Assembly (NCBI GenBank): GCA_963663165.1
Contig: OY760175.1
Coordinates: 3,424,001 to 3,488,000, forward strand
DNA length: 64,000 nt
Direction: 5' to 3'
Origin: an uncultured Desulfospira sp.
Lineage (GTDB): Bacteria > Desulfobacterota > Desulfobacteria > Desulfobacterales > Desulfobacteraceae
Position 1 is the first letter of the stretch, and each line of letters starts with the position of its first letter. The notes under the pieces were generated by a model, which saw nothing but the letters and a program-made list of their open reading frames with translations, did not search any database and was not told the origin of the DNA. This document shows positions 1 to 64,000 of the stretch, in pieces. The translations under genes and the position numbers were made by a program.

Positions 1-1115
1 GTGACGTTGCCGTTGTCCAGGGTTTCAATGCGCTGTTCATCCATGCCAGAGCCTAAGGTCAGGACACCGAGAACCTGGGTCTCCCCCCTTGTGAAAAGGG
101 CGGAACCATGGGGTCTTGGCAGGCAGCCGGCTTCACAGGTAATCTGCCGGACTTCATCAAAGGCCCGGCCGTCAATGCGCCGGCCCTCTTCCAGAACAAT
201 TTTCCGGCTGACCTCTTTAACGGTTTTGCTGAAAACCTCTTTAACCTCTCCGATCTGGTCGGGATAGGTTTCGGCAAAATGGGCCACGGTCTCTTCTTTG
301 AGCTGGCTTAAGGCATTCTGGCGCTCAATTTTTGTTTTGATCTGGACCTTTTCATGGATCTGATCTGTGGCAAAAACCTTGACCGCTGCAGCCAGGGCCT
401 CGTCCCTTTCAGCCGGTACAAAAATTCGTTTTTCCTTGCCCACGGCAGCTTTGAGTTCAACCTGAAGATCAATGGCCGGCTGCATGGCCTCATGGCCGAA
501 AAAGATGGCGTCCAGCATATCGGTTTCAGATACGATATTGGCACCGGCTTCCACCATGACCACACCGGTTTTAGACCCGGCAACGGTCAGGTCGATATCG
601 CTTTCCTCCATCTGGGCCGGGGTGGGGTTGGCAATAAACTCTCCGTTGACCCGCCCGACTTTGATGCCGGCAATGGGACCGTTAAAGGGAATGTCGGATA
701 TTTCCAGAGCGGCCGATGCGCCGATCATGGCCAGTATCCCCGGATCACACTGTTTGTCCGTTGACAGAACTGTGGCAATGACCTGGGTTTCATAGTTGTA
801 ACCGGTTTCAAACAGAGGCCGGATGGGCCGGTCAATGAGCCGGGCCCTTAAGGTTTCGTTTTCTGAAGGCCGGCCGATTTCCCGTCTGAAATAGTTCCCC
901 GGGATTCGCCCTGCGGCATAAATTTTTTCCTGGTATTCCACGGACAGGGGCAGAAAACCGGCGTCCGGTTTGGGGTCTTTGGACGCCACCGCCGTTACCA
1001 GGACCATCGCTTCCCCGTATTGGACCACTACGGCGCCTGACGCCTGTTTGGCCATTTTTCCCGTGCTGATGGAAAGTTCTTTTCCACCAATGAGTGCGTT
1101 AACTTCTTTTTCCAT
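1..1115 (-). CDS. pnp: Polyribonucleotide nucleotidyltransferase (PNPase), 5' part only; the gene runs off the left edge of the window
   Basis: Not in the ORF track. Manual translation from ATG at 1115 gives [35 protein letters not shown], and later RGETQVL. It has an AGGAG SD and lies downstream of rpsO. Confidence 0.96.
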
Positions 1116-1138
1116 AATATCTCCTAAAAATTAAAAAA

Positions 1139-1250
1139 GGCGAAAATTTCAGGAGACCTTATAAATATAAACCCGCATCTTTGCCATCAAACCGCTGGCT
1201 TGATGGCAAAGATGCGACTATATTTAAAAGGGGTCCCAAAATTTGCCGCC
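1139..1250 (-). promoter_or_regulatory. Long imperfect stem-loop in the pnp 5' leader (candidate RNase III/autoregulation site)
   Basis: Perfect 17-bp inverted repeat CGCATCTTTGCCATCAA (1174-1190) / TTGATGGCAAAGATGCG (1200-1216), extended by outer imperfect arms. Confidence 0.7.
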
Positions 1251-1262
1251 CGGATGGTAATA

Positions 1263-1302
1263 AAAACCGGTTTTTAACCCTTACCAGGCTAAAAACCGGT
1301 TT
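1263..1302 (-). terminator. Hairpin downstream of rpsO, probable intrinsic terminator
   Basis: Inverted repeat AAACCGGTTTTTA ... TAAAAACCGGTTT just after the rpsO stop. Confidence 0.55.
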
Positions 1303-1310
1303 ATGATGCA

Positions 1311-1580
1311 TTATCTTCTCAGTCCCAATCGTTCAATCAGCGATCGGTACCGGTTAATGTCCGTTTTCTTCAGATAATCCAGCAGGCTTCTGCGCCGTCC
1401 AACCAGGATGAGCAGTCCCCGCCGGGAATGATGGTCTTTTTTGTGAAACTTTAAATGTTCGGTAAGATAACTGATCCGGTGGGTTAAAATGGCCACCTGA
1501 ACTTCAGGGGAACCGGTGTCTGACTCGTGGAGCTTGAATTTTTTAATCATCTCCTCTTTGTTTTCTGCAAGTAAAACCAC
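1311..1580 (-). CDS. rpsO: 30S ribosomal protein S15
   Basis: [13 protein letters not shown] and [10 protein letters not shown] motifs; 89 aa; GTG start after GGAG. Confidence 0.98.
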
Positions 1581-1612
1581 GCTTGACTCCTTTTTCTTGG
1601 AATAAACAATCT

Positions 1613-1699
1613 ATGGTGTGGACTCCGGCGAGCCTTCTTTTACGGTCTTAAACCAATATTCCATTCAGAATAAGACAAGAACGGCTGCCAAAACACCAT
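1613..1699 (-). promoter_or_regulatory. Structured leader upstream of rpsO (candidate S15 autoregulatory RNA)
   Basis: Nested complementary blocks ATGGTGT/ACACCAT, AGCC/GGCT, TTCTT/AAGAA and GTCTTA/TAAGAC. Confidence 0.5.
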
Positions 1700-1708
1700 C
1701 GCAAATTA

Positions 1709-1797
1709 TGTGAAAGTCTCACTAACAAACTGAAAAGACCTTCGTTTTTGGTTATGGACCGATGCTTGGCTGGATAACCAAAGGTGGTCCATGACCG
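1709..1797 (-). mobile_element. Repeat family B copy 1 (two-hairpin, TAA-flanked mini-element)
   Basis: Reverse complement reads TAA-CGGTCATGGACC...TTGGTTATCCAGCCAAG...GTTAGTGAGACTTTCACA-TAA and aligns with the copies at 21130, 21218, 36093 and 59798. Confidence 0.8.
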
Positions 1798-1822
1798 TTA
1801 TACAACCAGATGTCAATAACAG

Positions 1823-2749
1823 TTATTCGGCAAAAACGCAAGAATAATTGTAGGTTAACCCGGTCTCATCCGGAAAAATAACCGCTGCCAGATCGCCTGC
1901 CTCATCAAGGACCCTGATAAAGTCCCCGCCTTTATCAGGCCGATCGGATGTGTCAATCTGATCCGCAGGGATATCCTGGCAGGTCAGCGCCTGGCCGTGG
2001 CGGATTTTTTGAATAATGGACCGGTCGGCCCTGAAACCGCGCATAAAGCTTAACGCCTTGGCCATGGGGATTACAGATTGTTCCAGAGAGGCTTTTTCTT
2101 CTTTTTCAATTGTATCCAGAGACAGGGCCTTTTCAAGGCCAAATCCGCTTGAGCCGGTCCTGACCAGACCTGAAAGATGGGCCGGGCATCCCAGCCGCTG
2201 CCCCATGTCCTGGGCCAGGCGCCTGATATAGGTTCCTGAAGAGCAATGGACATAAAAACTGAAAACCGGCAAATCCATGGACTCAATGCCGATATCAAAG
2301 ATATGGATTTTCCTGGGGGGCTTTTCAATCATGGTCCCCTGCCGGGCCAGTTTATATAAGGGCTGTCCCTTATGCTTTAATGCGGAAAAGCTTGGCGGCA
2401 CCTGATCCTGGGGGCCTTTAAATTCCTCTAAAACCTGCTTAACCATATCCGGTGTGATCCGGGAAAGGGTATCCGGATCTGCAGTCCGGGTCGGGGTGCC
2501 GGTTTTATCATAGGTATCGGTCTCAAATCCTAAGGCAACCTGGGCCAGATAGCTTTTGTTCCCTTCCAGAAAAAATTTGGAAATCCGGCATGCTTTTCCC
2601 AGGGCAATGAGCATCAGGCCTGTGGCAAAAGGGTCCAGGGTGCCGGTGTGGCCGGCCTTTTTGGCGCCGAACGCCCTTTTTACCCGGGCCACGACCTGGG
2701 CTGAAGAGATATGTTCCGGCTTATCAACCGGCAGGATACCATGAATCAT
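1823..2749 (-). CDS. truB: tRNA pseudouridine(55) synthase
   Basis: GHTGTLDPFATG and SSGTYIR motifs; operon position after rbfA. Confidence 0.97.
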   Translation of the reverse strand: MIHGILPVDKPEHISSAQVVARVKRAFGAKKAGHTGTLDPFATGLMLIALGKACRISKFFLEGNKSYLAQVALGFETDTYDKTGTPTRTADPDTLSRITPDMVKQVLEEFKGPQDQVPPSFSALKHKGQPLYKLARQGTMIEKPPRKIHIFDIGIESMDLPVFSFYVHCSSGTYIRRLAQDMGQRLGCPAHLSGLVRTGSSGFGLEKALSLDTIEKEEKASLEQSVIPMAKALSFMRGFRADRSIIQKIRHGQALTCQDIPADQIDTSDRPDKGGDFIRVLDEAGDLAAVIFPDETGLTYNYSCVFAE

Positions 2750-2761
2750 TTGAATTATAAA

Positions 2762-3148
2762 TCAGGCGTCAGAAGCCGGTGACGGTTCAGGATCTGTTGA
2801 ATCAGAGTGGACAGCAGACTTGATCAGTGCGTCCATTTTAGCAGCCTTGTCAAAGGTGTCATCATAGACAAATTTTAAGTCCGGCATGTATTTGAGACCA
2901 AGTTTCGGGGCAATCCGTTTTTTGATGAAACCTTTGGACTTTCTAAAGCCGTCCAGGACCTCTTCTTTTTTCTGAGGGGTGCCGAACACAGTGATATAGA
3001 CATAGGCAATCCTTAAATCCGGGGTCATTTTCACTCCGGATACCGTTGCCATTTCGATCCTGGGATCCTGCATTTTTTTGCTTAACAGATCGGTAACGGC
3101 TTTCTGGATTTTAATACCGATCCGTTCGCCCCGGGCATAAGGTTTCAT
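2762..3148 (-). CDS. rbfA: Ribosome-binding factor A
   Basis: DPRI..TVSGVKMTPDL and P.LKF.YD motifs; lies between infB and truB. Confidence 0.96.
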   Translation of the reverse strand: MKPYARGERIGIKIQKAVTDLLSKKMQDPRIEMATVSGVKMTPDLRIAYVYITVFGTPQKKEEVLDGFRKSKGFIKKRIAPKLGLKYMPDLKFVYDDTFDKAAKMDALIKSAVHSDSTDPEPSPASDA

Positions 3149-6091
3149 TTATTCTGCCTTGTAGGCTCTTTCTTCAACTTCATAACATTCAATGGCATCA
3201 CCGATTTTAATGTCATTGAATTTCTCAAGGCCGATACCGCACTCGTATCCCTGTTCCACTTCCTTGACATCATCTTTAAACCGGCGCAGGGATGACAGGG
3301 CCGTGTCGCATTTGATAACCCCGTCCCGAAGCAGTCTGATTTTCTTGCCCCTGACCACTTTGCCCTCGACAATCTGGCAGCCGGCAATGGTACCAACCTT
3401 GGGCACCACAAAGGTATCCCGGACCTCGGCCCGGCCAATGATGATTTCATGGAAGGTGGAGGGCATCATGCCATCCAGGGCCGCCTTGATATCGTTGATT
3501 ACATCATAGATGATATCATAAAAGCGCATGTCCACATTTTCATCCTTGGCCATCTTTCTGATCTGGGGCGTGGGCCTGACGTTAAATCCGATAATAATGG
3601 CATCGGATACCCCGGCCAGGGCCACGTCTGATTCATTGATGGTGCCGGCACCGGAATGAACAATCTTGACATCCACTTCTTCTTTGGCCAGGTCTTTAAG
3701 GGAATCGTTAAGGGCCTCAATGGAGCCCTGGACATCTGCCTTGACAATAAGCTTGAGTTCCTTGGTCTCAGCGGAACCCAGGTTCTCAAACATTTTTTCA
3801 AGGTTGGCCCGGCTCTTTTTGGCCAGTTCCTTGGCCCGCTGTTTCTGCATTCTGTGGCCGGCAATCTGCTTGGCATCCTTGTCCGATGCCACAGCAATGA
3901 ACTCGTCCCCGGCGTCCGGTACACCGGTTAGGCCCACGATCTCCACCGGCGTGCTGGGGCCGGCCTCATCAATCCGGTTCCCGTCGTCGTCGATCATGGC
4001 CCGGATCCTTCCCGAATGAAGGCCGCAGACAATGGGATCACCGTCTTTTAAGGTGCCCTGTTTGACCAGGACCGTGGCCACGGCGCCCCGGCCCGTATCC
4101 AGCCGGGATTCCACCACATAACCTGAGGCGTTACGGTCAGGATTGGCTTTAAGTTCAAGCACTTCGGACTGGAGCATCACCATTTCAAGCAGGTCGTCAA
4201 TGCCCTGCCCGGTTTTGGCTGAGACCTTCACAAAGATCACATCCCCGCCCCAGTCTTCGGCCAGCAGATTATATTCGGACAATTCTCTCATAATCCGGTC
4301 CGGATCAGCACCTTCCTTGTCCATTTTATTTACGGCCACCACCACCGGGACTTCAGCAGCCTTGGAGTGGTTGATGGCCTCAATGGTCTGGGGCATGACC
4401 CCGTCATCGGCCGCCACCACCAGGATAACGATATCCGTTACCTGGGCGCCCCTGGATCTCATGGCGGTAAATGCCGCATGGCCCGGGGTATCCAGGAAGG
4501 TAATTCTGCCGCCGCCGGGAGTCCGGACATTGTAGGCACCAATGTGCTGGGTGATGCCGCCGGCCTCTCCGCTTGTAATTTTAGACTTGCGGATCACATC
4601 CAGAAGAGAGGTTTTACCATGGTCGACATGACCCATGATGGTGACCACCGGGGCCCTTTCAATCATGTTGCCCTCATCCTCTTCTTCAGTGGGGATATTG
4701 AGCAGGGTATCTTCTTCGAAGCTTGCCTTTTCCACTTCAAAATCAAACTCCCCGGCCACAAGAGATGCGGTTTCAAAGTCAATGGTCTGGTTAACCGTTG
4801 CCATGACCCCCATGGTCATGAGTTTGGCAATCATCTCATTGGCCTTGATGCCCATCCGTTTGGCCAGTTCGGCAAGTTCAATGGCCTCATCAATTTTAAC
4901 CCGTCGCTTAATGGCCTTGGGGGTTGTGATCTGGGTCTTCTGGAACCCGCCTTTTTTGCTGTCTTTTTTGCCCTTCTTTCTTCTTCCCCGGTCATAGAGG
5001 GCATCCCCCTCTACCACAGACTTTTTCTTTCTTTTTTTCCGCTTTCCGGCAAATTCAGAATCCTGGAGGTCTTTTCGCCAGTCCTTCTTTCTGGCGCCGG
5101 GCTCTGAGCCATGGGCGTCAGCCATATGCATATCAGCAATCATGTCTTTGGGCGTGGGTTGGGGCGCTGCAGCCCCGTTCTTTCTGGCCGGTCCCCTTCC
5201 CTGCTCCGCCACTGGCGGGGCGGTGCCTCTTCTTTTGTCGTCAGCCGGTCTCATTTTCTGAAGGTTCTCCAGTACCGTGGGATCTGCCACTTTAACGATT
5301 TTGGCCGGGGTGACTTTTTTCTTTTTCTTCTTCTTTTTGCCACCGGCCTTGGCCTTGTCGGAATCATCTTCAGGGGCTTCGGACTCATCAATCTGGGTTC
5401 CGGCATCCTCAAGCCCGGAATCATCCTGGGGCACTTCTTTCTGGCTTTCAGGCTCCGGGACGAGGTCTGCCGCCGGCTCAACAACCGCCTCGGGAGATTC
5501 CGGCTCGGGCACTTCAACAGTCTGACCCGCGGCTTCTTTGGTTTCGGCAGCCTCCGGGATTCCCGGTTCCGGGGGTTCCTCTGCGGCAGGCTTGATGATT
5601 TTGGCCGGTTGAATGATTTTGGCAGGCTCCAATTTCTTGGCTTTGAGGGCTTTTTTCTTGACCGGCGCCGGTGTTTCCTCTATTGGCGTTTCTTCCTGGG
5701 CAGGCATTTTTTCCACTTCATCTAAAACGGGCTCATCGTCGGTTTCCCGGGCATCGACAGGGACTTTTGAAGCGGGCTCGGCCTGATCATCTGGCTGGGG
5801 CGTTGCCGGGATCTGGTCGGCGGCTTCTTCTATTTGCTCATCAACGGCATCCTGAACAGGCTCTGGGTCCACTTTGGCTCTCCGTCTCCGGATGACCGAC
5901 GGTTTGACCTTTACATCCTGCTTTGTCTTCTTTTTACCGAACAGGCTTTGCCTGATGGTTCTGATATCAATGTCTTCTAAAGAACTCATATGGCTTTTAA
6001 CTTCTATGTCCAGTTCTTTCATTTTGTTCAAAAGCGCTCTGTTTGTCATATTCAGATCTTTAGCTAACTCATATACTCTGACTTTCGCCAT
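3149..6091 (-). CDS. infB: Translation initiation factor IF-2
   Basis: [10 protein letters not shown]-terminus; [13 protein letters not shown] and NKMD GTPase motifs. Confidence 0.99.
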
Positions 6092-6156
6092 TGGCTGCCC
6101 CCAAGTAGTCCTCTTTTATGTTTCCCTGCATTATCGTTTTGTCGTATACGGTTTAC

Positions 6157-7554
6157 CTAAACATTTCCCCCATCCTCATCGTCCTCTGTTGGCTCCGGGT
6201 CTTCTTGAACCACTTCATCGTCCGGGTCCTGAACCGCAGAATCATCTTCTTTTTCAATCTCTTCAGGCAGGTCTTCGGCCATTCCTTCGGGTTCGGGCTC
6301 CCCGACCGGCGCCGCCTCGTTTAAAATCAGTTGTTTGGCCTCATCAATGGTGGCCTGGGCATCTTCTTCCGAACACTCCATGACCGAGGCAATATCCTCT
6401 ACCGAGGCTTCGGATATATCGTTAAAGGAGGCATACCCGGATTTAAACAGCACCTCTGCCATGGACAGGCCCACATTGCTCAGCTGCATGAGGCTGTCAT
6501 ACCCCTGCTTAACTTCCCGGCTGTATTCTTCTTCACTGGTCACTTCAAGGTGCCAGCCGGTAATCTCGCAGGCCAGAGACACGTTCTGCCCGCCCTTGCC
6601 AATGGCAATGGAAAGGTATTCATCATTGACAATAACTTCCATGAACTCATTTTCTTCGTCAATAATCACCCGTGAAATTTCAGCCGGTGACAAGGCATTG
6701 CACACAAACCGGGCCACATCCGGACTCCATTGGACAATGTCGATTTTTTCACCCCGAAGCTCCTGGACAATATTCTGGACCCGGTTGCCCTTCATCCCCA
6801 CACAGGCCCCGACCGGATCAACATCCGAATCTGAGGAAGATACGGCAATCTTTGCCCTGACACCCGGGACCCGGGCCGCTCCATTGATGGTGACAATCCC
6901 TTCCGAGACTTCAGGCACTTCCGTTTTGAACAATTCAATGAGAAATTCAGGGCGGGTCCGGGACAAAATAATCTGAGCCCCTTTGGATTCCTCTAAGACA
7001 TCCACCACATAGGCCCGTATCCGGTCTCCGCGCTTATAATTCTCCTTGGGCATCTGCTCCCTTGGCCTTAACACCGCCTCTGCCTGACCGAGGTTAACAA
7101 TAATGGCCCCCCGGTCAAACCGCTGGACAATGCCGTTGATGATCTTGTGCTTTTTATGGATAAAATTTTCATAAACGGCATTTCTTTCGGCTTCACGCAT
7201 TTTCTGGATAATGACCTGCTTGGCGGACTGGGCGGCAATCCGGCCAAAATCTTCAGTATCCACCAGCACGCCAAGGCTGTCGCCGATTTCACATTCAGGA
7301 TCATACTCATACCCTTCTTCCAGCGTAAGTTCACTGTCCGGATACTCAACCTCTTCAACCACCTCTTTAAAATGGAACACCTCAACTTCACCGGTCTTTT
7401 CATCGTAGTGGACTTCAATATCCGCCCTTGGGCCGATCTTTTTCCTGGCTGCTGAAACAATAGCCTCTTTGATGGTATTTATCAGGACTTCAGGATCAAT
7501 CCCTTTTTCACGGCTCACCTGGTCGATAACTCTTTTTATATCTGTGATAAACAT
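6157..7554 (-). CDS. nusA: Transcription termination/antitermination factor NusA
   Basis: FGRIAAQSAKQVI, DPVGACVG and AIGKGGQNV motifs. Start moved to ATG 7554 (MFITDIKR), which follows GGAG and avoids overlap with rimP. Confidence 0.97.
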   Translation of the reverse strand: MFITDIKRVIDQVSREKGIDPEVLINTIKEAIVSAARKKIGPRADIEVHYDEKTGEVEVFHFKEVVEEVEYPDSELTLEEGYEYDPECEIGDSLGVLVDTEDFGRIAAQSAKQVIIQKMREAERNAVYENFIHKKHKIINGIVQRFDRGAIIVNLGQAEAVLRPREQMPKENYKRGDRIRAYVVDVLEESKGAQIILSRTRPEFLIELFKTEVPEVSEGIVTINGAARVPGVRAKIAVSSSDSDVDPVGACVGMKGNRVQNIVQELRGEKIDIVQWSPDVARFVCNALSPAEISRVIIDEENEFMEVIVNDEYLSIAIGKGGQNVSLACEITGWHLEVTSEEEYSREVKQGYDSLMQLSNVGLSMAEVLFKSGYASFNDISEASVEDIASVMECSEEDAQATIDEAKQLILNEAAPVGEPEPEGMAEDLPEEIEKEDDSAVQDPDDEVVQEDPEPTEDDEDGGNV

Positions 7555-7570
7555 CTTTGGGTGTTCTCCA

Positions 7571-8047
7571 TTATAAATCTCCTGCAAGCATGGCCTTGCA
7601 GATGTTGAGATCCGAAATCTCCACTGGATTGCCGTCAATGGCAAGAACTACACTGGATTCCCCTGTTGTTTCAAGAATCCCGGTAAATCTTTTCCGCCCG
7701 TTAACGGCTTCATGGGTTTCAATTTTTATTTTTGACCCTTTAAATCGATGGAAGTCCTCCTTTTTTTTTAAAGGCCGGTTGGGTCCGGGTGAAGATACTT
7801 CAAGTCTGTATGAACCGATATCCTCGATTTGGACATCAATTAAATCCCCTAACTGCCGGCTGATCAGCACACAGTCATCCAGGGTAATACCGCCGGGTTT
7901 ATCCACGAACAGGCGGACAATTTTTTCACGGTTTTGACCCAACACTTCCACATGAACCAGTTCAAAATTTTCCGATTCACACAGGGGTTCCGCCACCTGG
8001 GTCACCCTGTCTACTGTTGTGTTGTGCTGGTCTCTGCCTTTTGCCAA
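7571..8047 (-). CDS. rimP: Ribosome maturation factor RimP
   Basis: GITLDDC..ISR and YRLEVSSPG.NRPL motifs; first gene of the nusA-infB operon; TTG start. Confidence 0.95.
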   Translation of the reverse strand: MAKGRDQHNTTVDRVTQVAEPLCESENFELVHVEVLGQNREKIVRLFVDKPGGITLDDCVLISRQLGDLIDVQIEDIGSYRLEVSSPGPNRPLKKKEDFHRFKGSKIKIETHEAVNGRKRFTGILETTGESSVVLAIDGNPVEISDLNICKAMLAGDL

Positions 8048-8071
8048 ACCTTAAAGTATCCTTGTCTTAAA

Positions 8072-8236
8072 TAGTGTTTGGGCGAAAAGTCACCCATCTG
8101 CTGCGTTGCAGAAAAATTTGCAATCCTCACAACCCCAAGGTTGCTCCGGTTGCAAATTTTTTCTGGTTTCTGACCTTTGGTTACGCCTTGCATCTGGGCA
8201 ACTTTTCACCCAAACGCAAGTTTCAATCAGGCACTA
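8072..8236 (-). mobile_element. Repeat family A copy 1 (TA-flanked nested-hairpin, ERIC-like MITE)
   Basis: Reverse complement reads TA-GTGCCTGA...GTTTGGGTGAAAAGTTGCCCA GATGCAAGGCG...GGAGCAACC TTGG GGTTGTGAGG...CAACGCAGCAGA TGGGTGACTTTTCGCCCAAACAC-TA. Homologous to the copies at 35381, 43781 and 49345. Confidence 0.8.
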
Positions 8237-8241
8237 AATAC

Positions 8242-8262
8242 AAAAACGGGCAGACGCCCGTT
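8242..8262 (-). promoter_or_regulatory. rimP leader hairpin/terminator (GGGC...GCCC followed by a U-tract)
   Basis: Minus strand reads AACGGGC GTCT GCCCG TTTTT upstream of rimP, matching the widespread rimP-leader motif. Confidence 0.65.
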
Positions 8263-8358
8263 CCTGGTGTAACGTTACTTAACTTCCGCCCCTGACTTAC
8301 CAGGCGGATCATCTTTAGATTCCATATCAGTGGAACATGTCTGCCTTCCCAAATAATC

Positions 8359-8434
8359 TGGAGCGGGCAACGAGGCTCGAACTCGCGACATCAAGCTTGG
8401 GAAGCTTGCACTCTACCAACTGAGTTATGCCCGC
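8359..8434 (-). tRNA. tRNA-Gly(CCC)
   Basis: GCGGGCATAACTCAGTTGGTAGAGTG CAAGC TTCCCAA GCTTG ...GTTCGAG...CCCGCTCCA cloverleaf with encoded CCA. Confidence 0.97.
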
Positions 8435-8487
8435 ATCAGCAGCGCAATATAACAGCCGCCATTTACTTTGTCAATACCCCATTTTCC

Positions 8488-10935
8488 TTAGGGCAAATCC
8501 GCATTAACCGTATCCAGCACATGCCTGGTAATATTGGAATGCAGCTTCTGAACATTTTTTTCTGTCAGGGTTTTTTGTGCAGACCGGTAAACCACCCTGA
8601 AAGACAAGGACTTTTTCCCCTCCGGGATAGGGCTGCCTTCAAACAGGTCAAACAAGAAAAGATCCTCAACAAGGCGCTCTTTTGAAGCCTTTTCTCTCAT
8701 CCGGGACAACACCGCTTCAACCTCAAGGCCTGAATCCACAATAAAGGTCATGTCTCTGGAAATGGACGGGAATTTCGGGAGCAAAGACGCCTGAATTTGC
8801 TCGGGCATCATTTCCATGAGGGCGGACAATGTAAAATCAAAAATAAAAGCATCCTGTTTCAGCCCAAAATTCTTAAGAACTTCGCTGCTGATTTTGCCAA
8901 TGGTTCCAGCGGCAATCTGTCCTTTTTTAACCACGGCCCCGGCCCCTTTCTCAAAATAAGGGCAGCTGTCATCTTCGATCCTTACATATTCGGCACCCTC
9001 AATAAAAAGGGTTTGAAAAAGGGCCTCAACAACCCCTTTCATATCATAAAAATCCAAAGGGGTTTTCTGGGAATACCAGGTCTGGTCTTCCCGGTTTCCG
9101 GTTAACAGGCCGGCAACCGTTTCAACTTCATTGGGCTGTTCACCCATTGCAGTGGCGTAAAATACCTTGCCTATCTCAAACACCTTTACGGTTTCGGTCT
9201 GCTGGGCATTATTCTTTTTCATGGTTTCCAGCAGGCCGGGGATCAATGAAGACCGCAATACAGACATCTGGTCCGAAATGGGATTTAAAATCTGTTCAAC
9301 CCTTCGCCGGGGATCTGTTTCAGACAGCATGAGCCTGTCACAGGAGGCCTCGTGGGCAAAATTATAATTGATGGCCTCATGAAGGGAGAACCCGTTCATG
9401 GCCTGCCGGATTTTCTGCCGGACCAGGAAAAGACTGGACAGGGCCTTTCCCTTTGCCGGAACCGGCGGATAACTGGTTTCAATTTTATTGTATCCCCATA
9501 GCCTGGCCACTTCCTCGGACAGGTCTTCAGGCCGGCTGACATCCACCCTAAAAGACGGGACATCGACTTTGAGCATGGTTTCATCAACCTTCTCAACCCC
9601 AAACGCCACGGTTTCAAGAATGTCGGCAATGTCATCCCTGGACAGGTCTGTTCCTAACCGGACATTCATGGCCCTGGTGTTCAGGTCAAGGCAAACCTTG
9701 TCCACTTTGGCCGGATATTCATCAATGATATCTTTGGCAATAACGGCTGAATCACAGACTTGTGCCATCAGGGAAACCGCCCTTTGCATGGCATAGACCG
9801 TGCCTTCAGGGTCTGCCCCCCGCTCATACCGGTGGGAGGCATCCGTGGCAATGCCGGTCCGCTTTGCAGTCTTTCTTACGGAAACATGATTAAAATAAGC
9901 GCTTTCAATCAATACCCGGGTGGTGGCATCGGAAATTTCCGAATTCTCCCCGCCCATCACGCCCGCAAGGGCTACCGGTCGCTCCCCGTCGCAGATCATG
10001 AGCATGTCAGGTTCCAGGGTATGGGTTTTGGAGTCCAAGGTGATAAATTCAATGGGAGCACCGGCTTTTCTGACCACAATCCGGCCGCCGGCCAGATCGT
10101 CATAGTCAAAGGCGTGCAGGGGCTGGCCCGTCTCCATCATCACAAAATTGGTGATATCCACCACATTGTTAATGGGGGTCATGCCAACAGATTCCAGTTT
10201 CTGGCGCAGCCATAAAGGAGAGGGTGCCACCTTGACATCAAAGACCATTCCGGCTGAATATCTCGGGCACAAATCAGGATCTTTTATCTCCACCTTGGCA
10301 AAGTCATGGATGGATTGGGTTCCGATTCGGTCTTTGGGAAAGGTCACATCGGGTTTGGTAATTTGGGCCTTGGGTTCGCTGAAGGCCCCGATCTCCCTTG
10401 CAACCCCCATAAGGCTTAAGCAGTCGGGCCGGTTAGGGGTCAGGTCAATTTCAAGCCGGGCGTCATTCAATGCCATGGCCTGGCTTATGGGCGTGCCGGG
10501 TTCAAGCGCATCGGAAAGATCCATGAGCCCGGATGCGTCGGCATTAAGCCGAAGTTCTGCGGCGCTGCACAGCATCCCTTGCGAAACCTCTCCCCTGAGT
10601 TTGCTTTTTTTGATTTTCAGATCTCCGGGCAGAACGGCTCCGGGAAGGGCACAGGGAACCACCATGTTTTCCCTGACATTGGGTGCCCCGCAAACAATCT
10701 GGACCGGTTCCGGGGCATTGGGGTCACCCACATCCACCTGGCAGACAGAAAGCTTGTCTGCATTGGGATGTTGTTTAACCTCCAGGACCCTGGCCACAAC
10801 AATATTGTCCAGGTAGTCGTAAAGGTTCTCAATAGAGTCCACTTCAAGCCCGGCCATGGTAAGTCTGTCGGCCAGTTCCTGGGGCTGAAAATCTACGGGA
10901 ATATATTCTTTTAACCAGCTGAGACTGACTTTCAT
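8488..10935 (-). CDS. pheT: Phenylalanine--tRNA ligase beta subunit
   Basis: MKVSLSWLKEY, HPNADKL, TPNRPDCLS and GQPLHAFD motifs; C-terminal ferredoxin-fold anticodon-binding domain. Confidence 0.99.
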   Translation of the reverse strand: MKVSLSWLKEYIPVDFQPQELADRLTMAGLEVDSIENLYDYLDNIVVARVLEVKQHPNADKLSVCQVDVGDPNAPEPVQIVCGAPNVRENMVVPCALPGAVLPGDLKIKKSKLRGEVSQGMLCSAAELRLNADASGLMDLSDALEPGTPISQAMALNDARLEIDLTPNRPDCLSLMGVAREIGAFSEPKAQITKPDVTFPKDRIGTQSIHDFAKVEIKDPDLCPRYSAGMVFDVKVAPSPLWLRQKLESVGMTPINNVVDITNFVMMETGQPLHAFDYDDLAGGRIVVRKAGAPIEFITLDSKTHTLEPDMLMICDGERPVALAGVMGGENSEISDATTRVLIESAYFNHVSVRKTAKRTGIATDASHRYERGADPEGTVYAMQRAVSLMAQVCDSAVIAKDIIDEYPAKVDKVCLDLNTRAMNVRLGTDLSRDDIADILETVAFGVEKVDETMLKVDVPSFRVDVSRPEDLSEEVARLWGYNKIETSYPPVPAKGKALSSLFLVRQKIRQAMNGFSLHEAINYNFAHEASCDRLMLSETDPRRRVEQILNPISDQMSVLRSSLIPGLLETMKKNNAQQTETVKVFEIGKVFYATAMGEQPNEVETVAGLLTGNREDQTWYSQKTPLDFYDMKGVVEALFQTLFIEGAEYVRIEDDSCPYFEKGAGAVVKKGQIAAGTIGKISSEVLKNFGLKQDAFIFDFTLSALMEMMPEQIQASLLPKFPSISRDMTFIVDSGLEVEAVLSRMREKASKERLVEDLFLFDLFEGSPIPEGKKSLSFRVVYRSAQKTLTEKNVQKLHSNITRHVLDTVNADLP

Positions 10936-10937
10936 AA

Positions 10938-11936
10938 CTAAAACTGCCCTAGAAAACGAACGTCGTTTTCAAAAAATTTTCTTATATCATCAATACCGTA
11001 TTTGAGCATGGCCATTCGTTCAATGCCCACACCAAAGGCAAACCCGGTATACATATCCGTATCATATCCCACATTTTCAAACACGGCTGGGTGGACCATT
11101 CCCGAGCCCAATACTTCAAGCCACCCGGTTTTGGAGCAGATCCGGCATCCCTTTCCCCGGCACATCACACATTGGATATCCACCTCTGCGCTGGGTTCGG
11201 TAAAGGGGAAAAAACTGGGGCGGAATCTAAGGGAAGTCTGTTCATCAAAAAACTGGTGAACAAAGGTGGTCAAAACCCCTTTCAGGTCGCCAAAGGAAAT
11301 GTTTTTATCCACCATAAGCCCTTCAATCTGGTGAAACATGGGGGTATGGGTCAGATCCGAGTCACACCGGAAGACTTTTCCCGGAGAGATGATGCGGACA
11401 GGCGGCTGGGTTTTCTCCATGGCCCTGGGCTGGGAACCCGAGGTATGGGTCCTTAACACGATATTGTCAGACAGGTAAAACGTATCCTGCATATCCCTGG
11501 CCGGGTGGTATTTGGGGATGTTCAGGGCCTCGAAATTATAGTAGTCCGTTTCAACTTCCGGGCCTTCGGCAATGTCAAACCCCAACCGCATAAAAATACC
11601 GCAGATTTCATCTAAAACCTGGGTAATGGGATGAAGGGATCCTCTGGCGGGAGCCCGGCCGGGAAGGGTGACGTCCAGGGCTTCAATATCTTGGTTGGCC
11701 GCAAGATCCGAACGGGTTTCCCGGATGATTTTTTCAAGCCTGACCTTAAGGAGGTTGGCATTTTTCCCGGCCAGGGGGCGCTCATCCTCGGGCAGAGAGG
11801 AAATATTCCTCAAAAAACCGGTCAGAATCCCTTTCCGGCCCAGGTACTGGGTTGAAATCTGTTCAAGTTCTTCCTGGGATGCTGCCGTCCGGATACAATC
11901 CAAGGCCTGCTTTTCAATATCCTCAATGCTGTTCAA
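10938..11936 (-). CDS. pheS: Phenylalanine--tRNA ligase alpha subunit
   Basis: HPARDMQDTFY, FRPSFFPFTEPS and GFAFG motifs. Confidence 0.99.
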   Translation of the reverse strand: MNSIEDIEKQALDCIRTAASQEELEQISTQYLGRKGILTGFLRNISSLPEDERPLAGKNANLLKVRLEKIIRETRSDLAANQDIEALDVTLPGRAPARGSLHPITQVLDEICGIFMRLGFDIAEGPEVETDYYNFEALNIPKYHPARDMQDTFYLSDNIVLRTHTSGSQPRAMEKTQPPVRIISPGKVFRCDSDLTHTPMFHQIEGLMVDKNISFGDLKGVLTTFVHQFFDEQTSLRFRPSFFPFTEPSAEVDIQCVMCRGKGCRICSKTGWLEVLGSGMVHPAVFENVGYDTDMYTGFAFGVGIERMAMLKYGIDDIRKFFENDVRFLGQF

Positions 11937-11961
11937 AATATCCCCGCTGTGTGCGTTTTAT

Positions 11962-12315
11962 CTAGTTCAGTTGGGCGACTGCCTGGGATGCAAGTTTGGA
12001 AAATCCGGCAGGATCGGAAATGGCCAGGTCTGCCAGCACTTTTCTGTCCAGTTCGCTGCCCGCCAGTTTCAGGCCGTTCATGAACCGGGAATAAGACAGG
12101 TCATTCATTCTTGCCCCGGCATTGATTCTGACAATCCAGAGCTTTCTAAAATCTCTTTTTCTGGCCCGCCGGTCCCGGTAAGCATACATTAATGCCTTGT
12201 CCACAGAGTCGGCCGCAGTTCTGTACAGTTTGCTTCTTCCCCCTCTAAACCCCTTTGCGAGCTTGAGAACTTTATTTCTTCTTCTTCTTGCCTTGAATCC
12301 TCTTTTAACTCTCAT
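11962..12315 (-). CDS. rplT: 50S ribosomal protein L20
   Basis: [25 protein letters not shown] motifs. Confidence 0.99.
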
Positions 12316-12400
12316 CTTAACCTTAACTCCTCATTGATATTCGGCGTTGCGTTCTAAATTTTAGACCTTATAGAAGGCAATGCCGGCGCTTTAGGTTTGA

Positions 12401-12598
12401 TTACCCATTGGGCAGCAGCCGCCGGACCTCTTTCATGTTGGCGTCTTCGATTATCTGATCCTGACGGAAAGACCGTTTTCTTTTAGTGGTCTTCTTGGTC
12501 AAAATATGGCTGGCATGGGATTTACGGAATTTGTACTTTCCGGACCCGGTTTTTTTAAATCTTTTTGCTGCCGCTCTGTTGGTCTTGATCTTCGGCAT
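12401..12598 (-). CDS. rpmI: 50S ribosomal protein L35
   Basis: [28 protein letters not shown] motifs. Confidence 0.99.
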
Positions 12599-12728
12599 AA
12601 CAACCTTCCTTTATGGGTTATAATTTTCTAAAAAGAGAAGGTGGTATATTTAAACAAACGATATACCACCAGTCTTTGGTCAATATCCTAATTACAAAAT
12701 TTGGTCTGTGCTTTTACTTAGGGATAAT

Positions 12729-13250
12729 TTATTTGGGTCCTAGAAGCATGGTAATTATCCGGCCTTCAAATTTGGGCGGCTGTTCAACAACGGCAAATTC
12801 TTCGGTCATGTCGATTATCTTTTCCAGAATAATCCCGGCCTGTTCCTTGAGCATGATTTCCCTGCCCCGGAAAACCAGCGTTATTTTGACCTTATCGTTT
12901 TTAGCAATGAATTTTTCAATATGCCGGACTTTTGTTGACAGGTCATGATCATCGGTTTTCGGCCTGACCTTAATCTCCTTGATTTGAACAGTTTTCTGCT
13001 TCCGCTTGGCCTCCTGTTTCTTTTTGGTCACTTCATACTTATATTTTCCATGATCCATTATCTTGCAGACAGGGGGTTTTGCATTCGGAGATACCTCAAC
13101 CAGATCAAGGTTTTCCTCCTGAGCTATTTTTAATGCCTCTTCCAAAGGCATGATCCCAACCTGCTCGCCGTCAGAACCGACCACTCGAACCTCATTGGCT
13201 CTGATCCCTTTATTCACAATAGTTTGATCCTGCTTGCCTCTCTTAGATAT
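12729..13250 (-). CDS. infC: Translation initiation factor IF-3 (probable non-canonical ATA start; in-frame ATG at 13256 is the alternative)
   Basis: LDLVEVSPNAKPPVCKIMD.GKYKY and KEIK.RP motifs. The SD AGGAGGT abuts the ATG, while ATA sits at normal spacing. Confidence 0.95.
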   Translation of the reverse strand: MSKRGKQDQTIVNKGIRANEVRVVGSDGEQVGIMPLEEALKIAQEENLDLVEVSPNAKPPVCKIMDHGKYKYEVTKKKQEAKRKQKTVQIKEIKVRPKTDDHDLSTKVRHIEKFIAKNDKVKITLVFRGREIMLKEQAGIILEKIIDMTEEFAVVEQPPKFEGRIITMLLGPK

Positions 13251-13410
13251 TTTCATACCTCCTGCTTCAATTATCCGTTTTGTAATTCCGGCCCTCTTAA
13301 ACCCAAGCCGGGCACATTCTTCACAGAACCAAGTATAACCTTGCAATCATAATGTCTTTTTTGAAACAAATCAAGCATTAATTGATGCTGCTTTGGGGAA
13401 GAGACCCTCT

Positions 13411-13926
13411 TCACCTGCGCCCCTGGTCCAGCGTATACGCTTCCAGAATACTGTCTTTCCAGTAAAGATTATCTTTCTTATTAAAGAATTCGCAAAAAAG
13501 ATCAAGGCTTTTTTGCCGGCATATCCCGGGGACGACGGTGATGTTGCAATCACGGTAAAGGGGCGGCAGCCCGCTCAGATCACAGGCGGTGCCGCCGCCC
13601 ATCACATCTTCATAGGCATAAACAATGGTCTTTATTCCGGAAAGAATAATCGCCCCGTAGCACATGAGGCAGGGCTCCATGGTGGCAAACAGCACGGCTT
13701 GAGAGGGAATAAAAGTCTCTGTACAGGATTCAAGATTTTTTAAGGCCCGGATTTCCGCATGATCCACTTCGCTGAAAAAAGAATTGTCAGGACCGGTCCC
13801 TTTTCTTGATCCCTCTGCAATGACACGGTTATTTTGTACAACAACGCACCCTACAGGGAACTCACCCTGGTCAAGCGCTGTCCGGGCCTGGGCCAGGGCC
13901 AAATCCATGAACCTTACATAATCCAT
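13411..13926 (-). CDS. Zn-dependent nucleoside/tRNA deaminase (TadA/CDA-like)
   Basis: GEFPVG, HAE and EPCLMC motifs. Confidence 0.88.
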   Translation of the reverse strand: MDYVRFMDLALAQARTALDQGEFPVGCVVVQNNRVIAEGSRKGTGPDNSFFSEVDHAEIRALKNLESCTETFIPSQAVLFATMEPCLMCYGAIILSGIKTIVYAYEDVMGGGTACDLSGLPPLYRDCNITVVPGICRQKSLDLFCEFFNKKDNLYWKDSILEAYTLDQGRR

Positions 13927-13954
13927 CTTAATCTTTTGCCTCCATTTTACTATA

Positions 13955-14030
13955 GGGATTTAGACTGAAGGCTGAAGGGGTTTAGGGCTGTGCATTCCTT
14001 CAGTCTAACCACCTTCAGTCTAACCACCTT
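13955..14030. repeat. Repeat family C: TAGACTGAAGG / CCTTCAGTCTA short-unit inverted-repeat cluster
   Basis: GACTGAAGGCTGAAGG followed by tandem CCTTCAGTCTAACCA x2; same units occur at 61912-61983. Confidence 0.7.
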
Positions 14031-14165
14031 TTTTACAATTTGTCACGGATAACCCAATATTATTCCAGGTCATAAATACACTCACCCGCCCCCCAACCAC
14101 TATTTATATTGATTTTTCCTGCTCCTGCCGTTAAGTATGTCAAATATCTTTAAGTTAAAACAAAT

Positions 14166-15269
14166 ATGAATATGACACAAGCCAGCCCCATACCGGATAC
14201 CGGAAAAAATGACTTCTCCATAAGGGAAATGTTCCAGGAAAGGGAACGCAGCTTTCTTTCCGGATACGCCAGCCCCAGTGACAAGGCAACCAGAAGAAAG
14301 CCTGAGGAATCCGTATGTGAGATCCGGACACCCTATCAGCTTGACCGGGACCGAATTGTTTATTCCAACGCTTTCAGACGTCTTAAATACAAAACCCAGG
14401 TATTTTTATCTCCCCTTGGCGACCATTACAGAACCCGTCTGACCCATACTCTGGAAGTTAATGAAATCGCCAGAAACATTGCCAGGGCCATGAAAATGAA
14501 TGAAGACCTTGCCGAGGCCATTGCCCTTGGGCATGACCTTGGCCATACCCCGTTCGGCCACGGGGGCGAGACGGCCTTAATTGAGACCTATTCCGCCCAT
14601 TTTACCCATTCAGACCAGAGCCTTCGCGTGGTGGACTTCCTGGAGAACAGGGGGCGCGGCCTGAATTTGACCCGGGAGGTCAGGGATGGAATCCTTAAGC
14701 ATTCCAAAGGGTTCGGCAACATTATCCCCGCCACCCCCGGAGAAACTGCGGCTACCCTGGAAGGCCGGATCGTCCGGGTGGCCGATATCATGGCCTATTT
14801 AAACCATGACCTGGATGATGCCCTGAGGGGAAAGGTTATCCGGCTTGATGACGTGCCGGGCATCTGTGTCAAAAAACTGGGAAAAACCCATTCTCAACGG
14901 GCCAGCACCATGATTGCCAACCTTGTTTACCACAGCGGCCCGAAAAACGGCAAATTCGTTCTGGATATGGGAGAAGACCTTTTCCGGGCCATGACCATTT
15001 TAAGACAATTCTTATACGAAAAGGTATACCGGGCCCCGGCCGTCCATAATGAATTTGTAAAAGTCAAAAAAATTATTACCGGATTATACCGGTACTTTCT
15101 GGACAATCCTGAATTTCTCCAGGCAGAACTTGAAAAGATGGAAATGGCGCCCTGGGATCCGTCAAAAAATTCCCTGGAACGGTCTGTGTGTGACGCTATT
15201 GCCTCCATGACCGACCGGTACGCCCTCCAATTATACCAAAAACTGTTCTTTCCCAAACCCCTGGTCTAA
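14166..15269 (+). CDS. dgt: Deoxyguanosinetriphosphate triphosphohydrolase-like HD protein
   Basis: RRLKYKTQVF, RTRLTHTLEV, HDLGHTPFGH.GE and MTDRYA motifs. Confidence 0.93.
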   Translation: MNMTQASPIPDTGKNDFSIREMFQERERSFLSGYASPSDKATRRKPEESVCEIRTPYQLDRDRIVYSNAFRRLKYKTQVFLSPLGDHYRTRLTHTLEVNEIARNIARAMKMNEDLAEAIALGHDLGHTPFGHGGETALIETYSAHFTHSDQSLRVVDFLENRGRGLNLTREVRDGILKHSKGFGNIIPATPGETAATLEGRIVRVADIMAYLNHDLDDALRGKVIRLDDVPGICVKKLGKTHSQRASTMIANLVYHSGPKNGKFVLDMGEDLFRAMTILRQFLYEKVYRAPAVHNEFVKVKKIITGLYRYFLDNPEFLQAELEKMEMAPWDPSKNSLERSVCDAIASMTDRYALQLYQKLFFPKPLV

Positions 15270-15274
15270 ACCCT

Positions 15275-15853
15275 TTGAGCCCTGTGAATCCCAACGTGTT
15301 TGCCCCATTATCGGCTCTTTACCGCGCCATGGATGACGCTTTTGCCCGAACCGCCCGCCGGTACGGATTTATCTGCCAGGGATGTGAGGATAATTGCTGT
15401 AAATCCTTATTCTTTCATCACACTTTTGTGGAAAAAGCCTATATTACCCATGGGTTTCTTGAGCTTGCCTCACCAGTAAGGGAAGCGGTCACCCGAAAAG
15501 CCCGGGGGTATGTGGAAAAAACCTTTTCCAGTGAAACCGGTGCAGGCCCGCCCCAATCCCTTGGCCTGATGTGCCCTTTAAATGAAAATGGAAGATGTTC
15601 CCTATATGCATTCCGGCCCATGATCTGCCGGCTTCACGGCCTGCCCCATGAATTTTTACGGCCGGATGGCAGATTGATCAAGGGACCGGGATGTGCGGCC
15701 GGTGAATTTGACAAACAGGCCTATACCCCCTTTGAGCGGACCCCTTTTTACCAGGAGCTTGCCCGGGTGGAAATGCAGTTTCGGCAGCAGCACCAAAAAA
15801 CCGGCAAGCTCAAACAAACAGTGGCTCAAATCATCCTTGACAGCCAAGCCTAA
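15275..15853 (+). CDS. YkgJ-like Cys-cluster (CxxCxxxCC) protein
   Basis: CQGCEDNCC, CPL...C..Y..RPMICR motifs. Confidence 0.8.
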   Translation: MSPVNPNVFAPLSALYRAMDDAFARTARRYGFICQGCEDNCCKSLFFHHTFVEKAYITHGFLELASPVREAVTRKARGYVEKTFSSETGAGPPQSLGLMCPLNENGRCSLYAFRPMICRLHGLPHEFLRPDGRLIKGPGCAAGEFDKQAYTPFERTPFYQELARVEMQFRQQHQKTGKLKQTVAQIILDSQA

Positions 15854-15879
15854 AATTATCCTTTAAACCAAATTTTTTC

Positions 15880-15933
15880 TTGACACTTTTTAATTTTGAA
15901 TTAATCTTAATTATACCCTACAGGGGTATGGTA
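15880..15933 (+). promoter_or_regulatory. Sigma70-like promoter and CsoR operator of csoR-copZ-copA
   Basis: TTGACA (15880-15885), TAATCT (15902-15907), then the C/G-tract pseudo-palindrome ATACCCTACAGGGGTATGGTA (15913-15933) typical of CsoR operators. Confidence 0.8.
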
Positions 15934-15956
15934 AAAAACCACCTTGGAGGCAACCC

Positions 15957-16235
15957 ATGGTCAACGAAGAGACCAAAAAAGCAGCCCTGACCCGGCTTAA
16001 AAAAATTGAAGGCCAGATCAGGGGAATTGCACGGATGATTGAGACTGAAAAATACTGCATTGATATCATCAATCAGGTTACAGCCGCAGAAAAAGCGCTT
16101 CACGGCGTGTCTAAAATTATCATGAAGCGCCATGTGGAGTCCTGTGTCACCGAGGCCATTCAACAGGGCCAGGGCCAGGCGAAAATAGATGAACTGATCG
16201 AGACGGTGTTTAAATATTCAACCAAATCAAAATAA
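15957..16235 (+). CDS. csoR: Copper-sensing repressor, CsoR family
   Basis: RLKKIEGQIRGI..M...YCIDI.Q and H..SC (Cys-His-Cys ligand set). Confidence 0.93.
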   Translation: MVNEETKKAALTRLKKIEGQIRGIARMIETEKYCIDIINQVTAAEKALHGVSKIIMKRHVESCVTEAIQQGQGQAKIDELIETVFKYSTKSK

Positions 16236-16246
16236 AGGATACCCCC

Positions 16247-16453
16247 ATGAAAATACAATTACATATTGACGGAATGGCATGCCATCACTGCTCAGGAAGG
16301 GTCCAAAAATTTCTGGAGTCCAAAGATGGCATCTCAGACATAGACGTAAGCCTTGAAAAAAAGGGGGCTCAATTTTTCTGTGAGGAAAATGTCGATGTGG
16401 ATGGCATTGTCAAGGGCATTACCGAGTTAGGGTATAAAACTGTTAAACAATAG
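16247..16453 (+). CDS. copZ: Copper chaperone (HMA domain)
   Basis: GMACHHC motif; 68 aa; lies between csoR and copA. Confidence 0.9.
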   Translation: MKIQLHIDGMACHHCSGRVQKFLESKDGISDIDVSLEKKGAQFFCEENVDVDGIVKGITELGYKTVKQ

Positions 16454-16471
16454 AGGCCGCCAAGAAACGCC

Positions 16472-18916
16472 ATGATACAGCAAGAAGACATATCAGTTTA
16501 CGGGATGATGTGTTCCCATTGTGAAGCAGCGGTAACCAAGGCGCTGCTTCAATCTCCGGGGGTCGATACCGCCAATGCCTTTCATGAAGACAACCGGGTT
16601 CAGGTAGCCTTTGACACGGAACAGACCAATCCGGAAAAACTCAAACTGGTTATCGTTGAGCAGGGGTATTCCCTTGATCCCCCGGCCCAGGAAAGCCTCG
16701 AGCCTGAACCGGAACAGGTTGAAACCATAAAAGAGGAACCGGACCCGGCAAATTTAAAAGAGGTTTGCTTCGGCATCCAGGGTATGAGCTGCGCCAACTG
16801 TGCCCTTGCCATTGAAAAAGCCTTTAAAGGGGTAGAGGGGGTTAAGAAATCCAGCATCAACCTGCCCCTTGAACGGGGGGTGGTTTCCTATGATCCGGCC
16901 CTGATGGATGAAGCCCGGGTCCTGAACATCGTGAACAATGCCGGCTACCGGGCCGTCAAACAAGATAACCAGGATGGCCCGTCTTCTAAAGCGGAAAGCT
17001 TCAGGTTCTACTTTGCCCTGGGGCTGACCATCCCCATGATGATACTCATGCAGGCCAAAATCATTCCCATGCCGGCGGCCAATTACACCCTTTTTGTTCT
17101 GGCCACCCTGGTCCAGGCTGTATCCGGGATGGCCTTTTACAGGGGGGCCTGGTTTTCCCTGAAGAATAAAACCGCCAACATGGACGTGCTGGTCTCTTTG
17201 GGCATTTTTTCAGCCTATGCCTATTCCGTATATTCCCTTTTTTTCCGGAATCCTTCCACCATGGCATATTTTGACACCTCGGCCATGATCACCACCTTTA
17301 TTCTGCTGGGAAAAATGCTGGAAAGCCGGGCCAAAGGAAAGACCGGACAGGCGTTAAAAGAACTTCTGGCCTTAAACCCGGACAAGGCCAGAATCATCCG
17401 GAACAATGACATTGAAGAGGATATATCGCCGGCCATGCTTGAAAAAGGGGACCGGGTAAAGGTCCTTGCCGGAGAAAAAATACCGGTTGACGGGGTTATT
17501 CTTGACGGCCACACCTTTGTGGATGAATCCATGATCACCGGCGAATCCCTGCCTGTGGAAAAGGTCAGGCAGGACCCGGTTACCGGCGGCACCATCAACC
17601 AGTCCGGAGCCATTGTCGTTGAGACCTTAAAAACAGGGAATGACACCCTGCTGGCCGGTATTATCAAGATGGTGGAAGACGCCCAGGCCGATAAGGCCCC
17701 CATCCAGAGAATAGCTGACAAGGTATCCAACGTCTTTGTCCCGGCAGTGGTCACCGCTGCCCTGGCAAGCTTTTGTTTCTGGTATTTTATGGCAGACCTT
17801 TCCACGTCAGCCCGGTTTCTGTTTTCCTTTGAACGAATGATTGCTGTTCTGGTCATTGCCTGCCCCTGTGCCTTAGGCCTTGCCACACCGACCGCCATCA
17901 TGGTGGGCTCCGGGGTGGGCTTAAAGCGGGGCATTTTATTTAAAAAAGGATCGGTCCTGGAAAACATTTCCAAACTGGATATTCTCCTGTTTGACAAAAC
18001 CGGCACCCTGACGTCCGGACAACCGGAAGTCACCGGCATATACCCCGCCCCAAACGGGTCGACCAGTGAGCTGCTGTCTTTGGCGGCGAGTGCCGAGGCC
18101 AATTCAACCCACCCCCTGGCCGGGGCCATTATTCAAAAAGCCAAAACAAAAAACGCACCGGTGCAAGCGACAACAGACAGCAGGGAAATCAGCGGGCAGG
18201 GAATTGTCTGCACCCTTTTGGGGTCTTCTTTAAAAGCCGGCAAACGATTTGATGAAGATCAGATGGACCCGGCGCTTGAAACAACGGTGGCCCAGCTTTC
18301 AGATCAAGGCCATTCCCTGGTATTTGTTTCCCTTGACGATCGGGTTAAAGGCGTGATTGCCTTATCAGATCCGGTTAAGCCCGAGGCCGCCAAAGCCGTA
18401 TCCCTTCTCCATAAAGCCGGCATCCGAACGGCCTTGATTTCAGGAGATACCCTGGCATCGGCCCGGTTTGCGGCCAAACAGGCCGGTATCGATCTGGTAG
18501 AGGCCCAGGTGCTGCCCGAGGATAAAATCAAAAAAGTAGAAGAATTTCAGGCCCAGGGGCTTTGTGTGGGGATGGTGGGAGACGGCATCAACGATGCCCC
18601 GGCCCTGGCCCGGGCCGACATCGGCATGGCCATTGGTTCGGGAACCGACGTGGCCAAGGAAACCGGGGATGTGGTCCTGGTAAAGAGCAGTCCCATGGAT
18701 GTGGTCACGGCCATTCAGCTCGGCAGAAAAACCCTTGCTGTGATCAAGCAAAATTTTTTCTGGGCCTTTTTTTACAATGTTCTGATGATTCCCGTTGCCG
18801 CAGGGTTTCTGTATCCGGTTTTTGGCCTGGCCCTGAAACCGGAACTGGCCAGCATTGCCATGTGGCTGTCCTCGTTGACAGTGGTCACCAACTCCCTGAG
18901 GCTGAACCGGTTTTAA
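16472..18916 (+). CDS. copA: Cu(I)-translocating P1B-type ATPase with two N-terminal HMA domains
   Basis: GMxCxxC twice, TGES, CPCALGLATP, DKTGT, GDGINDAP and YN motifs. Confidence 0.96.
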   Translation: MIQQEDISVYGMMCSHCEAAVTKALLQSPGVDTANAFHEDNRVQVAFDTEQTNPEKLKLVIVEQGYSLDPPAQESLEPEPEQVETIKEEPDPANLKEVCFGIQGMSCANCALAIEKAFKGVEGVKKSSINLPLERGVVSYDPALMDEARVLNIVNNAGYRAVKQDNQDGPSSKAESFRFYFALGLTIPMMILMQAKIIPMPAANYTLFVLATLVQAVSGMAFYRGAWFSLKNKTANMDVLVSLGIFSAYAYSVYSLFFRNPSTMAYFDTSAMITTFILLGKMLESRAKGKTGQALKELLALNPDKARIIRNNDIEEDISPAMLEKGDRVKVLAGEKIPVDGVILDGHTFVDESMITGESLPVEKVRQDPVTGGTINQSGAIVVETLKTGNDTLLAGIIKMVEDAQADKAPIQRIADKVSNVFVPAVVTAALASFCFWYFMADLSTSARFLFSFERMIAVLVIACPCALGLATPTAIMVGSGVGLKRGILFKKGSVLENISKLDILLFDKTGTLTSGQPEVTGIYPAPNGSTSELLSLAASAEANSTHPLAGAIIQKAKTKNAPVQATTDSREISGQGIVCTLLGSSLKAGKRFDEDQMDPALETTVAQLSDQGHSLVFVSLDDRVKGVIALSDPVKPEAAKAVSLLHKAGIRTALISGDTLASARFAAKQAGIDLVEAQVLPEDKIKKVEEFQAQGLCVGMVGDGINDAPALARADIGMAIGSGTDVAKETGDVVLVKSSPMDVVTAIQLGRKTLAVIKQNFFWAFFYNVLMIPVAAGFLYPVFGLALKPELASIAMWLSSLTVVTNSLRLNRF

Positions 18917-18996
18917 GTTAAACCCCATACACAGCCCTCTTAATTTGAGCCCGGGGCATGCCGCATTCCAACTTTGATCCCATGGCTTCCCCCAAA

Positions 18997-20391
18997 TTAT
19001 ATGTTTTTGGACAGCAACTGCCCTTCGACAATAGCCTCAAGGCGTTCAACCAGATACAGCGGCAGAGAAATCAAAGGATATGAAACCTGTTTTTGCTCGT
19101 TACCTGTACGGATCAAACAATTGACCTGCTGTATGGACGGCAAAGATGCATCAAACCGAACGGCCAGGGGCGCGGTTTTTGTGCCCATGAACTGGTGCAG
19201 GGATTTGAGTTTGCCTGTGGCACCGGCTTTGACCTCAATGGGAATCACAGCACCCGCCATTGAAGTGACATAATCCACCTCTGCGTTGGAAGATCGGCCC
19301 TGGCGCAGCCAGTAGGTCAATTGCCGGTTTGGCCGGTCTGAAAGCAATGATACCAGGTGCTGCCCAATGAACTGTTCGGCAATAGCGCCTTCATTAATCA
19401 GCTTGATATCCGTCATCTGGGAGGCCAGGTGCCAGTTCAGCCCGCAAATGGCATTCATCAATCCGACATCCAGAAATATGGTTTTAAATACTTTATCTTC
19501 AATATCCGCTTGCAGTGGAAGTCCGGAGCAATGGCTATGGGTTACTTTTTCAATAATGCGTGCCATGGCCAAGAGTTCAATATCCTTTTTAATGGTGACA
19601 CTTTGATCCTGGGATGAAATGTTGCTGTACTTGATTTTTTTTCCCACATTTTTTGCCATAAAGTTAAAAACATTGCGCATGCGGCCCAAATTCCTGGAGC
19701 CGGAATATTTGGGGAAATCTTCCTGGTAAGTTTCGATTATGGAATTATGTACCTGGTCGACATCTTTATAACTTAAGTTCCGGGAAAATACGTTAACGGC
19801 CTCCGGCATACCGCCCACATAAAAATATGACCGCATCAGACTCAATAAGCGTTCATGCGCCACACGGCCTATTTCCCGGCCGAATTCATATTTCTCGATA
19901 AAAGCCTTTAGCGCTTCCTCGCCCATGGCGTCCAGAAATTCTGTAAAGGTCATGGGGCCCATATGCAGGTATTGTATCCTGCCGACAGGCATGGAAAAAG
20001 AGTGGTCAGACAAAACAAATTCAAGCAGAGAACCGGCGCTGATGACGGGAAGATCCGGTTTGTCTTCATAAAAATAACGCAGTGCAGGCACAGCCTCGGG
20101 GACCGCCTGGATCTCATCTAAAAAAAGCAGACTCTCCTGGCCGGCGGCTTTCATGCCCGGCAGGAACTCAATCTGCTGGATAATATCTGTCGGATTTTTG
20201 CTTTCAAAGATACCGGATAATTCCGGATAACGTTCCAAGTTTACGCCCATTAAATTTTTATGATACTCCTGGGCAAACAACGCCACCAATGTCGATTTCC
20301 CGACCTGCCTGGCGCCACGGATAATCAAGGGTTTCCGATTTTTACTGTTTAACCAGTCATTTAAAAATACCAACTGCTGTCTGTGTATCAT
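18997..20391 (-). CDS. AAA_14-type ATPase with DUF4143-like C-terminus (PD-(D/E)xK-like end)
   Basis: GARQVGKST Walker A, LFLDEIQ Walker B, GGMPEAV, DVGL, and EVDY...PIEVKAG. Confidence 0.88.
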   Translation of the reverse strand: MIHRQQLVFLNDWLNSKNRKPLIIRGARQVGKSTLVALFAQEYHKNLMGVNLERYPELSGIFESKNPTDIIQQIEFLPGMKAAGQESLLFLDEIQAVPEAVPALRYFYEDKPDLPVISAGSLLEFVLSDHSFSMPVGRIQYLHMGPMTFTEFLDAMGEEALKAFIEKYEFGREIGRVAHERLLSLMRSYFYVGGMPEAVNVFSRNLSYKDVDQVHNSIIETYQEDFPKYSGSRNLGRMRNVFNFMAKNVGKKIKYSNISSQDQSVTIKKDIELLAMARIIEKVTHSHCSGLPLQADIEDKVFKTIFLDVGLMNAICGLNWHLASQMTDIKLINEGAIAEQFIGQHLVSLLSDRPNRQLTYWLRQGRSSNAEVDYVTSMAGAVIPIEVKAGATGKLKSLHQFMGTKTAPLAVRFDASLPSIQQVNCLIRTGNEQKQVSYPLISLPLYLVERLEAIVEGQLLSKNI

Positions 20392-20590
20392 TTACACCTT
20401 TTACATCATTTTTTCTGGTCCGAAGATTTTTTAAAAATCATCTTATCATGGCTTTATGGAACATATCAATGGCCTTATTATTGTTTTTGGGATGTGTTTT
20501 AATAATATCAGTATTATTTTAAGTGTGTTTTTTTGAGGTGGCGCTCAAATTACCGGATACGGATTAAGCCTCAAACCTGTTGACGGTTGT

Positions 20591-21430
20591 TCAACCCAGA
20601 TAATCACTTGGCGAATTCCCAAAATACTTTTTAAATTCCCTGGAGAACGTTCTTTACTGGGCATACCCCACTTCAAAAGCCACTTGTGTCACACTTTTGT
20701 TCCCGGTCTGCAGCAGCCGCCTGGACTCTTCCAGTCTGAACTTGCGAAGGAAATTAAATATAATAGTGTCACCATAAACCTTAGAAAAGCCCTGGCTTAA
20801 CGTGGTTCTGTTTACCCCCACCATTCTGGAAAGTTCTGTAAGGGGGGGGCCTTAATATCGGAAATGATTATATCGCGGGCTTTGTGAACGAAATTCCCGG
20901 AGTCGGATGCAAGGTCAAAGCAGAAGCCGGTCTGGTCCTTATCTGCATTGAATTGATCAAAACCGGAAATCATCAGTTCCAGCGCTTTGCTTCCTAAAAA
21001 CAGGCGTCTGCGGACATCACTATACGTACATCCGAGGATTTCATGAAGACGAATATTAATGGACGGGGTCATGGACACGGGGCAGCAAAAAAATCCTTCT
21101 TTTTTTGAGGGAGCCAATATTTCTTCTAACGGCCACGGGCCGTCTTGGTTATCCAACCAAGAACCGCCCACAACAAATATTGAAAGAACTCAAAAGGTTG
21201 CTGAGTCTTTCATATAACGGCCACGGGCCGCCTTGGTTATCCAACCAAGCACCGCCCACAACGAAAAATGAAAGTCTTTTCAGCTTGTTAGTGAGACTTT
21301 CATATAAAAACTTTTGGTCAAATTCTCCGGCTATCCCTTCGGAAAACCGAATTACGGGGTTTAAGTATATTCTTGTCAGACCCGGATATTTTATGGCATT
21401 TTGAATAATTTGAAACCGAACGGAATGACC
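20591..21430 (-). pseudogene. AraC-family regulator pseudogene (5'-truncated, interrupted by two family-B elements, frameshifted, internal stop)
   Basis: Reconstructed reading: ...EGIAGEFDQKF|LEEILAP...SKALEL...APP[frameshift in G8 at 20842-20849]LTELSRMVGVNRTTL...SVTQVAFEVGYAQ*RTFSREFKKYFGNSP. Confidence 0.85.
21130..21304 (+). mobile_element. Repeat family B copies 2 and 3 in direct tandem (21130-21214 and 21218-21304)
   Basis: Arrangement TAA-[unit]-TAA-[unit]-TAA; removing it restores the AraC frame. Confidence 0.88.
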
Positions 21431-21435
21431 ATAGA

Positions 21436-22446
21436 ATGACCGACATATTGATCCAGTCCTTTACCTCCACCTTTTTTTCCATGCTCAAGATTTTCTTTAT
21501 CGTGCTGGCAGCCGGTGTGCTGGTTCGAAAAAAAGTTTTAAGCCAGGAAAACCTACACGGCCTGTCCGTGGCCACGGTGGACGTGTTTCTTCCCTGCATG
21601 AGTTTTACCAGCATCCTGGCCAATTTCAGGCCCGGACAATTTGATATCTGGTGGGTGCTGCCCACGGCAGGCATCCTGATTACGGTGGCGGGCATCCTCA
21701 TGGGCTGGCTGTTTTTTTTTGGCGAACTGCCGGAAAAACGAAACATGGTGCCCCTGTGCGGGGTTCAGAATGCCGGATACCTGATCCTGCCCTTAGGGGC
21801 GGTACTCTTTCCGGACCAGTTTGACCAGTTTTCCGTCTACTGTTTTCTTTTCATTATGGGCCAGAGCCTGACCGTATGGACCGTGGGCAAACAGATGACC
21901 ACGGCATCACCGGAAGCGCCGATGCGATGGCAGAGCATGCTCACCCCGCCATTGATTGCCACCCTTCTGGCCATTGTCTTTGTAGCCATGGGCATTCATC
22001 CGATTTTCTTTTTGCCGGAGGATGGCTCCGGCGCCGGCCCGGTGAACACCCTTCTGGCCACAGCATTCGATGCTGCCGAATTTATCGGGCAGGCCACCGT
22101 CCCTCTGGCGATCTTTATCCTCGGGGGCGTTTTGGGCAGCATCACCTTTAAGTTCCGGGCGTATATGTGGGATGTGATCCGGGTGGTGACGGTCAAGCTT
22201 TTTCTATTGCCGCTCTTGATCCTGGTGCTGGTCTATTTCTGGGGCATCGGGGAGACATTGCCGCTGCTGGCGGTTTTCTTTGTTATTGAAAGTTCATCCG
22301 CCCCGGCCATTGCCACGGTTCTCCAGGTCAAAAAATACGGCGGTGACGAGCAGAAGATCGGCACCGTCATTCTTGTCTGCTACCTGGCCTGTCTTTTGAT
22401 GATGCCCTTCTGGGTGGGCATCTGGAGTTTGATTTCACAGGGATGA
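21436..22446 (+). CDS. AEC (auxin efflux carrier / malate permease) family transporter
   Basis: About 10 hydrophobic segments; NAGYL.LP, PPLIA, GQATVPLA.F.LG and KL...P motifs. Confidence 0.88.
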   Translation: MTDILIQSFTSTFFSMLKIFFIVLAAGVLVRKKVLSQENLHGLSVATVDVFLPCMSFTSILANFRPGQFDIWWVLPTAGILITVAGILMGWLFFFGELPEKRNMVPLCGVQNAGYLILPLGAVLFPDQFDQFSVYCFLFIMGQSLTVWTVGKQMTTASPEAPMRWQSMLTPPLIATLLAIVFVAMGIHPIFFLPEDGSGAGPVNTLLATAFDAAEFIGQATVPLAIFILGGVLGSITFKFRAYMWDVIRVVTVKLFLLPLLILVLVYFWGIGETLPLLAVFFVIESSSAPAIATVLQVKKYGGDEQKIGTVILVCYLACLLMMPFWVGIWSLISQG

Positions 22447-22454
22447 ACCAGGGG

Positions 22455-23273
22455 TTACACAATCCCTTTGGGCATGGGGGGAACGTCTTCTCCAGCCAGG
22501 ACAAACCCGCCGTCCAGGCGTAACACCGAGCCGGTCATGTAAGGGGCATCTTTTAATATGAACAGACAGGCCTTGACCGCATCCTCAATGGTGCCGGTCC
22601 GGTTTAGAAGAGTATGGTTGATCAGTTGCTGCTTTTCCCCGGGGGTCAGGACCTCTTTCCACCCGCGGGTCCCTTGGGCATGGCGGGTTTCAAATATGCC
22701 CAGCATGAGTTCATTGACCCGGACATTGGGGGCCCCCATGCGGGCCCAGGTTTCGGTAAGACTGGATATCCCTCTGTTGGCGGCGGCATATCCGTCGTTA
22801 AAAACCAGGGCCGCCGCTCCGGACCGGCCGGTGATCCCGGCAATGGAGGAAATATTGATCACGGCAGCGTCCCTGGATTTTTTAAGCAGCGGGAACACGG
22901 CATCAAACACCCACCGTTTGGCCTTGAGGGTGGTCTCGATTTCAAGGTCCCACTGATCTTCAACGTATTCCCCATGGACCGTGGGCCAGCCGCCCCTTTC
23001 GATATTGTTGATCAGGATATCCAGGCCGCCGTATGTCTCTTCAATAAACCCGGCCATTTTTTTGATGTCTGATAAATTGCGAAGGTCGGCATCCAGTATA
23101 TGGTGGCGGGCCCCTGTGGCAAAAAAATCAGTTTCCATGCCCTCAAAAGCGTCCTCCCAGTCATGGCGGGTAAGGACCAGGTTTGCCCCGGATTGGGCAA
23201 GCCCTAAGCCAATGCCCTTGCCGATGCCTTTGACGGCGCCGAGAACCAGCGCTGTTTTCCCTTTAATTTCCAT
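22455..23273 (-). CDS. SDR family oxidoreductase
   Basis: GAVKGIG Rossmann motif, DILINN, NISS and TGSVLRLDGG. The catalytic motif is YAAAN rather than YxxxK. Confidence 0.88.
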   Translation of the reverse strand: MEIKGKTALVLGAVKGIGKGIGLGLAQSGANLVLTRHDWEDAFEGMETDFFATGARHHILDADLRNLSDIKKMAGFIEETYGGLDILINNIERGGWPTVHGEYVEDQWDLEIETTLKAKRWVFDAVFPLLKKSRDAAVINISSIAGITGRSGAAALVFNDGYAAANRGISSLTETWARMGAPNVRVNELMLGIFETRHAQGTRGWKEVLTPGEKQQLINHTLLNRTGTIEDAVKACLFILKDAPYMTGSVLRLDGGFVLAGEDVPPMPKGIV

Positions 23274-24021
23274 GGGGCCATCCGGAAAGATTTAAGTCAA
23301 TGCCGAACAGCATATTTTTTACCCATTGGATTCCAAAATTGAGTAATGTTTCATCGCCGGCTGTTATTTGCCGGATCATGGTTTTGTCCAGTTTAAATTC
23401 AGCCAGCAGATCTTTTTCTAAAATCTGAACCCTGAATTCATCCAGATCATACAAGGCCAGATAGAACTGATCCGACTGGAATCCTTCAAGCTTGCCGGGA
23501 ATAATCTGATTTTTCAGGCTGATCAGCTCCATGAGCTGATCGTTCCGGGCATTATGTTTTTCCACGTCCTGACCAATTAACCATTCTTTAATCGTGACCG
23601 GGTTGGCCACCCCGAACCCGTTGCAATGGGGTTCTTCAATAAGGGCGTAGTACTCGGTTATCTCCCCGGTCTGCCTTGAGCGGGATATGGCCCGGGCCAA
23701 GGGATAAAGCCGGCAGGAACCAGGCCGGTCCGGGTACACGCTGCACCCGTTTTCTGTAACGAATGGACAGGCATGGCCTGTGCCGGGATTGGGTTTAAAC
23801 TCCACAATGGGGAGACCTGTCCCAGGGCCGTTATGACGGGAGGTATAGGTTTTTAAAAATTCCTGGGAAGAGATGTCAAGGCTGTTTTTCAGCCTTAAAA
23901 TATCGTAGGGCGTCAGGGCCTGGTTCAAGTCCCTGCAGCAGTCATTAAAACATGAATTTTCCGGAGAACAGGAAAAATTCATGGGGTCATTGAGCTTGAC
24001 CGGTATTAATTCTTCGTTCAT
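23263..24021 (-). CDS. YkgJ-family cysteine-cluster protein
   Basis: C....CFNDCC, CPF....CSVY.DRP.SCRLYP motifs. Confidence 0.85.
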   Translation of the reverse strand: MNEELIPVKLNDPMNFSCSPENSCFNDCCRDLNQALTPYDILRLKNSLDISSQEFLKTYTSRHNGPGTGLPIVEFKPNPGTGHACPFVTENGCSVYPDRPGSCRLYPLARAISRSRQTGEITEYYALIEEPHCNGFGVANPVTIKEWLIGQDVEKHNARNDQLMELISLKNQIIPGKLEGFQSDQFYLALYDLDEFRVQILEKDLLAEFKLDKTMIRQITAGDETLLNFGIQWVKNMLFGIDLNLSGWPHGN

Positions 24022-24104
24022 TATTTTATCCTCAATTCTGGTCTTTCCCGGGCTGTCCGGTAGGCTGCCAACCTATCAGTATTAAACGGATTAATCCAGA
24101 TGTT

Positions 24105-25025
24105 TCAGGGAACGGGGTCTATAATATGGGCCTGGCTCTCATAGACGGTTTTATACCGCTCCTTTGTATAATAAAGAAACTCCTGAAGCACGGTGCTGAA
24201 ATATTTATCCTTGTGCCAGATGGTGTAAAAAGACCGGGTAAATTTGAAGTCCCTTATCTTAAGGCGGAACAGCTGGCCGGCAATCAACTCGTTCATGACC
24301 GATATCCTGGAAAGGCAACTGACTGTCCCCCTGTTCCGGAGGACCGACTTTACCGCCTCTGTATGCCCCACCTCCAAAAAAGGCTTAAACCGTTTTTTGT
24401 ACTTTTCCATGTAATAAAGAAACACCTCACGGGTTCCGGAACCTTCTTCCCTGAAAATCCACCGTTTGGACAAAAGTTCTTCCATATTATAGGGGACCTC
24501 CCTGACCAGGTTTTTATCCCCGGTCACCACATAAAGCTCGTCTAAGCCCAGCACCTCCCGTTGTATTTCAGTGTTGTTGTAGTCGGCTTCCACAAAACCG
24601 ATGTCTAGTTCGCCGTCTTTGATCAGTTTTCCGATTTCCTCGGTATTGCCGGTAATTTTTTCCAGCCGGACCCCCTGGTACTTTTCGGCAAACTCATAAA
24701 TGATCTGGGGCAGAATATAATTGGCTATGGAAGAACTGGCCCCGACCTTGATATCCCCGAGCAAATCCTGGTCCCTGAACATGATCTCGCTTTCCCTAAG
24801 GCCGAACACCAGGGGATCTACCATCCGGTAAAAATACCGGCCGTTTTCATTGACCACCAGCCGTTTGTGGATCCGGTCAAACAACAGCTTGCCAAGGGTT
24901 TCTTCAAGGGCCTTGATGGACATGGACACAGCGGACTGGGTTAATCCGAAATCATTTGCCACCTGGCTCAAATGCGGGGTTTTCACCAGGGCAAGAAACA
25001 ATTCAAGCTGTCTTAAGGTAGCCAA
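24105..25025 (-). CDS. LysR-family transcriptional regulator (CysL-like), divergent from aprBA
   Basis: TLRQLE N-terminus, LTQSAVS HTH, LFDR, and REEGSGTR substrate-binding motif. Confidence 0.92.
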   Translation of the reverse strand: MATLRQLELFLALVKTPHLSQVANDFGLTQSAVSMSIKALEETLGKLLFDRIHKRLVVNENGRYFYRMVDPLVFGLRESEIMFRDQDLLGDIKVGASSSIANYILPQIIYEFAEKYQGVRLEKITGNTEEIGKLIKDGELDIGFVEADYNNTEIQREVLGLDELYVVTGDKNLVREVPYNMEELLSKRWIFREEGSGTREVFLYYMEKYKKRFKPFLEVGHTEAVKSVLRNRGTVSCLSRISVMNELIAGQLFRLKIRDFKFTRSFYTIWHKDKYFSTVLQEFLYYTKERYKTVYESQAHIIDPVP

Positions 25026-25180
25026 AAAATTTCCTCTTTTTTGGGGCTATCATGGCCGAATACCCGGGCCAGACGCAGGGGGTTTAAAAAATTTTTCGTG
25101 CGTGGTGCACACTTTTATCTGATTCAAGCAAATTGTTTATAAAAACACAAGCCGCTTTTATTTTTCAACCCAGATTTCTT

Positions 25181-25196
25181 TTGTGAAATTTCACAA
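25181..25196. promoter_or_regulatory. Perfect 16-bp palindrome TTGTGAAATTTCACAA in the lysR-aprB intergenic region
   Basis: Half-sites match Rex/HcpR-type boxes, but the spacer is 2 bp shorter. Confidence 0.5.
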
Positions 25197-25524
25197 TATG
25201 TAGTAGCAAATGAACAACGTTTCAATACATATTGTTGGTTAGTGAAGTCATCAAAAAAATTGAACAATTTGATAAGTCTTTTTTTTTCAATTTTCTTGAC
25301 AACGCTATTGGGAGGATGCTATTTCCATACCATTTATGCGGGTCCTGCACCATTGTTCAGCATGTAGTTTCCAACTAATTTAATGGCTGCATAAAAACCG
25401 CTTTAGGATTAGAACAAGGATTAAAAAGCCCGTTAAATTCACATCCGGGCTTATTGATAAAAGAAGAATAACGGCACAACGGTATTGTGCAATTTGATTA
25501 ACTTAAATTATGGAGGTATTTTAA

Positions 25525-25962
25525 ATGCCATCTTTTGTAATTGCAGAAAAATGTGACGGCTGCAAAGGTGGGGACAAAACAGCATGCATGTACATCTGCC
25601 CCAATGACCTGATGGTTCTGGACCCCGATGCGATGAAAGCATACAACCAGGAACCGGATCAGTGCTGGGAATGCTACTCTTGTGTTAAAATTTGCCCCTC
25701 CCAGGCCATCGAAGTAAGAGGCTATTCTGACTTCGTACCCATGGGCGCTTCTGTACAGCCGATGATGGGTACCGAGGATGTTATGTGGACCTGTAAGTTC
25801 AGAAACGGCGTTGTCAAACGCTTCAAGTTCCCCATCAGAACCACGCCTGAAGGTGAAGCCAACGCTTATGAAGATCTGAAAGGCAAAGATCTGTCCAGCG
25901 GCCTGCTCTCCACTCAAGAAGCAGACGGCATGGAACTGAAAGCTCCGACCGAGCTGGCATAA
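25525..25962 (+). CDS. aprB: Adenylylsulfate reductase beta subunit
   Basis: CDGCKGGDKTACMYICP, CWECYSCVKICP and KRFKFPIRTTPEG motifs. Confidence 0.99.
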   Translation: MPSFVIAEKCDGCKGGDKTACMYICPNDLMVLDPDAMKAYNQEPDQCWECYSCVKICPSQAIEVRGYSDFVPMGASVQPMMGTEDVMWTCKFRNGVVKRFKFPIRTTPEGEANAYEDLKGKDLSSGLLSTQEADGMELKAPTELA

Positions 25963-26018
25963 GTCTATTGTCATCCATTTGATTTGATACTTTATTTTAA
26001 AATTTTTGGAGGTATATA

Positions 26019-27980
26019 ATGGCATTACCTAACAAACCTGTCGGAGAGCTTAAAGCAGTAAGAGACCCCGAGGTTGTGAAAAAAGATGTTGACGTTCTGA
26101 TCATCGGCGGCGGTATGGCTGCCTGCGGAACGGCATTTGAAATTAAAAAATGGGCTGATGAAGGCACCAAAATCCTGCTTTGCGACAAAGCAGCCCTTGA
26201 AAGATCCGGCGCTGTTGCCCAGGGTCTGTCCGCCATCAACACCTACATTGGCGAAAACAAACCTGAAGATTATGTCCGCATGGTCAGAAACGACCTGATG
26301 GGTATTGTCCGTGAAGACCTGATCTTTGACTTGGGCCGTCACGTTGACGATTCCGTTCATCTGTTTGAAGAATGGGGACTTCCCATCTGGAAAAAAACCG
26401 ATGACGGCAAAAACCTTAACGGCAAACAGGGCATGAAAGCCGGCACCCTCAAAGGCGGCGCTACACCTGTTCGTACCGGTAAATGGCAGATCATGATCAA
26501 CGGTGAATCTTACAAGAGAATCGTTGCTGAAGCCGGTAAAAAAGCCCTTGGCGAAGAAAACATCCTTGAAAGATGCTTCATCGTTGAACTTCTCAACGAC
26601 AAAGAAGATCCCACAAGAGTTGCCGGCGCCGTTGGTTTCTCCGTTCGTGAAAACAAAGTATACATCATCAACGCAAAGGTTATGATGGTTGCCTGCGGCG
26701 GCGCTGTAAACATTTACCAGCCCCGTTCCGTTGCTGAAGGTAAAGGCCGCGCATGGTATCCCGTATGGAATGCCGGTTCTACTTACACCATGGCCCTGAG
26801 AGCCGGTGCAGAACTGTCCATGATGGAAAACCGTTTCACCCCGGCCCGTTTTAAAGATGGTTACGGCCCTGTTGGTGCCTGGTTCCTGCTGTTCAAAGCC
26901 AAAACCGTTAATGGCCTTGGTGAAAACTATGCCGGTTCCGACGAAGCCAAAGCAGAGTTGGAAAAATATGCACCTTACGGAACGGCTGCCGTTACCCCGA
27001 CCTGTCTGAGAAACCATCTCATGATGAAAGAGTACAAAGAAGGCCGTGGTCCCATCATCATGAAGACCTCCGAAGCCCTTGCCGTTCTCGGCGAAACCAT
27101 GGACAAGAAAGAACTCAAGCATCTGGAATCAGAAGCATGGGAAGACTTCCTTGACATGTCCGTTGGCCAGGCCGGTCTCTGGTGCGCCACCAACACCGAA
27201 CCTGAAAAGAAAGACTCTGAAATTATGCCGACCGAACCGTACCTGCTCGGTTCTCACTCCGGCTGCTGCGGTCTGTGGTGTTCTGGTCCCGAAGAAGACT
27301 GGGTACCCGACAGCTACAAATGGGGCTACAACAGAATGACCACCGTTAAGGGTCTGTTCACTGCCGGTGACGGCGTTGGCTGCTCCGGTCATAAGTTCTC
27401 TTCCGGTTCCCATGCTGAAGGACGTATCATTGCCAAGTCCATGCTTCAGTACCTGAAAGCCGAAGGCGACAAGGTTACCGGTTTCAAAGAAACCGACCAG
27501 GAACTGGTTGACTACGTATACAAACCCGTAAGAAACTATCTGGACAACTTTGAATATACCACTGACCAGAACGTTAACCCGAAATATTGCAAACCTGCTG
27601 GCATGGCCATGCGTCTGATGAAGATGACCAATGAGTATGGTGCTGGTACCGGTACGTTCTACATGACTTCCGGCAAAAACCTTGAGATCCTCATGGACCT
27701 GTTTGAAATGTTCCGTGAAGACCTTGAAAACATTGGCGCCGGTGACCTGCATGAGCTGATGAGAGCATGGGAAATCACCCATCGTCTCTACACGGTTCAG
27801 GCCCACACCCGTCACATCCAGTTCCGTGAAGAATCAAGATACCCCGGTTTCTACTACAGAGGCGACTACATGGGACAGAACGATGATGAATGGTTCTGCT
27901 TCACCAACTCCTCTTACAACAAAGAAACCAACGAATGGACACTGAAGAAAGTTCCGTACATTAAGATCATTTCTGACTAG
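26019..27980 (+). CDS. aprA: Adenylylsulfate reductase alpha subunit
   Basis: RSGAVAQGLSAINTY, WQIMINGESYK, GHKFSSGSHAEGR and REESRYPGFYYR motifs. Confidence 0.99.
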   Translation: MALPNKPVGELKAVRDPEVVKKDVDVLIIGGGMAACGTAFEIKKWADEGTKILLCDKAALERSGAVAQGLSAINTYIGENKPEDYVRMVRNDLMGIVREDLIFDLGRHVDDSVHLFEEWGLPIWKKTDDGKNLNGKQGMKAGTLKGGATPVRTGKWQIMINGESYKRIVAEAGKKALGEENILERCFIVELLNDKEDPTRVAGAVGFSVRENKVYIINAKVMMVACGGAVNIYQPRSVAEGKGRAWYPVWNAGSTYTMALRAGAELSMMENRFTPARFKDGYGPVGAWFLLFKAKTVNGLGENYAGSDEAKAELEKYAPYGTAAVTPTCLRNHLMMKEYKEGRGPIIMKTSEALAVLGETMDKKELKHLESEAWEDFLDMSVGQAGLWCATNTEPEKKDSEIMPTEPYLLGSHSGCCGLWCSGPEEDWVPDSYKWGYNRMTTVKGLFTAGDGVGCSGHKFSSGSHAEGRIIAKSMLQYLKAEGDKVTGFKETDQELVDYVYKPVRNYLDNFEYTTDQNVNPKYCKPAGMAMRLMKMTNEYGAGTGTFYMTSGKNLEILMDLFEMFREDLENIGAGDLHELMRAWEITHRLYTVQAHTRHIQFREESRYPGFYYRGDYMGQNDDEWFCFTNSSYNKETNEWTLKKVPYIKIISD

Positions 27981-28019
27981 CGCTGAAAGTCGTTCTTAAA
28001 GTACGAACCAAGTGATATT

Positions 28020-28058
28020 AACCTCCAGGTGCTGGTCCCCAGTGCCTGGGGGTTTTTT
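28020..28058 (+). terminator. Intrinsic terminator after aprA
   Basis: AACCTCCAGGTGCTGG-TCC-CCAGTGCCTGGGGGTT followed by a T-tract. Confidence 0.8.
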
Positions 28059-28242
28059 CAGATTTTAGGCCTTTTACGGTCGTCTTCCTGTCTCCTTTTT
28101 TGTAAGGATATCAGCAAAAGACTTTAGATTTAACGCATTGTTACCGGCTGATATGATTAGAAAACAGGAGATAAGGATGCCCGCAAAAGGCATGACCTTT
28201 AATGATTAAAGCTTAAACAACTCAAATGCACGGAGGGACAGC

Positions 28243-29517
28243 ATGACAACAGATAATTCAGCCCCGATGAGTGGAAGTATTATGGTGGTTGGTGGTGGAA
28301 TCAGCGGCCTTACGACTGCTCTCGAAGCTGCCGAAGTCGGGTATGAGGTTTTCCTTGTGGAAAAGGAAGCATCCCTTGGTGGAAGGGTATCTCAGTTGAA
28401 ACACTACTTCCCCAAACTCTGCCCGCCCACATGCGGACTGGAAATCAACTACAGACGGCTAAAAGACAACAAAAACATTAAAGTGTTTACCCTGTCCGAA
28501 GTCCAGAAGGTTGACGGCAAACCCGGTGACTACACAGTTACCGTGAAAACCGCCCCAAGGTATGTAAATGAGAACTGCACGGCCTGCGGTGAATGCGCCA
28601 AGGTCTGTGAAACTGAAATTTCCAACGATTTCAACTTTGGCATGGACCGCAGAAAAGCCGCCTATCTTCCCCACAACATGGCATTTCCCCAGCGGTATGT
28701 CATGGATCCGGCCATGGGCACGGATGACCGGGAAAAGGTCAAAGAAGCCTGTAAATACGATGCCATTGATTTTGACATGGAAGAAAAAACCTTTGATCTG
28801 AAAGTCGGCGCCATTGTATGGAATACCGGCTGGCAGCCCTATGACGCCACCCGCATCGACAACCTCGGATTCGGCCGTTACCAGAACATCATTACCAATA
28901 TGATGCTGGAAAGAATGGCCTCTTTAAACGGCCCCACACAAGGAAAAATTCTGCGGCCGTCCGATGACAAAGCACCTGAAACCATTGCCTTTGCCCAATG
29001 CGCCGGTTCCAGGGATGAAAATCACCTTCCCTACTGCTCTTATATCTGTTGCATGGCTTCCTTGAAACATGCCACCTATCTGAGAGCCCAGTATCCCGAT
29101 GCCAAGATTTACATTTACTATATTGACTTGCGAACACCGGGCAGAAAATATGAAAATTTCTATGCCAAACTCAAAGAGGATGAAAACATATTTTTTGTCA
29201 AAGGCAAAGTGGCTGAAGTCAGTGAAGAAGCAGGAACAGGCAACATTAACCTGGTGGCTGAGGATACCATCTCCGGTGAAAAAGTCAGACAGACCGTTGA
29301 CATGCTCGTTCTGGCCACCGGCATGCAGCCCACGGCTGCCATTGACAAGCCGGTTGCCGATCTGACCTTTACCGAAGAAGGTTTTATCGTGAATGACTTT
29401 TCCAAAGGCGGCATGTTTGCTGCAGGCTGTGCCAACAAGCCTGCCGACGTTGTCACCTCTAACCAGAATGCCACCGGCATGGCCCTTAAAGCCATTCAGA
29501 CCCTTGTAAGGAGGTAA
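28243..29517 (+). CDS. qmoA: Quinone-interacting membrane oxidoreductase subunit A (HdrA-like)
   Basis: GGGISG, YFPKLCPPTCGLEIN, CAGSRD and CSYICC motifs; follows aprA. Confidence 0.95.
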   Translation: MTTDNSAPMSGSIMVVGGGISGLTTALEAAEVGYEVFLVEKEASLGGRVSQLKHYFPKLCPPTCGLEINYRRLKDNKNIKVFTLSEVQKVDGKPGDYTVTVKTAPRYVNENCTACGECAKVCETEISNDFNFGMDRRKAAYLPHNMAFPQRYVMDPAMGTDDREKVKEACKYDAIDFDMEEKTFDLKVGAIVWNTGWQPYDATRIDNLGFGRYQNIITNMMLERMASLNGPTQGKILRPSDDKAPETIAFAQCAGSRDENHLPYCSYICCMASLKHATYLRAQYPDAKIYIYYIDLRTPGRKYENFYAKLKEDENIFFVKGKVAEVSEEAGTGNINLVAEDTISGEKVRQTVDMLVLATGMQPTAAIDKPVADLTFTEEGFIVNDFSKGGMFAAGCANKPADVVTSNQNATGMALKAIQTLVRR

Positions 29518-31862
29518 TGAAAACCATGGATAAAAAATACGGCGTATATATCTGCACAGGCTGTGGAATCGGCGATACCCTGGACATGGAAGCTCTGGAG
29601 GGTGTTCCGGACGAAGAAGGTGTCAATTGCACCACCCATCCGTTCCTGTGCTCCAAAGAAGGTGTGGAACTCATCCAGAAAGATATTGATGAAGGCAAAT
29701 GCAATACCATGGTCATTGCGGCCTGTTCCAGAAGGGTCAATTTTGACGTATTCAATTTTGCCGGGTGTATTGTTGAGCGTGTGAACTTAAGAGAAGGCGT
29801 GGTATGGCCCCACTCCAGGGAAACCTACCCGGCTCTTGCCGAAGACCAGAAAGATGACGGAGAACATTTTGATCCGGTCCAGATGAAAGCCGAGGACTAC
29901 ATCAAAATGGGCATGATCCGCACAGAAAAAGTCAAACTGCCCGAACCTTATAAAACCGAGTCTTTTTCCAAGAAAATTCTGGTTCTCGGCGGCGGTGTTA
30001 CCGGCATGGCAGCCGCCTTGGATGCCGCCAAGACTGGTTATGACGTCACCATTGTTGAAAAAACCGCTGCCTTGGGGGGGTATGCCGCCAAGCTTAGAAG
30101 CCAGATGCCGGTCAAAGAGCCCTTTGAATCGCTTCAGGCCCCGGTGGTGGACGCCATGGTCCAGGAGATCCAGAGTTTCTCCAATATTGATGTCCGGACC
30201 AACTGCGAAGTGGCCCGTATTGCCGGTCAGCCCGGTGAATTCACCGTAACCTTTAAAAAACCCGGTGAAAAAGTCCCCTTTGACGTTCCCTTCCCACTGC
30301 CTGAAGAAATGCTGGTAGATGAGAACGGCAAGGAACTCAACGCAGAAGACGCCCATGCCAAATACCTTGAGTACAACGCAGGTAGAGAAGATATCCTGAA
30401 ACTGGACCCCAACGGTGAACTTTACGGTGCGGTGGTTCTGGCTGCCGGCTGGCGGCCTGATGTCCTCAAGGGCGAAGCTTTCGAACACCTTGGACTGGAT
30501 CTGCCCGACGTCATCACCAACCACGAGTTTGAGCAGATTGCCGCCAAGGGAAAAATCGTGAGACCCTCTGACGGAAAAGAAGCCAAAAACGTGGTCTTCA
30601 TCCAGTCTCCGGGCAAGGATGAGGATGATTCCGATTTTGAATACACCGGTTCGGTTACCTCCCAGGTAGCCTTAAAACAGGCCAAATACGTCAGGGAAGA
30701 CTACGAAGACGGCAAGGCCTATATCATCTACCAGCACATGAGAACCCCGGGTCTCCAGGAAAACTTTTACAAAAGCATGCAGCAGGATGACGGTATTTTC
30801 ATGACCAAAGGCGCGGTCACTCAGGTTGAATCCCAGGGCGGCGGCCTTGCGGTCACTGCCACCAACACCCTTCTTGGGGACAACCTGGGCATCCAGGCTG
30901 ACCTGGTTGTGGTTGCCAGCGGCATGGTACCGGTGACCAAAGATGATCCCATCATCAACCTGGCCTACCGCCAGGGCCCGGGATTCAGGGATAACGATAT
31001 CTTTGGCCAGTATGCCGACTCCAACTATATCTGCTTTCCTTATGAGACTCAGAGAACCGGTATTTACGCGGCGGGCACCGTAAGACGGGCCATGACCATT
31101 GAAGAGTGTATCGAGGATGCATCCGGTGCTGCCCTTAAAGCCATTCAGTGTATAGAAAGTGCTAACCGCGGCATGGCTGTTCACCCCAGATCCGGTGACA
31201 TGACCTATCCGGACTTTTTCTTCCAGAGATGCACCCAGTGCAAGAGATGTACGGTTGAGTGCCCCTTCGGCGCACTGGACGATGATGAAAGAGGAACCCC
31301 TAAGGCCAACCCGACCCGCTGCCGCCGTTGCGGTACCTGCATGGGTGCCTGCCCTGAGAGGATCATCTCTTTTGCCGATTACACCATTGACAGTATTGGT
31401 TCCCAGGTCAAGGCTGTGGGTGTCCCGTCTGAAGACGACTATGATGAACCGCCCCTGCGCTTCCTTGCTTTGATTTGCGAAAACGATGCCTATCCTGCCC
31501 TGGATATGGTCGGCATGAACAAAATTGATTATTCCCCCAATGTCCGGGTCATTCCGGTCCGGTGCCTGGGGTCTGTGAACACCATCTGGATCAAAGACGC
31601 CCTGGCCCAGGGCATGGACGGTGTTATTCTCATCGGGTGCAAACACGGTGATGATTACCAGTGCCATTTTGTCAAAGGTTCCGAGCTTGCCGAAATCAGG
31701 GTCAAGAAAATCGGGGATGCCCTGGCCAGCCTGGCCCTTGAAGAAGAGCGCGTGGCCTTTGCAGAAGTTGCCATTGATGAATATGATAAACTGCCCGGAA
31801 TCATCAATGAGTTTGTAGACGAAGTTGAAGGCCTTGGTCCGAACCCCTTCAAAGGATTCTAA
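29517..31862 (+). CDS. qmoB: QmoB (HdrA-like plus MvhD-like domain)
   Basis: AACS, GGGVTG, CTQCKRCTVECP, CRRCGTCMGACP, CENDAYP and GCKHGDDYQCHF motifs. Confidence 0.95.
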   Translation: MKTMDKKYGVYICTGCGIGDTLDMEALEGVPDEEGVNCTTHPFLCSKEGVELIQKDIDEGKCNTMVIAACSRRVNFDVFNFAGCIVERVNLREGVVWPHSRETYPALAEDQKDDGEHFDPVQMKAEDYIKMGMIRTEKVKLPEPYKTESFSKKILVLGGGVTGMAAALDAAKTGYDVTIVEKTAALGGYAAKLRSQMPVKEPFESLQAPVVDAMVQEIQSFSNIDVRTNCEVARIAGQPGEFTVTFKKPGEKVPFDVPFPLPEEMLVDENGKELNAEDAHAKYLEYNAGREDILKLDPNGELYGAVVLAAGWRPDVLKGEAFEHLGLDLPDVITNHEFEQIAAKGKIVRPSDGKEAKNVVFIQSPGKDEDDSDFEYTGSVTSQVALKQAKYVREDYEDGKAYIIYQHMRTPGLQENFYKSMQQDDGIFMTKGAVTQVESQGGGLAVTATNTLLGDNLGIQADLVVVASGMVPVTKDDPIINLAYRQGPGFRDNDIFGQYADSNYICFPYETQRTGIYAAGTVRRAMTIEECIEDASGAALKAIQCIESANRGMAVHPRSGDMTYPDFFFQRCTQCKRCTVECPFGALDDDERGTPKANPTRCRRCGTCMGACPERIISFADYTIDSIGSQVKAVGVPSEDDYDEPPLRFLALICENDAYPALDMVGMNKIDYSPNVRVIPVRCLGSVNTIWIKDALAQGMDGVILIGCKHGDDYQCHFVKGSELAEIRVKKIGDALASLALEEERVAFAEVAIDEYDKLPGIINEFVDEVEGLGPNPFKGF

Positions 31863-31898
31863 CGATCGGTTACCCATACAATATGGAGGTGTAAAAAT

Positions 31899-33104
31899 AT
31901 GTCTGAAAAATATCTTGCTCAACCGGATCTTGGCTTTATTGCCCAGGTAAGGGGTTTAGGCGGAGAGACATTAAAAAAATGTTTTCAATGCGCCACATGT
32001 TCAGTTGCCTGCCCCATTGCCCCGGAAGACAGCCCTTTTCCCAGAAAGGAAATGATCGCTGCCTCTTGGGGGCTTAAGGACAAACTCGTCGGCAACGGCG
32101 ACATCTGGCTTTGCCATCAATGCGGGGACTGCAGCGACCTTTGTCCCCGGGGTGCAGCGCCTGGTGATGTTCTGGCGGCCATCCGCTCTGCGGCCATTAC
32201 CGAGTATGCCCAACCCAAGGCATTGGCCTATGCGGTCAATGATCCCAAAAAACTGCCCCTGCTGATCGGCATTCCGGCAGTCTGGTTTGCATTGCTGGCC
32301 TTTATCACCATGAATCTTGGCGGCACCATGGAAAAGATTTTCCATGCCCTGTTCGGGGATGCCCTTGGCGGCCGCCTTCACTGGTCTCATATGCATGAAG
32401 GCGCAGAGCATGTCATTGCCCATGCCAACTTCATTTCCACATGGTTTGTGGACATGACCTTTATTCCTACAGCTACTTTTGCCGCAGTTATTTTTCTGCT
32501 GGCCTTAAAGCGGTTTACGGTTGACATTCATAACAATGCGGTCCTGGAAGGAAAGACCGACAAAACCGACCTGGACTACAAAGGATTGTTCCAAGCCCTT
32601 TTAAAGGTCATTCCCACGGTTCTCAAGCATGAAAAATTTAATCAGTGCGAAGCCAACAAGGACCGGGCTACCCCGCATATGATGGTGCTGTATGCCTTTA
32701 TCGGCCTTTTTATTGTTACGGCTGTCTGCGGGACCATGCTTTACCTTGGCGGCTATCCCGGACCATACCCCCAGCTGAACCCCATTAAATGGCTGGCCAA
32801 TATTGCCGGCGTTGCCCTGGTGATCGGTTCAGGGATCATGATTAAAAACAGACTGGACAACAAAGATCAGATCACCGCTTATAAAGACTGGTTTATCCTG
32901 GGCATTGTCTTTGCCTTAGGCCTGACCGGCATGCTGACTGAAATGGCACGTCTGGCTCATCTGGAGTGGATTTCATACTTTATCTACTGGCTCCACCTGA
33001 TTGCTGTTTTCAACCTGTTTGCCTATCTGCCCTTTTCCAAAATGGCTCACCTGGTTTACCGGCTGGTAGCCATGGCCTATGCGGAATACGGCAATAGAAA
33101 ATAA
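31899..33104 (+). CDS. qmoC: QmoC (HdrC-like Fe-S domain plus heme-b membrane domain)
   Basis: CFQCATCSVACP, CHQCGDCSDLCPRGA, TM helices, and YLPFSKMAH. Confidence 0.95.
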   Translation: MSEKYLAQPDLGFIAQVRGLGGETLKKCFQCATCSVACPIAPEDSPFPRKEMIAASWGLKDKLVGNGDIWLCHQCGDCSDLCPRGAAPGDVLAAIRSAAITEYAQPKALAYAVNDPKKLPLLIGIPAVWFALLAFITMNLGGTMEKIFHALFGDALGGRLHWSHMHEGAEHVIAHANFISTWFVDMTFIPTATFAAVIFLLALKRFTVDIHNNAVLEGKTDKTDLDYKGLFQALLKVIPTVLKHEKFNQCEANKDRATPHMMVLYAFIGLFIVTAVCGTMLYLGGYPGPYPQLNPIKWLANIAGVALVIGSGIMIKNRLDNKDQITAYKDWFILGIVFALGLTGMLTEMARLAHLEWISYFIYWLHLIAVFNLFAYLPFSKMAHLVYRLVAMAYAEYGNRK

Positions 33105-33140
33105 GCCAGTTTAAGCTGGATTTCCCAGCGGTTTAAATTT

Positions 33141-33174
33141 AAAGGGGGGCTGATTTATCAGCCCCCCTTTTTTT
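33141..33174 (+). terminator. Intrinsic terminator after qmoC
   Basis: AAAGGGGGGCTGA-TTTA-TCAGCCCCCCTTT followed by a T-tract. Confidence 0.88.
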
Positions 33175-33278
33175 CTTGCTTTTTTCGCCAAACAATATTA
33201 TGGCACTTGCAATCGCATTTTCACATTAAACGGTATGATCGGCGGATTCTGGAAATGAACTCACAAGGAGGCATTGCT

Positions 33279-33479
33279 TTGTTGCAGGGTAAGATTAAGT
33301 GGTTTAATTCTAAGAAAGGGTTCGGTTTTATTGAGCAAGAAGATGGAGAAGACGTGTTTGTTCATTATTCGGTCATAGAGATGACCGGGTTCAAAACACT
33401 CAACGAAGGGGATCGGGTTGAATTTGAAATCCAGGAAAGCGGCAGAGGGCTTGCGGCGACCCGGGTTGTAAAAGCTTAA
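33279..33479 (+). CDS. Cold-shock protein (CspA family)
   Basis: GKIKWFN.KKGFGFI, DVFVHYS and GFKTL.EG motifs; TTG start after AGGAGG. Confidence 0.93.
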
Positions 33480-33499
33480 GGCTTGTCCGCCGCCAACCG

Positions 33500-34189
33500 A
33501 TAGTTTTCTATTCCCTTCCGGGAGGTCAACCCCCATGGTATTGTAATAATGGCGGATTTCCTTCATCTCTGTAATCAAATCGGCAGCGTCCATCAATTTT
33601 GCAGAACCTCTCCGGCCGGTAAGGTAGCAAGTTAAAATAAGCTGTACAAATTGCGCCGAATTTTTCTTTGTTTTCAAGGCGGACAAAGGCGCGCATAACG
33701 AGCTATGTGTGCCTTTGTCCAACGAAGAAAACATCAGAAAAAGGCAAGTAAGGTGTATAAGTTATTTTAACTTGCTGCCTAAGTATCAATCGTTGTTGAT
33801 TTGGGCTTGTCCTGTATCAGGGCCAGGATTTCTTCTTCTGAAATCAGGCCAGACCATACCGCCACAATTATTTCATCCATGATCGCGATATCATGGGCAT
33901 TTTTTTTAAAAACCGTTTTCATCCGGTCTATCTCTTTTTGGGCCAGCGCCCGGTGAAACCCTGCATCCTGATCCTTTTTGGTAAAGTCCTCACTGCCGAA
34001 CTGCTCAATTTCAACTCCAGGCAGGTATTTAATGGCCGTCAACTCACCATAGTGCTGTCCTTTCATAAACTGCCCGATAAATACCTAAGGTCCTCTGCCA
34101 CAGGCCCTGACAGCCAACCCAAGGGCAGCGGGGGTTGTTTTTCCTTTTCCGCCTCCGGTGTAGATATGAATGTCTCCCTTTTCCAGCAT
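33500..34189 (-). pseudogene. cobO: Cob(I)yrinic acid a,c-diamide adenosyltransferase (CobO/BtuR family) pseudogene
   Basis: MLEKGDIHIYTGGGKGKTTPAALGLA.RA.G.G* VFIGQFMKG ... MDEI ... LILTGR ... ADLITEMKEIRHYY ... RKGIE, with an in-frame TAG, frameshifts and a MITE insertion. Confidence 0.88.
33623..33779. mobile_element. 157-bp MITE (element D) with ~26-bp imperfect TIRs and a TAA target-site duplication
   Basis: TAA-GGTAGCAAGTTAAAATAAGCTGTACA...TGTATAAGTTATTTTAACTTGCTGCC-TAA. The empty site restores the codons for LILTGR. Confidence 0.88.
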
Positions 34190-34246
34190 CTTAATTCCAG
34201 TATAATTAAATTAACTTTATAAATGCTTAAATTAATGATTGCATAA

Positions 34247-35380
<1,134 letters not shown>

Positions 35381-35383
<3 letters not shown>

Positions 35384-35533
35384 TGCCTGAACGGAAACCC
35401 CCGTGTTTGAACGAAAAGTTGCGCAGATGCAAGGTGTAAAAAAATTTGAAACCGGCGCAACCATGGGGTTGTAAGGATTTCATTTTTTTTCTTGCAACGC
35501 AGCAGATGGATGACTTTTCGTTCAAACAGCATA
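35381..35533 (+). mobile_element. Repeat family A copy 2; its TAG is the leuB stop codon
   Basis: TAGTGCCTGAAC...GTTTGAACGAAAAG...GATGCAAGG...CAACGCAGCAGATGG...CTTTTCGTTCAAAC. Confidence 0.8.
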
Positions 35534-35538
35534 AATTG

Positions 35539-35574
35539 AAAAAGGCCTTTCAGGTAATCTGAAAGGCCTTTTTT
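35539..35574. terminator. Bidirectional terminator between leuB and the tRNA pair
   Basis: AAAAAGGCCTTTCAG-GTAAT-CTGAAAGGCCTTTTTT. Confidence 0.85.
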
Positions 35575-35580
35575 ATTTTG

Positions 35581-35657
35581 TGGCGGGAGTGACGAGACTC
35601 GAACTCGCGGCCTCTAGCGTGACAGGCTAGCGTTCTAACCAACTGAACTACACCCCC
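35581..35657 (-). tRNA. tRNA-Asp(GTC)
   Basis: GGGGGTGTAGTTCAGTTGGTTAGAACG CTAGC CTGTCAC GCTAG ...GTTCGAGTC...CCGCCA. Confidence 0.97.
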
Positions 35658-35683
35658 GGTTGAACTCTTTGTTTTTCATAATC

Positions 35684-35759
35684 TGGTGGGCGATGCAGGG
35701 CTTGAACCTGCGACTTCAACCTTGTAAGGGTTGCACTCTCCCAACTGAGTTAATCGCCC
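35684..35759 (-). tRNA. tRNA-Val(TAC)
   Basis: GGGCGATTAACTCAGTTGGGAGAGTG CAACC CTTACAA GGTTG ...GTTCAAG...CCCACCA. Confidence 0.97.
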
Positions 35760-35948
35760 GAAAAACAGGAGGATTTATACCAGCATCCCATATTGAAGTC
35801 AAGCGGAATTTAATGAATAATTTTTTTTTGGCAAATAAAATTTTAACCGGCCGGGCTCAACAAAATTATAGGTTTAGCATCTGTAAAAAAAGGGGGTATC
35901 AAAGCCCGGGTATTTTCGAAAAATCAAACGGTTTTATGGGCCATTGCC

Positions 35949-35977
35949 TTGCAACGGCCGGTTTATCATGGTATATT
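35949..35977 (+). promoter_or_regulatory. Candidate sigma70 promoter for rho (implies a ~230-nt leader)
   Basis: TTGCAA-17 bp-TATATT with an extended -10 TG. Confidence 0.5.
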
Positions 35978-36092
35978 CAAATCCATATATAGTTAATATT
36001 CAACGTTTTCTATAACAGGGCTATTTTTTCTTTTCTTCCGTGGCAACATTAGTCCATAAAAAAAGCAGTGAATCCTTGAAATTTTTTAATAA

Positions 36093-36179
36093 CTGCCACG
36101 GGCCGTCTTGGTTATCCAACCAAGAACCGCCCACAACAAATAATGAAAGTCTTCTCAAGATGTTAGTGAGCCTTTCATA
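36093..36179 (+). mobile_element. Repeat family B copy 4, in the rho leader
   Basis: TAA-CTGCCACGGGCCGTCTTGGTTATCCAACCAAG...GTTAGTGAGCCTTTCATA-TAA. Confidence 0.85.
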
Positions 36180-36211
36180 TAAACATAAAACCTACCGGCT
36201 AAGGAGTTGAT

Positions 36212-37282
36212 ATGGAACCCGTTCAGGGATACCTGGAAATTATGGACAAAGGGTTTGGATTTTTAAGGGAAATTGAGGAAAATTTTCAACCCCGGCCTGA
36301 GAATCCTTACGTTTCCAATGCACTGATCCGGAAACTCAACTTAAGAGAAGGAAGTTTCATTAACGGATTTGGGGAAAAAAAAGGACCAGACAACCCAAAC
36401 CTGGCATTAAACCGGGTTGAAACGGTTAATGGATATCCCCTTGATGTTTTTTTGAGCTTTCCCATGCTTCAGGACCAGATCAGCGTCAACCCTTATGAAA
36501 GATACTTTCTGACACAAGATGAAGATGATATTACCGGCAAAGCCTTAGACTTGATTGTTCCCATCGGGATGGGCCAGAGAGGGTTGATCATCGCGCCGCC
36601 CAAATCCGGGAAAACCACCATTTTACGGCACATGGCCAACTCCATTGTCCACAACCATCCCGAAGCAAAAGTGTTTATTCTTTTGGTGGATGAACGGCCT
36701 GAAGAGGTGACGGATTTTCAACGGGGGCTCAAAGAGGCCAATGTCCTATACTCTTCGGCCGACCAGCAGATCGGCCAGCACATGAGAATGACACGGCTTG
36801 CTATTCATACGGCCATCCGTTGTGCGGAGATCGGACAGGATGCGGTGGTGTTTATTGACTCCCTTACCCGGATGACCCGGGCCTTTAACGCAGACACGGA
36901 CAGTTTTGGAAAGACGTTGACCGGCGGCCTTGGGGCCAATGCCATGGAATTTCCCAGAAAAATTTTCGGGGCCGCACGAAAACTGGAAAACGGCGGCTCT
37001 TTGACCATCATTGCCACTATCCTGGTGGACACCGGTTCCAAAATGGATGATATTATTTTTCAGGAATTTAAAGGGACTGGAAATATGGACCTTTTCCTGT
37101 CCAGGGATTGCGCGGAACACCGGGTCTGGCCGGCCATCAATATCAATAAATCAGGAACCCGAAAAGAAGACCTGCTCATGGACAAAGAAGAGCAGGAAGA
37201 AATTATCGCCATTCGAAGAAGCATTGCCACAAAAGACGAAGTGGCTGCAATGTCTGAGTTTATCTCCTACCTGGAAGGTTAA
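36212..37282 (+). CDS. rho: Transcription termination factor Rho, short form (356 aa)
   Basis: GFGFLR OB-fold, APPKSGKT P-loop, [22 protein letters not shown] and SGTRKE motifs. Confidence 0.93.
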
Positions 37283-37287
37283 GCCCG

Positions 37288-39654
37288 TTAATTTGCTTCT
37301 TTGTTGATCAGGGCATTGCTCAGCACCTGATCCATATCCTCCACAAATACAATTTCCAGTTGGTTTTGGATGGATTTGGGGATTTCACGGATGTCTTTTT
37401 TATTTTCCAGGCAGACCAGCACCTTTTTGATCCCATTGGCATGGGCCGCTAAAAGTTTTTCCTTAACGCCGCCAATGGGCAGAACCCTTCCGCGCAACGT
37501 AATCTCTCCGGTCATGGCAACGTTTCGGTCAACGGGATTGGCCGTGAGCACCGAGACCACGGCGGTACACATGGCAATGCCGGCGGATGGGCCGTCTTTG
37601 GGGATGGCGCCCTCAGGCACATGGATGTGGATGTCCAGATCCTTATAAAATTCTTCTTTAATCCCGAGCTCTTTACTCCGGGACCGGACATAGGATACTG
37701 CGGCCTGGGAAGATTCTTTCATAACATCGCCAAGCTTTCCCGTGACCATTACTTTGCCCCTCCCCGGCATGCTGACCGCTTCAATGGTGAGCAGCTCTCC
37801 GCCGGCCTGGGTCCAGGCAAGGCCGGTAACAATCCCGATCTTGCTTTCCTTTTCTATGGCGCTGTCACGAAACCGGGTCTGACCTAAATAGGTGGTCAAA
37901 TTACCGGCGGTGATATGCCGTAATTTTCTTTGGTTGTTCTTAACAATCTGGGTGGCAATTTTCCTGAAAACCGAAGATATCTCCCGCTCAAGATTCCTTA
38001 CCCCGGCCTCTTTGGTATACTGCTTGATAATGGCGGTGATGGCATTTTTTGAGAACTGGACATCATCTTCATTGAGCCCGTTTTCCTTGAGCTGCTTTGG
38101 TATCAGATGGCCGGTAGCGATTTTTGCCTTTTCATATTCTGTATACCCGGGGATCTGAATAATCTCCATGCGATCCCTTAAAGGGGCTGGTATATCGTAG
38201 AGGGTATTGGCCGTGGTGATAAACAGGATCTGGGACAAATCATAATCCAATTCCAGGTAATGATCGGAAAAGTTTTTATTCTGTTCCGGGTCCAGGGCTT
38301 CAAGCAGGGCCGATGAGGGATCTCCCCTGAAATCCGAGGTCATTTTGTCGATTTCATCCAGGCAGAATACCGGATTGTTATACCCGACTTTTTTAAGGGC
38401 CTGGATGATTTTGCCGGGCATGGCCCCCACATAGGTCCGCCGATGTCCCCTGATTTCAGCTTCATCCCGGACACCCCCTAGAGATATCCTTGTAAAAGAC
38501 CGGCCTGTGGCAGACGCCACGGACCGTGCCAGAGAAGTTTTTCCCACCCCGGGAGGTCCCACCAGGCAAAGGATAGGGCCTTTAATCTTTTTGACCAGTT
38601 TCTGGACCGCCAGATATTCAAGAATCCGCTCTTTGGGCTTTGTGAGCCCGTAATGATCTTTTTCCAGCGTGGCTTCAGCGGCTGTAAGGTCAATGACAGC
38701 CCGGCTTTTCCGGTACCAGGGAAGATCAATGATCCAGTCAATATAATTTCTGACCACCGTGGCTTCTGATGACATGGGGGACATCATCTTAAGTTTTTCC
38801 AGTTCCTTTCGGACCACGCCGGCCGCGGCTTTGGGCATTCGCTTTCGTTTAATCCGGTTTTCAAGCTCCTGGAACTCTTCGGAGCCGCCCCCCTCTTCCC
38901 CCATTTCTTTTTTTATGGCCCGGATCTGCTCGTTCAGGTAATGCCGTTTCTGCAGCTTTTCCATCTGCTCTTTAACCCGCCCCTTGATTTTCTGGGACAT
39001 GGAAAACACCTGGGTCTCTTTCTGGATCAGTTTGAGCAAAAGAAAAAAACGCTCTTCAATATCGCCGCATTCCAGAAGCTGCTGTTTGTCGCTCACTTTA
39101 AAGGGCATCTGGGCGGCAATGATATCGGCATACCGTGAATCGTCTTCTTCCAGGCTTTCCAGATTCTTAAAAAAGCTTTTGGCCACGGCGCCGGACATGG
39201 CCGCATACTGGGCAAAGGATTCTGTCAGGGTTCGGCGGGCCGCTTCGGCCACCTCGCCGGGAATAGGCTTTTCCTGAATTTCAATATAATCGACCATCAG
39301 CAGGTTGTTGTCATCAACCAGCTTGATCACCCGTCCCCGCCGGCACCCTTCCACCAGGGCCTTAACCGTCCCGTCGGGCAGCCTGAGCAGCTGGGTGATT
39401 TTGGCCTCCGTGCCCACCTGGAAGATATCCTGAATATTGGGCTTTAAAACATCCGGGTCTTTCTGGGTGGTCAGGAAAATCTTTTTTTCCTGGGCCATGG
39501 CACCAGACAGGGCATTGATGGATTTCTCCCGGCCCACAAACACCGAGGTGGTGGTATAGGGGAACAGCACCATATCCCTTAAAGGAACCAGAGGTAAGGT
39601 TTTTGTTTCGCTTTCAGAACCGTCCTGTTGGAAGAATTTAGAAATGCTGATCAT
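37288..39654 (-). CDS. lon: ATP-dependent protease La
   Basis: GPPGVGKTS, DEIDK, PKDGPSAG and GGVKEK motifs. Confidence 0.98.
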   Translation of the reverse strand: MISISKFFQQDGSESETKTLPLVPLRDMVLFPYTTTSVFVGREKSINALSGAMAQEKKIFLTTQKDPDVLKPNIQDIFQVGTEAKITQLLRLPDGTVKALVEGCRRGRVIKLVDDNNLLMVDYIEIQEKPIPGEVAEAARRTLTESFAQYAAMSGAVAKSFFKNLESLEEDDSRYADIIAAQMPFKVSDKQQLLECGDIEERFFLLLKLIQKETQVFSMSQKIKGRVKEQMEKLQKRHYLNEQIRAIKKEMGEEGGGSEEFQELENRIKRKRMPKAAAGVVRKELEKLKMMSPMSSEATVVRNYIDWIIDLPWYRKSRAVIDLTAAEATLEKDHYGLTKPKERILEYLAVQKLVKKIKGPILCLVGPPGVGKTSLARSVASATGRSFTRISLGGVRDEAEIRGHRRTYVGAMPGKIIQALKKVGYNNPVFCLDEIDKMTSDFRGDPSSALLEALDPEQNKNFSDHYLELDYDLSQILFITTANTLYDIPAPLRDRMEIIQIPGYTEYEKAKIATGHLIPKQLKENGLNEDDVQFSKNAITAIIKQYTKEAGVRNLEREISSVFRKIATQIVKNNQRKLRHITAGNLTTYLGQTRFRDSAIEKESKIGIVTGLAWTQAGGELLTIEAVSMPGRGKVMVTGKLGDVMKESSQAAVSYVRSRSKELGIKEEFYKDLDIHIHVPEGAIPKDGPSAGIAMCTAVVSVLTANPVDRNVAMTGEITLRGRVLPIGGVKEKLLAAHANGIKKVLVCLENKKDIREIPKSIQNQLEIVFVEDMDQVLSNALINKEAN

Positions 39655-39666
39655 GTCGGTTTAATA

Positions 39667-40926
39667 TCAGGCCTGCTTTTTGGGTTGCTCGTAAAGCAGG
39701 ATGGGCGGCTCTTTTTTGAGGACCACTTCTTCACCGACCACGCATTCTCTTACATTTTCCATGGAAGGGATTTCATACATGATATCCAGCATGGTTTCCT
39801 CCATGATGGCCCGAAGCCCCCGGGCACCGGATTTTCGGGAAACCGCTTCTTTGGCCATAGCCTCGCAGGCTTCATCGGTAAACTGAAGGTCCACGCCCTC
39901 CACCTTGAAAAGTTCCCGGTATTGTTTGATCAGTGCGTTTTTGGGCTCGGTTAGAATCTTAACAAGGGAGGTCTTATTGAGTTCCCCGATGGACGTGATC
40001 ACGGGCAGACGGCCCAAAAATTCAGGAATCAGCCCGAATTTAATCAAGTCTTCGGGTTTGAGCTGCCCTAACAGCTCCCCGATACTGACGTCTTTCGGGC
40101 TTGAAATGTTTGCCCCAAATCCCATGCTTTTTTTATTGACCCGTTGTTCCACTATCTTTTCCAGGCCGGTAAAGGTCCCCCCGCAGATGAACAGGATATT
40201 GGATGTATCCACCTTGACATAATCCTGCTGGGGATGCTTGCGGCCGCCCTTTGGCGGAATAGAGGCCACCGTGCCTTCAATAATCTTGAGCAGGGCCTGC
40301 TGAACCCCTTCACCGGAAACATCACGGGTAATAGAAGGGTTATCGCCCCTCTGGGAAATCTTGTCAATCTCATCAATATAGATGATTCCCTTTTGCGCCT
40401 TTTCAATATCGTAATCGGCGTTCTGGACCAGAGAGAGAACTATGTTTTCAACATCTTCCCCGACATAACCGGCCTCGGTTAAGGCCGTGGCATCGGCAAT
40501 GGCAAAAGGGACGTTCAAAAACCGGGCAAGGGTCTGGGCCAACAGGGTCTTTCCGCACCCTGTCGGACCGATGATTAAGATATTGCTCTTTTGGATTTCA
40601 ACATCATCAGTCCCTTTTTCAACGTGTGACGCCAACCGTTTGTAATGGTTATATACGGCAACAGAAAGGACTTTCTTGGCCTGGTCCTGCTCAATGACAT
40701 AAGAATCAAGCTGTTCCTTGATTTTTTTGGGGACCGGAAAATCCTTTGTGGAAAGTTTTGCGGCACTCTGTTCCTTTTCCTCATCCTCAATGATTTCACT
40801 GCACAGTTTGATACATTCATTGCAGATATAGACGCTTGGTCCGGCAATGAGCTTTTTAACTTCCTTTTGATTTTTTCCGCAAAAAGAACAAAAAAACTGA
40901 TCGTTGGGTTCATCTTTTTTAGCCAT
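39667..40926 (-). CDS. clpX: ClpX ATPase subunit
   Basis: CSFCGK...CNEC zinc finger, [22 protein letters not shown] and RKHP motifs. Confidence 0.99.
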
Positions 40927-40929
40927 GGA

Positions 40930-41553
40930 CTACAAATCCTCCGGAGTCTCCTGTGTTTCTTTCTCCAACTGGTCTCTATCTACCACCACACGGTCAATGA
41001 GCCCATACGCACAGGCCTGGGCCCCGGACATGAAAAAATCCCGTTCCGTATCCTCAGCGATTTTTTCCAGGTCCTGTTTGGTATGGAAGGCCAGAATATC
41101 ATTCAGATTGTCCTTCATTCTAAGGATTTCATTGGCCTGAATTTTGATATCCGTTGCCTGGCCCTGGGCACCGCCTAAGGGTTGGTGAATCATGATCCTG
41201 GAATTGGGCAGGGCATACCGTTTGCCGGCAGCGCCGGCAGCCAGGAGAAGGGCCCCCATGCTGGCTGCCTGGCCGATGCACACGGTGGCCACGTCAGGCT
41301 TGATATACTGCATGGTATCGTAAATGGCCAGGCCGGCTGTCACCACCCCGCCGGGAGAATTGATATAAAAACTGATGTCTTTTTCAGGGTCTTCAGACTC
41401 CAGAAACAGCATCTGGGCCACAATCAGGTTGGCAATTTCATTGTCAACCGCAGATCCCAGAAATATAATCCGGTCCTTCAGCAGGCGGGAGTATATATCG
41501 TATGCGCGTTCTCCCCTGTTGCTTTGCTCAACAACCATTGGAATAAGAGGCAC
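40930..41553 (-). CDS. clpP: ClpP protease subunit
   Basis: [24 protein letters not shown] and TERD motifs. Confidence 0.99.
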
Positions 41554-41604
41554 TGGTTTGACTCCTTTGTATTAGCGTTTTTCCCTTAAGCTTCCCGTAG
41601 AAAA

Positions 41605-42957
41605 TCAGGCTTGTTCTTCTGAGACGGTTTCAGAAGCATCTTGTTTCGTTTCATCGTCCTTTTTGGGATCGACTTCGGTAACACTGCCTTTTTCAATTAT
41701 AAGGTCAACCGCCTTTTTTTCAAGCTGGGTGTGTTTATAATATTCCAGCTGCCTGGGATCCATGTTGAAATAATTCTTAACGGCGTCCACGCTGGCGCTC
41801 ATCCCCTGGGCCATTTCTTCAAAGCTTTTTTCAAGTTCTTCGTCACTGAGTTCAAGGCTTGTCTGGGTAATGATTTTATCCAGGATCAGGTGCCGTCTGG
41901 CCTGTTTCTCCGCCACATCCCGGTACCTGGTTTTCATGGTTTCCCTGTCAAGCCCTGCTTCTTCAAGGCTGGTATTGTTCTGGGCATAGGCCTGTTCGGC
42001 TTCAGCAATGATCCCGTCAAGCTCCCCGTCAACCATGGCATCGGGGATTTCGAACGCCATTTTATCCAGCAGGTGCTGAAACACCTGCTCGCTCATCTCA
42101 TGTTTAACCCTTTGGGTATACCCTTTTTCCAGGTTGTCCCGGATGGCCATTTTGACCTCTTCAAGGGTCTCGTAGGCGCCAAGGCCCTTTACCAGGTCAT
42201 CATTGGCTTCAGGAAGAATCTCCTCCTGGATTTCCTTGAGCGTGACCTTGTAAACAATGGTTTTTCCCTTAAGGTTTTCATCGTGATGGTTGTCTTTGTA
42301 AGCCACTTCTATTTCCAGGTCCTGGACCGGGATGGCACCAATGAGTTTTTCAGAAAATTCATTGGGCAGAACACCCTGGCCGATTCCCATGACATAGTTT
42401 TCAACCTTCGGGGTTTTGTCATAGGCTTCACCATCAAGAAATCCTTCATAATCAATGAGGACAAAATCCGTTTCCTTGACAGGACGTTCTTCTTTAACGG
42501 TTTCTTTGGTGGCCATGGTTTTTTGAATCATGTGGATCTGAGCGTCAATCTCATCTTCGGAAACGGTATACTTTGTTTTGGTAATCTCAATTCCCTCAAA
42601 TTCAATATCATCCAGGTCCGGCTTGATTTCAACGATCATGTCAAATACATAGTCCTGCCCCGGAACCAGTTCCGGCGGATCTATCTGAGGCGCACCCACC
42701 ACGTTCAGGTCATGTTCCCGGATGGCCTCAATAAACGACTCCTGAATCAGATAGGGAGCAACGTCGGCGTGAACATCTTTGGAAAACCGGTTTTCCAAAA
42801 CTTTTCTGGGGATTTTGCCCTTACGGAACCCTTTGATATCCGCTTTGTTCTTCAGCTCGTTGTATGCCTTGTTCAGCTCTTTGGTTATGGTTTCTTTGGG
42901 AATTTCAAAAGAGAGCTTTTTTTTCACGCTGCTCTGGTCTTCGATTTTTACCTGCAT
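41605..42957 (-). CDS. tig: Trigger factor
   Basis: GFRKGKIP ribosome-binding motif; upstream of clpPX. Start placed at MQVKIED. Confidence 0.95.
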   Translation of the reverse strand: MQVKIEDQSSVKKKLSFEIPKETITKELNKAYNELKNKADIKGFRKGKIPRKVLENRFSKDVHADVAPYLIQESFIEAIREHDLNVVGAPQIDPPELVPGQDYVFDMIVEIKPDLDDIEFEGIEITKTKYTVSEDEIDAQIHMIQKTMATKETVKEERPVKETDFVLIDYEGFLDGEAYDKTPKVENYVMGIGQGVLPNEFSEKLIGAIPVQDLEIEVAYKDNHHDENLKGKTIVYKVTLKEIQEEILPEANDDLVKGLGAYETLEEVKMAIRDNLEKGYTQRVKHEMSEQVFQHLLDKMAFEIPDAMVDGELDGIIAEAEQAYAQNNTSLEEAGLDRETMKTRYRDVAEKQARRHLILDKIITQTSLELSDEELEKSFEEMAQGMSASVDAVKNYFNMDPRQLEYYKHTQLEKKAVDLIIEKGSVTEVDPKKDDETKQDASETVSEEQA

Positions 42958-43078
42958 GATTCCGTCCTGTTTAATTAAAAAACAACCTTTTAATATTAAA
43001 AAAATTATGACATAAATATCACAATAATCTAACACTACTATAATTTAACAAAGTTAACTAAAATAACGCTTCTCTATA

Positions 43079-43783
43079 ATGGTGTCAAGAAAATTGGCAA
43101 AACCGGTCTGCCTGATCCTGCTTTTGATCCTTATTTTGCCGGGCTCTATATCATCTCCTTTGTGGGGGGGAAGCCCCATCAAAACCATCCAGAGGACGGT
43201 TGTCATTGATCCGGGCCACGGCGGCGTAGATAAGGGGCTTGAATTCTCCAGCGGGGCCACGGAAAAAAAACTGGCCCTCAACCTTTCTTTAATCACCGCC
43301 AAAATTCTGTCTGAAAAGTATAATGTGGTATTAACCAGAACCGGGGATGTCCAAGTCCCATCGGCCTTAAGAACCGCTGTTGCCAATGAGCGAAAGGCCG
43401 ATCTGTTTGTCAGCATTCACCTGCACGCCCAAGCGGGAGACCAGGGCTTTGTATTTTACTATGATGCGGTTACAGCCCCGTTTCCCAAGACTTCTGCACT
43501 CTGGAAGCACCAGGCATTGCATCACCGGGAAGCCAGCAAAGACGCCGCTGTTTTTTTTGCTGAAAAGCTTAAGACCATTCTGGGCACAGATTTTTTTGTC
43601 ATACCCGTCCCTGCCCCTGTGCTTGAAGGCGCCCTCATGCCGGCCATGATGCTGGAAGTTTCCGGGGATTCACTGTTTTCAGGCCCGGAAACAGATAAAA
43701 AACGGCACGCCTGTGCCCGGAAAATTGCCAGGGGAATAGACCTTTGCCTTAAAAGCAAAATCCCCATCAAAACCCGTAAATAG
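43079..43783 (+). CDS. N-acetylmuramoyl-L-alanine amidase (Amidase_3), signal peptide
   Basis: VIDPGHGG.D.G, TEK, LTR, ADLFVSIH and PA..LE motifs. Confidence 0.88.
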   Translation: MVSRKLAKPVCLILLLILILPGSISSPLWGGSPIKTIQRTVVIDPGHGGVDKGLEFSSGATEKKLALNLSLITAKILSEKYNVVLTRTGDVQVPSALRTAVANERKADLFVSIHLHAQAGDQGFVFYYDAVTAPFPKTSALWKHQALHHREASKDAAVFFAEKLKTILGTDFFVIPVPAPVLEGALMPAMMLEVSGDSLFSGPETDKKRHACARKIARGIDLCLKSKIPIKTRK

Positions 43784-43929
43784 TGCCTGAACAAAAGCCC
43801 GTGTTTGGACGAAAAATTGCCCAGATGCAAGGCGCAAAAGAAATGGCAACCGGAGCAACCTTTAGGGTTGTGAGGATTGCCATTTCTTTTGCAATGCAGC
43901 AGATGGATGATTTTTCGTTCAAACACCAA
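43781..43929 (+). mobile_element. Repeat family A copy 3; its TAG is the amidase stop codon
   Basis: TAGTGCCTGAAC...GTTTGGACGAAAAATTGCCCAGATGCAAGGCG...GGAGCAACC..GGTTGTGAGG...GCAGCAGATGGATGATTTTTCGTTCAAACAC. Confidence 0.8.
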
Positions 43930-43996
43930 ATAAATTCATCCATTTCTTGATTTTCAATTAGATTAATGGTACAAATTTGCCCTATTTTCATGACAC

Positions 43997-44073
43997 CGGG
44001 GCGTAGCGCAGTCTGGTAGCGCGCCTGCTTTGGGAGCAGGATGTCGGGAGTTCGAATCTCTCCGCCCCGACCA
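43997..44073 (+). tRNA. tRNA-Pro(TGG)
   Basis: CGGGGCGTAGCGCAGTCTGGTAGCGCG CCTGC TTTGGGA GCAGG ...GTTCGAATC...CCCGACCA. Confidence 0.97.
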
Positions 44074-44080
44074 GTCAAGT

Positions 44081-45217
44081 TCAAGTTTTCACTGAAGAGG
44101 TCAACCGGGCCACCGCATTTCCGCAAACCACCCCGTCATAACCGGGCAGGGCATTGATTTCCCGTTGCAGTGCCGAGGATTGCAGCACATCCAGCAGTAT
44201 TTTAAGGGTGGGGTGGGCCAACAGGTCATCCGGGATCACCAGGTCGCACCGGGCAGCCCCGATGGGAACAAAATCCAGATGATACGCATTGGCCACTGTT
44301 TTCAGTCCCAAAGCAGCGTCTGCCGCATTACTGGCAATGCGAAAGGCACCGTCTCTGTGGGATTGAACCGTTAGCTGATACCCGTTAATACATGACGGGT
44401 CTACGCCGGCCTGTTTGAGCTTGTCGTCGAGCAATACCCTGAGGGCCGCCCCGGGTTCCCGGTTGATAAAACGGATTCCGGGCTGGGCAAGGTCAGCCAC
44501 AGACCGGATCCCCAGCGGGTTTCCTCTGGCGACAATGAGGCCTTCCTCCAGCACCGCAAACCCAAAAATTTGCCCGCTCATTCCGGCCAATTTCCGGCCG
44601 GCCAGCACCACATTGGCCTCTTCTTTGTCTGTGTTGTGAAGGTGGGTGCCGGCCACGTGGGCCACCCCCTGGGCAAGGCCGTCCAGGGCCCTGTGGCTGG
44701 ATGCAAACCGGCAGTATATATGGGCATCAGATAAAAGCCGGATCACATGATAGCGAAGGATCTCAAAGGCCGGGTCACACCCCATCAGGATAAGGGTTTT
44801 TTCCAGACGGTCCGGGGGAGAAAAGATTTGGGCATTTTTACCGTCATCGGTAAGCAGGCCGTCTGCCGGATGGAGCCCAAAGGGAATAGAATCCGCGCCG
44901 TCAAGGGGAAAACCCACCAGCCGGCTGCGCACCTTTCCAATGGCCAGCCGGGTGGAAGGCCCGGCATTCCCGTGCATCACCTCTACAGGACAGGTCGGGG
45001 TTGCCGACTCCTCAACAAACAGGTCCTCTACCTTGCAGCCGAATATCCGGGCCAGGTGCAGGGCAACCGCTGTATTGGGAAGATACCGGCCGGATTCAAT
45101 GTCATATACGGCCTGGCGGCGGACATTAATTTTCTGGGCCAGGGTCTCCTGGGACCATCCCCGGTCCATGCGGTACTGTTTGACCGTGCAGGTAATAATA
45201 CTATTTTTTCGAGCCAT
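44081..45217 (-). CDS. XRE-type HTH regulator fused to a PBP-like (molybdate/tungstate-binding type) domain
   Basis: SQETLA..VRRQ...IE.G.Y.P HTH; C-terminal GCDPA, HVAGTHL, GNP.GI, INRE.G and ADAALG motifs. Confidence 0.82.
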   Translation of the reverse strand: MARKNSIITCTVKQYRMDRGWSQETLAQKINVRRQAVYDIESGRYLPNTAVALHLARIFGCKVEDLFVEESATPTCPVEVMHGNAGPSTRLAIGKVRSRLVGFPLDGADSIPFGLHPADGLLTDDGKNAQIFSPPDRLEKTLILMGCDPAFEILRYHVIRLLSDAHIYCRFASSHRALDGLAQGVAHVAGTHLHNTDKEEANVVLAGRKLAGMSGQIFGFAVLEEGLIVARGNPLGIRSVADLAQPGIRFINREPGAALRVLLDDKLKQAGVDPSCINGYQLTVQSHRDGAFRIASNAADAALGLKTVANAYHLDFVPIGAARCDLVIPDDLLAHPTLKILLDVLQSSALQREINALPGYDGVVCGNAVARLTSSVKT

Positions 45218-45398
45218 GGTTAACGACTATCTGCCTGTTATCGGTAAAGATTTCTTTTGTTGTCCTGTAACACACACAATTAAGACTTGTCAAAAGACTT
45301 TTAAACACGTCACCACGAAAAATCAATTGTAAGTTCTATCCGCTTGATTTATGATACCTTGAAGTAAGACTATAAAAACAGGTGGGCTAAGGCTTAGC

Positions 45399-45869
45399 AT
45401 GGTTTTTTTTATTTCTGTTATCATCGTCGCCATTCTTTATTTTCTCCAGACAGAGGGGCTTATCTATGTCACCATTGTTGCCGTTGTAGGGGAATTAATC
45501 AATATTTTCATGATTCATACCCTGACCAAATCAATTGAAAAGAAAAGCCAGGCCAAGGCCCGCAGCATAATTGCCCGGTTCCAGAAAAAGCTTCAGGAAA
45601 ATAAAAAAACCATTAAAGATCTTGAGCGGGTAAGGGATGATTCTGTAAAGAAAATTTTTGACGCCAATAAAAAAATCGATGAGTACGAAAAAGAGCTGCA
45701 ACAAAAGCCTCTTAAAGGAGAGTCCCCGTCTAAAGACGAACCGCCTGCCCCATCCGGGACGGCAAAACCAGACATGGCTGCCAAAGCCGGCCATCAGGAA
45801 GGCAAAGCCTCCCGAAAGGAATTTATAGATCTCCCCTCCGGCTCAAACAGAAAGAAAAAAGCGTTTTAA
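45399..45869 (+). CDS. Hypothetical membrane protein with a coiled-coil tail
   Basis: Two N-terminal hydrophobic helices followed by a Lys/Glu-rich helix. Confidence 0.65.
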   Translation: MVFFISVIIVAILYFLQTEGLIYVTIVAVVGELINIFMIHTLTKSIEKKSQAKARSIIARFQKKLQENKKTIKDLERVRDDSVKKIFDANKKIDEYEKELQQKPLKGESPSKDEPPAPSGTAKPDMAAKAGHQEGKASRKEFIDLPSGSNRKKKAF

Positions 45870-45872
45870 TCC

Positions 45873-46241
45873 CTATCGTTGAATTTTAATTTTAATGATC
45901 TGACCGTGCTTGTCCACGGTGGCCAGTCCCTTTGCAAGGGATGTCCCATTTGAGGAATCAATAATCTCAACTTCTTTTTGATACAACTCTTCTAAAGCAT
46001 AACGGGTATCGGGAGTTTTTCCCGTATTTTCCCCGGTTGACCCGGGCAGGGCTTTGCCTCCGGAATCCTTGCCGCCGGCCTGGGTGGCCTGCTGAGCAGC
46101 TTCCTGTCCGGCATGGTCCAGCCGTGCCTGATGCCTCTGGGCAATCAGCTTTGAAACGCCTGAAAATTTCTCGCTGTCATCATTACACCCCGCACATGCC
46201 AACATGAGAAAAACTGAAAATAATGAAATGACTGTTCTCAT
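45873..46241 (-). CDS. Hypothetical exported protein/lipoprotein
   Basis: Signal peptide with lipobox-like LACAGC. Confidence 0.6.
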   Translation of the reverse strand: MRTVISLFSVFLMLACAGCNDDSEKFSGVSKLIAQRHQARLDHAGQEAAQQATQAGGKDSGGKALPGSTGENTGKTPDTRYALEELYQKEVEIIDSSNGTSLAKGLATVDKHGQIIKIKIQR

Positions 46242-46447
46242 TGCCCTGTTTTTGACTCCTCTTGGTGCCCTTTTTTTCAGGCCGGTTCAACATCAAATTT
46301 AGAATTGAACTTCATGGCTTTAATGGTTTGTTACGGGCTTTTACCCATGGTCGGTATCTTATATTAAAAACGAATTCTCTTCAAACAATTATTCAATGTT
46401 GAGATTAAACTTGAAAAAAAAGCCAATACCGATTATAGGTATCAGTT

Positions 46448-46603
46448 CCGGTCGGCAGCCGGATCAGGCGTTATTCTGATCGGTCGCCTCGTAACAGAAG
46501 ACCATGAACCTCGTCAGGTCCGGAAGGAAGCAGCGATAAGTGAGTTCTTCCGTGTCGTGGATCGATCCCGGTCATGCAATCTCTCCTTTCTGCTGCCGGC
46601 CGG
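46448..46603 (+). ncRNA. ffs: Signal recognition particle RNA (~156 nt)
   Basis: Domain IV core GTCAGGTCCGGAAGGAAGCAGC; closing stem CCGGTCGGCAGC/GCTGCCGGCCGG; upstream TTGAAA-17-TATAGG; downstream T-tract. Confidence 0.92.
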
Positions 46604-46784
46604 TTCTTTTCCTTTAAAAATCGCAGATCAATAATATATCTTTTACATTAATTTCAGCCTATTACCATCCAAAACCATGTTTTTTTCCCATAGCCTTGGT
46701 TTCTCCTTGACATGTTTTTAAACAGACTTATTTTTCAGCCATAATTTATTATTTTTAATGATTTACTTTTAATTTAAGGAAGTA

Positions 46785-47399
46785 TTGGAGCAGGAGAAGA
46801 CATTGGTACTTAAAAGCAAAGTCAAAACAGACGACGAAAAACGAGAAGATTCTCCCGAAAGTGCAGATGCCCCAAAGGATTCCGAAAAGGAAAGCAACGA
46901 AGAAAAAACAAACGAGAAAACCCCGGGAGTTGAAGAACTCCAGGAACAACTTGCCTTTGAAAAGGATCGTGTCCTAAGACTTTCTGCTGAATTTGAAAAT
47001 TATAAGAAAAGAAAACAACGGGAAATTGATGACTTTAAAAAATACGCAAACGAAACCGTCTTTAAGCAATTGCTTTCGGTGGTAGACAATCTTGAAAGGG
47101 CCATCACTTCTGCTGAAGATAATCCCGACCTGGCCAGCCTTTTAGAGGGCGTAAAGCTGACCCACAAAGAAACCATCCGGCTTCTTGAGTCCTTTAATGT
47201 CAACCCTGTGGAAGCGGAAAACAAGCCTTTTGATCCCAACTTCCACCAGGCCGTCACCCAGGAAGAAAATAATGATGTCCCGGACGGCACGGTGACCAAC
47301 GTTCTGCAGACAGGGTACCTTTTCCATGACAGGCTGATCCGGCCGTCCATGGTTGTTGTTTCCAAAAAAGCTGAGCCATCTGAAACAGTAAAACAGTAA
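46785..47399 (+). CDS. grpE: Nucleotide exchange factor GrpE (start may be TTG 46803)
   Basis: [28 protein letters not shown], and GY...[11 protein letters not shown] motifs. Confidence 0.97.
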
Positions 47400-47430
47400 A
47401 AAAATTAAGTATATTTTTGGAGGAAAAATT

Positions 47431-49347
47431 ATGGGTAAAATAATCGGAATTGACCTGGGAACGACCAACTCTTGCGTAGCGGTCATGGAAACAGGTGGAG
47501 AATGTAAGATTATCACCAATGCCGAAGGCGGCCGGACCACCCCTTCCATTGTTGCGATTACCGAGAGCGGAGAAAGGATCGTCGGCCAAACCGCCAAACG
47601 TCAAGCTGTAACCAATCCTGAAAATACGGTGTTTGGCGTTAAACGCCTTGTGGGAAGAAAGTTTAATTCAAAGGAAGTCCAGAATGACATCCCCAACCTT
47701 CCCTATAAAATTGAAGCGGCGCCCAACGGGGATACCCGAATCAATCTGAGAGGAAAACAATACAGCCCGGCTGAAATTTCATCCTTTATTCTGGCCAACA
47801 TCAAAAAAACCGCTGAGGATTATCTGGGCGAAGAAGTCAAAGAAGCCGTCATAACGGTTCCGGCCTATTTTAATGACTCCCAGCGGCAGGCCACCAAAGA
47901 TGCCGGCAAAATTGCAGGTCTTGAGGTCAAACGGATCATCAACGAACCCACCGCAGCCTCTCTGGCCTATGGCCTGGATAAAAAAGGGGAAGAAAAAATT
48001 GCGGTATTTGACCTTGGCGGCGGGACCTTTGACGTGTCTGTCCTTGAAATTGGCGACGGCGTATTTGAGGTCAAATCAACTGCGGGCGATACCCACCTTG
48101 GCGGAGAAGACTTTGACTTGAGGATCATTGACTATATTGCCGAGGAGTTCAGAAAAGATCAGGGCATTGATGTCCGAAGCGACAAAATGGCCCTCCAGCG
48201 GTTAAAAGAAGCGGCCGAGAAGGCCAAAATGGAGTTGTCCACTTCAACGGAAACCGCCATCAATCTGCCGTTTATTACGGCAGACGCCTCCGGCCCCAAA
48301 CATCTGGATGTCAAACTGACCCGGGCCAAACTCGAATCCCTGGTGGCCGACCTTCTGGACAACCTTGAAAAACCCTGCCGGACCGCCATGAAAGAGGCCA
48401 ACCTCGGCCCTGACGGCGTGGATGAAGTGGTTCTCGTGGGCGGCATGACCAGAATGCCGGCAGTCCAGGAACGGGTGGAAAAAATATTTGGCAAAAAACC
48501 CCATAAAGGGGTTAACCCGGACGAGGTGGTGGCCATGGGTGCGGCGGTTCAGGCCGGCGTTCTCCAGGGGGATGTCAATGATGTGCTTCTCCTGGATGTC
48601 ACCCCGCTGTCCTTAGGGATTGAAACTCTGGGCGGTGTCATGACCAAGCTTATTGATAAAAACACCACCATCCCCACCAAAAAGAGCCAGGTCTTTTCAA
48701 CGGCCGCGGACAACCAGCCCGCTGTTTCCATTCACGTTCTTCAAGGCGAGCGGCAGATGGCGGCCGACAACAAGACCTTGGGCCAGTTTGAACTGTCCGA
48801 TATTCCGCCGGCGCCCAGAGGGGTTCCCCAGATTGAGGTCACCTTTGATATTGATGCCAACGGCATTGTTCATGTGGCGGCCAAGGACAAGGCCACCGGC
48901 AAGCAACAGTCCATCCAGATCACGGCCGCATCAGGGCTTTCCGAGGACGAAATCCAGAAAATGGTCAAAGATGCGGAAATGCACGCTGAAGAAGATAAGA
49001 AAAAACGGGATCTGGTGGACACCAGAAACCAGGCCGAAGCCCTCGTGGACCAGACGGAGAAAACCCTTAAGGAACATGGAAACAAGGTAGACGAAGCAAC
49101 CAGACAAGGCATCCAGTCGGCTGTAGAAGCCCTGAAACAGGTTAAGGATTCGGATAATCTGGAAGACATTAAAGCCAAAATCGAAGCCCTGTCCCAGGCA
49201 TCCCATAAACTGGCCGAGGTGATGTACCAGCAGGCATCCCAGGGGGGAGACCAGGCGGCTGGTGCCGGCCCTGAAGCCGGCGGTGCCGCTGCTGACGATG
49301 ATGATGTGGTAGACGCAGATTTCGAAGAGGTCAAAAAAGACAAATAG
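47431..49347 (+). CDS. dnaK: Chaperone DnaK (Hsp70)
   Basis: [36 protein letters not shown], and [10 protein letters not shown] tail. Confidence 0.99.
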
Positions 49348-49425
49348 CGTTTGGATGAAAATTCACCCATCTGCTGCGTTGCAAATTTTTTTGCGCCTTG
49401 CACCTGGATAAATTTTCATCCAAAA
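49345..49425 (-). mobile_element. Repeat family A copy 4 (inner hairpin deleted), fused to the dnaK TAG stop
   Basis: TAGCGTTTGGATGAAAATTCACCCATCTGCTGCGTTGC AAATTTTTTT GCGCCTTGCACCTGGATAAATTTTCATCCAAA. Confidence 0.75.
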
Positions 49426-49495
49426 CCCCCGGATAGCCAAATATTCAGATACACGGCTGTTCTGCAATATGCCGGTGATAATTATAAGGTTGAAG

Positions 49496-49540
49496 AAAAT
49501 CCTGCCTTGGGCTACTATGGTGAGCCCTTGGCAGGATTTT
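49496..49540. terminator. Hairpin downstream of dnaK (probable terminator)
   Basis: AAAATCCTGCC-TT-GGGCT...AGCCC-TT-GGCAGGATTTT. Confidence 0.6.
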
Positions 49541-49684
49541 AATTTTAATCCGGGAGGTTGCAAAACTGGCAACGAAGCCGCCCGGGAAGCCAGCAGCGGG
49601 ACTGCCGGGCCAAGGATAAGTCCAGAACTCATAGACCATGAAAGCCTTCCCAAGAAAATGCTTTCATACCAAAAGGGGTCTTGA

Positions 49685-51274
49685 ATGATCATCACCGAAA
49701 TACTGGAACAAAACAACCGGCTGTATCCCGGTGACATTGCCCTCATTGAGCGGAATCCGGCAACGGGAGCCCGCACCCAGATGACATGGGGACAGTTTTA
49801 CCAGACATCCTGTAAAGTTGCCAATGCCCTTGAAAGAAAAGGGATTCAAAAGTCGGACAAGGTGGTTCAACTCATGACCAATTCCCTTGAATGGCTTCCC
49901 ATTTATTTTGGTATCCTCTACACCGGTGCCTGGGCCGTTCCCTTAAATTTTAGATTTGAGTCGGACAAGATCCTGCTTTGCACACAGGTGGCTGAAGCCA
50001 GGGCCTTTATCTTCGGAGAAGAGTTTATAAAGCACATTGAAGCGGTGAAACCTGAATTGGACAACACCGTGGAAACCTGGATTTTCACCGGCCCCGGGGA
50101 GATTTGCCCGGCTTGGGCATGTCTTTTTGAGGACTTTATCTGCGAAGAAGACGGCACTCAAAGACCGGACGTCCCCATTGCCATTGAAGATGATGCCGCC
50201 CTTTATTTTACCTCCGGCACCACGGGAACCCCCAAGGCCGTTCTTTTAACCCATAGGAACCTTGAACATTCCTGTGATGTGGAACATGCCCACCACAACC
50301 AGACCCGGGACGACACCTTTTTATGCATCCCCCCCCTTTACCACACCGGCGCCAAAATGCACTGGATGGGCAGTTTTCTGGTGGGCGGCAAATGCGTGCT
50401 GCTCAAAGGGGTCAGCCCCAAATGGGTCATTGAAGCGGTATCCGAAGAAAAATGCACCATTGTATGGCTGCTGGTTCCCTGGGCCCACGACATTATCATT
50501 GCCATTGAAAACAATGAAATTGACCTGTCTGCCTATCACCTGAAGCAATGGCGGCTGATGCATATCGGCGCCCAGCCGGTCCCCCCGTCGCTGATCAAAA
50601 CCTGGCACCAGTATTTCCCGGGACAGGATTATGATACCAATTACGGGCTTACGGAATCTTCCGGTCCGGGATGTGTTCACCTGGGCGTGGAAAACACCGG
50701 AACCGTCGGCCCCATCGGCGTACCCGGCCACGGCTGGGAAGCCAAGATCGTGGATGCACAGGGAGACCGGCTGTTTGCCAATGAATCCGGGGAGCTTGTG
50801 GTCAAAGGGCCGGGGGTGATGAAAGCCTATTATAAAAATCCCGAAGCCACCGAAAAAACCCTTAAAGACGGGTGGCTTTATACCGGCGATATTGCCCGGG
50901 CAGACCGGAACGGGTTTATCTGGCTGGTGGACCGGAAAAAAGACATGATTATCTACGGGGGAGAAAATATCTACCCTGTGGAAATTGAGGATTTTTTCAT
51001 GCACCATGACAAAATAAAAGATATTGCCGTCATTGGCGTGCCCGATGACCGGCTTGGAGAAGTTCCGGCGGCCATTATTTCCGTCAAACCCGGGTCGTTT
51101 CTCTGTGAAGCGGATATTCTGGACTTTCAGGCTCAGCTGCCCCGGTACAAACAATTAAAAAAAATTTATTTCGGGGATGTGCCGCGGAATGCCACCGGAA
51201 AGATTGAAAAACCCAAATTACGGCGTATCTACGCCGAAGACAAACGAAAAGATATCAACAAGCTGTTAAAGTAG
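49685..51274 (+). CDS. Class I adenylate-forming enzyme (acyl-CoA synthetase)
   Basis: FTSGTTGTPK, YGLTE, TGD, DRKKD and GKIEK motifs. Confidence 0.93.
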   Translation: MIITEILEQNNRLYPGDIALIERNPATGARTQMTWGQFYQTSCKVANALERKGIQKSDKVVQLMTNSLEWLPIYFGILYTGAWAVPLNFRFESDKILLCTQVAEARAFIFGEEFIKHIEAVKPELDNTVETWIFTGPGEICPAWACLFEDFICEEDGTQRPDVPIAIEDDAALYFTSGTTGTPKAVLLTHRNLEHSCDVEHAHHNQTRDDTFLCIPPLYHTGAKMHWMGSFLVGGKCVLLKGVSPKWVIEAVSEEKCTIVWLLVPWAHDIIIAIENNEIDLSAYHLKQWRLMHIGAQPVPPSLIKTWHQYFPGQDYDTNYGLTESSGPGCVHLGVENTGTVGPIGVPGHGWEAKIVDAQGDRLFANESGELVVKGPGVMKAYYKNPEATEKTLKDGWLYTGDIARADRNGFIWLVDRKKDMIIYGGENIYPVEIEDFFMHHDKIKDIAVIGVPDDRLGEVPAAIISVKPGSFLCEADILDFQAQLPRYKQLKKIYFGDVPRNATGKIEKPKLRRIYAEDKRKDINKLLK

Positions 51275-51277
51275 ACC

Positions 51278-51973
51278 ATGAGATCCCTTCAAACCATGAA
51301 CCTGAAACCTATATTTATTGTCCTGTGCCTGATTCTGACCGCCCTGCCGTCATTGTCCGGCACCGGGTTTGCCGATGCCGGCCTGAAATATGCCGTCTTA
51401 AACAACCTTGAACAAAAATATTCAGGGTCCAGTTTCTCGGCAACATTTTCACAGATATCCACCCTTAAGGTGCTGGACATTGAGGAAACCGCCGCCGGCA
51501 AAGTCTGGTTTTCCCACCCGGGAAAAATGCGCTGGCAGTATGAAACCCCTGACCGGCATGAAATTATTGCCAACGGAAAAGATGTCTGGATCTTTCGGCC
51601 CGAAGAAAACCAGGTCATGGAAGGCAGTGCCCCGGATTTTTTCAAATCAGGCGCCGGTGCCGCCTTTTTATCGGACATTAACCTGATCCGGGAAAATTAT
51701 GTCATTGCCATCCTTAAAGAAGATGCCGGGCTGGTGGAACTGGAACTGACACCCAAAACCTGTCCTTCCTGCCCTGCCGGTACAGATGAGGATGTTGCCA
51801 CCATCAATATCCGGGTGTCTGTCCCTGATTATGAAATCTTAAAAGTAACCACCATCAATATCCATGGGGACACCACCTCATTTGAATTTGGAAAAATTCA
51901 ATTTACCCCCATCGAACCAAGCCTGTTTGATTTCAAAATCCCGGAAGGGACCAGTGTTATTCAGATGAACTGA
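51278..51973 (+). CDS. lolA: Outer-membrane lipoprotein carrier LolA family
   Basis: Signal peptide; A.FSQ, G.VWF..PGKMRWQY..P, NG..VW...PE.NQV, and F.F.IPEG motifs. Confidence 0.85.
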   Translation: MRSLQTMNLKPIFIVLCLILTALPSLSGTGFADAGLKYAVLNNLEQKYSGSSFSATFSQISTLKVLDIEETAAGKVWFSHPGKMRWQYETPDRHEIIANGKDVWIFRPEENQVMEGSAPDFFKSGAGAAFLSDINLIRENYVIAILKEDAGLVELELTPKTCPSCPAGTDEDVATINIRVSVPDYEILKVTTINIHGDTTSFEFGKIQFTPIEPSLFDFKIPEGTSVIQMN

Positions 51974-51975
51974 AG

Positions 51976-52055
51976 GGAGAACGGACACCGGAAAACCGCA
52001 GACCGGATGCCGAATCCGGACGTATGCGGCATCCGGTCTCCCGTTTCCGGTCTCC
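51976..52055. terminator. Long GC-rich hairpin between convergent lolA and yebC
   Basis: AGACCGGATGCCG/CGGCATCCGGTCT core with outer ACCGGAAA/TTTCCGGT and GGAGA/TCTCC arms. Confidence 0.6.
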
Positions 52056-52061
52056 ATAAAG

Positions 52062-52805
52062 TTACATGGATTCGTATACCTCATCGGGGATATCCGCATT
52101 GGTATAAAACTGCTGGACATCATCACAGTCATCCAGCATTTCCATGAATCGGACGGTCTGCTCGGCTTCTTTGCCTTCAAGCTTGGTCATGTTCTGGGGA
52201 AGCATGGTGATTTCAGCGACCTGACAGGGAATCTGTGCTTCGTCCACAGCCTCCTTGACCACCTCAAAATCGGCCGGGTCAGTGATAATTTCAAAGACAT
52301 CTCCCTCGTCCTTGATATCCTCAGCGCCAGCCTCTAAAGCCACTTCCATCAAGGTATCTTCGGTTGCGTCCGTCTTGCTGACCGAAATCAGCCCTTTTTT
52401 ATCAAACATCCAGGAGACGCAGCCGTCCGTGCCCACATTGCCCCCGGCTTTGTTGAAGATGTAACGGACATCGGCAATGGTCCGGTTCTTGTTGTCGGTG
52501 AGGCACTCTACCAGAACCGCTACGCCGCCGGGACCGTACCCTTCATACATGATTTCCTCGTAATTGACCCCTTCAAGCTCCCCGGTGCCTTTTTTAATGG
52601 CCCGCTCAAAGTTGTCCTTGGGCATGTTCTGGGCCTTGGCTGCGATAATGGCCTGCCTGAGCCTGGGGTTGGTTTCAGGGTCTCCCCCTCCCATCCGGGC
52701 TGCCACGGTAATTTCCTTGATCAGCTTGGTAAAAATCTTACCCCGCTTTTTATCCGCAGCCCCTTTCTTGTGTTTTATGGTTGACCACTTGCTGTGTCCT
52801 GACAT
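52062..52805 (-). CDS. yebC: YebC/PmpR family protein
   Basis: [22 protein letters not shown] and TDNKNRT motifs. Confidence 0.97.
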
Positions 52806-52815
52806 GGATTCCTCC

Positions 52816-53427
52816 TTATTTTTTACCCTTGGCTATAATATATATTTCTTTACTCTGTTTTCTGCAACTTTCCGGCTTAAAAATCCGGCATTCTTTGAAT
52901 AATTGTTTTACACCCTTTTCAAATGCCTTGAATTCGTTGCCCTGGAATATTTTGCAGACAAAATTTCCATTGGGTGCCAGATACTGCCCGGCCGTATCCA
53001 AGGCCATCCGGCACAACTCAAACGATCTTAACGCATCCACGTCTTTTCTGCCCGTGGTGGCCGGGGCCATGTCGGAAAGAACCACCCGGCAATTTGAAAT
53101 ATTCTCTAAAAACTGAGGGTCTTCCAGGTTGAGTATATTGTCCTGGACCGCAGTGACGTTTTCCGGAAGCTTGATGTCCACTGTTTTTAAGTCAATGCCA
53201 AAAACCCGGCCCTGATGTCCCACTTTTTTGGCAGCGTACAACAACCAGGAACCCGGCGCGCAGCCCAGGTCCAAAACCGTATCCCCCGGGGTTATCACCT
53301 TGAACTTCTGGTCTATTTCTTCCAGCTTATACACCGATCTTGCCGGGTAGTTTTCCGCTTTTGCCCGCTGGGTCAAATGATCGGCCCACTGGCCGCCTTT
53401 TTTGGGGGCCGGCCTTTTTTTAGCCAT
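52816..53427 (-). CDS. rlmE: 23S rRNA Um2552 2'-O-methyltransferase RlmE/FtsJ
   Basis: [24 protein letters not shown], and KP..CR..S.EIY motifs. Start placed at MAKKRP. Confidence 0.95.
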
Positions 53428-54793
53428 TGAACAATACCTCCACGGCACTTTTCAGAAAGCTGATGCTTTCGATGCCCATGCCCTTGATTTTAGACAGCTG
53501 TTTCATGGAGGCGGTGGGCACCAGGCAGGTGGTAAACCCCATCTTGGCCGCTTCCTTGATTCTGGCCTGGGCGTGGCTGACCGCCCGGATTTCCCCGGTC
53601 AGCCCGATTTCCCCGATTAAGGTGGTTTCCTTGGCCACGGGCCTGTCCAGAAAACTTGAGGCCAGGGCCGCCGCAATGGCAAGGTCTGCCGAAGGCTCCA
53701 GTATCCGGACCCCGCCGGTGACGTTCATAAAAACATCCAGGCCGGACAGGTTCATGCCCAGCCGTTTTTCCATGACCGCCATTATCAACGAAACCCGGTT
53801 GGCATCCAGACCCAGGACGGTCCGTCTCGGGGTGCCCAGGCCGGAGCTGGACACCAGGCCCTGGATTTCCACCAGAATGGGCCGGGTCCCTTCCATGCAC
53901 GAAGTGACCACAGACCCCGGAGAAGCCGTGGACCGCTCAGACAAAAAAACCGCAGACGGATTAGGGACCTCCATGAGCCCCTGCTCTCTCATCTCAAAGA
54001 CCCCGATCTCGTTGGTGGAACCGAACCGGTTCTTCACAGCCCGCAAGATCCTGAAAATATGGCTTTTATCCCCTTCAAAGTAAAGGACCGTATCCACCAT
54101 ATGTTCCATGATCCTAGGCCCTGCAATGGCACCGCCCTTGGTGACATGGCCCACCAGAAAAATGGGAACCCCGGTGGATTTGGCAAGCCGCATGAACTGC
54201 ATGGCCGCTTCCCGGATCTGGGTGACACTGCCCGGGGTGGAGTTGATTTCCGGATGAAACACGGTCTGAATAGAGTCAATGACCACGGCATCATACCGCT
54301 CTTTTTCCACAAGGGCCAAGATGGTTTCCAGATCGGTTTCAGATACCACAAACAGGGTAGACGCCCCGGCACCCAGCCGTTTTCCCCGCATGGAAATCTG
54401 CCTTATAGACTCTTCTCCTGAAACGTAGAGGCATTTTTTCTGGGACTTACTCAACACCGAGACCACCTGAAGCATCAAGGTGGATTTTCCGATCCCGGGG
54501 TCCCCGCCAATGAGAACCAGGGAGCCGTCCACCAGGCCGCCGCCCAGGACCCGGTCAAATTCGGTAATCCCTGTTTTAAGGCGCTGGGATTCACTGGCAT
54601 CCACTGAAGTGATGGGAACCGGACTTGCTCCCAGCACCTTCTGGGGTTTGCCGGATCCAACGGTTTTTTCTTCCACCAGGGAATCCCAGGTCCCGCAATC
54701 CGGACACTGCCCCATCCACTTGGGATGCTGTGCCCCGCACTCCCGGCACCTGAATATGAGTTTACCTTTTTTTTTCAATCCCTTACAACCCAT
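53420..54793 (-). CDS. radA: DNA repair protein RadA/Sms
   Basis: CRECG...W.GQCPDC, GDPGIGKSTL and KNRFG motifs; Lon-like C-terminus. Confidence 0.98.
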   Translation of the reverse strand: MGCKGLKKKGKLIFRCRECGAQHPKWMGQCPDCGTWDSLVEEKTVGSGKPQKVLGASPVPITSVDASESQRLKTGITEFDRVLGGGLVDGSLVLIGGDPGIGKSTLMLQVVSVLSKSQKKCLYVSGEESIRQISMRGKRLGAGASTLFVVSETDLETILALVEKERYDAVVIDSIQTVFHPEINSTPGSVTQIREAAMQFMRLAKSTGVPIFLVGHVTKGGAIAGPRIMEHMVDTVLYFEGDKSHIFRILRAVKNRFGSTNEIGVFEMREQGLMEVPNPSAVFLSERSTASPGSVVTSCMEGTRPILVEIQGLVSSSGLGTPRRTVLGLDANRVSLIMAVMEKRLGMNLSGLDVFMNVTGGVRILEPSADLAIAAALASSFLDRPVAKETTLIGEIGLTGEIRAVSHAQARIKEAAKMGFTTCLVPTASMKQLSKIKGMGIESISFLKSAVEVLFNG

Positions 54794-54993
54794 TATGTCT
54801 TTTTAAAAAACAAAGAACTATACCACTTTATGCCTGCCGGTTCAAGATAGGGTTTGATGGAAAGGATGGAGACCGGAATCTGTAATTCCGGGTTTATTTT
54901 TTAAATGCGATTGTCTTGCTGCCCTCTTGTTTCTTAGATTTTGACAGGCTACAATGCGGCCCGGACCACACTTATTAAGAAAGGCAAAAAAAA

Positions 54994-55215
54994 ATGGCCA
55001 AAACCATTCAGGTTGTTCTGACACAGGAACCCACAGAGCTGTGCAAAATTCTTAAATTTGAAAACCTGGTCATGAGCGGGGGTGAGGCCAAGCAGTTTAT
55101 TGCCCAGGGGCTTGTCCAGGTCAATAATGAAGTTGAAACCCGGAAGCGAAGAAAAATCTATTCAGGGGATACCATTGAATTTAACGGGATCCTCCTGGAA
55201 ATGACAACTGATTAA
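54994..55215 (+). CDS. S4-domain RNA-binding protein (YbcJ/YaaA-like)
   Basis: L.K.LK....SGGEAK..I..G.V.VN.EVETRKRRK motif. Confidence 0.9.
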   Translation: MAKTIQVVLTQEPTELCKILKFENLVMSGGEAKQFIAQGLVQVNNEVETRKRRKIYSGDTIEFNGILLEMTTD

Positions 55216-55223
55216 ACCCGTTA

Positions 55224-55835
55224 ATGTGCCATGGTATCCAGATGAATGACTGCGTGGATTTTGATAAAATAGTTGAATATGCCTTAGGATTGGGGGTAAG
55301 CGACGTCAAGCTGATCTCCCCGGACCTTGTTCCCATTAACCAGAAGTTTGCCGATTTCTGCCAGGAGCCGGGATGCCCGTGTTTTGGCTTGTCAATGAGC
55401 TGCCCGCCCCATGTGGCGGGGCCTGACTGGTTCCGTGAAAAGATAAAGGAGTATGGACGAATTCTGGTTTTCAAGTATGATGTACCGTCTTCGTCCCTGC
55501 TGGGCAATGAGCGGATCGGCCTGATGGGGCTCACCCATGAAACCGCCGCAGCCATTGAACTGTTTGCCCAAAAAAATGGCTGTGAAAATGCCATTGGCTA
55601 TGCCGGCGGGGGGTGCAAGGAAATTTTTTGCAGTGACCATGCCAACTGCCGGGTCCTCCATGAAAAGGGGGAATGCCGCAATCCTGAAAAGGCCCGGCAG
55701 TCCATGTCAGGCATGGGGGTAAATTTTTTGAAGCTGACCAAATCTGTTGGATGGGAGATGAAAATTATTACCCGGCATACCGATACCAAGGCGGTGCCCA
55801 TGGGGATGGTCGCCGGAATGGTCCTGCTCAAATAG
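55224..55835 (+). CDS. DUF2284-like Cys-rich metal-binding protein
   Basis: C...CP.FG...SCPP, GGC...C....C.....C..P..AR.SM..MG motifs. Confidence 0.75.
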   Translation: MCHGIQMNDCVDFDKIVEYALGLGVSDVKLISPDLVPINQKFADFCQEPGCPCFGLSMSCPPHVAGPDWFREKIKEYGRILVFKYDVPSSSLLGNERIGLMGLTHETAAAIELFAQKNGCENAIGYAGGGCKEIFCSDHANCRVLHEKGECRNPEKARQSMSGMGVNFLKLTKSVGWEMKIITRHTDTKAVPMGMVAGMVLLK

Positions 55836-55882
55836 TGTTTGTCCGGCCCGTTAAAAAGATCTGATCCAAAAAAGGAGAAAAA

Positions 55883-57001
55883 ATGAACCAAAATACCGCA
55901 GCAGTTCATGAAGGAACCTTAAAAGAGCCCAAAACCGGCGGTGTCAATACGCCCATTTATACGTCGTCGGCCTACGAATATATGGGCAGGGAAGAGAGCC
56001 TGTATCCCCGGTATTTTAATCTTCCCAATCAAAGGGCTGTGGAAGAAAAAATTGCCGCCCTGGAACATGGGGAAATGGGGCTGGTATTCTCGTCAGGCAT
56101 GGGGGCCATGTCCTGCGCCATCCTGGCCCATGCCGGGGCCGGGGATCATGTGGTCATGCTGGATGCCCTGTACGGGGGAACCCATCATTTTGCCACGGAG
56201 TGGTTTGATCATTTTGGCATCGGATGCACCTTTACAAAAACAAGTGCCCAGGATGTGATCGCCGGGGCGACGCCGGCCACAACGGTGATGGTGATTGAAT
56301 CTCCGACAAACCCGCTTCTGGCCGTGACAGACATTCAAAAAATTGCCGAATTTGCCCGGGCAAAAAACATTACCACCATATTTGACAACACCTTTGCCAC
56401 GCCGGTGAATCAGACCCCCCTGGACCTGGGCATTGACATTGTGGTCCACTCCGGCACCAAATACCTGGGCGGCCATTCGGACATGTGCTGTGGTGCTGCG
56501 GCAGGGTCCTTTAAAAAAATGGAAAAGGTGTTAAACCTGGCAAGGGTTCTGGGTCCGAGCCTGGACCCAAGGCTTTGTTATCTTCTGGAAAGAAGCATGA
56601 AGACCCTGGTGGTGAGGGTAAGGGCCCAGACCGACAATGCCCTGGCCCTGGCCCGCTTTCTGTCCGGCCATCCCGGCGTGGCCCGGGTGAACTATCCGGG
56701 GCTTGAAACAGACCCGGGGTATGACATCGCCTGCCGGCAAATGAATGGTTTCGGGGCCATGCTCTCCTTTGAACTCAAGGACAGGAATCCGGAAAAATTT
56801 CTTTCGGCCTTAACCATCATTACCCCAGCGGTCAGCCTGGGCGGGGTTGAAACCACTATCTGTGCCCCCTGTGTGACCTCCCATGTCAAAATGACAAAAG
56901 AGGAACGCCAACGGGTGGGGGTGACCGATGATCTGCTCAGGCTTTCCGCAGGGATTGAGGATATAGCCGATTTAACGGCGGATATCAGCCAGGCCCTTTG
57001 A
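55883..57001 (+). CDS. PLP-dependent Cys/Met metabolism enzyme (cystathionine gamma-synthase/lyase family)
   Basis: FSSGM, ESPTNP, DNTFATP, HSGTKYLGGHSD, SLGG and RLS.GIED motifs. Confidence 0.93.
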   Translation: MNQNTAAVHEGTLKEPKTGGVNTPIYTSSAYEYMGREESLYPRYFNLPNQRAVEEKIAALEHGEMGLVFSSGMGAMSCAILAHAGAGDHVVMLDALYGGTHHFATEWFDHFGIGCTFTKTSAQDVIAGATPATTVMVIESPTNPLLAVTDIQKIAEFARAKNITTIFDNTFATPVNQTPLDLGIDIVVHSGTKYLGGHSDMCCGAAAGSFKKMEKVLNLARVLGPSLDPRLCYLLERSMKTLVVRVRAQTDNALALARFLSGHPGVARVNYPGLETDPGYDIACRQMNGFGAMLSFELKDRNPEKFLSALTIITPAVSLGGVETTICAPCVTSHVKMTKEERQRVGVTDDLLRLSAGIEDIADLTADISQAL

Positions 57002-57070
57002 TATATCCTGATGTGATCCTTGCCTGTGCAGGCGCCGGAATAACGCACCGCACCGGGGCAGCCGGCAATC

Positions 57071-57637
57071 TTACCGGACCAGATTCCGGGCAAATTCAAC
57101 GGCCTGGTCTTTTACGGTGGGGCCCATATTTTCCGGGGTTGTGCAGCCGCCCACAAAAAGTTCTCCGGCATGGACGGACAAGTGGTATTTCTGCATCCGG
57201 CCAAAGGCGGTAAGAGCCTCCTGGGCGTTGTTGTCTTTAGGGCCGGCCCCGGTTATCAGAATGGCCTGGCGCTGACCCTTCACAAGGCTTGCGTGGTTCG
57301 GGGTGTTGGCGTCGGTGTACAGGCTGAATGTCCGGTCGATAACCGCCTTTAGCTGGGCATTCACCCCCCAGAAGTACAATGGGGAAGAAAACACCACGGC
57401 CTGGGACCGAATCATTTTTTCCAGAATGTCAGGGACGTCGTCTTTCTGGACACAGCCCACGGCATCAGGGTTCTGCTTGCACTTACCGCATCCCATGCAT
57501 CCTTTAAGATTTTTTGAATGAAGATAAACGATTTCAACCTCATGCCCCAGTGAAGTCAACTCCTGTTCAACCCATGCCAGTACCTTGGCTGTATTTCCTT
57601 TTTTCCGGGCCCCTCCCTGGAGCAGCAGCGCTTTCAT
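57071..57637 (-). CDS. Flavodoxin-fold iron-sulfur flavoprotein (Isf-like)
   Basis: R..GNT, CMGCGKC......C, and SPLYF....QLK..IDR motifs. Confidence 0.88.
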   Translation of the reverse strand: MKALLLQGGARKKGNTAKVLAWVEQELTSLGHEVEIVYLHSKNLKGCMGCGKCKQNPDAVGCVQKDDVPDILEKMIRSQAVVFSSPLYFWGVNAQLKAVIDRTFSLYTDANTPNHASLVKGQRQAILITGAGPKDNNAQEALTAFGRMQKYHLSVHAGELFVGGCTTPENMGPTVKDQAVEFARNLVR

Positions 57638-57700
57638 TCTTTTCTCCTTTTTTTTAAGTCACTTTATTTTGCATCCCCCAATTTATACCAGACCTTCCGG

Positions 57701-58885
57701 TTAAAAAAGGGTTCCCTGTTCAAATTTATTCCCGGGTTTGTCCTTTGATTTATTTTTGGATTTTCCTTTTCCGTCAGCTTTGACCATGGGGGGAGAGGGG
57801 TCCTGGCTAAGGCCGGCCGGGTCCCGGATAAAATCTTTTTGAGGTGCCGGGTCATACTCAAGTTTAAACGAACCGTCACTTAGTGGCTGAATTGAAACCG
57901 GGGAATTGATTAACAGCTTTTTTTCCTGGGAAGTCATGACCGCAAAGCCATAAGGCTTGTTGATATGCTTGAGAGGGCCTTTTTCTTCCCTGCGCCGGTC
58001 AACAAAGGCCAGATGATTTTCCAGACGGGTTGAGATAACCTCCCCAGCCAGGGAAATGATCCCTTCAGCGGTTTTCCGGACGGCCGGATCAAGGCTTTTA
58101 TCCCGCTCAAACCCCAGGCTGTTCCGCCCGGCGGCCATGGCGGCGGCCATGGTGGTGCCGGTTCCCAGAAACGGGTCCAGAACCAGATCGTTTTTCACCG
58201 AATACATGTTGATCAGGCGGTAGGCCAGTTCAAAGGGAAAGGCCCCGCTTCTTTTCCGGTCTGCCTTATCTTTAAGCTTTTGCACCGTTCCCTTAAGGTC
58301 AAACCAGACATCGGAAAACCAGTTGTTCCGCTCTTCCCAGAACAGGGCGCTCTCATGGCGCAAGAGCTTGTCTTCCTCTGTTCTGAACAATCGCTTGCCG
58401 CCCTTTCTTAAAATCAGAATATACTCATGTTCCAGGGTCACATAGGCCCCGGCCGGCAGCATGCCCGACCCCATGAATTTATTGGGGGCATTGGTCTGTT
58501 TTCGCCAGATAATACAGGGCAGCGGGGTAAACCCCAGGTTAAGGGCAAAAGACAGAATCCGGGCATGGTTGGGGTAAAGGCAGAAATGCTCCCTGATGGT
58601 CCGGGTGGCATCCCCGATATTGATACAGGCAAACCCGCCGGGTTTTAACACCCTGAAACACTCCTCCCAGACCCGGTCCAGAATCTCATGCATGGCTTCA
58701 AACACGGCCTGGCTATCTTTTTTTTTCGTCAACCGTTCAACCTTTGGCGACTGGTCTTTAAAAATCTCGTCCCACATCTCGATCATGGGATAGGGGGGTG
58801 AGGTAACCACCAGGTCCACGCTTTTGTCAGCGAGATCTTTCATGGCAGCGGCGGCAGAGAATATGGGGCTGTGAAGGGTCTGCAT
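57701..58885 (-). CDS. Site-specific DNA methyltransferase, beta class (N4-C/N6-A); no adjacent REase
   Basis: N-terminal catalytic VTSPPY precedes SAM-binding DPFLGTGTT; also FP.EL..RLI. Confidence 0.92.
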   Translation of the reverse strand: MQTLHSPIFSAAAAMKDLADKSVDLVVTSPPYPMIEMWDEIFKDQSPKVERLTKKKDSQAVFEAMHEILDRVWEECFRVLKPGGFACINIGDATRTIREHFCLYPNHARILSFALNLGFTPLPCIIWRKQTNAPNKFMGSGMLPAGAYVTLEHEYILILRKGGKRLFRTEEDKLLRHESALFWEERNNWFSDVWFDLKGTVQKLKDKADRKRSGAFPFELAYRLINMYSVKNDLVLDPFLGTGTTMAAAMAAGRNSLGFERDKSLDPAVRKTAEGIISLAGEVISTRLENHLAFVDRRREEKGPLKHINKPYGFAVMTSQEKKLLINSPVSIQPLSDGSFKLEYDPAPQKDFIRDPAGLSQDPSPPMVKADGKGKSKNKSKDKPGNKFEQGTLF

Positions 58886-58957
58886 AGGAAACTAAAAAAA
58901 AGCCGGGGCCAAAATGAAGGGGACCGGCAAGTTAAGGGTTCATTCAGGTTTAGGTCT

Positions 58958-58989
58958 AAACGGGCGGGGAAACTTCCCCGCCCGTTTTT
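58958..58989. terminator. Intrinsic terminator (bidirectional type) after the Pro-Glu repeat gene
   Basis: AAACGGGCGGGGAA-AC-TTCCCCGCCCGTTTTT. Confidence 0.8.
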
Positions 58990-59002
58990 ATCTGAACACT
59001 AA

Positions 59003-59674
59003 TCAGGGAATGCAGATTTTGCAAGGCTTATACCCGGCATCTTCAGCTTCCTTGCGTGAATTAAATTCCATGGTGCATTTTTTGCTTTTGGCAAATTTAC
59101 AATCCGGCATATGAAAAACAAGAGAATCCGTGTTTCCGACCATCTTTTCACCTTCTGATTCACTGGCCTGGGGTTTGTGCTTGGGCTCAGGCTCGGGTTC
59201 AGGTTCAGGCTCAGGTTCAGGCTCGGGCTCGGGTTCGGGTTCAGGCTCGGGTTCGGGTTCGGGTTCAGGCTCGGGTTCGGGTTCGGGTTCGGGTTCAGGC
59301 TCGGGTTCAGGCTCGGGTTCGGGTTCAGGCTCGGGTTCAGGCTCGGGCTCGGGTTCGGGTTCGGGTTCAGGCTCGGGTTCAGGTTCAGGCTCGGGTTCGG
59401 GTTCGGGTTCAGGCTCGGGCTCGGGTTCAGGTTCAGGCTCAGGTTCGGGTTCAGGCTCGGGTTCGGGTTGCGGTTCAGGTTCAGGTTCGGGTTCGGGTCT
59501 GTTTTCTTTTTCTGTTTTCAGGGTTTCGTATCCCAGGTAGCAGGCCAGAGCGCCCCCCAGGATGAGCAGAATCGGAACGGTGCCTATAAGAACGCTGCCC
59601 AGTGACGGCAGAAAAATTGCCAAACAAGGTACCCCGATCACCAATGCCAATGCTCCGACGATAATTGTTTTCAT
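59003..59674 (-). CDS. Membrane-anchored protein: two TM helices, (Pro-Glu)x~52 linker, C-terminal Ada-type metal-binding domain
   Basis: GGAGG SD before MKTIIVG; C-terminal [14 protein letters not shown]...[17 protein letters not shown]. Confidence 0.85.
59184..59495. repeat. Tandem hexamer repeat GGYTCR x ~52 (encodes Pro-Glu on the minus strand)
   Basis: 312 bp of GGTTCG/GGTTCA/GGCTCG/GGCTCA units with one GGTTGC variant. Confidence 0.95.
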
Positions 59675-59797
59675 GGTCCTCCACATTTATTTTAAGAACA
59701 TTTTTAAGAAATTCCCGAAAATACCGGGACTTAATCATATTATTCTTTGCTGCGGCCGGTCTCCGAAGCTGGTCCCGGGCCGATTGAGACTATTTCA

Positions 59798-59888
59798 TAT
59801 GAAAGCCATCATGAATGAGCTTAAAAGACTTTCATTTTTCGTTGAGGACCGAATGCTTGACTGGATAGCCAAAAACGGTCCATGACCG
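59798..59888 (-). mobile_element. Repeat family B copy 5
   Basis: Reverse complement reads TAA-CGGTCATGGACCG...TTGGCTATCCAGTCAAG...ATGAAAGTC...GGCTTTCATA-TGA. Confidence 0.78.
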
Positions 59889-60026
59889 TTAAAAAGTTAG
59901 AAAAGTCTGTTAACTTTCTTTTATGAAACTTAAAGGGATTTTGTCAAGGAAGCAAGCGGTCAGGGGCACTTTTCTTAAGTTTTTTCTCGACAACACCGGT
60001 TGCCATCTCCTGTCCGCGATGACTTT

Positions 60027-61892
60027 TTACTCTGTCGGGCGGGTGTTTCTTTCCCGGAAAACTTCAGCCGGCAAAGTTTTTTTGATTTTTCGCTTCAGGG
60101 CCAGCCGGTGAAAATAAGTCAACGGCGCCCTTGCTGCCCGCAAGCGCCCGGAGGCGGCCTTATCCGGGAAAAAGAGAAGGTCCAGGATATGAAAGGTGGG
60201 GGTGGCGCGGTTTAAAAACCCGGCGCAGCCGGCGCAATAGGTAACAATGGGCCTTTGCCTGGCCGCTTTTTTTCGTTTTTGGGTCCATTCTCTGGCAAGC
60301 GTAGGATCAATAAACCCCACAGACCCGCCCTCCCCGCAGCAAAGGGTTTTCTTTTTTTCATAGGCCATTTTCCCGGCAGACAGGCTCATTCCGGCCAAAA
60401 GGGACCGGACCGATTCCTGAACCAGGGCGTCATCCCGCATGGGGCAGGGATCATGAACCACCAATGGGTCTGCCAGGAATGTGTTCCCAAAAGGGCCGGT
60501 ATGGTTAGAAAACCGGCTGGGCAGTCCGGTACGGGATAGGACCTCGTAAACGGATTCCACTTTCATTTGTGCGGCATAGGTTAGAAAAATTTTATAGCAG
60601 TTGGGGCAGGCAAGCCAGACCCGTTTAATCTTCCGGGCCTGCAAAAACGCCAGCATTTCCCCGAACATGCTGTGAAAATAGCTTTCGCGCCCCAGATCAT
60701 GGCTGGGCTTGGTGCAGCAGTCCAGAACAATCCCCAGATCCGGATCCAGCGCCCTTAAGGTTTCAAACAGGGCCCATGTGGTTTCGGGCCGGGTCCCGGG
60801 AAGGGTGCAGCCAGGGAAGAAAATGGTATCACAGCCTTGAGGGAGGGCATAACATGAAAACAAAGCCGAGGTCCCTTTTTTTTCATATCCCATGATGGTG
60901 GAATACCGTGATAAATCCGCCTGATTTTTGGATACGGCATCCCGTCTTAAGGCCAGAAACGCTTCTCCCGGGTCCAGTTTTTCAGGGCAGACCGCCCGGC
61001 ACAGGCCGCAAAGGCTGCATTCAAAGGCAAGGGCGCGCTGTCTTGCAGGGTCCAACGTCAGAAAAATATCTTTGGGCGTGCCGTACCGGGTTAAAAAGGC
61101 ACACTGGACCTGACAGGCACCGCAGCCGGTACATTTTTCAAGGATATCGGTAAAAACAGGGGCCATCTGGTCCGGCCGGTTTGATGCCTCCCCTGACTGG
61201 GTTTCAGGATGGGTGGAAAAAGCTTTTTTCTTTCTTACAACGGAAACCAGGCGCTTGGCTGCAAGGGGAAGACTTCCCAAAAGGGCAAGGGAGATCATCA
61301 GTTTTCCTGAAAGGATACCGGAAAGGGTATTAATTTTCGAAATCTGGCTGCCGGCATTGACAATGACGGCCGTGGCCGGCAGCATGCCCAGCTGGGAAAC
61401 CCAGTAAAACGTGGTCAGCCGGATGGCGGTAACCCCCATGACCATATTTACGACAAAAAAAGGAATCAGCGGAATCAGGCGAAGGGCAAACAGATAAAAC
61501 GCCCCTTCCCGGGCAATGCCCTGATTGACCCGCTCAAGCTTGTCCTTAAATTTTTTCTTAACCCAGCCGGCCAGAAGGTAACGGGAAATCATGCAGGCCA
61601 GTAATGCCCCGATGGAACTTGCAAAAGAGACCACCACCGTACCGGTAAAGGTACCGAAAACGGCGCCGCCGGCAAGGCCAAGGACCAATGCCCAGGGCAG
61701 GTTAAGGGCCACGGAAGGAATATAAATGCCGACAAAGACAGCAATGGACAGGGCCGGGTTCTGAGCGTAAAACGCCTGAAGCCTGCCCTGGGACTGTTTG
61801 ATTTCTTCCAGACTAAGGTATTCGGTCAGCCCAAACCTGAAACAGGCCGCAACAAGGCCTGCCATCAGAATAATGAAAATCACCTTTTTCAA
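60027..61892 (-). CDS. Fusion of a DedA/VTT (TVP38-like) membrane domain, a 2x[4Fe-4S] domain and two CCG domains
   Basis: LRLIPLIPF..VN, SQLGMLP; CTGCGAC...C and CSLCGLC..VCP; FPGC, CC.KP, CPNC, HDPC, CCGEGG and CAGC motifs. Confidence 0.85.
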   Translation of the reverse strand: MKKVIFIILMAGLVAACFRFGLTEYLSLEEIKQSQGRLQAFYAQNPALSIAVFVGIYIPSVALNLPWALVLGLAGGAVFGTFTGTVVVSFASSIGALLACMISRYLLAGWVKKKFKDKLERVNQGIAREGAFYLFALRLIPLIPFFVVNMVMGVTAIRLTTFYWVSQLGMLPATAVIVNAGSQISKINTLSGILSGKLMISLALLGSLPLAAKRLVSVVRKKKAFSTHPETQSGEASNRPDQMAPVFTDILEKCTGCGACQVQCAFLTRYGTPKDIFLTLDPARQRALAFECSLCGLCRAVCPEKLDPGEAFLALRRDAVSKNQADLSRYSTIMGYEKKGTSALFSCYALPQGCDTIFFPGCTLPGTRPETTWALFETLRALDPDLGIVLDCCTKPSHDLGRESYFHSMFGEMLAFLQARKIKRVWLACPNCYKIFLTYAAQMKVESVYEVLSRTGLPSRFSNHTGPFGNTFLADPLVVHDPCPMRDDALVQESVRSLLAGMSLSAGKMAYEKKKTLCCGEGGSVGFIDPTLAREWTQKRKKAARQRPIVTYCAGCAGFLNRATPTFHILDLLFFPDKAASGRLRAARAPLTYFHRLALKRKIKKTLPAEVFRERNTRPTE

Positions 61893-61911
61893 ACGGGATC
61901 AATCCTGGAAA

Positions 61912-61983
61912 GGGGATTAGACTGAAGGGGGATAGGCTGAAGGATAAAAACCTTCAGCCTTCAGTCTATCTACCTTCAGCCTG
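61912..61983. repeat. Repeat family C copy 2 (TAGRCTGAAGG / CCTTCAGYCTA units)
   Basis: TAGACTGAAGG..TAGGCTGAAGG..CCTTCAGCCTTCAGTCTA..CCTTCAGCCT. Confidence 0.7.
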
Positions 61984-61984
61984 T

Positions 61985-62398
61985 TTAGTCTGTTTTTACC
62001 ATCTCTTTGTGGGGCCACCCCAGTTGACCGTTTTCCAGAATCAGAAGGCGGTCTTCGGCAACGCCCTTTTCTTTGAGGTAATCATAGCACCGTGTGGCAC
62101 CGCCTTTTCCCCTGGGGCAGACAACAACCACCGGGGCCTGGTTCTTTTTGCATTCAGCAACGGCATTGTCAAGTTTGGCCTTGTCGCTGTCTGATTTTAC
62201 CGGATAGGAATAGGTGGCAATGGCTCCGGGCAGATGGTGAGCCTTGAATTCCTTGGGTTCCTGAATATCCACAATATTCACGGGAGACCCGGTTTCAATC
62301 CAGGATTTGACTTTGTCCGCAGACACATAATTGTATCCGTCTGCATAGACCGGCACAGCCAGCATTACCATTACCAGAATCAGAAACAATTTCTTCAT
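61985..62398 (-). CDS. Exported single-domain rhodanese (sulfurtransferase)
   Basis: Signal peptide (VYA cleavage); IVDI....F...HLPGA, active-site loop CPRGKG, and L..G..GW motifs. Confidence 0.85.
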   Translation of the reverse strand: MKKLFLILVMVMLAVPVYADGYNYVSADKVKSWIETGSPVNIVDIQEPKEFKAHHLPGAIATYSYPVKSDSDKAKLDNAVAECKKNQAPVVVVCPRGKGGATRCYDYLKEKGVAEDRLLILENGQLGWPHKEMVKTD

Positions 62399-62553
62399 TT
62401 GCTTTTCCTTTTGACATGTTAAAATGTTAAAGAACTAAATTAAATTACCTATCGAATCAGATATAGAAGAGCAAATTCATTATTCTGACACCAGCCGTAA
62501 TTATTATTGAAATTTCTGATACCCCCGCTCCTTCAACCAGATCGCCGAAAATA

Positions 62554-64000
62554 TCAATTTTTACTGGAAACCAGCAGTGTTTCAAAGTCATGGGCCGGCA
62601 TGGGGCGGTAAAAATAATACCCCTGTCCCTGGTCACAGCCGGCCCCTTTAAGAAAAAGGTATTGGTCTTGGCTTTCAATGCCTTCGGCAACAATGGTTTT
62701 GCCAAGGCTTCGCCCCATGGCAATAATGGCCTTGACAATCACCAGGTTTCCCTGATCTTCCATGGAGTTCATGACAAAGGAACGGTCAATTTTCAAGGTG
62801 TCCACCGGAAAAGAGGTTAAATAACTCAAAGACGAGTACCCGGTGCCGAAATCATCCATGGCGATCCTGAAATTAAGCGATTTTATCCGGTTCAGGGTGG
62901 TGATGGTTTCCTTTGTTTCCCGCAGCAGGATATTTTCCGTAATTTCAATTTCAATGGTGCTGGCATCCACCGTTGTGGCCGCCACCGTATCTTCCAGGGT
63001 CTGGACGATGTTCTGCCGGTTGAGCTTATACCCGGACAGATTGATACAAATCACCGGCGGATCGGCTGACCGGGCCTTGCAGAGGATTTCCCATTCTTTG
63101 GCCTGCCGGCACGCCTCTTTAAGGACCCACCGGTTGATGTCCACAATGATACCGGATTCTTCGGCCACGGGGATAAACTTGTCCGGCGGGATCATCCCCC
63201 GCCGGGGGTGTCGCCACCGGATCAGGGCCTCGGCACCGGCAATGGACTGGTCCGACAGCCTGATCTTGGGCTGATAGTAAAGGATGAGTTCCTGGTTATC
63301 AATGGCCTTTTTCAGATCCTGGTCAATTGAAAACCGCTCAATGGCAGCCTGGTTCATGGATTTTGTAAAAAACTGGTAGGCGTTCCGGCCAAGGGTTTTG
63401 GCATGGTAAAGGGCGGTGTCGGCATTTTTGAGCAACACCTCGGCTTTATCACCGTCTTCGGGAAAAACACTGATGCCGATACTGGTGGTGACCGACACTT
63501 CATGTCCCTCCAGGGAATAGGTGGCCGGTATGCTTCGTAACAGCCTCTGGGCCACCATTGCGGCCGCCTCAGGCTCTTTGATCCCTGTGATCAGGATACT
63601 GAATTCATCTCCGCCGAACCGGGCCACCATCACATCGGTTTCGGGCAAAGAAAGCATCCGTGCGGCCGGGTCACTTTTCCGGATGCATTTCTTTATATTT
63701 TTAGCCACTTTCTGGAGAAGCAAATCCCCGATATGGTGCCCCAGGGTATCGTTAATCCGTTTGAAATGGTCCAGGTCCATGAAAATCAGGGCCAGATATT
63801 CCCGTTGCAGTCCGGCCTTGTTAATGGCCTTTTCCATACGCTCCATAAACAGGCTCCGGTTGGCAAGCCCGGTCAGGCTGTCATAAAACGCCAGATAATG
63901 GATTTCAGCCTGGGCTTTTTTCAGATCGGATACATCCTGGACAATCCCCAAAAGCAGGGCCGCATGATTCTGCTGGTCCGTGATAATTTCTGATTTATTC
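62554..64000 (-). CDS. PAS/PAC-GGDEF-EAL c-di-GMP signalling protein; the 5' end lies beyond the window
   Basis: YDSLTGLANR, DLDHFK.IND.LGH..GD, ARFGGDEF, EAL, DDFGTGYSS and EGIE motifs; frame is open to 64000. Confidence 0.93.
   Translation of the reverse strand, partial: NKSEIITDQQNHAALLLGIVQDVSDLKKAQAEIHYLAFYDSLTGLANRSLFMERMEKAINKAGLQREYLALIFMDLDHFKRINDTLGHHIGDLLLQKVAKNIKKCIRKSDPAARMLSLPETDVMVARFGGDEFSILITGIKEPEAAAMVAQRLLRSIPATYSLEGHEVSVTTSIGISVFPEDGDKAEVLLKNADTALYHAKTLGRNAYQFFTKSMNQAAIERFSIDQDLKKAIDNQELILYYQPKIRLSDQSIAGAEALIRWRHPRRGMIPPDKFIPVAEESGIIVDINRWVLKEACRQAKEWEILCKARSADPPVICINLSGYKLNRQNIVQTLEDTVAATTVDASTIEIEITENILLRETKETITTLNRIKSLNFRIAMDDFGTGYSSLSYLTSFPVDTLKIDRSFVMNSMEDQGNLVIVKAIIAMGRSLGKTIVAEGIESQDQYLFLKGAGCDQGQGYYFYRPMPAHDFETLLVSSKN

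Follow-up and report, generated by a model that had tools for sequence, protein, structure and literature searches.

We analysed a window of 64,000 nucleotides from the genome of an uncultured Desulfospira sp., a single contig of 6.74 Mb (G000; G001 is a genome of the same genus, and other G and L codes denote relatives and IS loci). The window contains the remnant of an AraC-family gene on the minus strand (20591..21346, limits approximate), which carries a frameshift and one in-frame stop, has lost its 5' part and is interrupted by a tandem of two short elements on the plus strand, referred to below as minis. Unit 1 (21130..21214, +, 85 bp) consists of a left-end module and sub-terminal inverted repeats enclosing a 16-bp interior. 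Unit 2 (21218..21304, +, 87 bp) has the commonest exact sequence, with 6 identical copies in G000. The tandem follows a left target (TCT) with an AA core-like dinucleotide (21125..21129, +), the register of which is taken from the guide/target comparison below. The two units are separated by a TAA junction (21215..21217, +; see the junction counts below), and the right end T is followed by a run of five A (21305..21310, +), which exceeds the length that the ortholog requires. Within unit 2, hairpin 1 (21225..21257, +) is an enlarged form of a short hairpin in the left end of the parent element described below, and an alternative 5-bp hairpin at 21218-21230 (+) covaries too. The left sub-terminal inverted repeat (21269..21277, +) starts 7 bp after an internal CACAA motif and the right one (21294..21302, +) stops ~3 bp from the end. 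Three further minis lie at 1709..1797 (-), at 36093..36179 (+), where the copy follows AAT-AA, and at 59798..59888 (-), where it has diverged. A preliminary description of the window had listed these five copies with TAA on both sides and TGA at one end, and the sequence bears this out.

All four insertion sites in the window are empty at the orthologous positions of G001, and the insertions at 1709..1797 and 59798..59888 each amount to the unit plus 4 nt. The AraC-family ortholog of G001 is intact (335 aa, PF12833 and PF00165), with nothing at the tandem site. Contigs of the X1 and X5 runs, which are of DNA or of unrecorded type, skip the tandem, unit 1 included, with the same letters as G001 and are also empty at 36093..36179, but both runs come from one study and are probably close to G001, so that they lend no independent support. 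The preliminary description took the in-frame rejoining of QKFLEE across the tandem as evidence of insertion. The insertion itself stands, as the empty site in G001 shows; the register does not, since the proposed rejoin is one codon too long (QKFLEEIL versus QKIDKIL in the ortholog, a surplus of three bases). The remnant has lost its 5' ~144 codons, with the break ~40 bp beyond the tandem, and given the frameshift, the stop and this loss, the tandem may not have been its first lesion. Just past the tandem, at 21346-21371, the window lacks ~19 kb that G001 has (238816-257960) and that includes the 5' part of the AraC gene. Elsewhere in the window, stretches of 153 and 210 bp (35376-35530 and 33584-33795) are skipped in the X1/X5 contigs, and the first resembles another multi-copy repeat.

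A profile of the five copies gave 305 matches in the 6.74-Mb genome. Of these, 205 are full length and spread throughout G000 on both strands; 170 are distinct, and no more than 6 are identical. The TAA bias of the flanks seen in the window holds genome-wide, with TAA on the left in 160 of the 205 full-length copies (AAA in 33) and on the right in 188. A structural regular expression for the mini found 0 matches in 2 Mb of shuffled genome. Boundary rules delimited 231 units in 183 arrays in G000 (139 single, 40 double and 4 triple), and three forms were distinguished, of 85-91 bp, of ~107 bp (left end longer by 19 bases) and of ~140 bp (a different interior). The exchange of GGGC/GCCC for GGAC/GTCC reported for hairpin 1 is real (77 G-C and 15 A-T among 104 distinct 87-mers), while the claim that wobbles pair on one strand only failed, with 19 G-T versus 43 A-C cells in hairpin 1 and 23 versus 12 in hairpin 2. 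The label 'TIR-less' is right for the termini and wrong further in, since hairpin 2 is formed by sub-terminal inverted repeats that the parent also has. Parent and minis both keep the stem of hairpin 1, with flipped sequence, and there is covariation also in a second pairing at the extreme 5' end. Thus, the structure of hairpin 1 seems to matter; it may be read by protein, loop out during RNA pairing, or merely insulate against read-through.

Between 1.6 Mb of G001 and G000, compared in both directions, 50 flank pairs were placed: 27 were empty and 23 filled or otherwise different, with filled pairs counted from both genomes and some lying in a stretch 100% identical between them. The preliminary description had reasoned that a lack of empty sites in close relatives would count against insertion, and these 27 of 50 came out on the other side. 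Its expectation of a single TAA at such sites held in part: the sites are empty but often read TAT, TAC or TGA instead. The 19 well-anchored empty/filled pairs comprised 11 insertions of unit+4 nt, 2 of +3, 3 of +5 and 2 of +6, besides one misaligned pair. An insertion of unit+4 is compatible with an A or AA core, of which the empty site holds one copy, without true target duplication. In the simplest parse, a target NNT-AA and an end junction TATA-AA-C would cross over inside a core of AA (at least A). Of the 27 empty sites, only 3 fall in ORFs of at least 150 aa; thus, gene disruption by minis is the exception. Four element sites with 100% identical flanks were found in G000:C1 ~3350000-3371000 and G001:C1 ~140000-161000, in genomes otherwise 85-98% alike, and this identical stretch is likely a recent DNA exchange.

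Outside the window, G000 carries an IS110-family element of 1,744 bp with a 419-aa recombinase at 4.37 Mb and 4.13 Mb. Further copies at 4.96 Mb (right end interrupted) and 4.91 Mb (a fragment) bring the total to three near-full copies and one fragment. The recombinase, whose gene looks intact, matches NF033542 (IS110 RNA-guided transposase) above cut-off as well as PF01548 and PF02371, and has the DEDD RuvC-like domain. The left end of this parent element reads AAC, three variable bases, CAY, hairpin, CACAAC, six bases, TGAAA, and the right end TTTCA TATAA. The minis have the identical motif order, which identifies hairpin 2 as the sub-terminal inverted repeats of the parent minus gene and RNA. 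The earlier suggestion of a non-autonomous element mobilised in trans by an enzyme encoded outside the window, with IS110 among the options, is probably right. Around a second IS110 protein of G000 (4922045), neither visual inspection nor the left-end pattern revealed such ends, and no autonomous element with the exact long left hairpin of the minis was found. Homologues of the parent are present at E <= 1e-60 in 19 of 120 family genomes and in a few more beyond. In those of at least 54% identity, the left-end motifs are retained in every copy whose flank is available, apart from rare single-base deviations, and many IS110 homologues sit directly on the right end of a mini, inside mini arrays, or with a mini following them. 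A search of plasmids returned, among its best 20 matches, unnamed IS110 proteins only ~40% identical. Two of the parent copies are interrupted by other insertions of ~1.9 and ~3.7 kb (G000:C1 4961842-4963721 and 4913807-4917539). At the left end of L076 (G000:C1 ~4366500-4366530), a sigma70-like -35/-10 pair with 17-bp spacing was noted by eye just inside the left inverted repeat; if true, it would make a junction promoter unnecessary.

Downstream of the recombinase gene lies a conserved block of ~130 nt, whose predicted fold is well supported, with double changes in 11 of 19 pairs among 16 sequences. By analogy with IS110 elements in the literature (PMC11208160, PMC11187229), we infer that this block is transcribed and guides the recombinase. 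The block contains a motif ending in AAC. In 51 of the 55 autonomous copies for which guide and left flank were both available, the three bases ahead of this AAC are identical to the three that precede AA at the left flank. Base by base, guide and flank agree at 159 of 165 positions over 9 guide variants (class permutation p = 2e-5, although copies and their kin are not independent, so that p-values overstate). The guides read TAT in 30 copies, AAT in 8, ACT in 7 (two variants), ATA in 5, AGT in 2, and TAG, ACC and AAG in 1 each. The four misses are three mismatches of a single base and a TAT guide beside an ATA flank. A further, tenth case also agrees: the ACT guide of G115 matches an ACT flank already seen for L073. 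A second RNA motif, on the donor side, has the sequence of the right end plus core and, in L069, varies in step with the right end. Left-target and left-donor matches were found in the RNA block, and no right-target or canonical right-donor guide was assignable. The block also carries CATG and CACAAC in the order and sense of the left end, both nearly invariant.

Targeting appears one-sided. The left flank of the TAT class is conserved to about -8, partly since many copies land on right ends of minis, while 32 copies gave no right-hand target consensus and no information beyond the third base from the core start. One-sided target logos often signal wrongly set ends, according to the available text of PMC11187229. 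Here, the empty sites fix the element ends, at least for the minis, despite the one-sided logo.

The landing sites of the minis fall into classes that match guides. Among 130 G000 units without a preceding unit, the left flank was TAT in 42, ACT in 42 and AAT in 24, which is 12- to 146-fold over background, with TCT, TTT and ATT near background. The resident guide in G000 is TAT only. Neither G000 nor 1.6 Mb of G001 yielded an RNA-block remnant with ACT or AAT as its guide; both guides occur in relatives. Mismatch tolerance is an unlikely cause of the ACT sites, since ACT is two mismatches from the resident TAT guide, and we infer ACT- and AAT-guided donors for these minis of G000. Furthermore, ACT landing sites number 0 of 44 in the G001 sample, which suggests that an ACT-guided element entered the G000 lineage after the split and was then lost. 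With their hundreds of copies, the minis are likely a record of the differently programmed transposase versions that have passed through the lineage.

Since TAT, the commonest guide, also matches the right end of the element itself, each copy is a target, which would explain the tandems. This leads to a prediction on junction length: insertion at a right end under a TAT guide should give a TAA junction, and under a guide shifted by one base a TAAA junction. Indeed, G005, which has the one-base-shifted guide, showed 28 TAAA versus 3 TAA junctions in 400 kb, a contiguous block that includes loci already seen earlier. TAA and TAAA junctions numbered 57:18 in G000 and 20:9 in 1.6 Mb of G001 (together 77:27). 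The mean far-end A-run was 3.9 in 138 singles versus 4.9 in 33 TAA-junction arrays, which fits one extra A per TAA junction; the mean of 6.1 in 11 TAAA-only arrays is unaccounted for by this model. In the AraC remnant, the right end of unit 1 fits the resident TAT guide and was likely the landing site of unit 2.

We put the probability at roughly 0.9 that the minis are gene-less elements which have both ends in common with an IS110-family element and are likely moved in trans by its recombinase with a predicted bridge-type RNA. The recombinase would excise minis and insert them in trans, either by direct transfer or through a ~90-nt circle in which the two ends meet across the AA (minimally A) core. 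The RNA is predicted to read just ~3-5 bases left of the core. Each copy would become a landing site through the match of the TAT guide to its right end, so that tandems would grow, and transposases with AAT and ACT guides, since lost from G000, would have placed the other two copy classes.

Three other explanations were weighed. The preliminary description had pointed to strand-specific hairpins read by HUH/Y1 enzymes, and a REP/PATE-like element that an HUH enzyme of the Y1 (IS200/IS605, RAYT) or Y2 (IS91) type mobilises in single-stranded form would share the two hairpins, the lack of terminal repeats and the fixed orientation at a short AT-rich target; G000 encodes 14 Y1 and 8 Y2 matches. 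However, a unit lies within 3.5 kb of only 3 of 13 Y1 and 1 of 6 Y2 loci, about the expectation from density, and none of these loci is bracketed by mini ends. The wobbles show no strand preference and the ends belong to the IS110 element, and we hold movement by an HUH enzyme to be highly improbable. An IS91-type origin, raised by a resemblance of the right end to oriIS, and a link to Y1/RAYT were both rejected: no Y2 and no Y1 locus carries mini ends. The mini might also consist of two modules, with hairpin 1 a separate target repeat and the IS1111-like mobile unit confined to the stretch between a point 7 bp ahead of the left repeat and the right end. The internal CACAA is at exactly this 7-bp distance, as in the IS1111 spacing described in PMC11187229, the CACAAC motif recurs in the RNA block, ~7 copies end near the CACAA point, and a few matches lack hairpin 1. 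Yet hairpin 1 was left alone at 0 of the 27 empty sites, autonomous copies have an identical hairpin at unrelated sites, and the guide covaries with bases to the left of it. A two-module composition is unlikely to be right, while the mini may have an occasional second, inner left end.

The minis could, on the other hand, be structured RNA or DNA repeats maintained by the host and spread by duplication or conversion, in which IS110 elements merely land. Three observations would fit: IS110 copies are often on the right end of a mini, minis persist in genomes without IS110, and minis between co-oriented genes show a mild sense-strand bias genome-wide, lying on the strand of the genes in 69 of 109 cases (p = 0.007, with crude ORF calls). 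Host repeats would not account for precise presence or absence at unrelated sites, for ends that are common to the IS beyond the landing motif, or for a junction length that tracks the resident guide. Rfam had no family at gathering level for the RNA block in three IS loci and gave only two sub-threshold matches at the tandem. We give this explanation scarcely any credence.

The minis and their parent were then compared with known systems, as described in the available parts of the cited sources. The closest precedent for transfer by an IS110 recombinase is MITEPpu9 (the ssr9 module) of ISPpu9, an IS110-family element of Pseudomonas putida KT2440 (PMC12288879). Like the minis, MITEPpu9 is a gene-less module with the ends of its parent, a dinucleotide core and a short inverted repeat in the left end (A box), and it occurs beside the parent, alone and in tandem; circles have been shown for MITEPpu9 (PMC12288879). 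It has 8 copies and a REP target conserved on both sides (PMC12288879), whereas the minis reach ~200-360 copies per genome in many genomes. Furthermore, the minis or their parent have features not seen in that source's available description of MITEPpu9, namely sub-terminal inverted repeats, an RNA block downstream of the gene, a short left-sided target, and several interiors and guide classes.

With the IS1111 group (ISEc11 etc.), the parent shares sub-terminal inverted repeats, a right extension of ~3 bp, a long non-coding region downstream of the gene and natural guide reprogramming (PMC11187229, PMC11208160). Artificial mini-IS were moved in trans in that group (PMC11187229, PMC11208160), and the minis act like these constructs of the seekRNA assays. 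In contrast, the repeats here, at 8-9 bp, are shorter than the usual 11-13 bp though within the 7-17 bp of PMC11208160, the left repeat lies 30-70 bp inside the end and behind a hairpin rather than 7 bp inside it (PMC11187229), and a right-target match, as found in the IS1111 group, was not found here. The 419-aa recombinase compares with 330-350 aa in IS1111 and 395-455 aa in the subgroup that includes IS110 (PMC11187229). Because its left extension and protein length depart from the IS1111 group, while other features agree, the parent is placed in the IS110 family and not assigned to that group.

DEDD and Tnp domains, core-centred scarless insertion and a guide in target sense are shared with IS621 and ISCro4, whose similarity to the recombinase is distant and limited to the C-terminal domain (E 3.5e-9 and 1.7e-7). 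In IS621, the RNA is encoded upstream and both target halves are read. Tandem non-coding units with left-donor matches (n = 468) have been described at IS110 loci in bioRxiv 10.64898/2026.08.14.744561, the available text of which contains neither 'MITE' nor 'non-autonomous', and one-sided guide matches can drive recombination (half-match; 10.64898/2026.08.31.748434). As far as these two sources were available, they treat tandem units and half-matches as local expansion or off-target activity, whereas here the units are dispersed, have two ends and move as wholes, and targeting is apparently one-sided as a rule. The minis are MITEs in the wide sense, with no gene, both ends of an autonomous element, many copies and empty orthologous sites. 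They differ from classical MITEs in that the repeats are sub-terminal and the insertion is unit+4 with a shared core. QMITE2 of Coxiella is a target of IS1111 and not a derivative of it, according to the available text of PMC5896051. No description of the mini family was found in the literature, including the available parts of 10.64898/2026.10.21.760802, 10.1101/2025.10.25.684509 and 10.64898/2026.03.19.712850, while preprint supplements or databases may hold the RNA.

The mini pattern was present in 71 of 121 family genomes, with up to 362 matches each and 0 control matches. Among the matches listed, the minis of some relatives start with the parent's own short left end. By hand count, at least 10 minis occur in 12 of 19 relatives with a homologue of the parent and in 26 of 101 without a close homologue. 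PF02371 found no match in the mini-rich genomes G001, G013 and G090, so that a vanished parent must be assumed for mini-rich genomes without IS110.

A broader interpretation, which we regard as possible though doubtful, is that these elements form a distinct lineage of bridge recombinases. Their RNA would read one target half (3-5 bases plus core), hold a copy of each of the four conserved motifs (left target plus core, CATG, CACAAC and right end) in the order and sense of the DNA, and pair with one DNA strand only, while the three variable bases and hairpin 1 loop out. With donor ends common to all guide variants, one pool of minis would be served by many transient, differently programmed transposases and keep a dated record of guide switches. 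The one-strand reading is speculative and builds on the order of CATG and CACAAC in the RNA block. To our knowledge, MITEPpu9 is the one known case of a natural non-autonomous passenger of an RNA-guided recombinase; the mini family would show that such passengers can reach hundreds of copies and span a whole bacterial family. The minis offer a ready-made minimal donor of ~90 bp along with a natural series of guide variants and matching targets, and thousands of natural insertions from which specificity and mismatch tolerance could be read. This bears on how much guide pairing IS110 enzymes need, in view of half-match recombination. Minis also contribute to gene disruption and to intergenic change in these bacteria.

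Several minor observations were made along the way. Reverse-oriented minis are nested within minis at an internal ACT-AA site (G000:C1 2956356, 4169498, 3693406 and 1732783), and others lie at GACT-AA inside another repeat family, apparently with terminal inverted repeats (G000:C1 3651135, 3600321 and 3683466). The TATAA target is similar to a -10 promoter box. An IS91-type Y2 transposase gene follows a 247-aa ORF, integrase-like by eye, at G000:C1 5540210-5542159. An integron attC site was considered for the TAA-C junction and rejected, as the inner boxes do not pair by eye. A riboswitch reading of the long mini variant was likewise dropped, because the downstream genes have no common theme and the 19 extra bases are found in other contexts. 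Finally, the long left-end variant of the mini contains a motif of ~19 bp that includes a small hairpin. The motif recurs in a second repeat family (five copies, e.g. 3645558 +) and, in two copies, inside a broken IS91-type transposase gene or at its start (G000:C1 902650 and 903009, -). This motif, which may be a tiny mobile unit or a footprint, has 49 matches in G000 and 51 in 1.6 Mb of G001, compared with 1 in 3 Mb of shuffled sequence.
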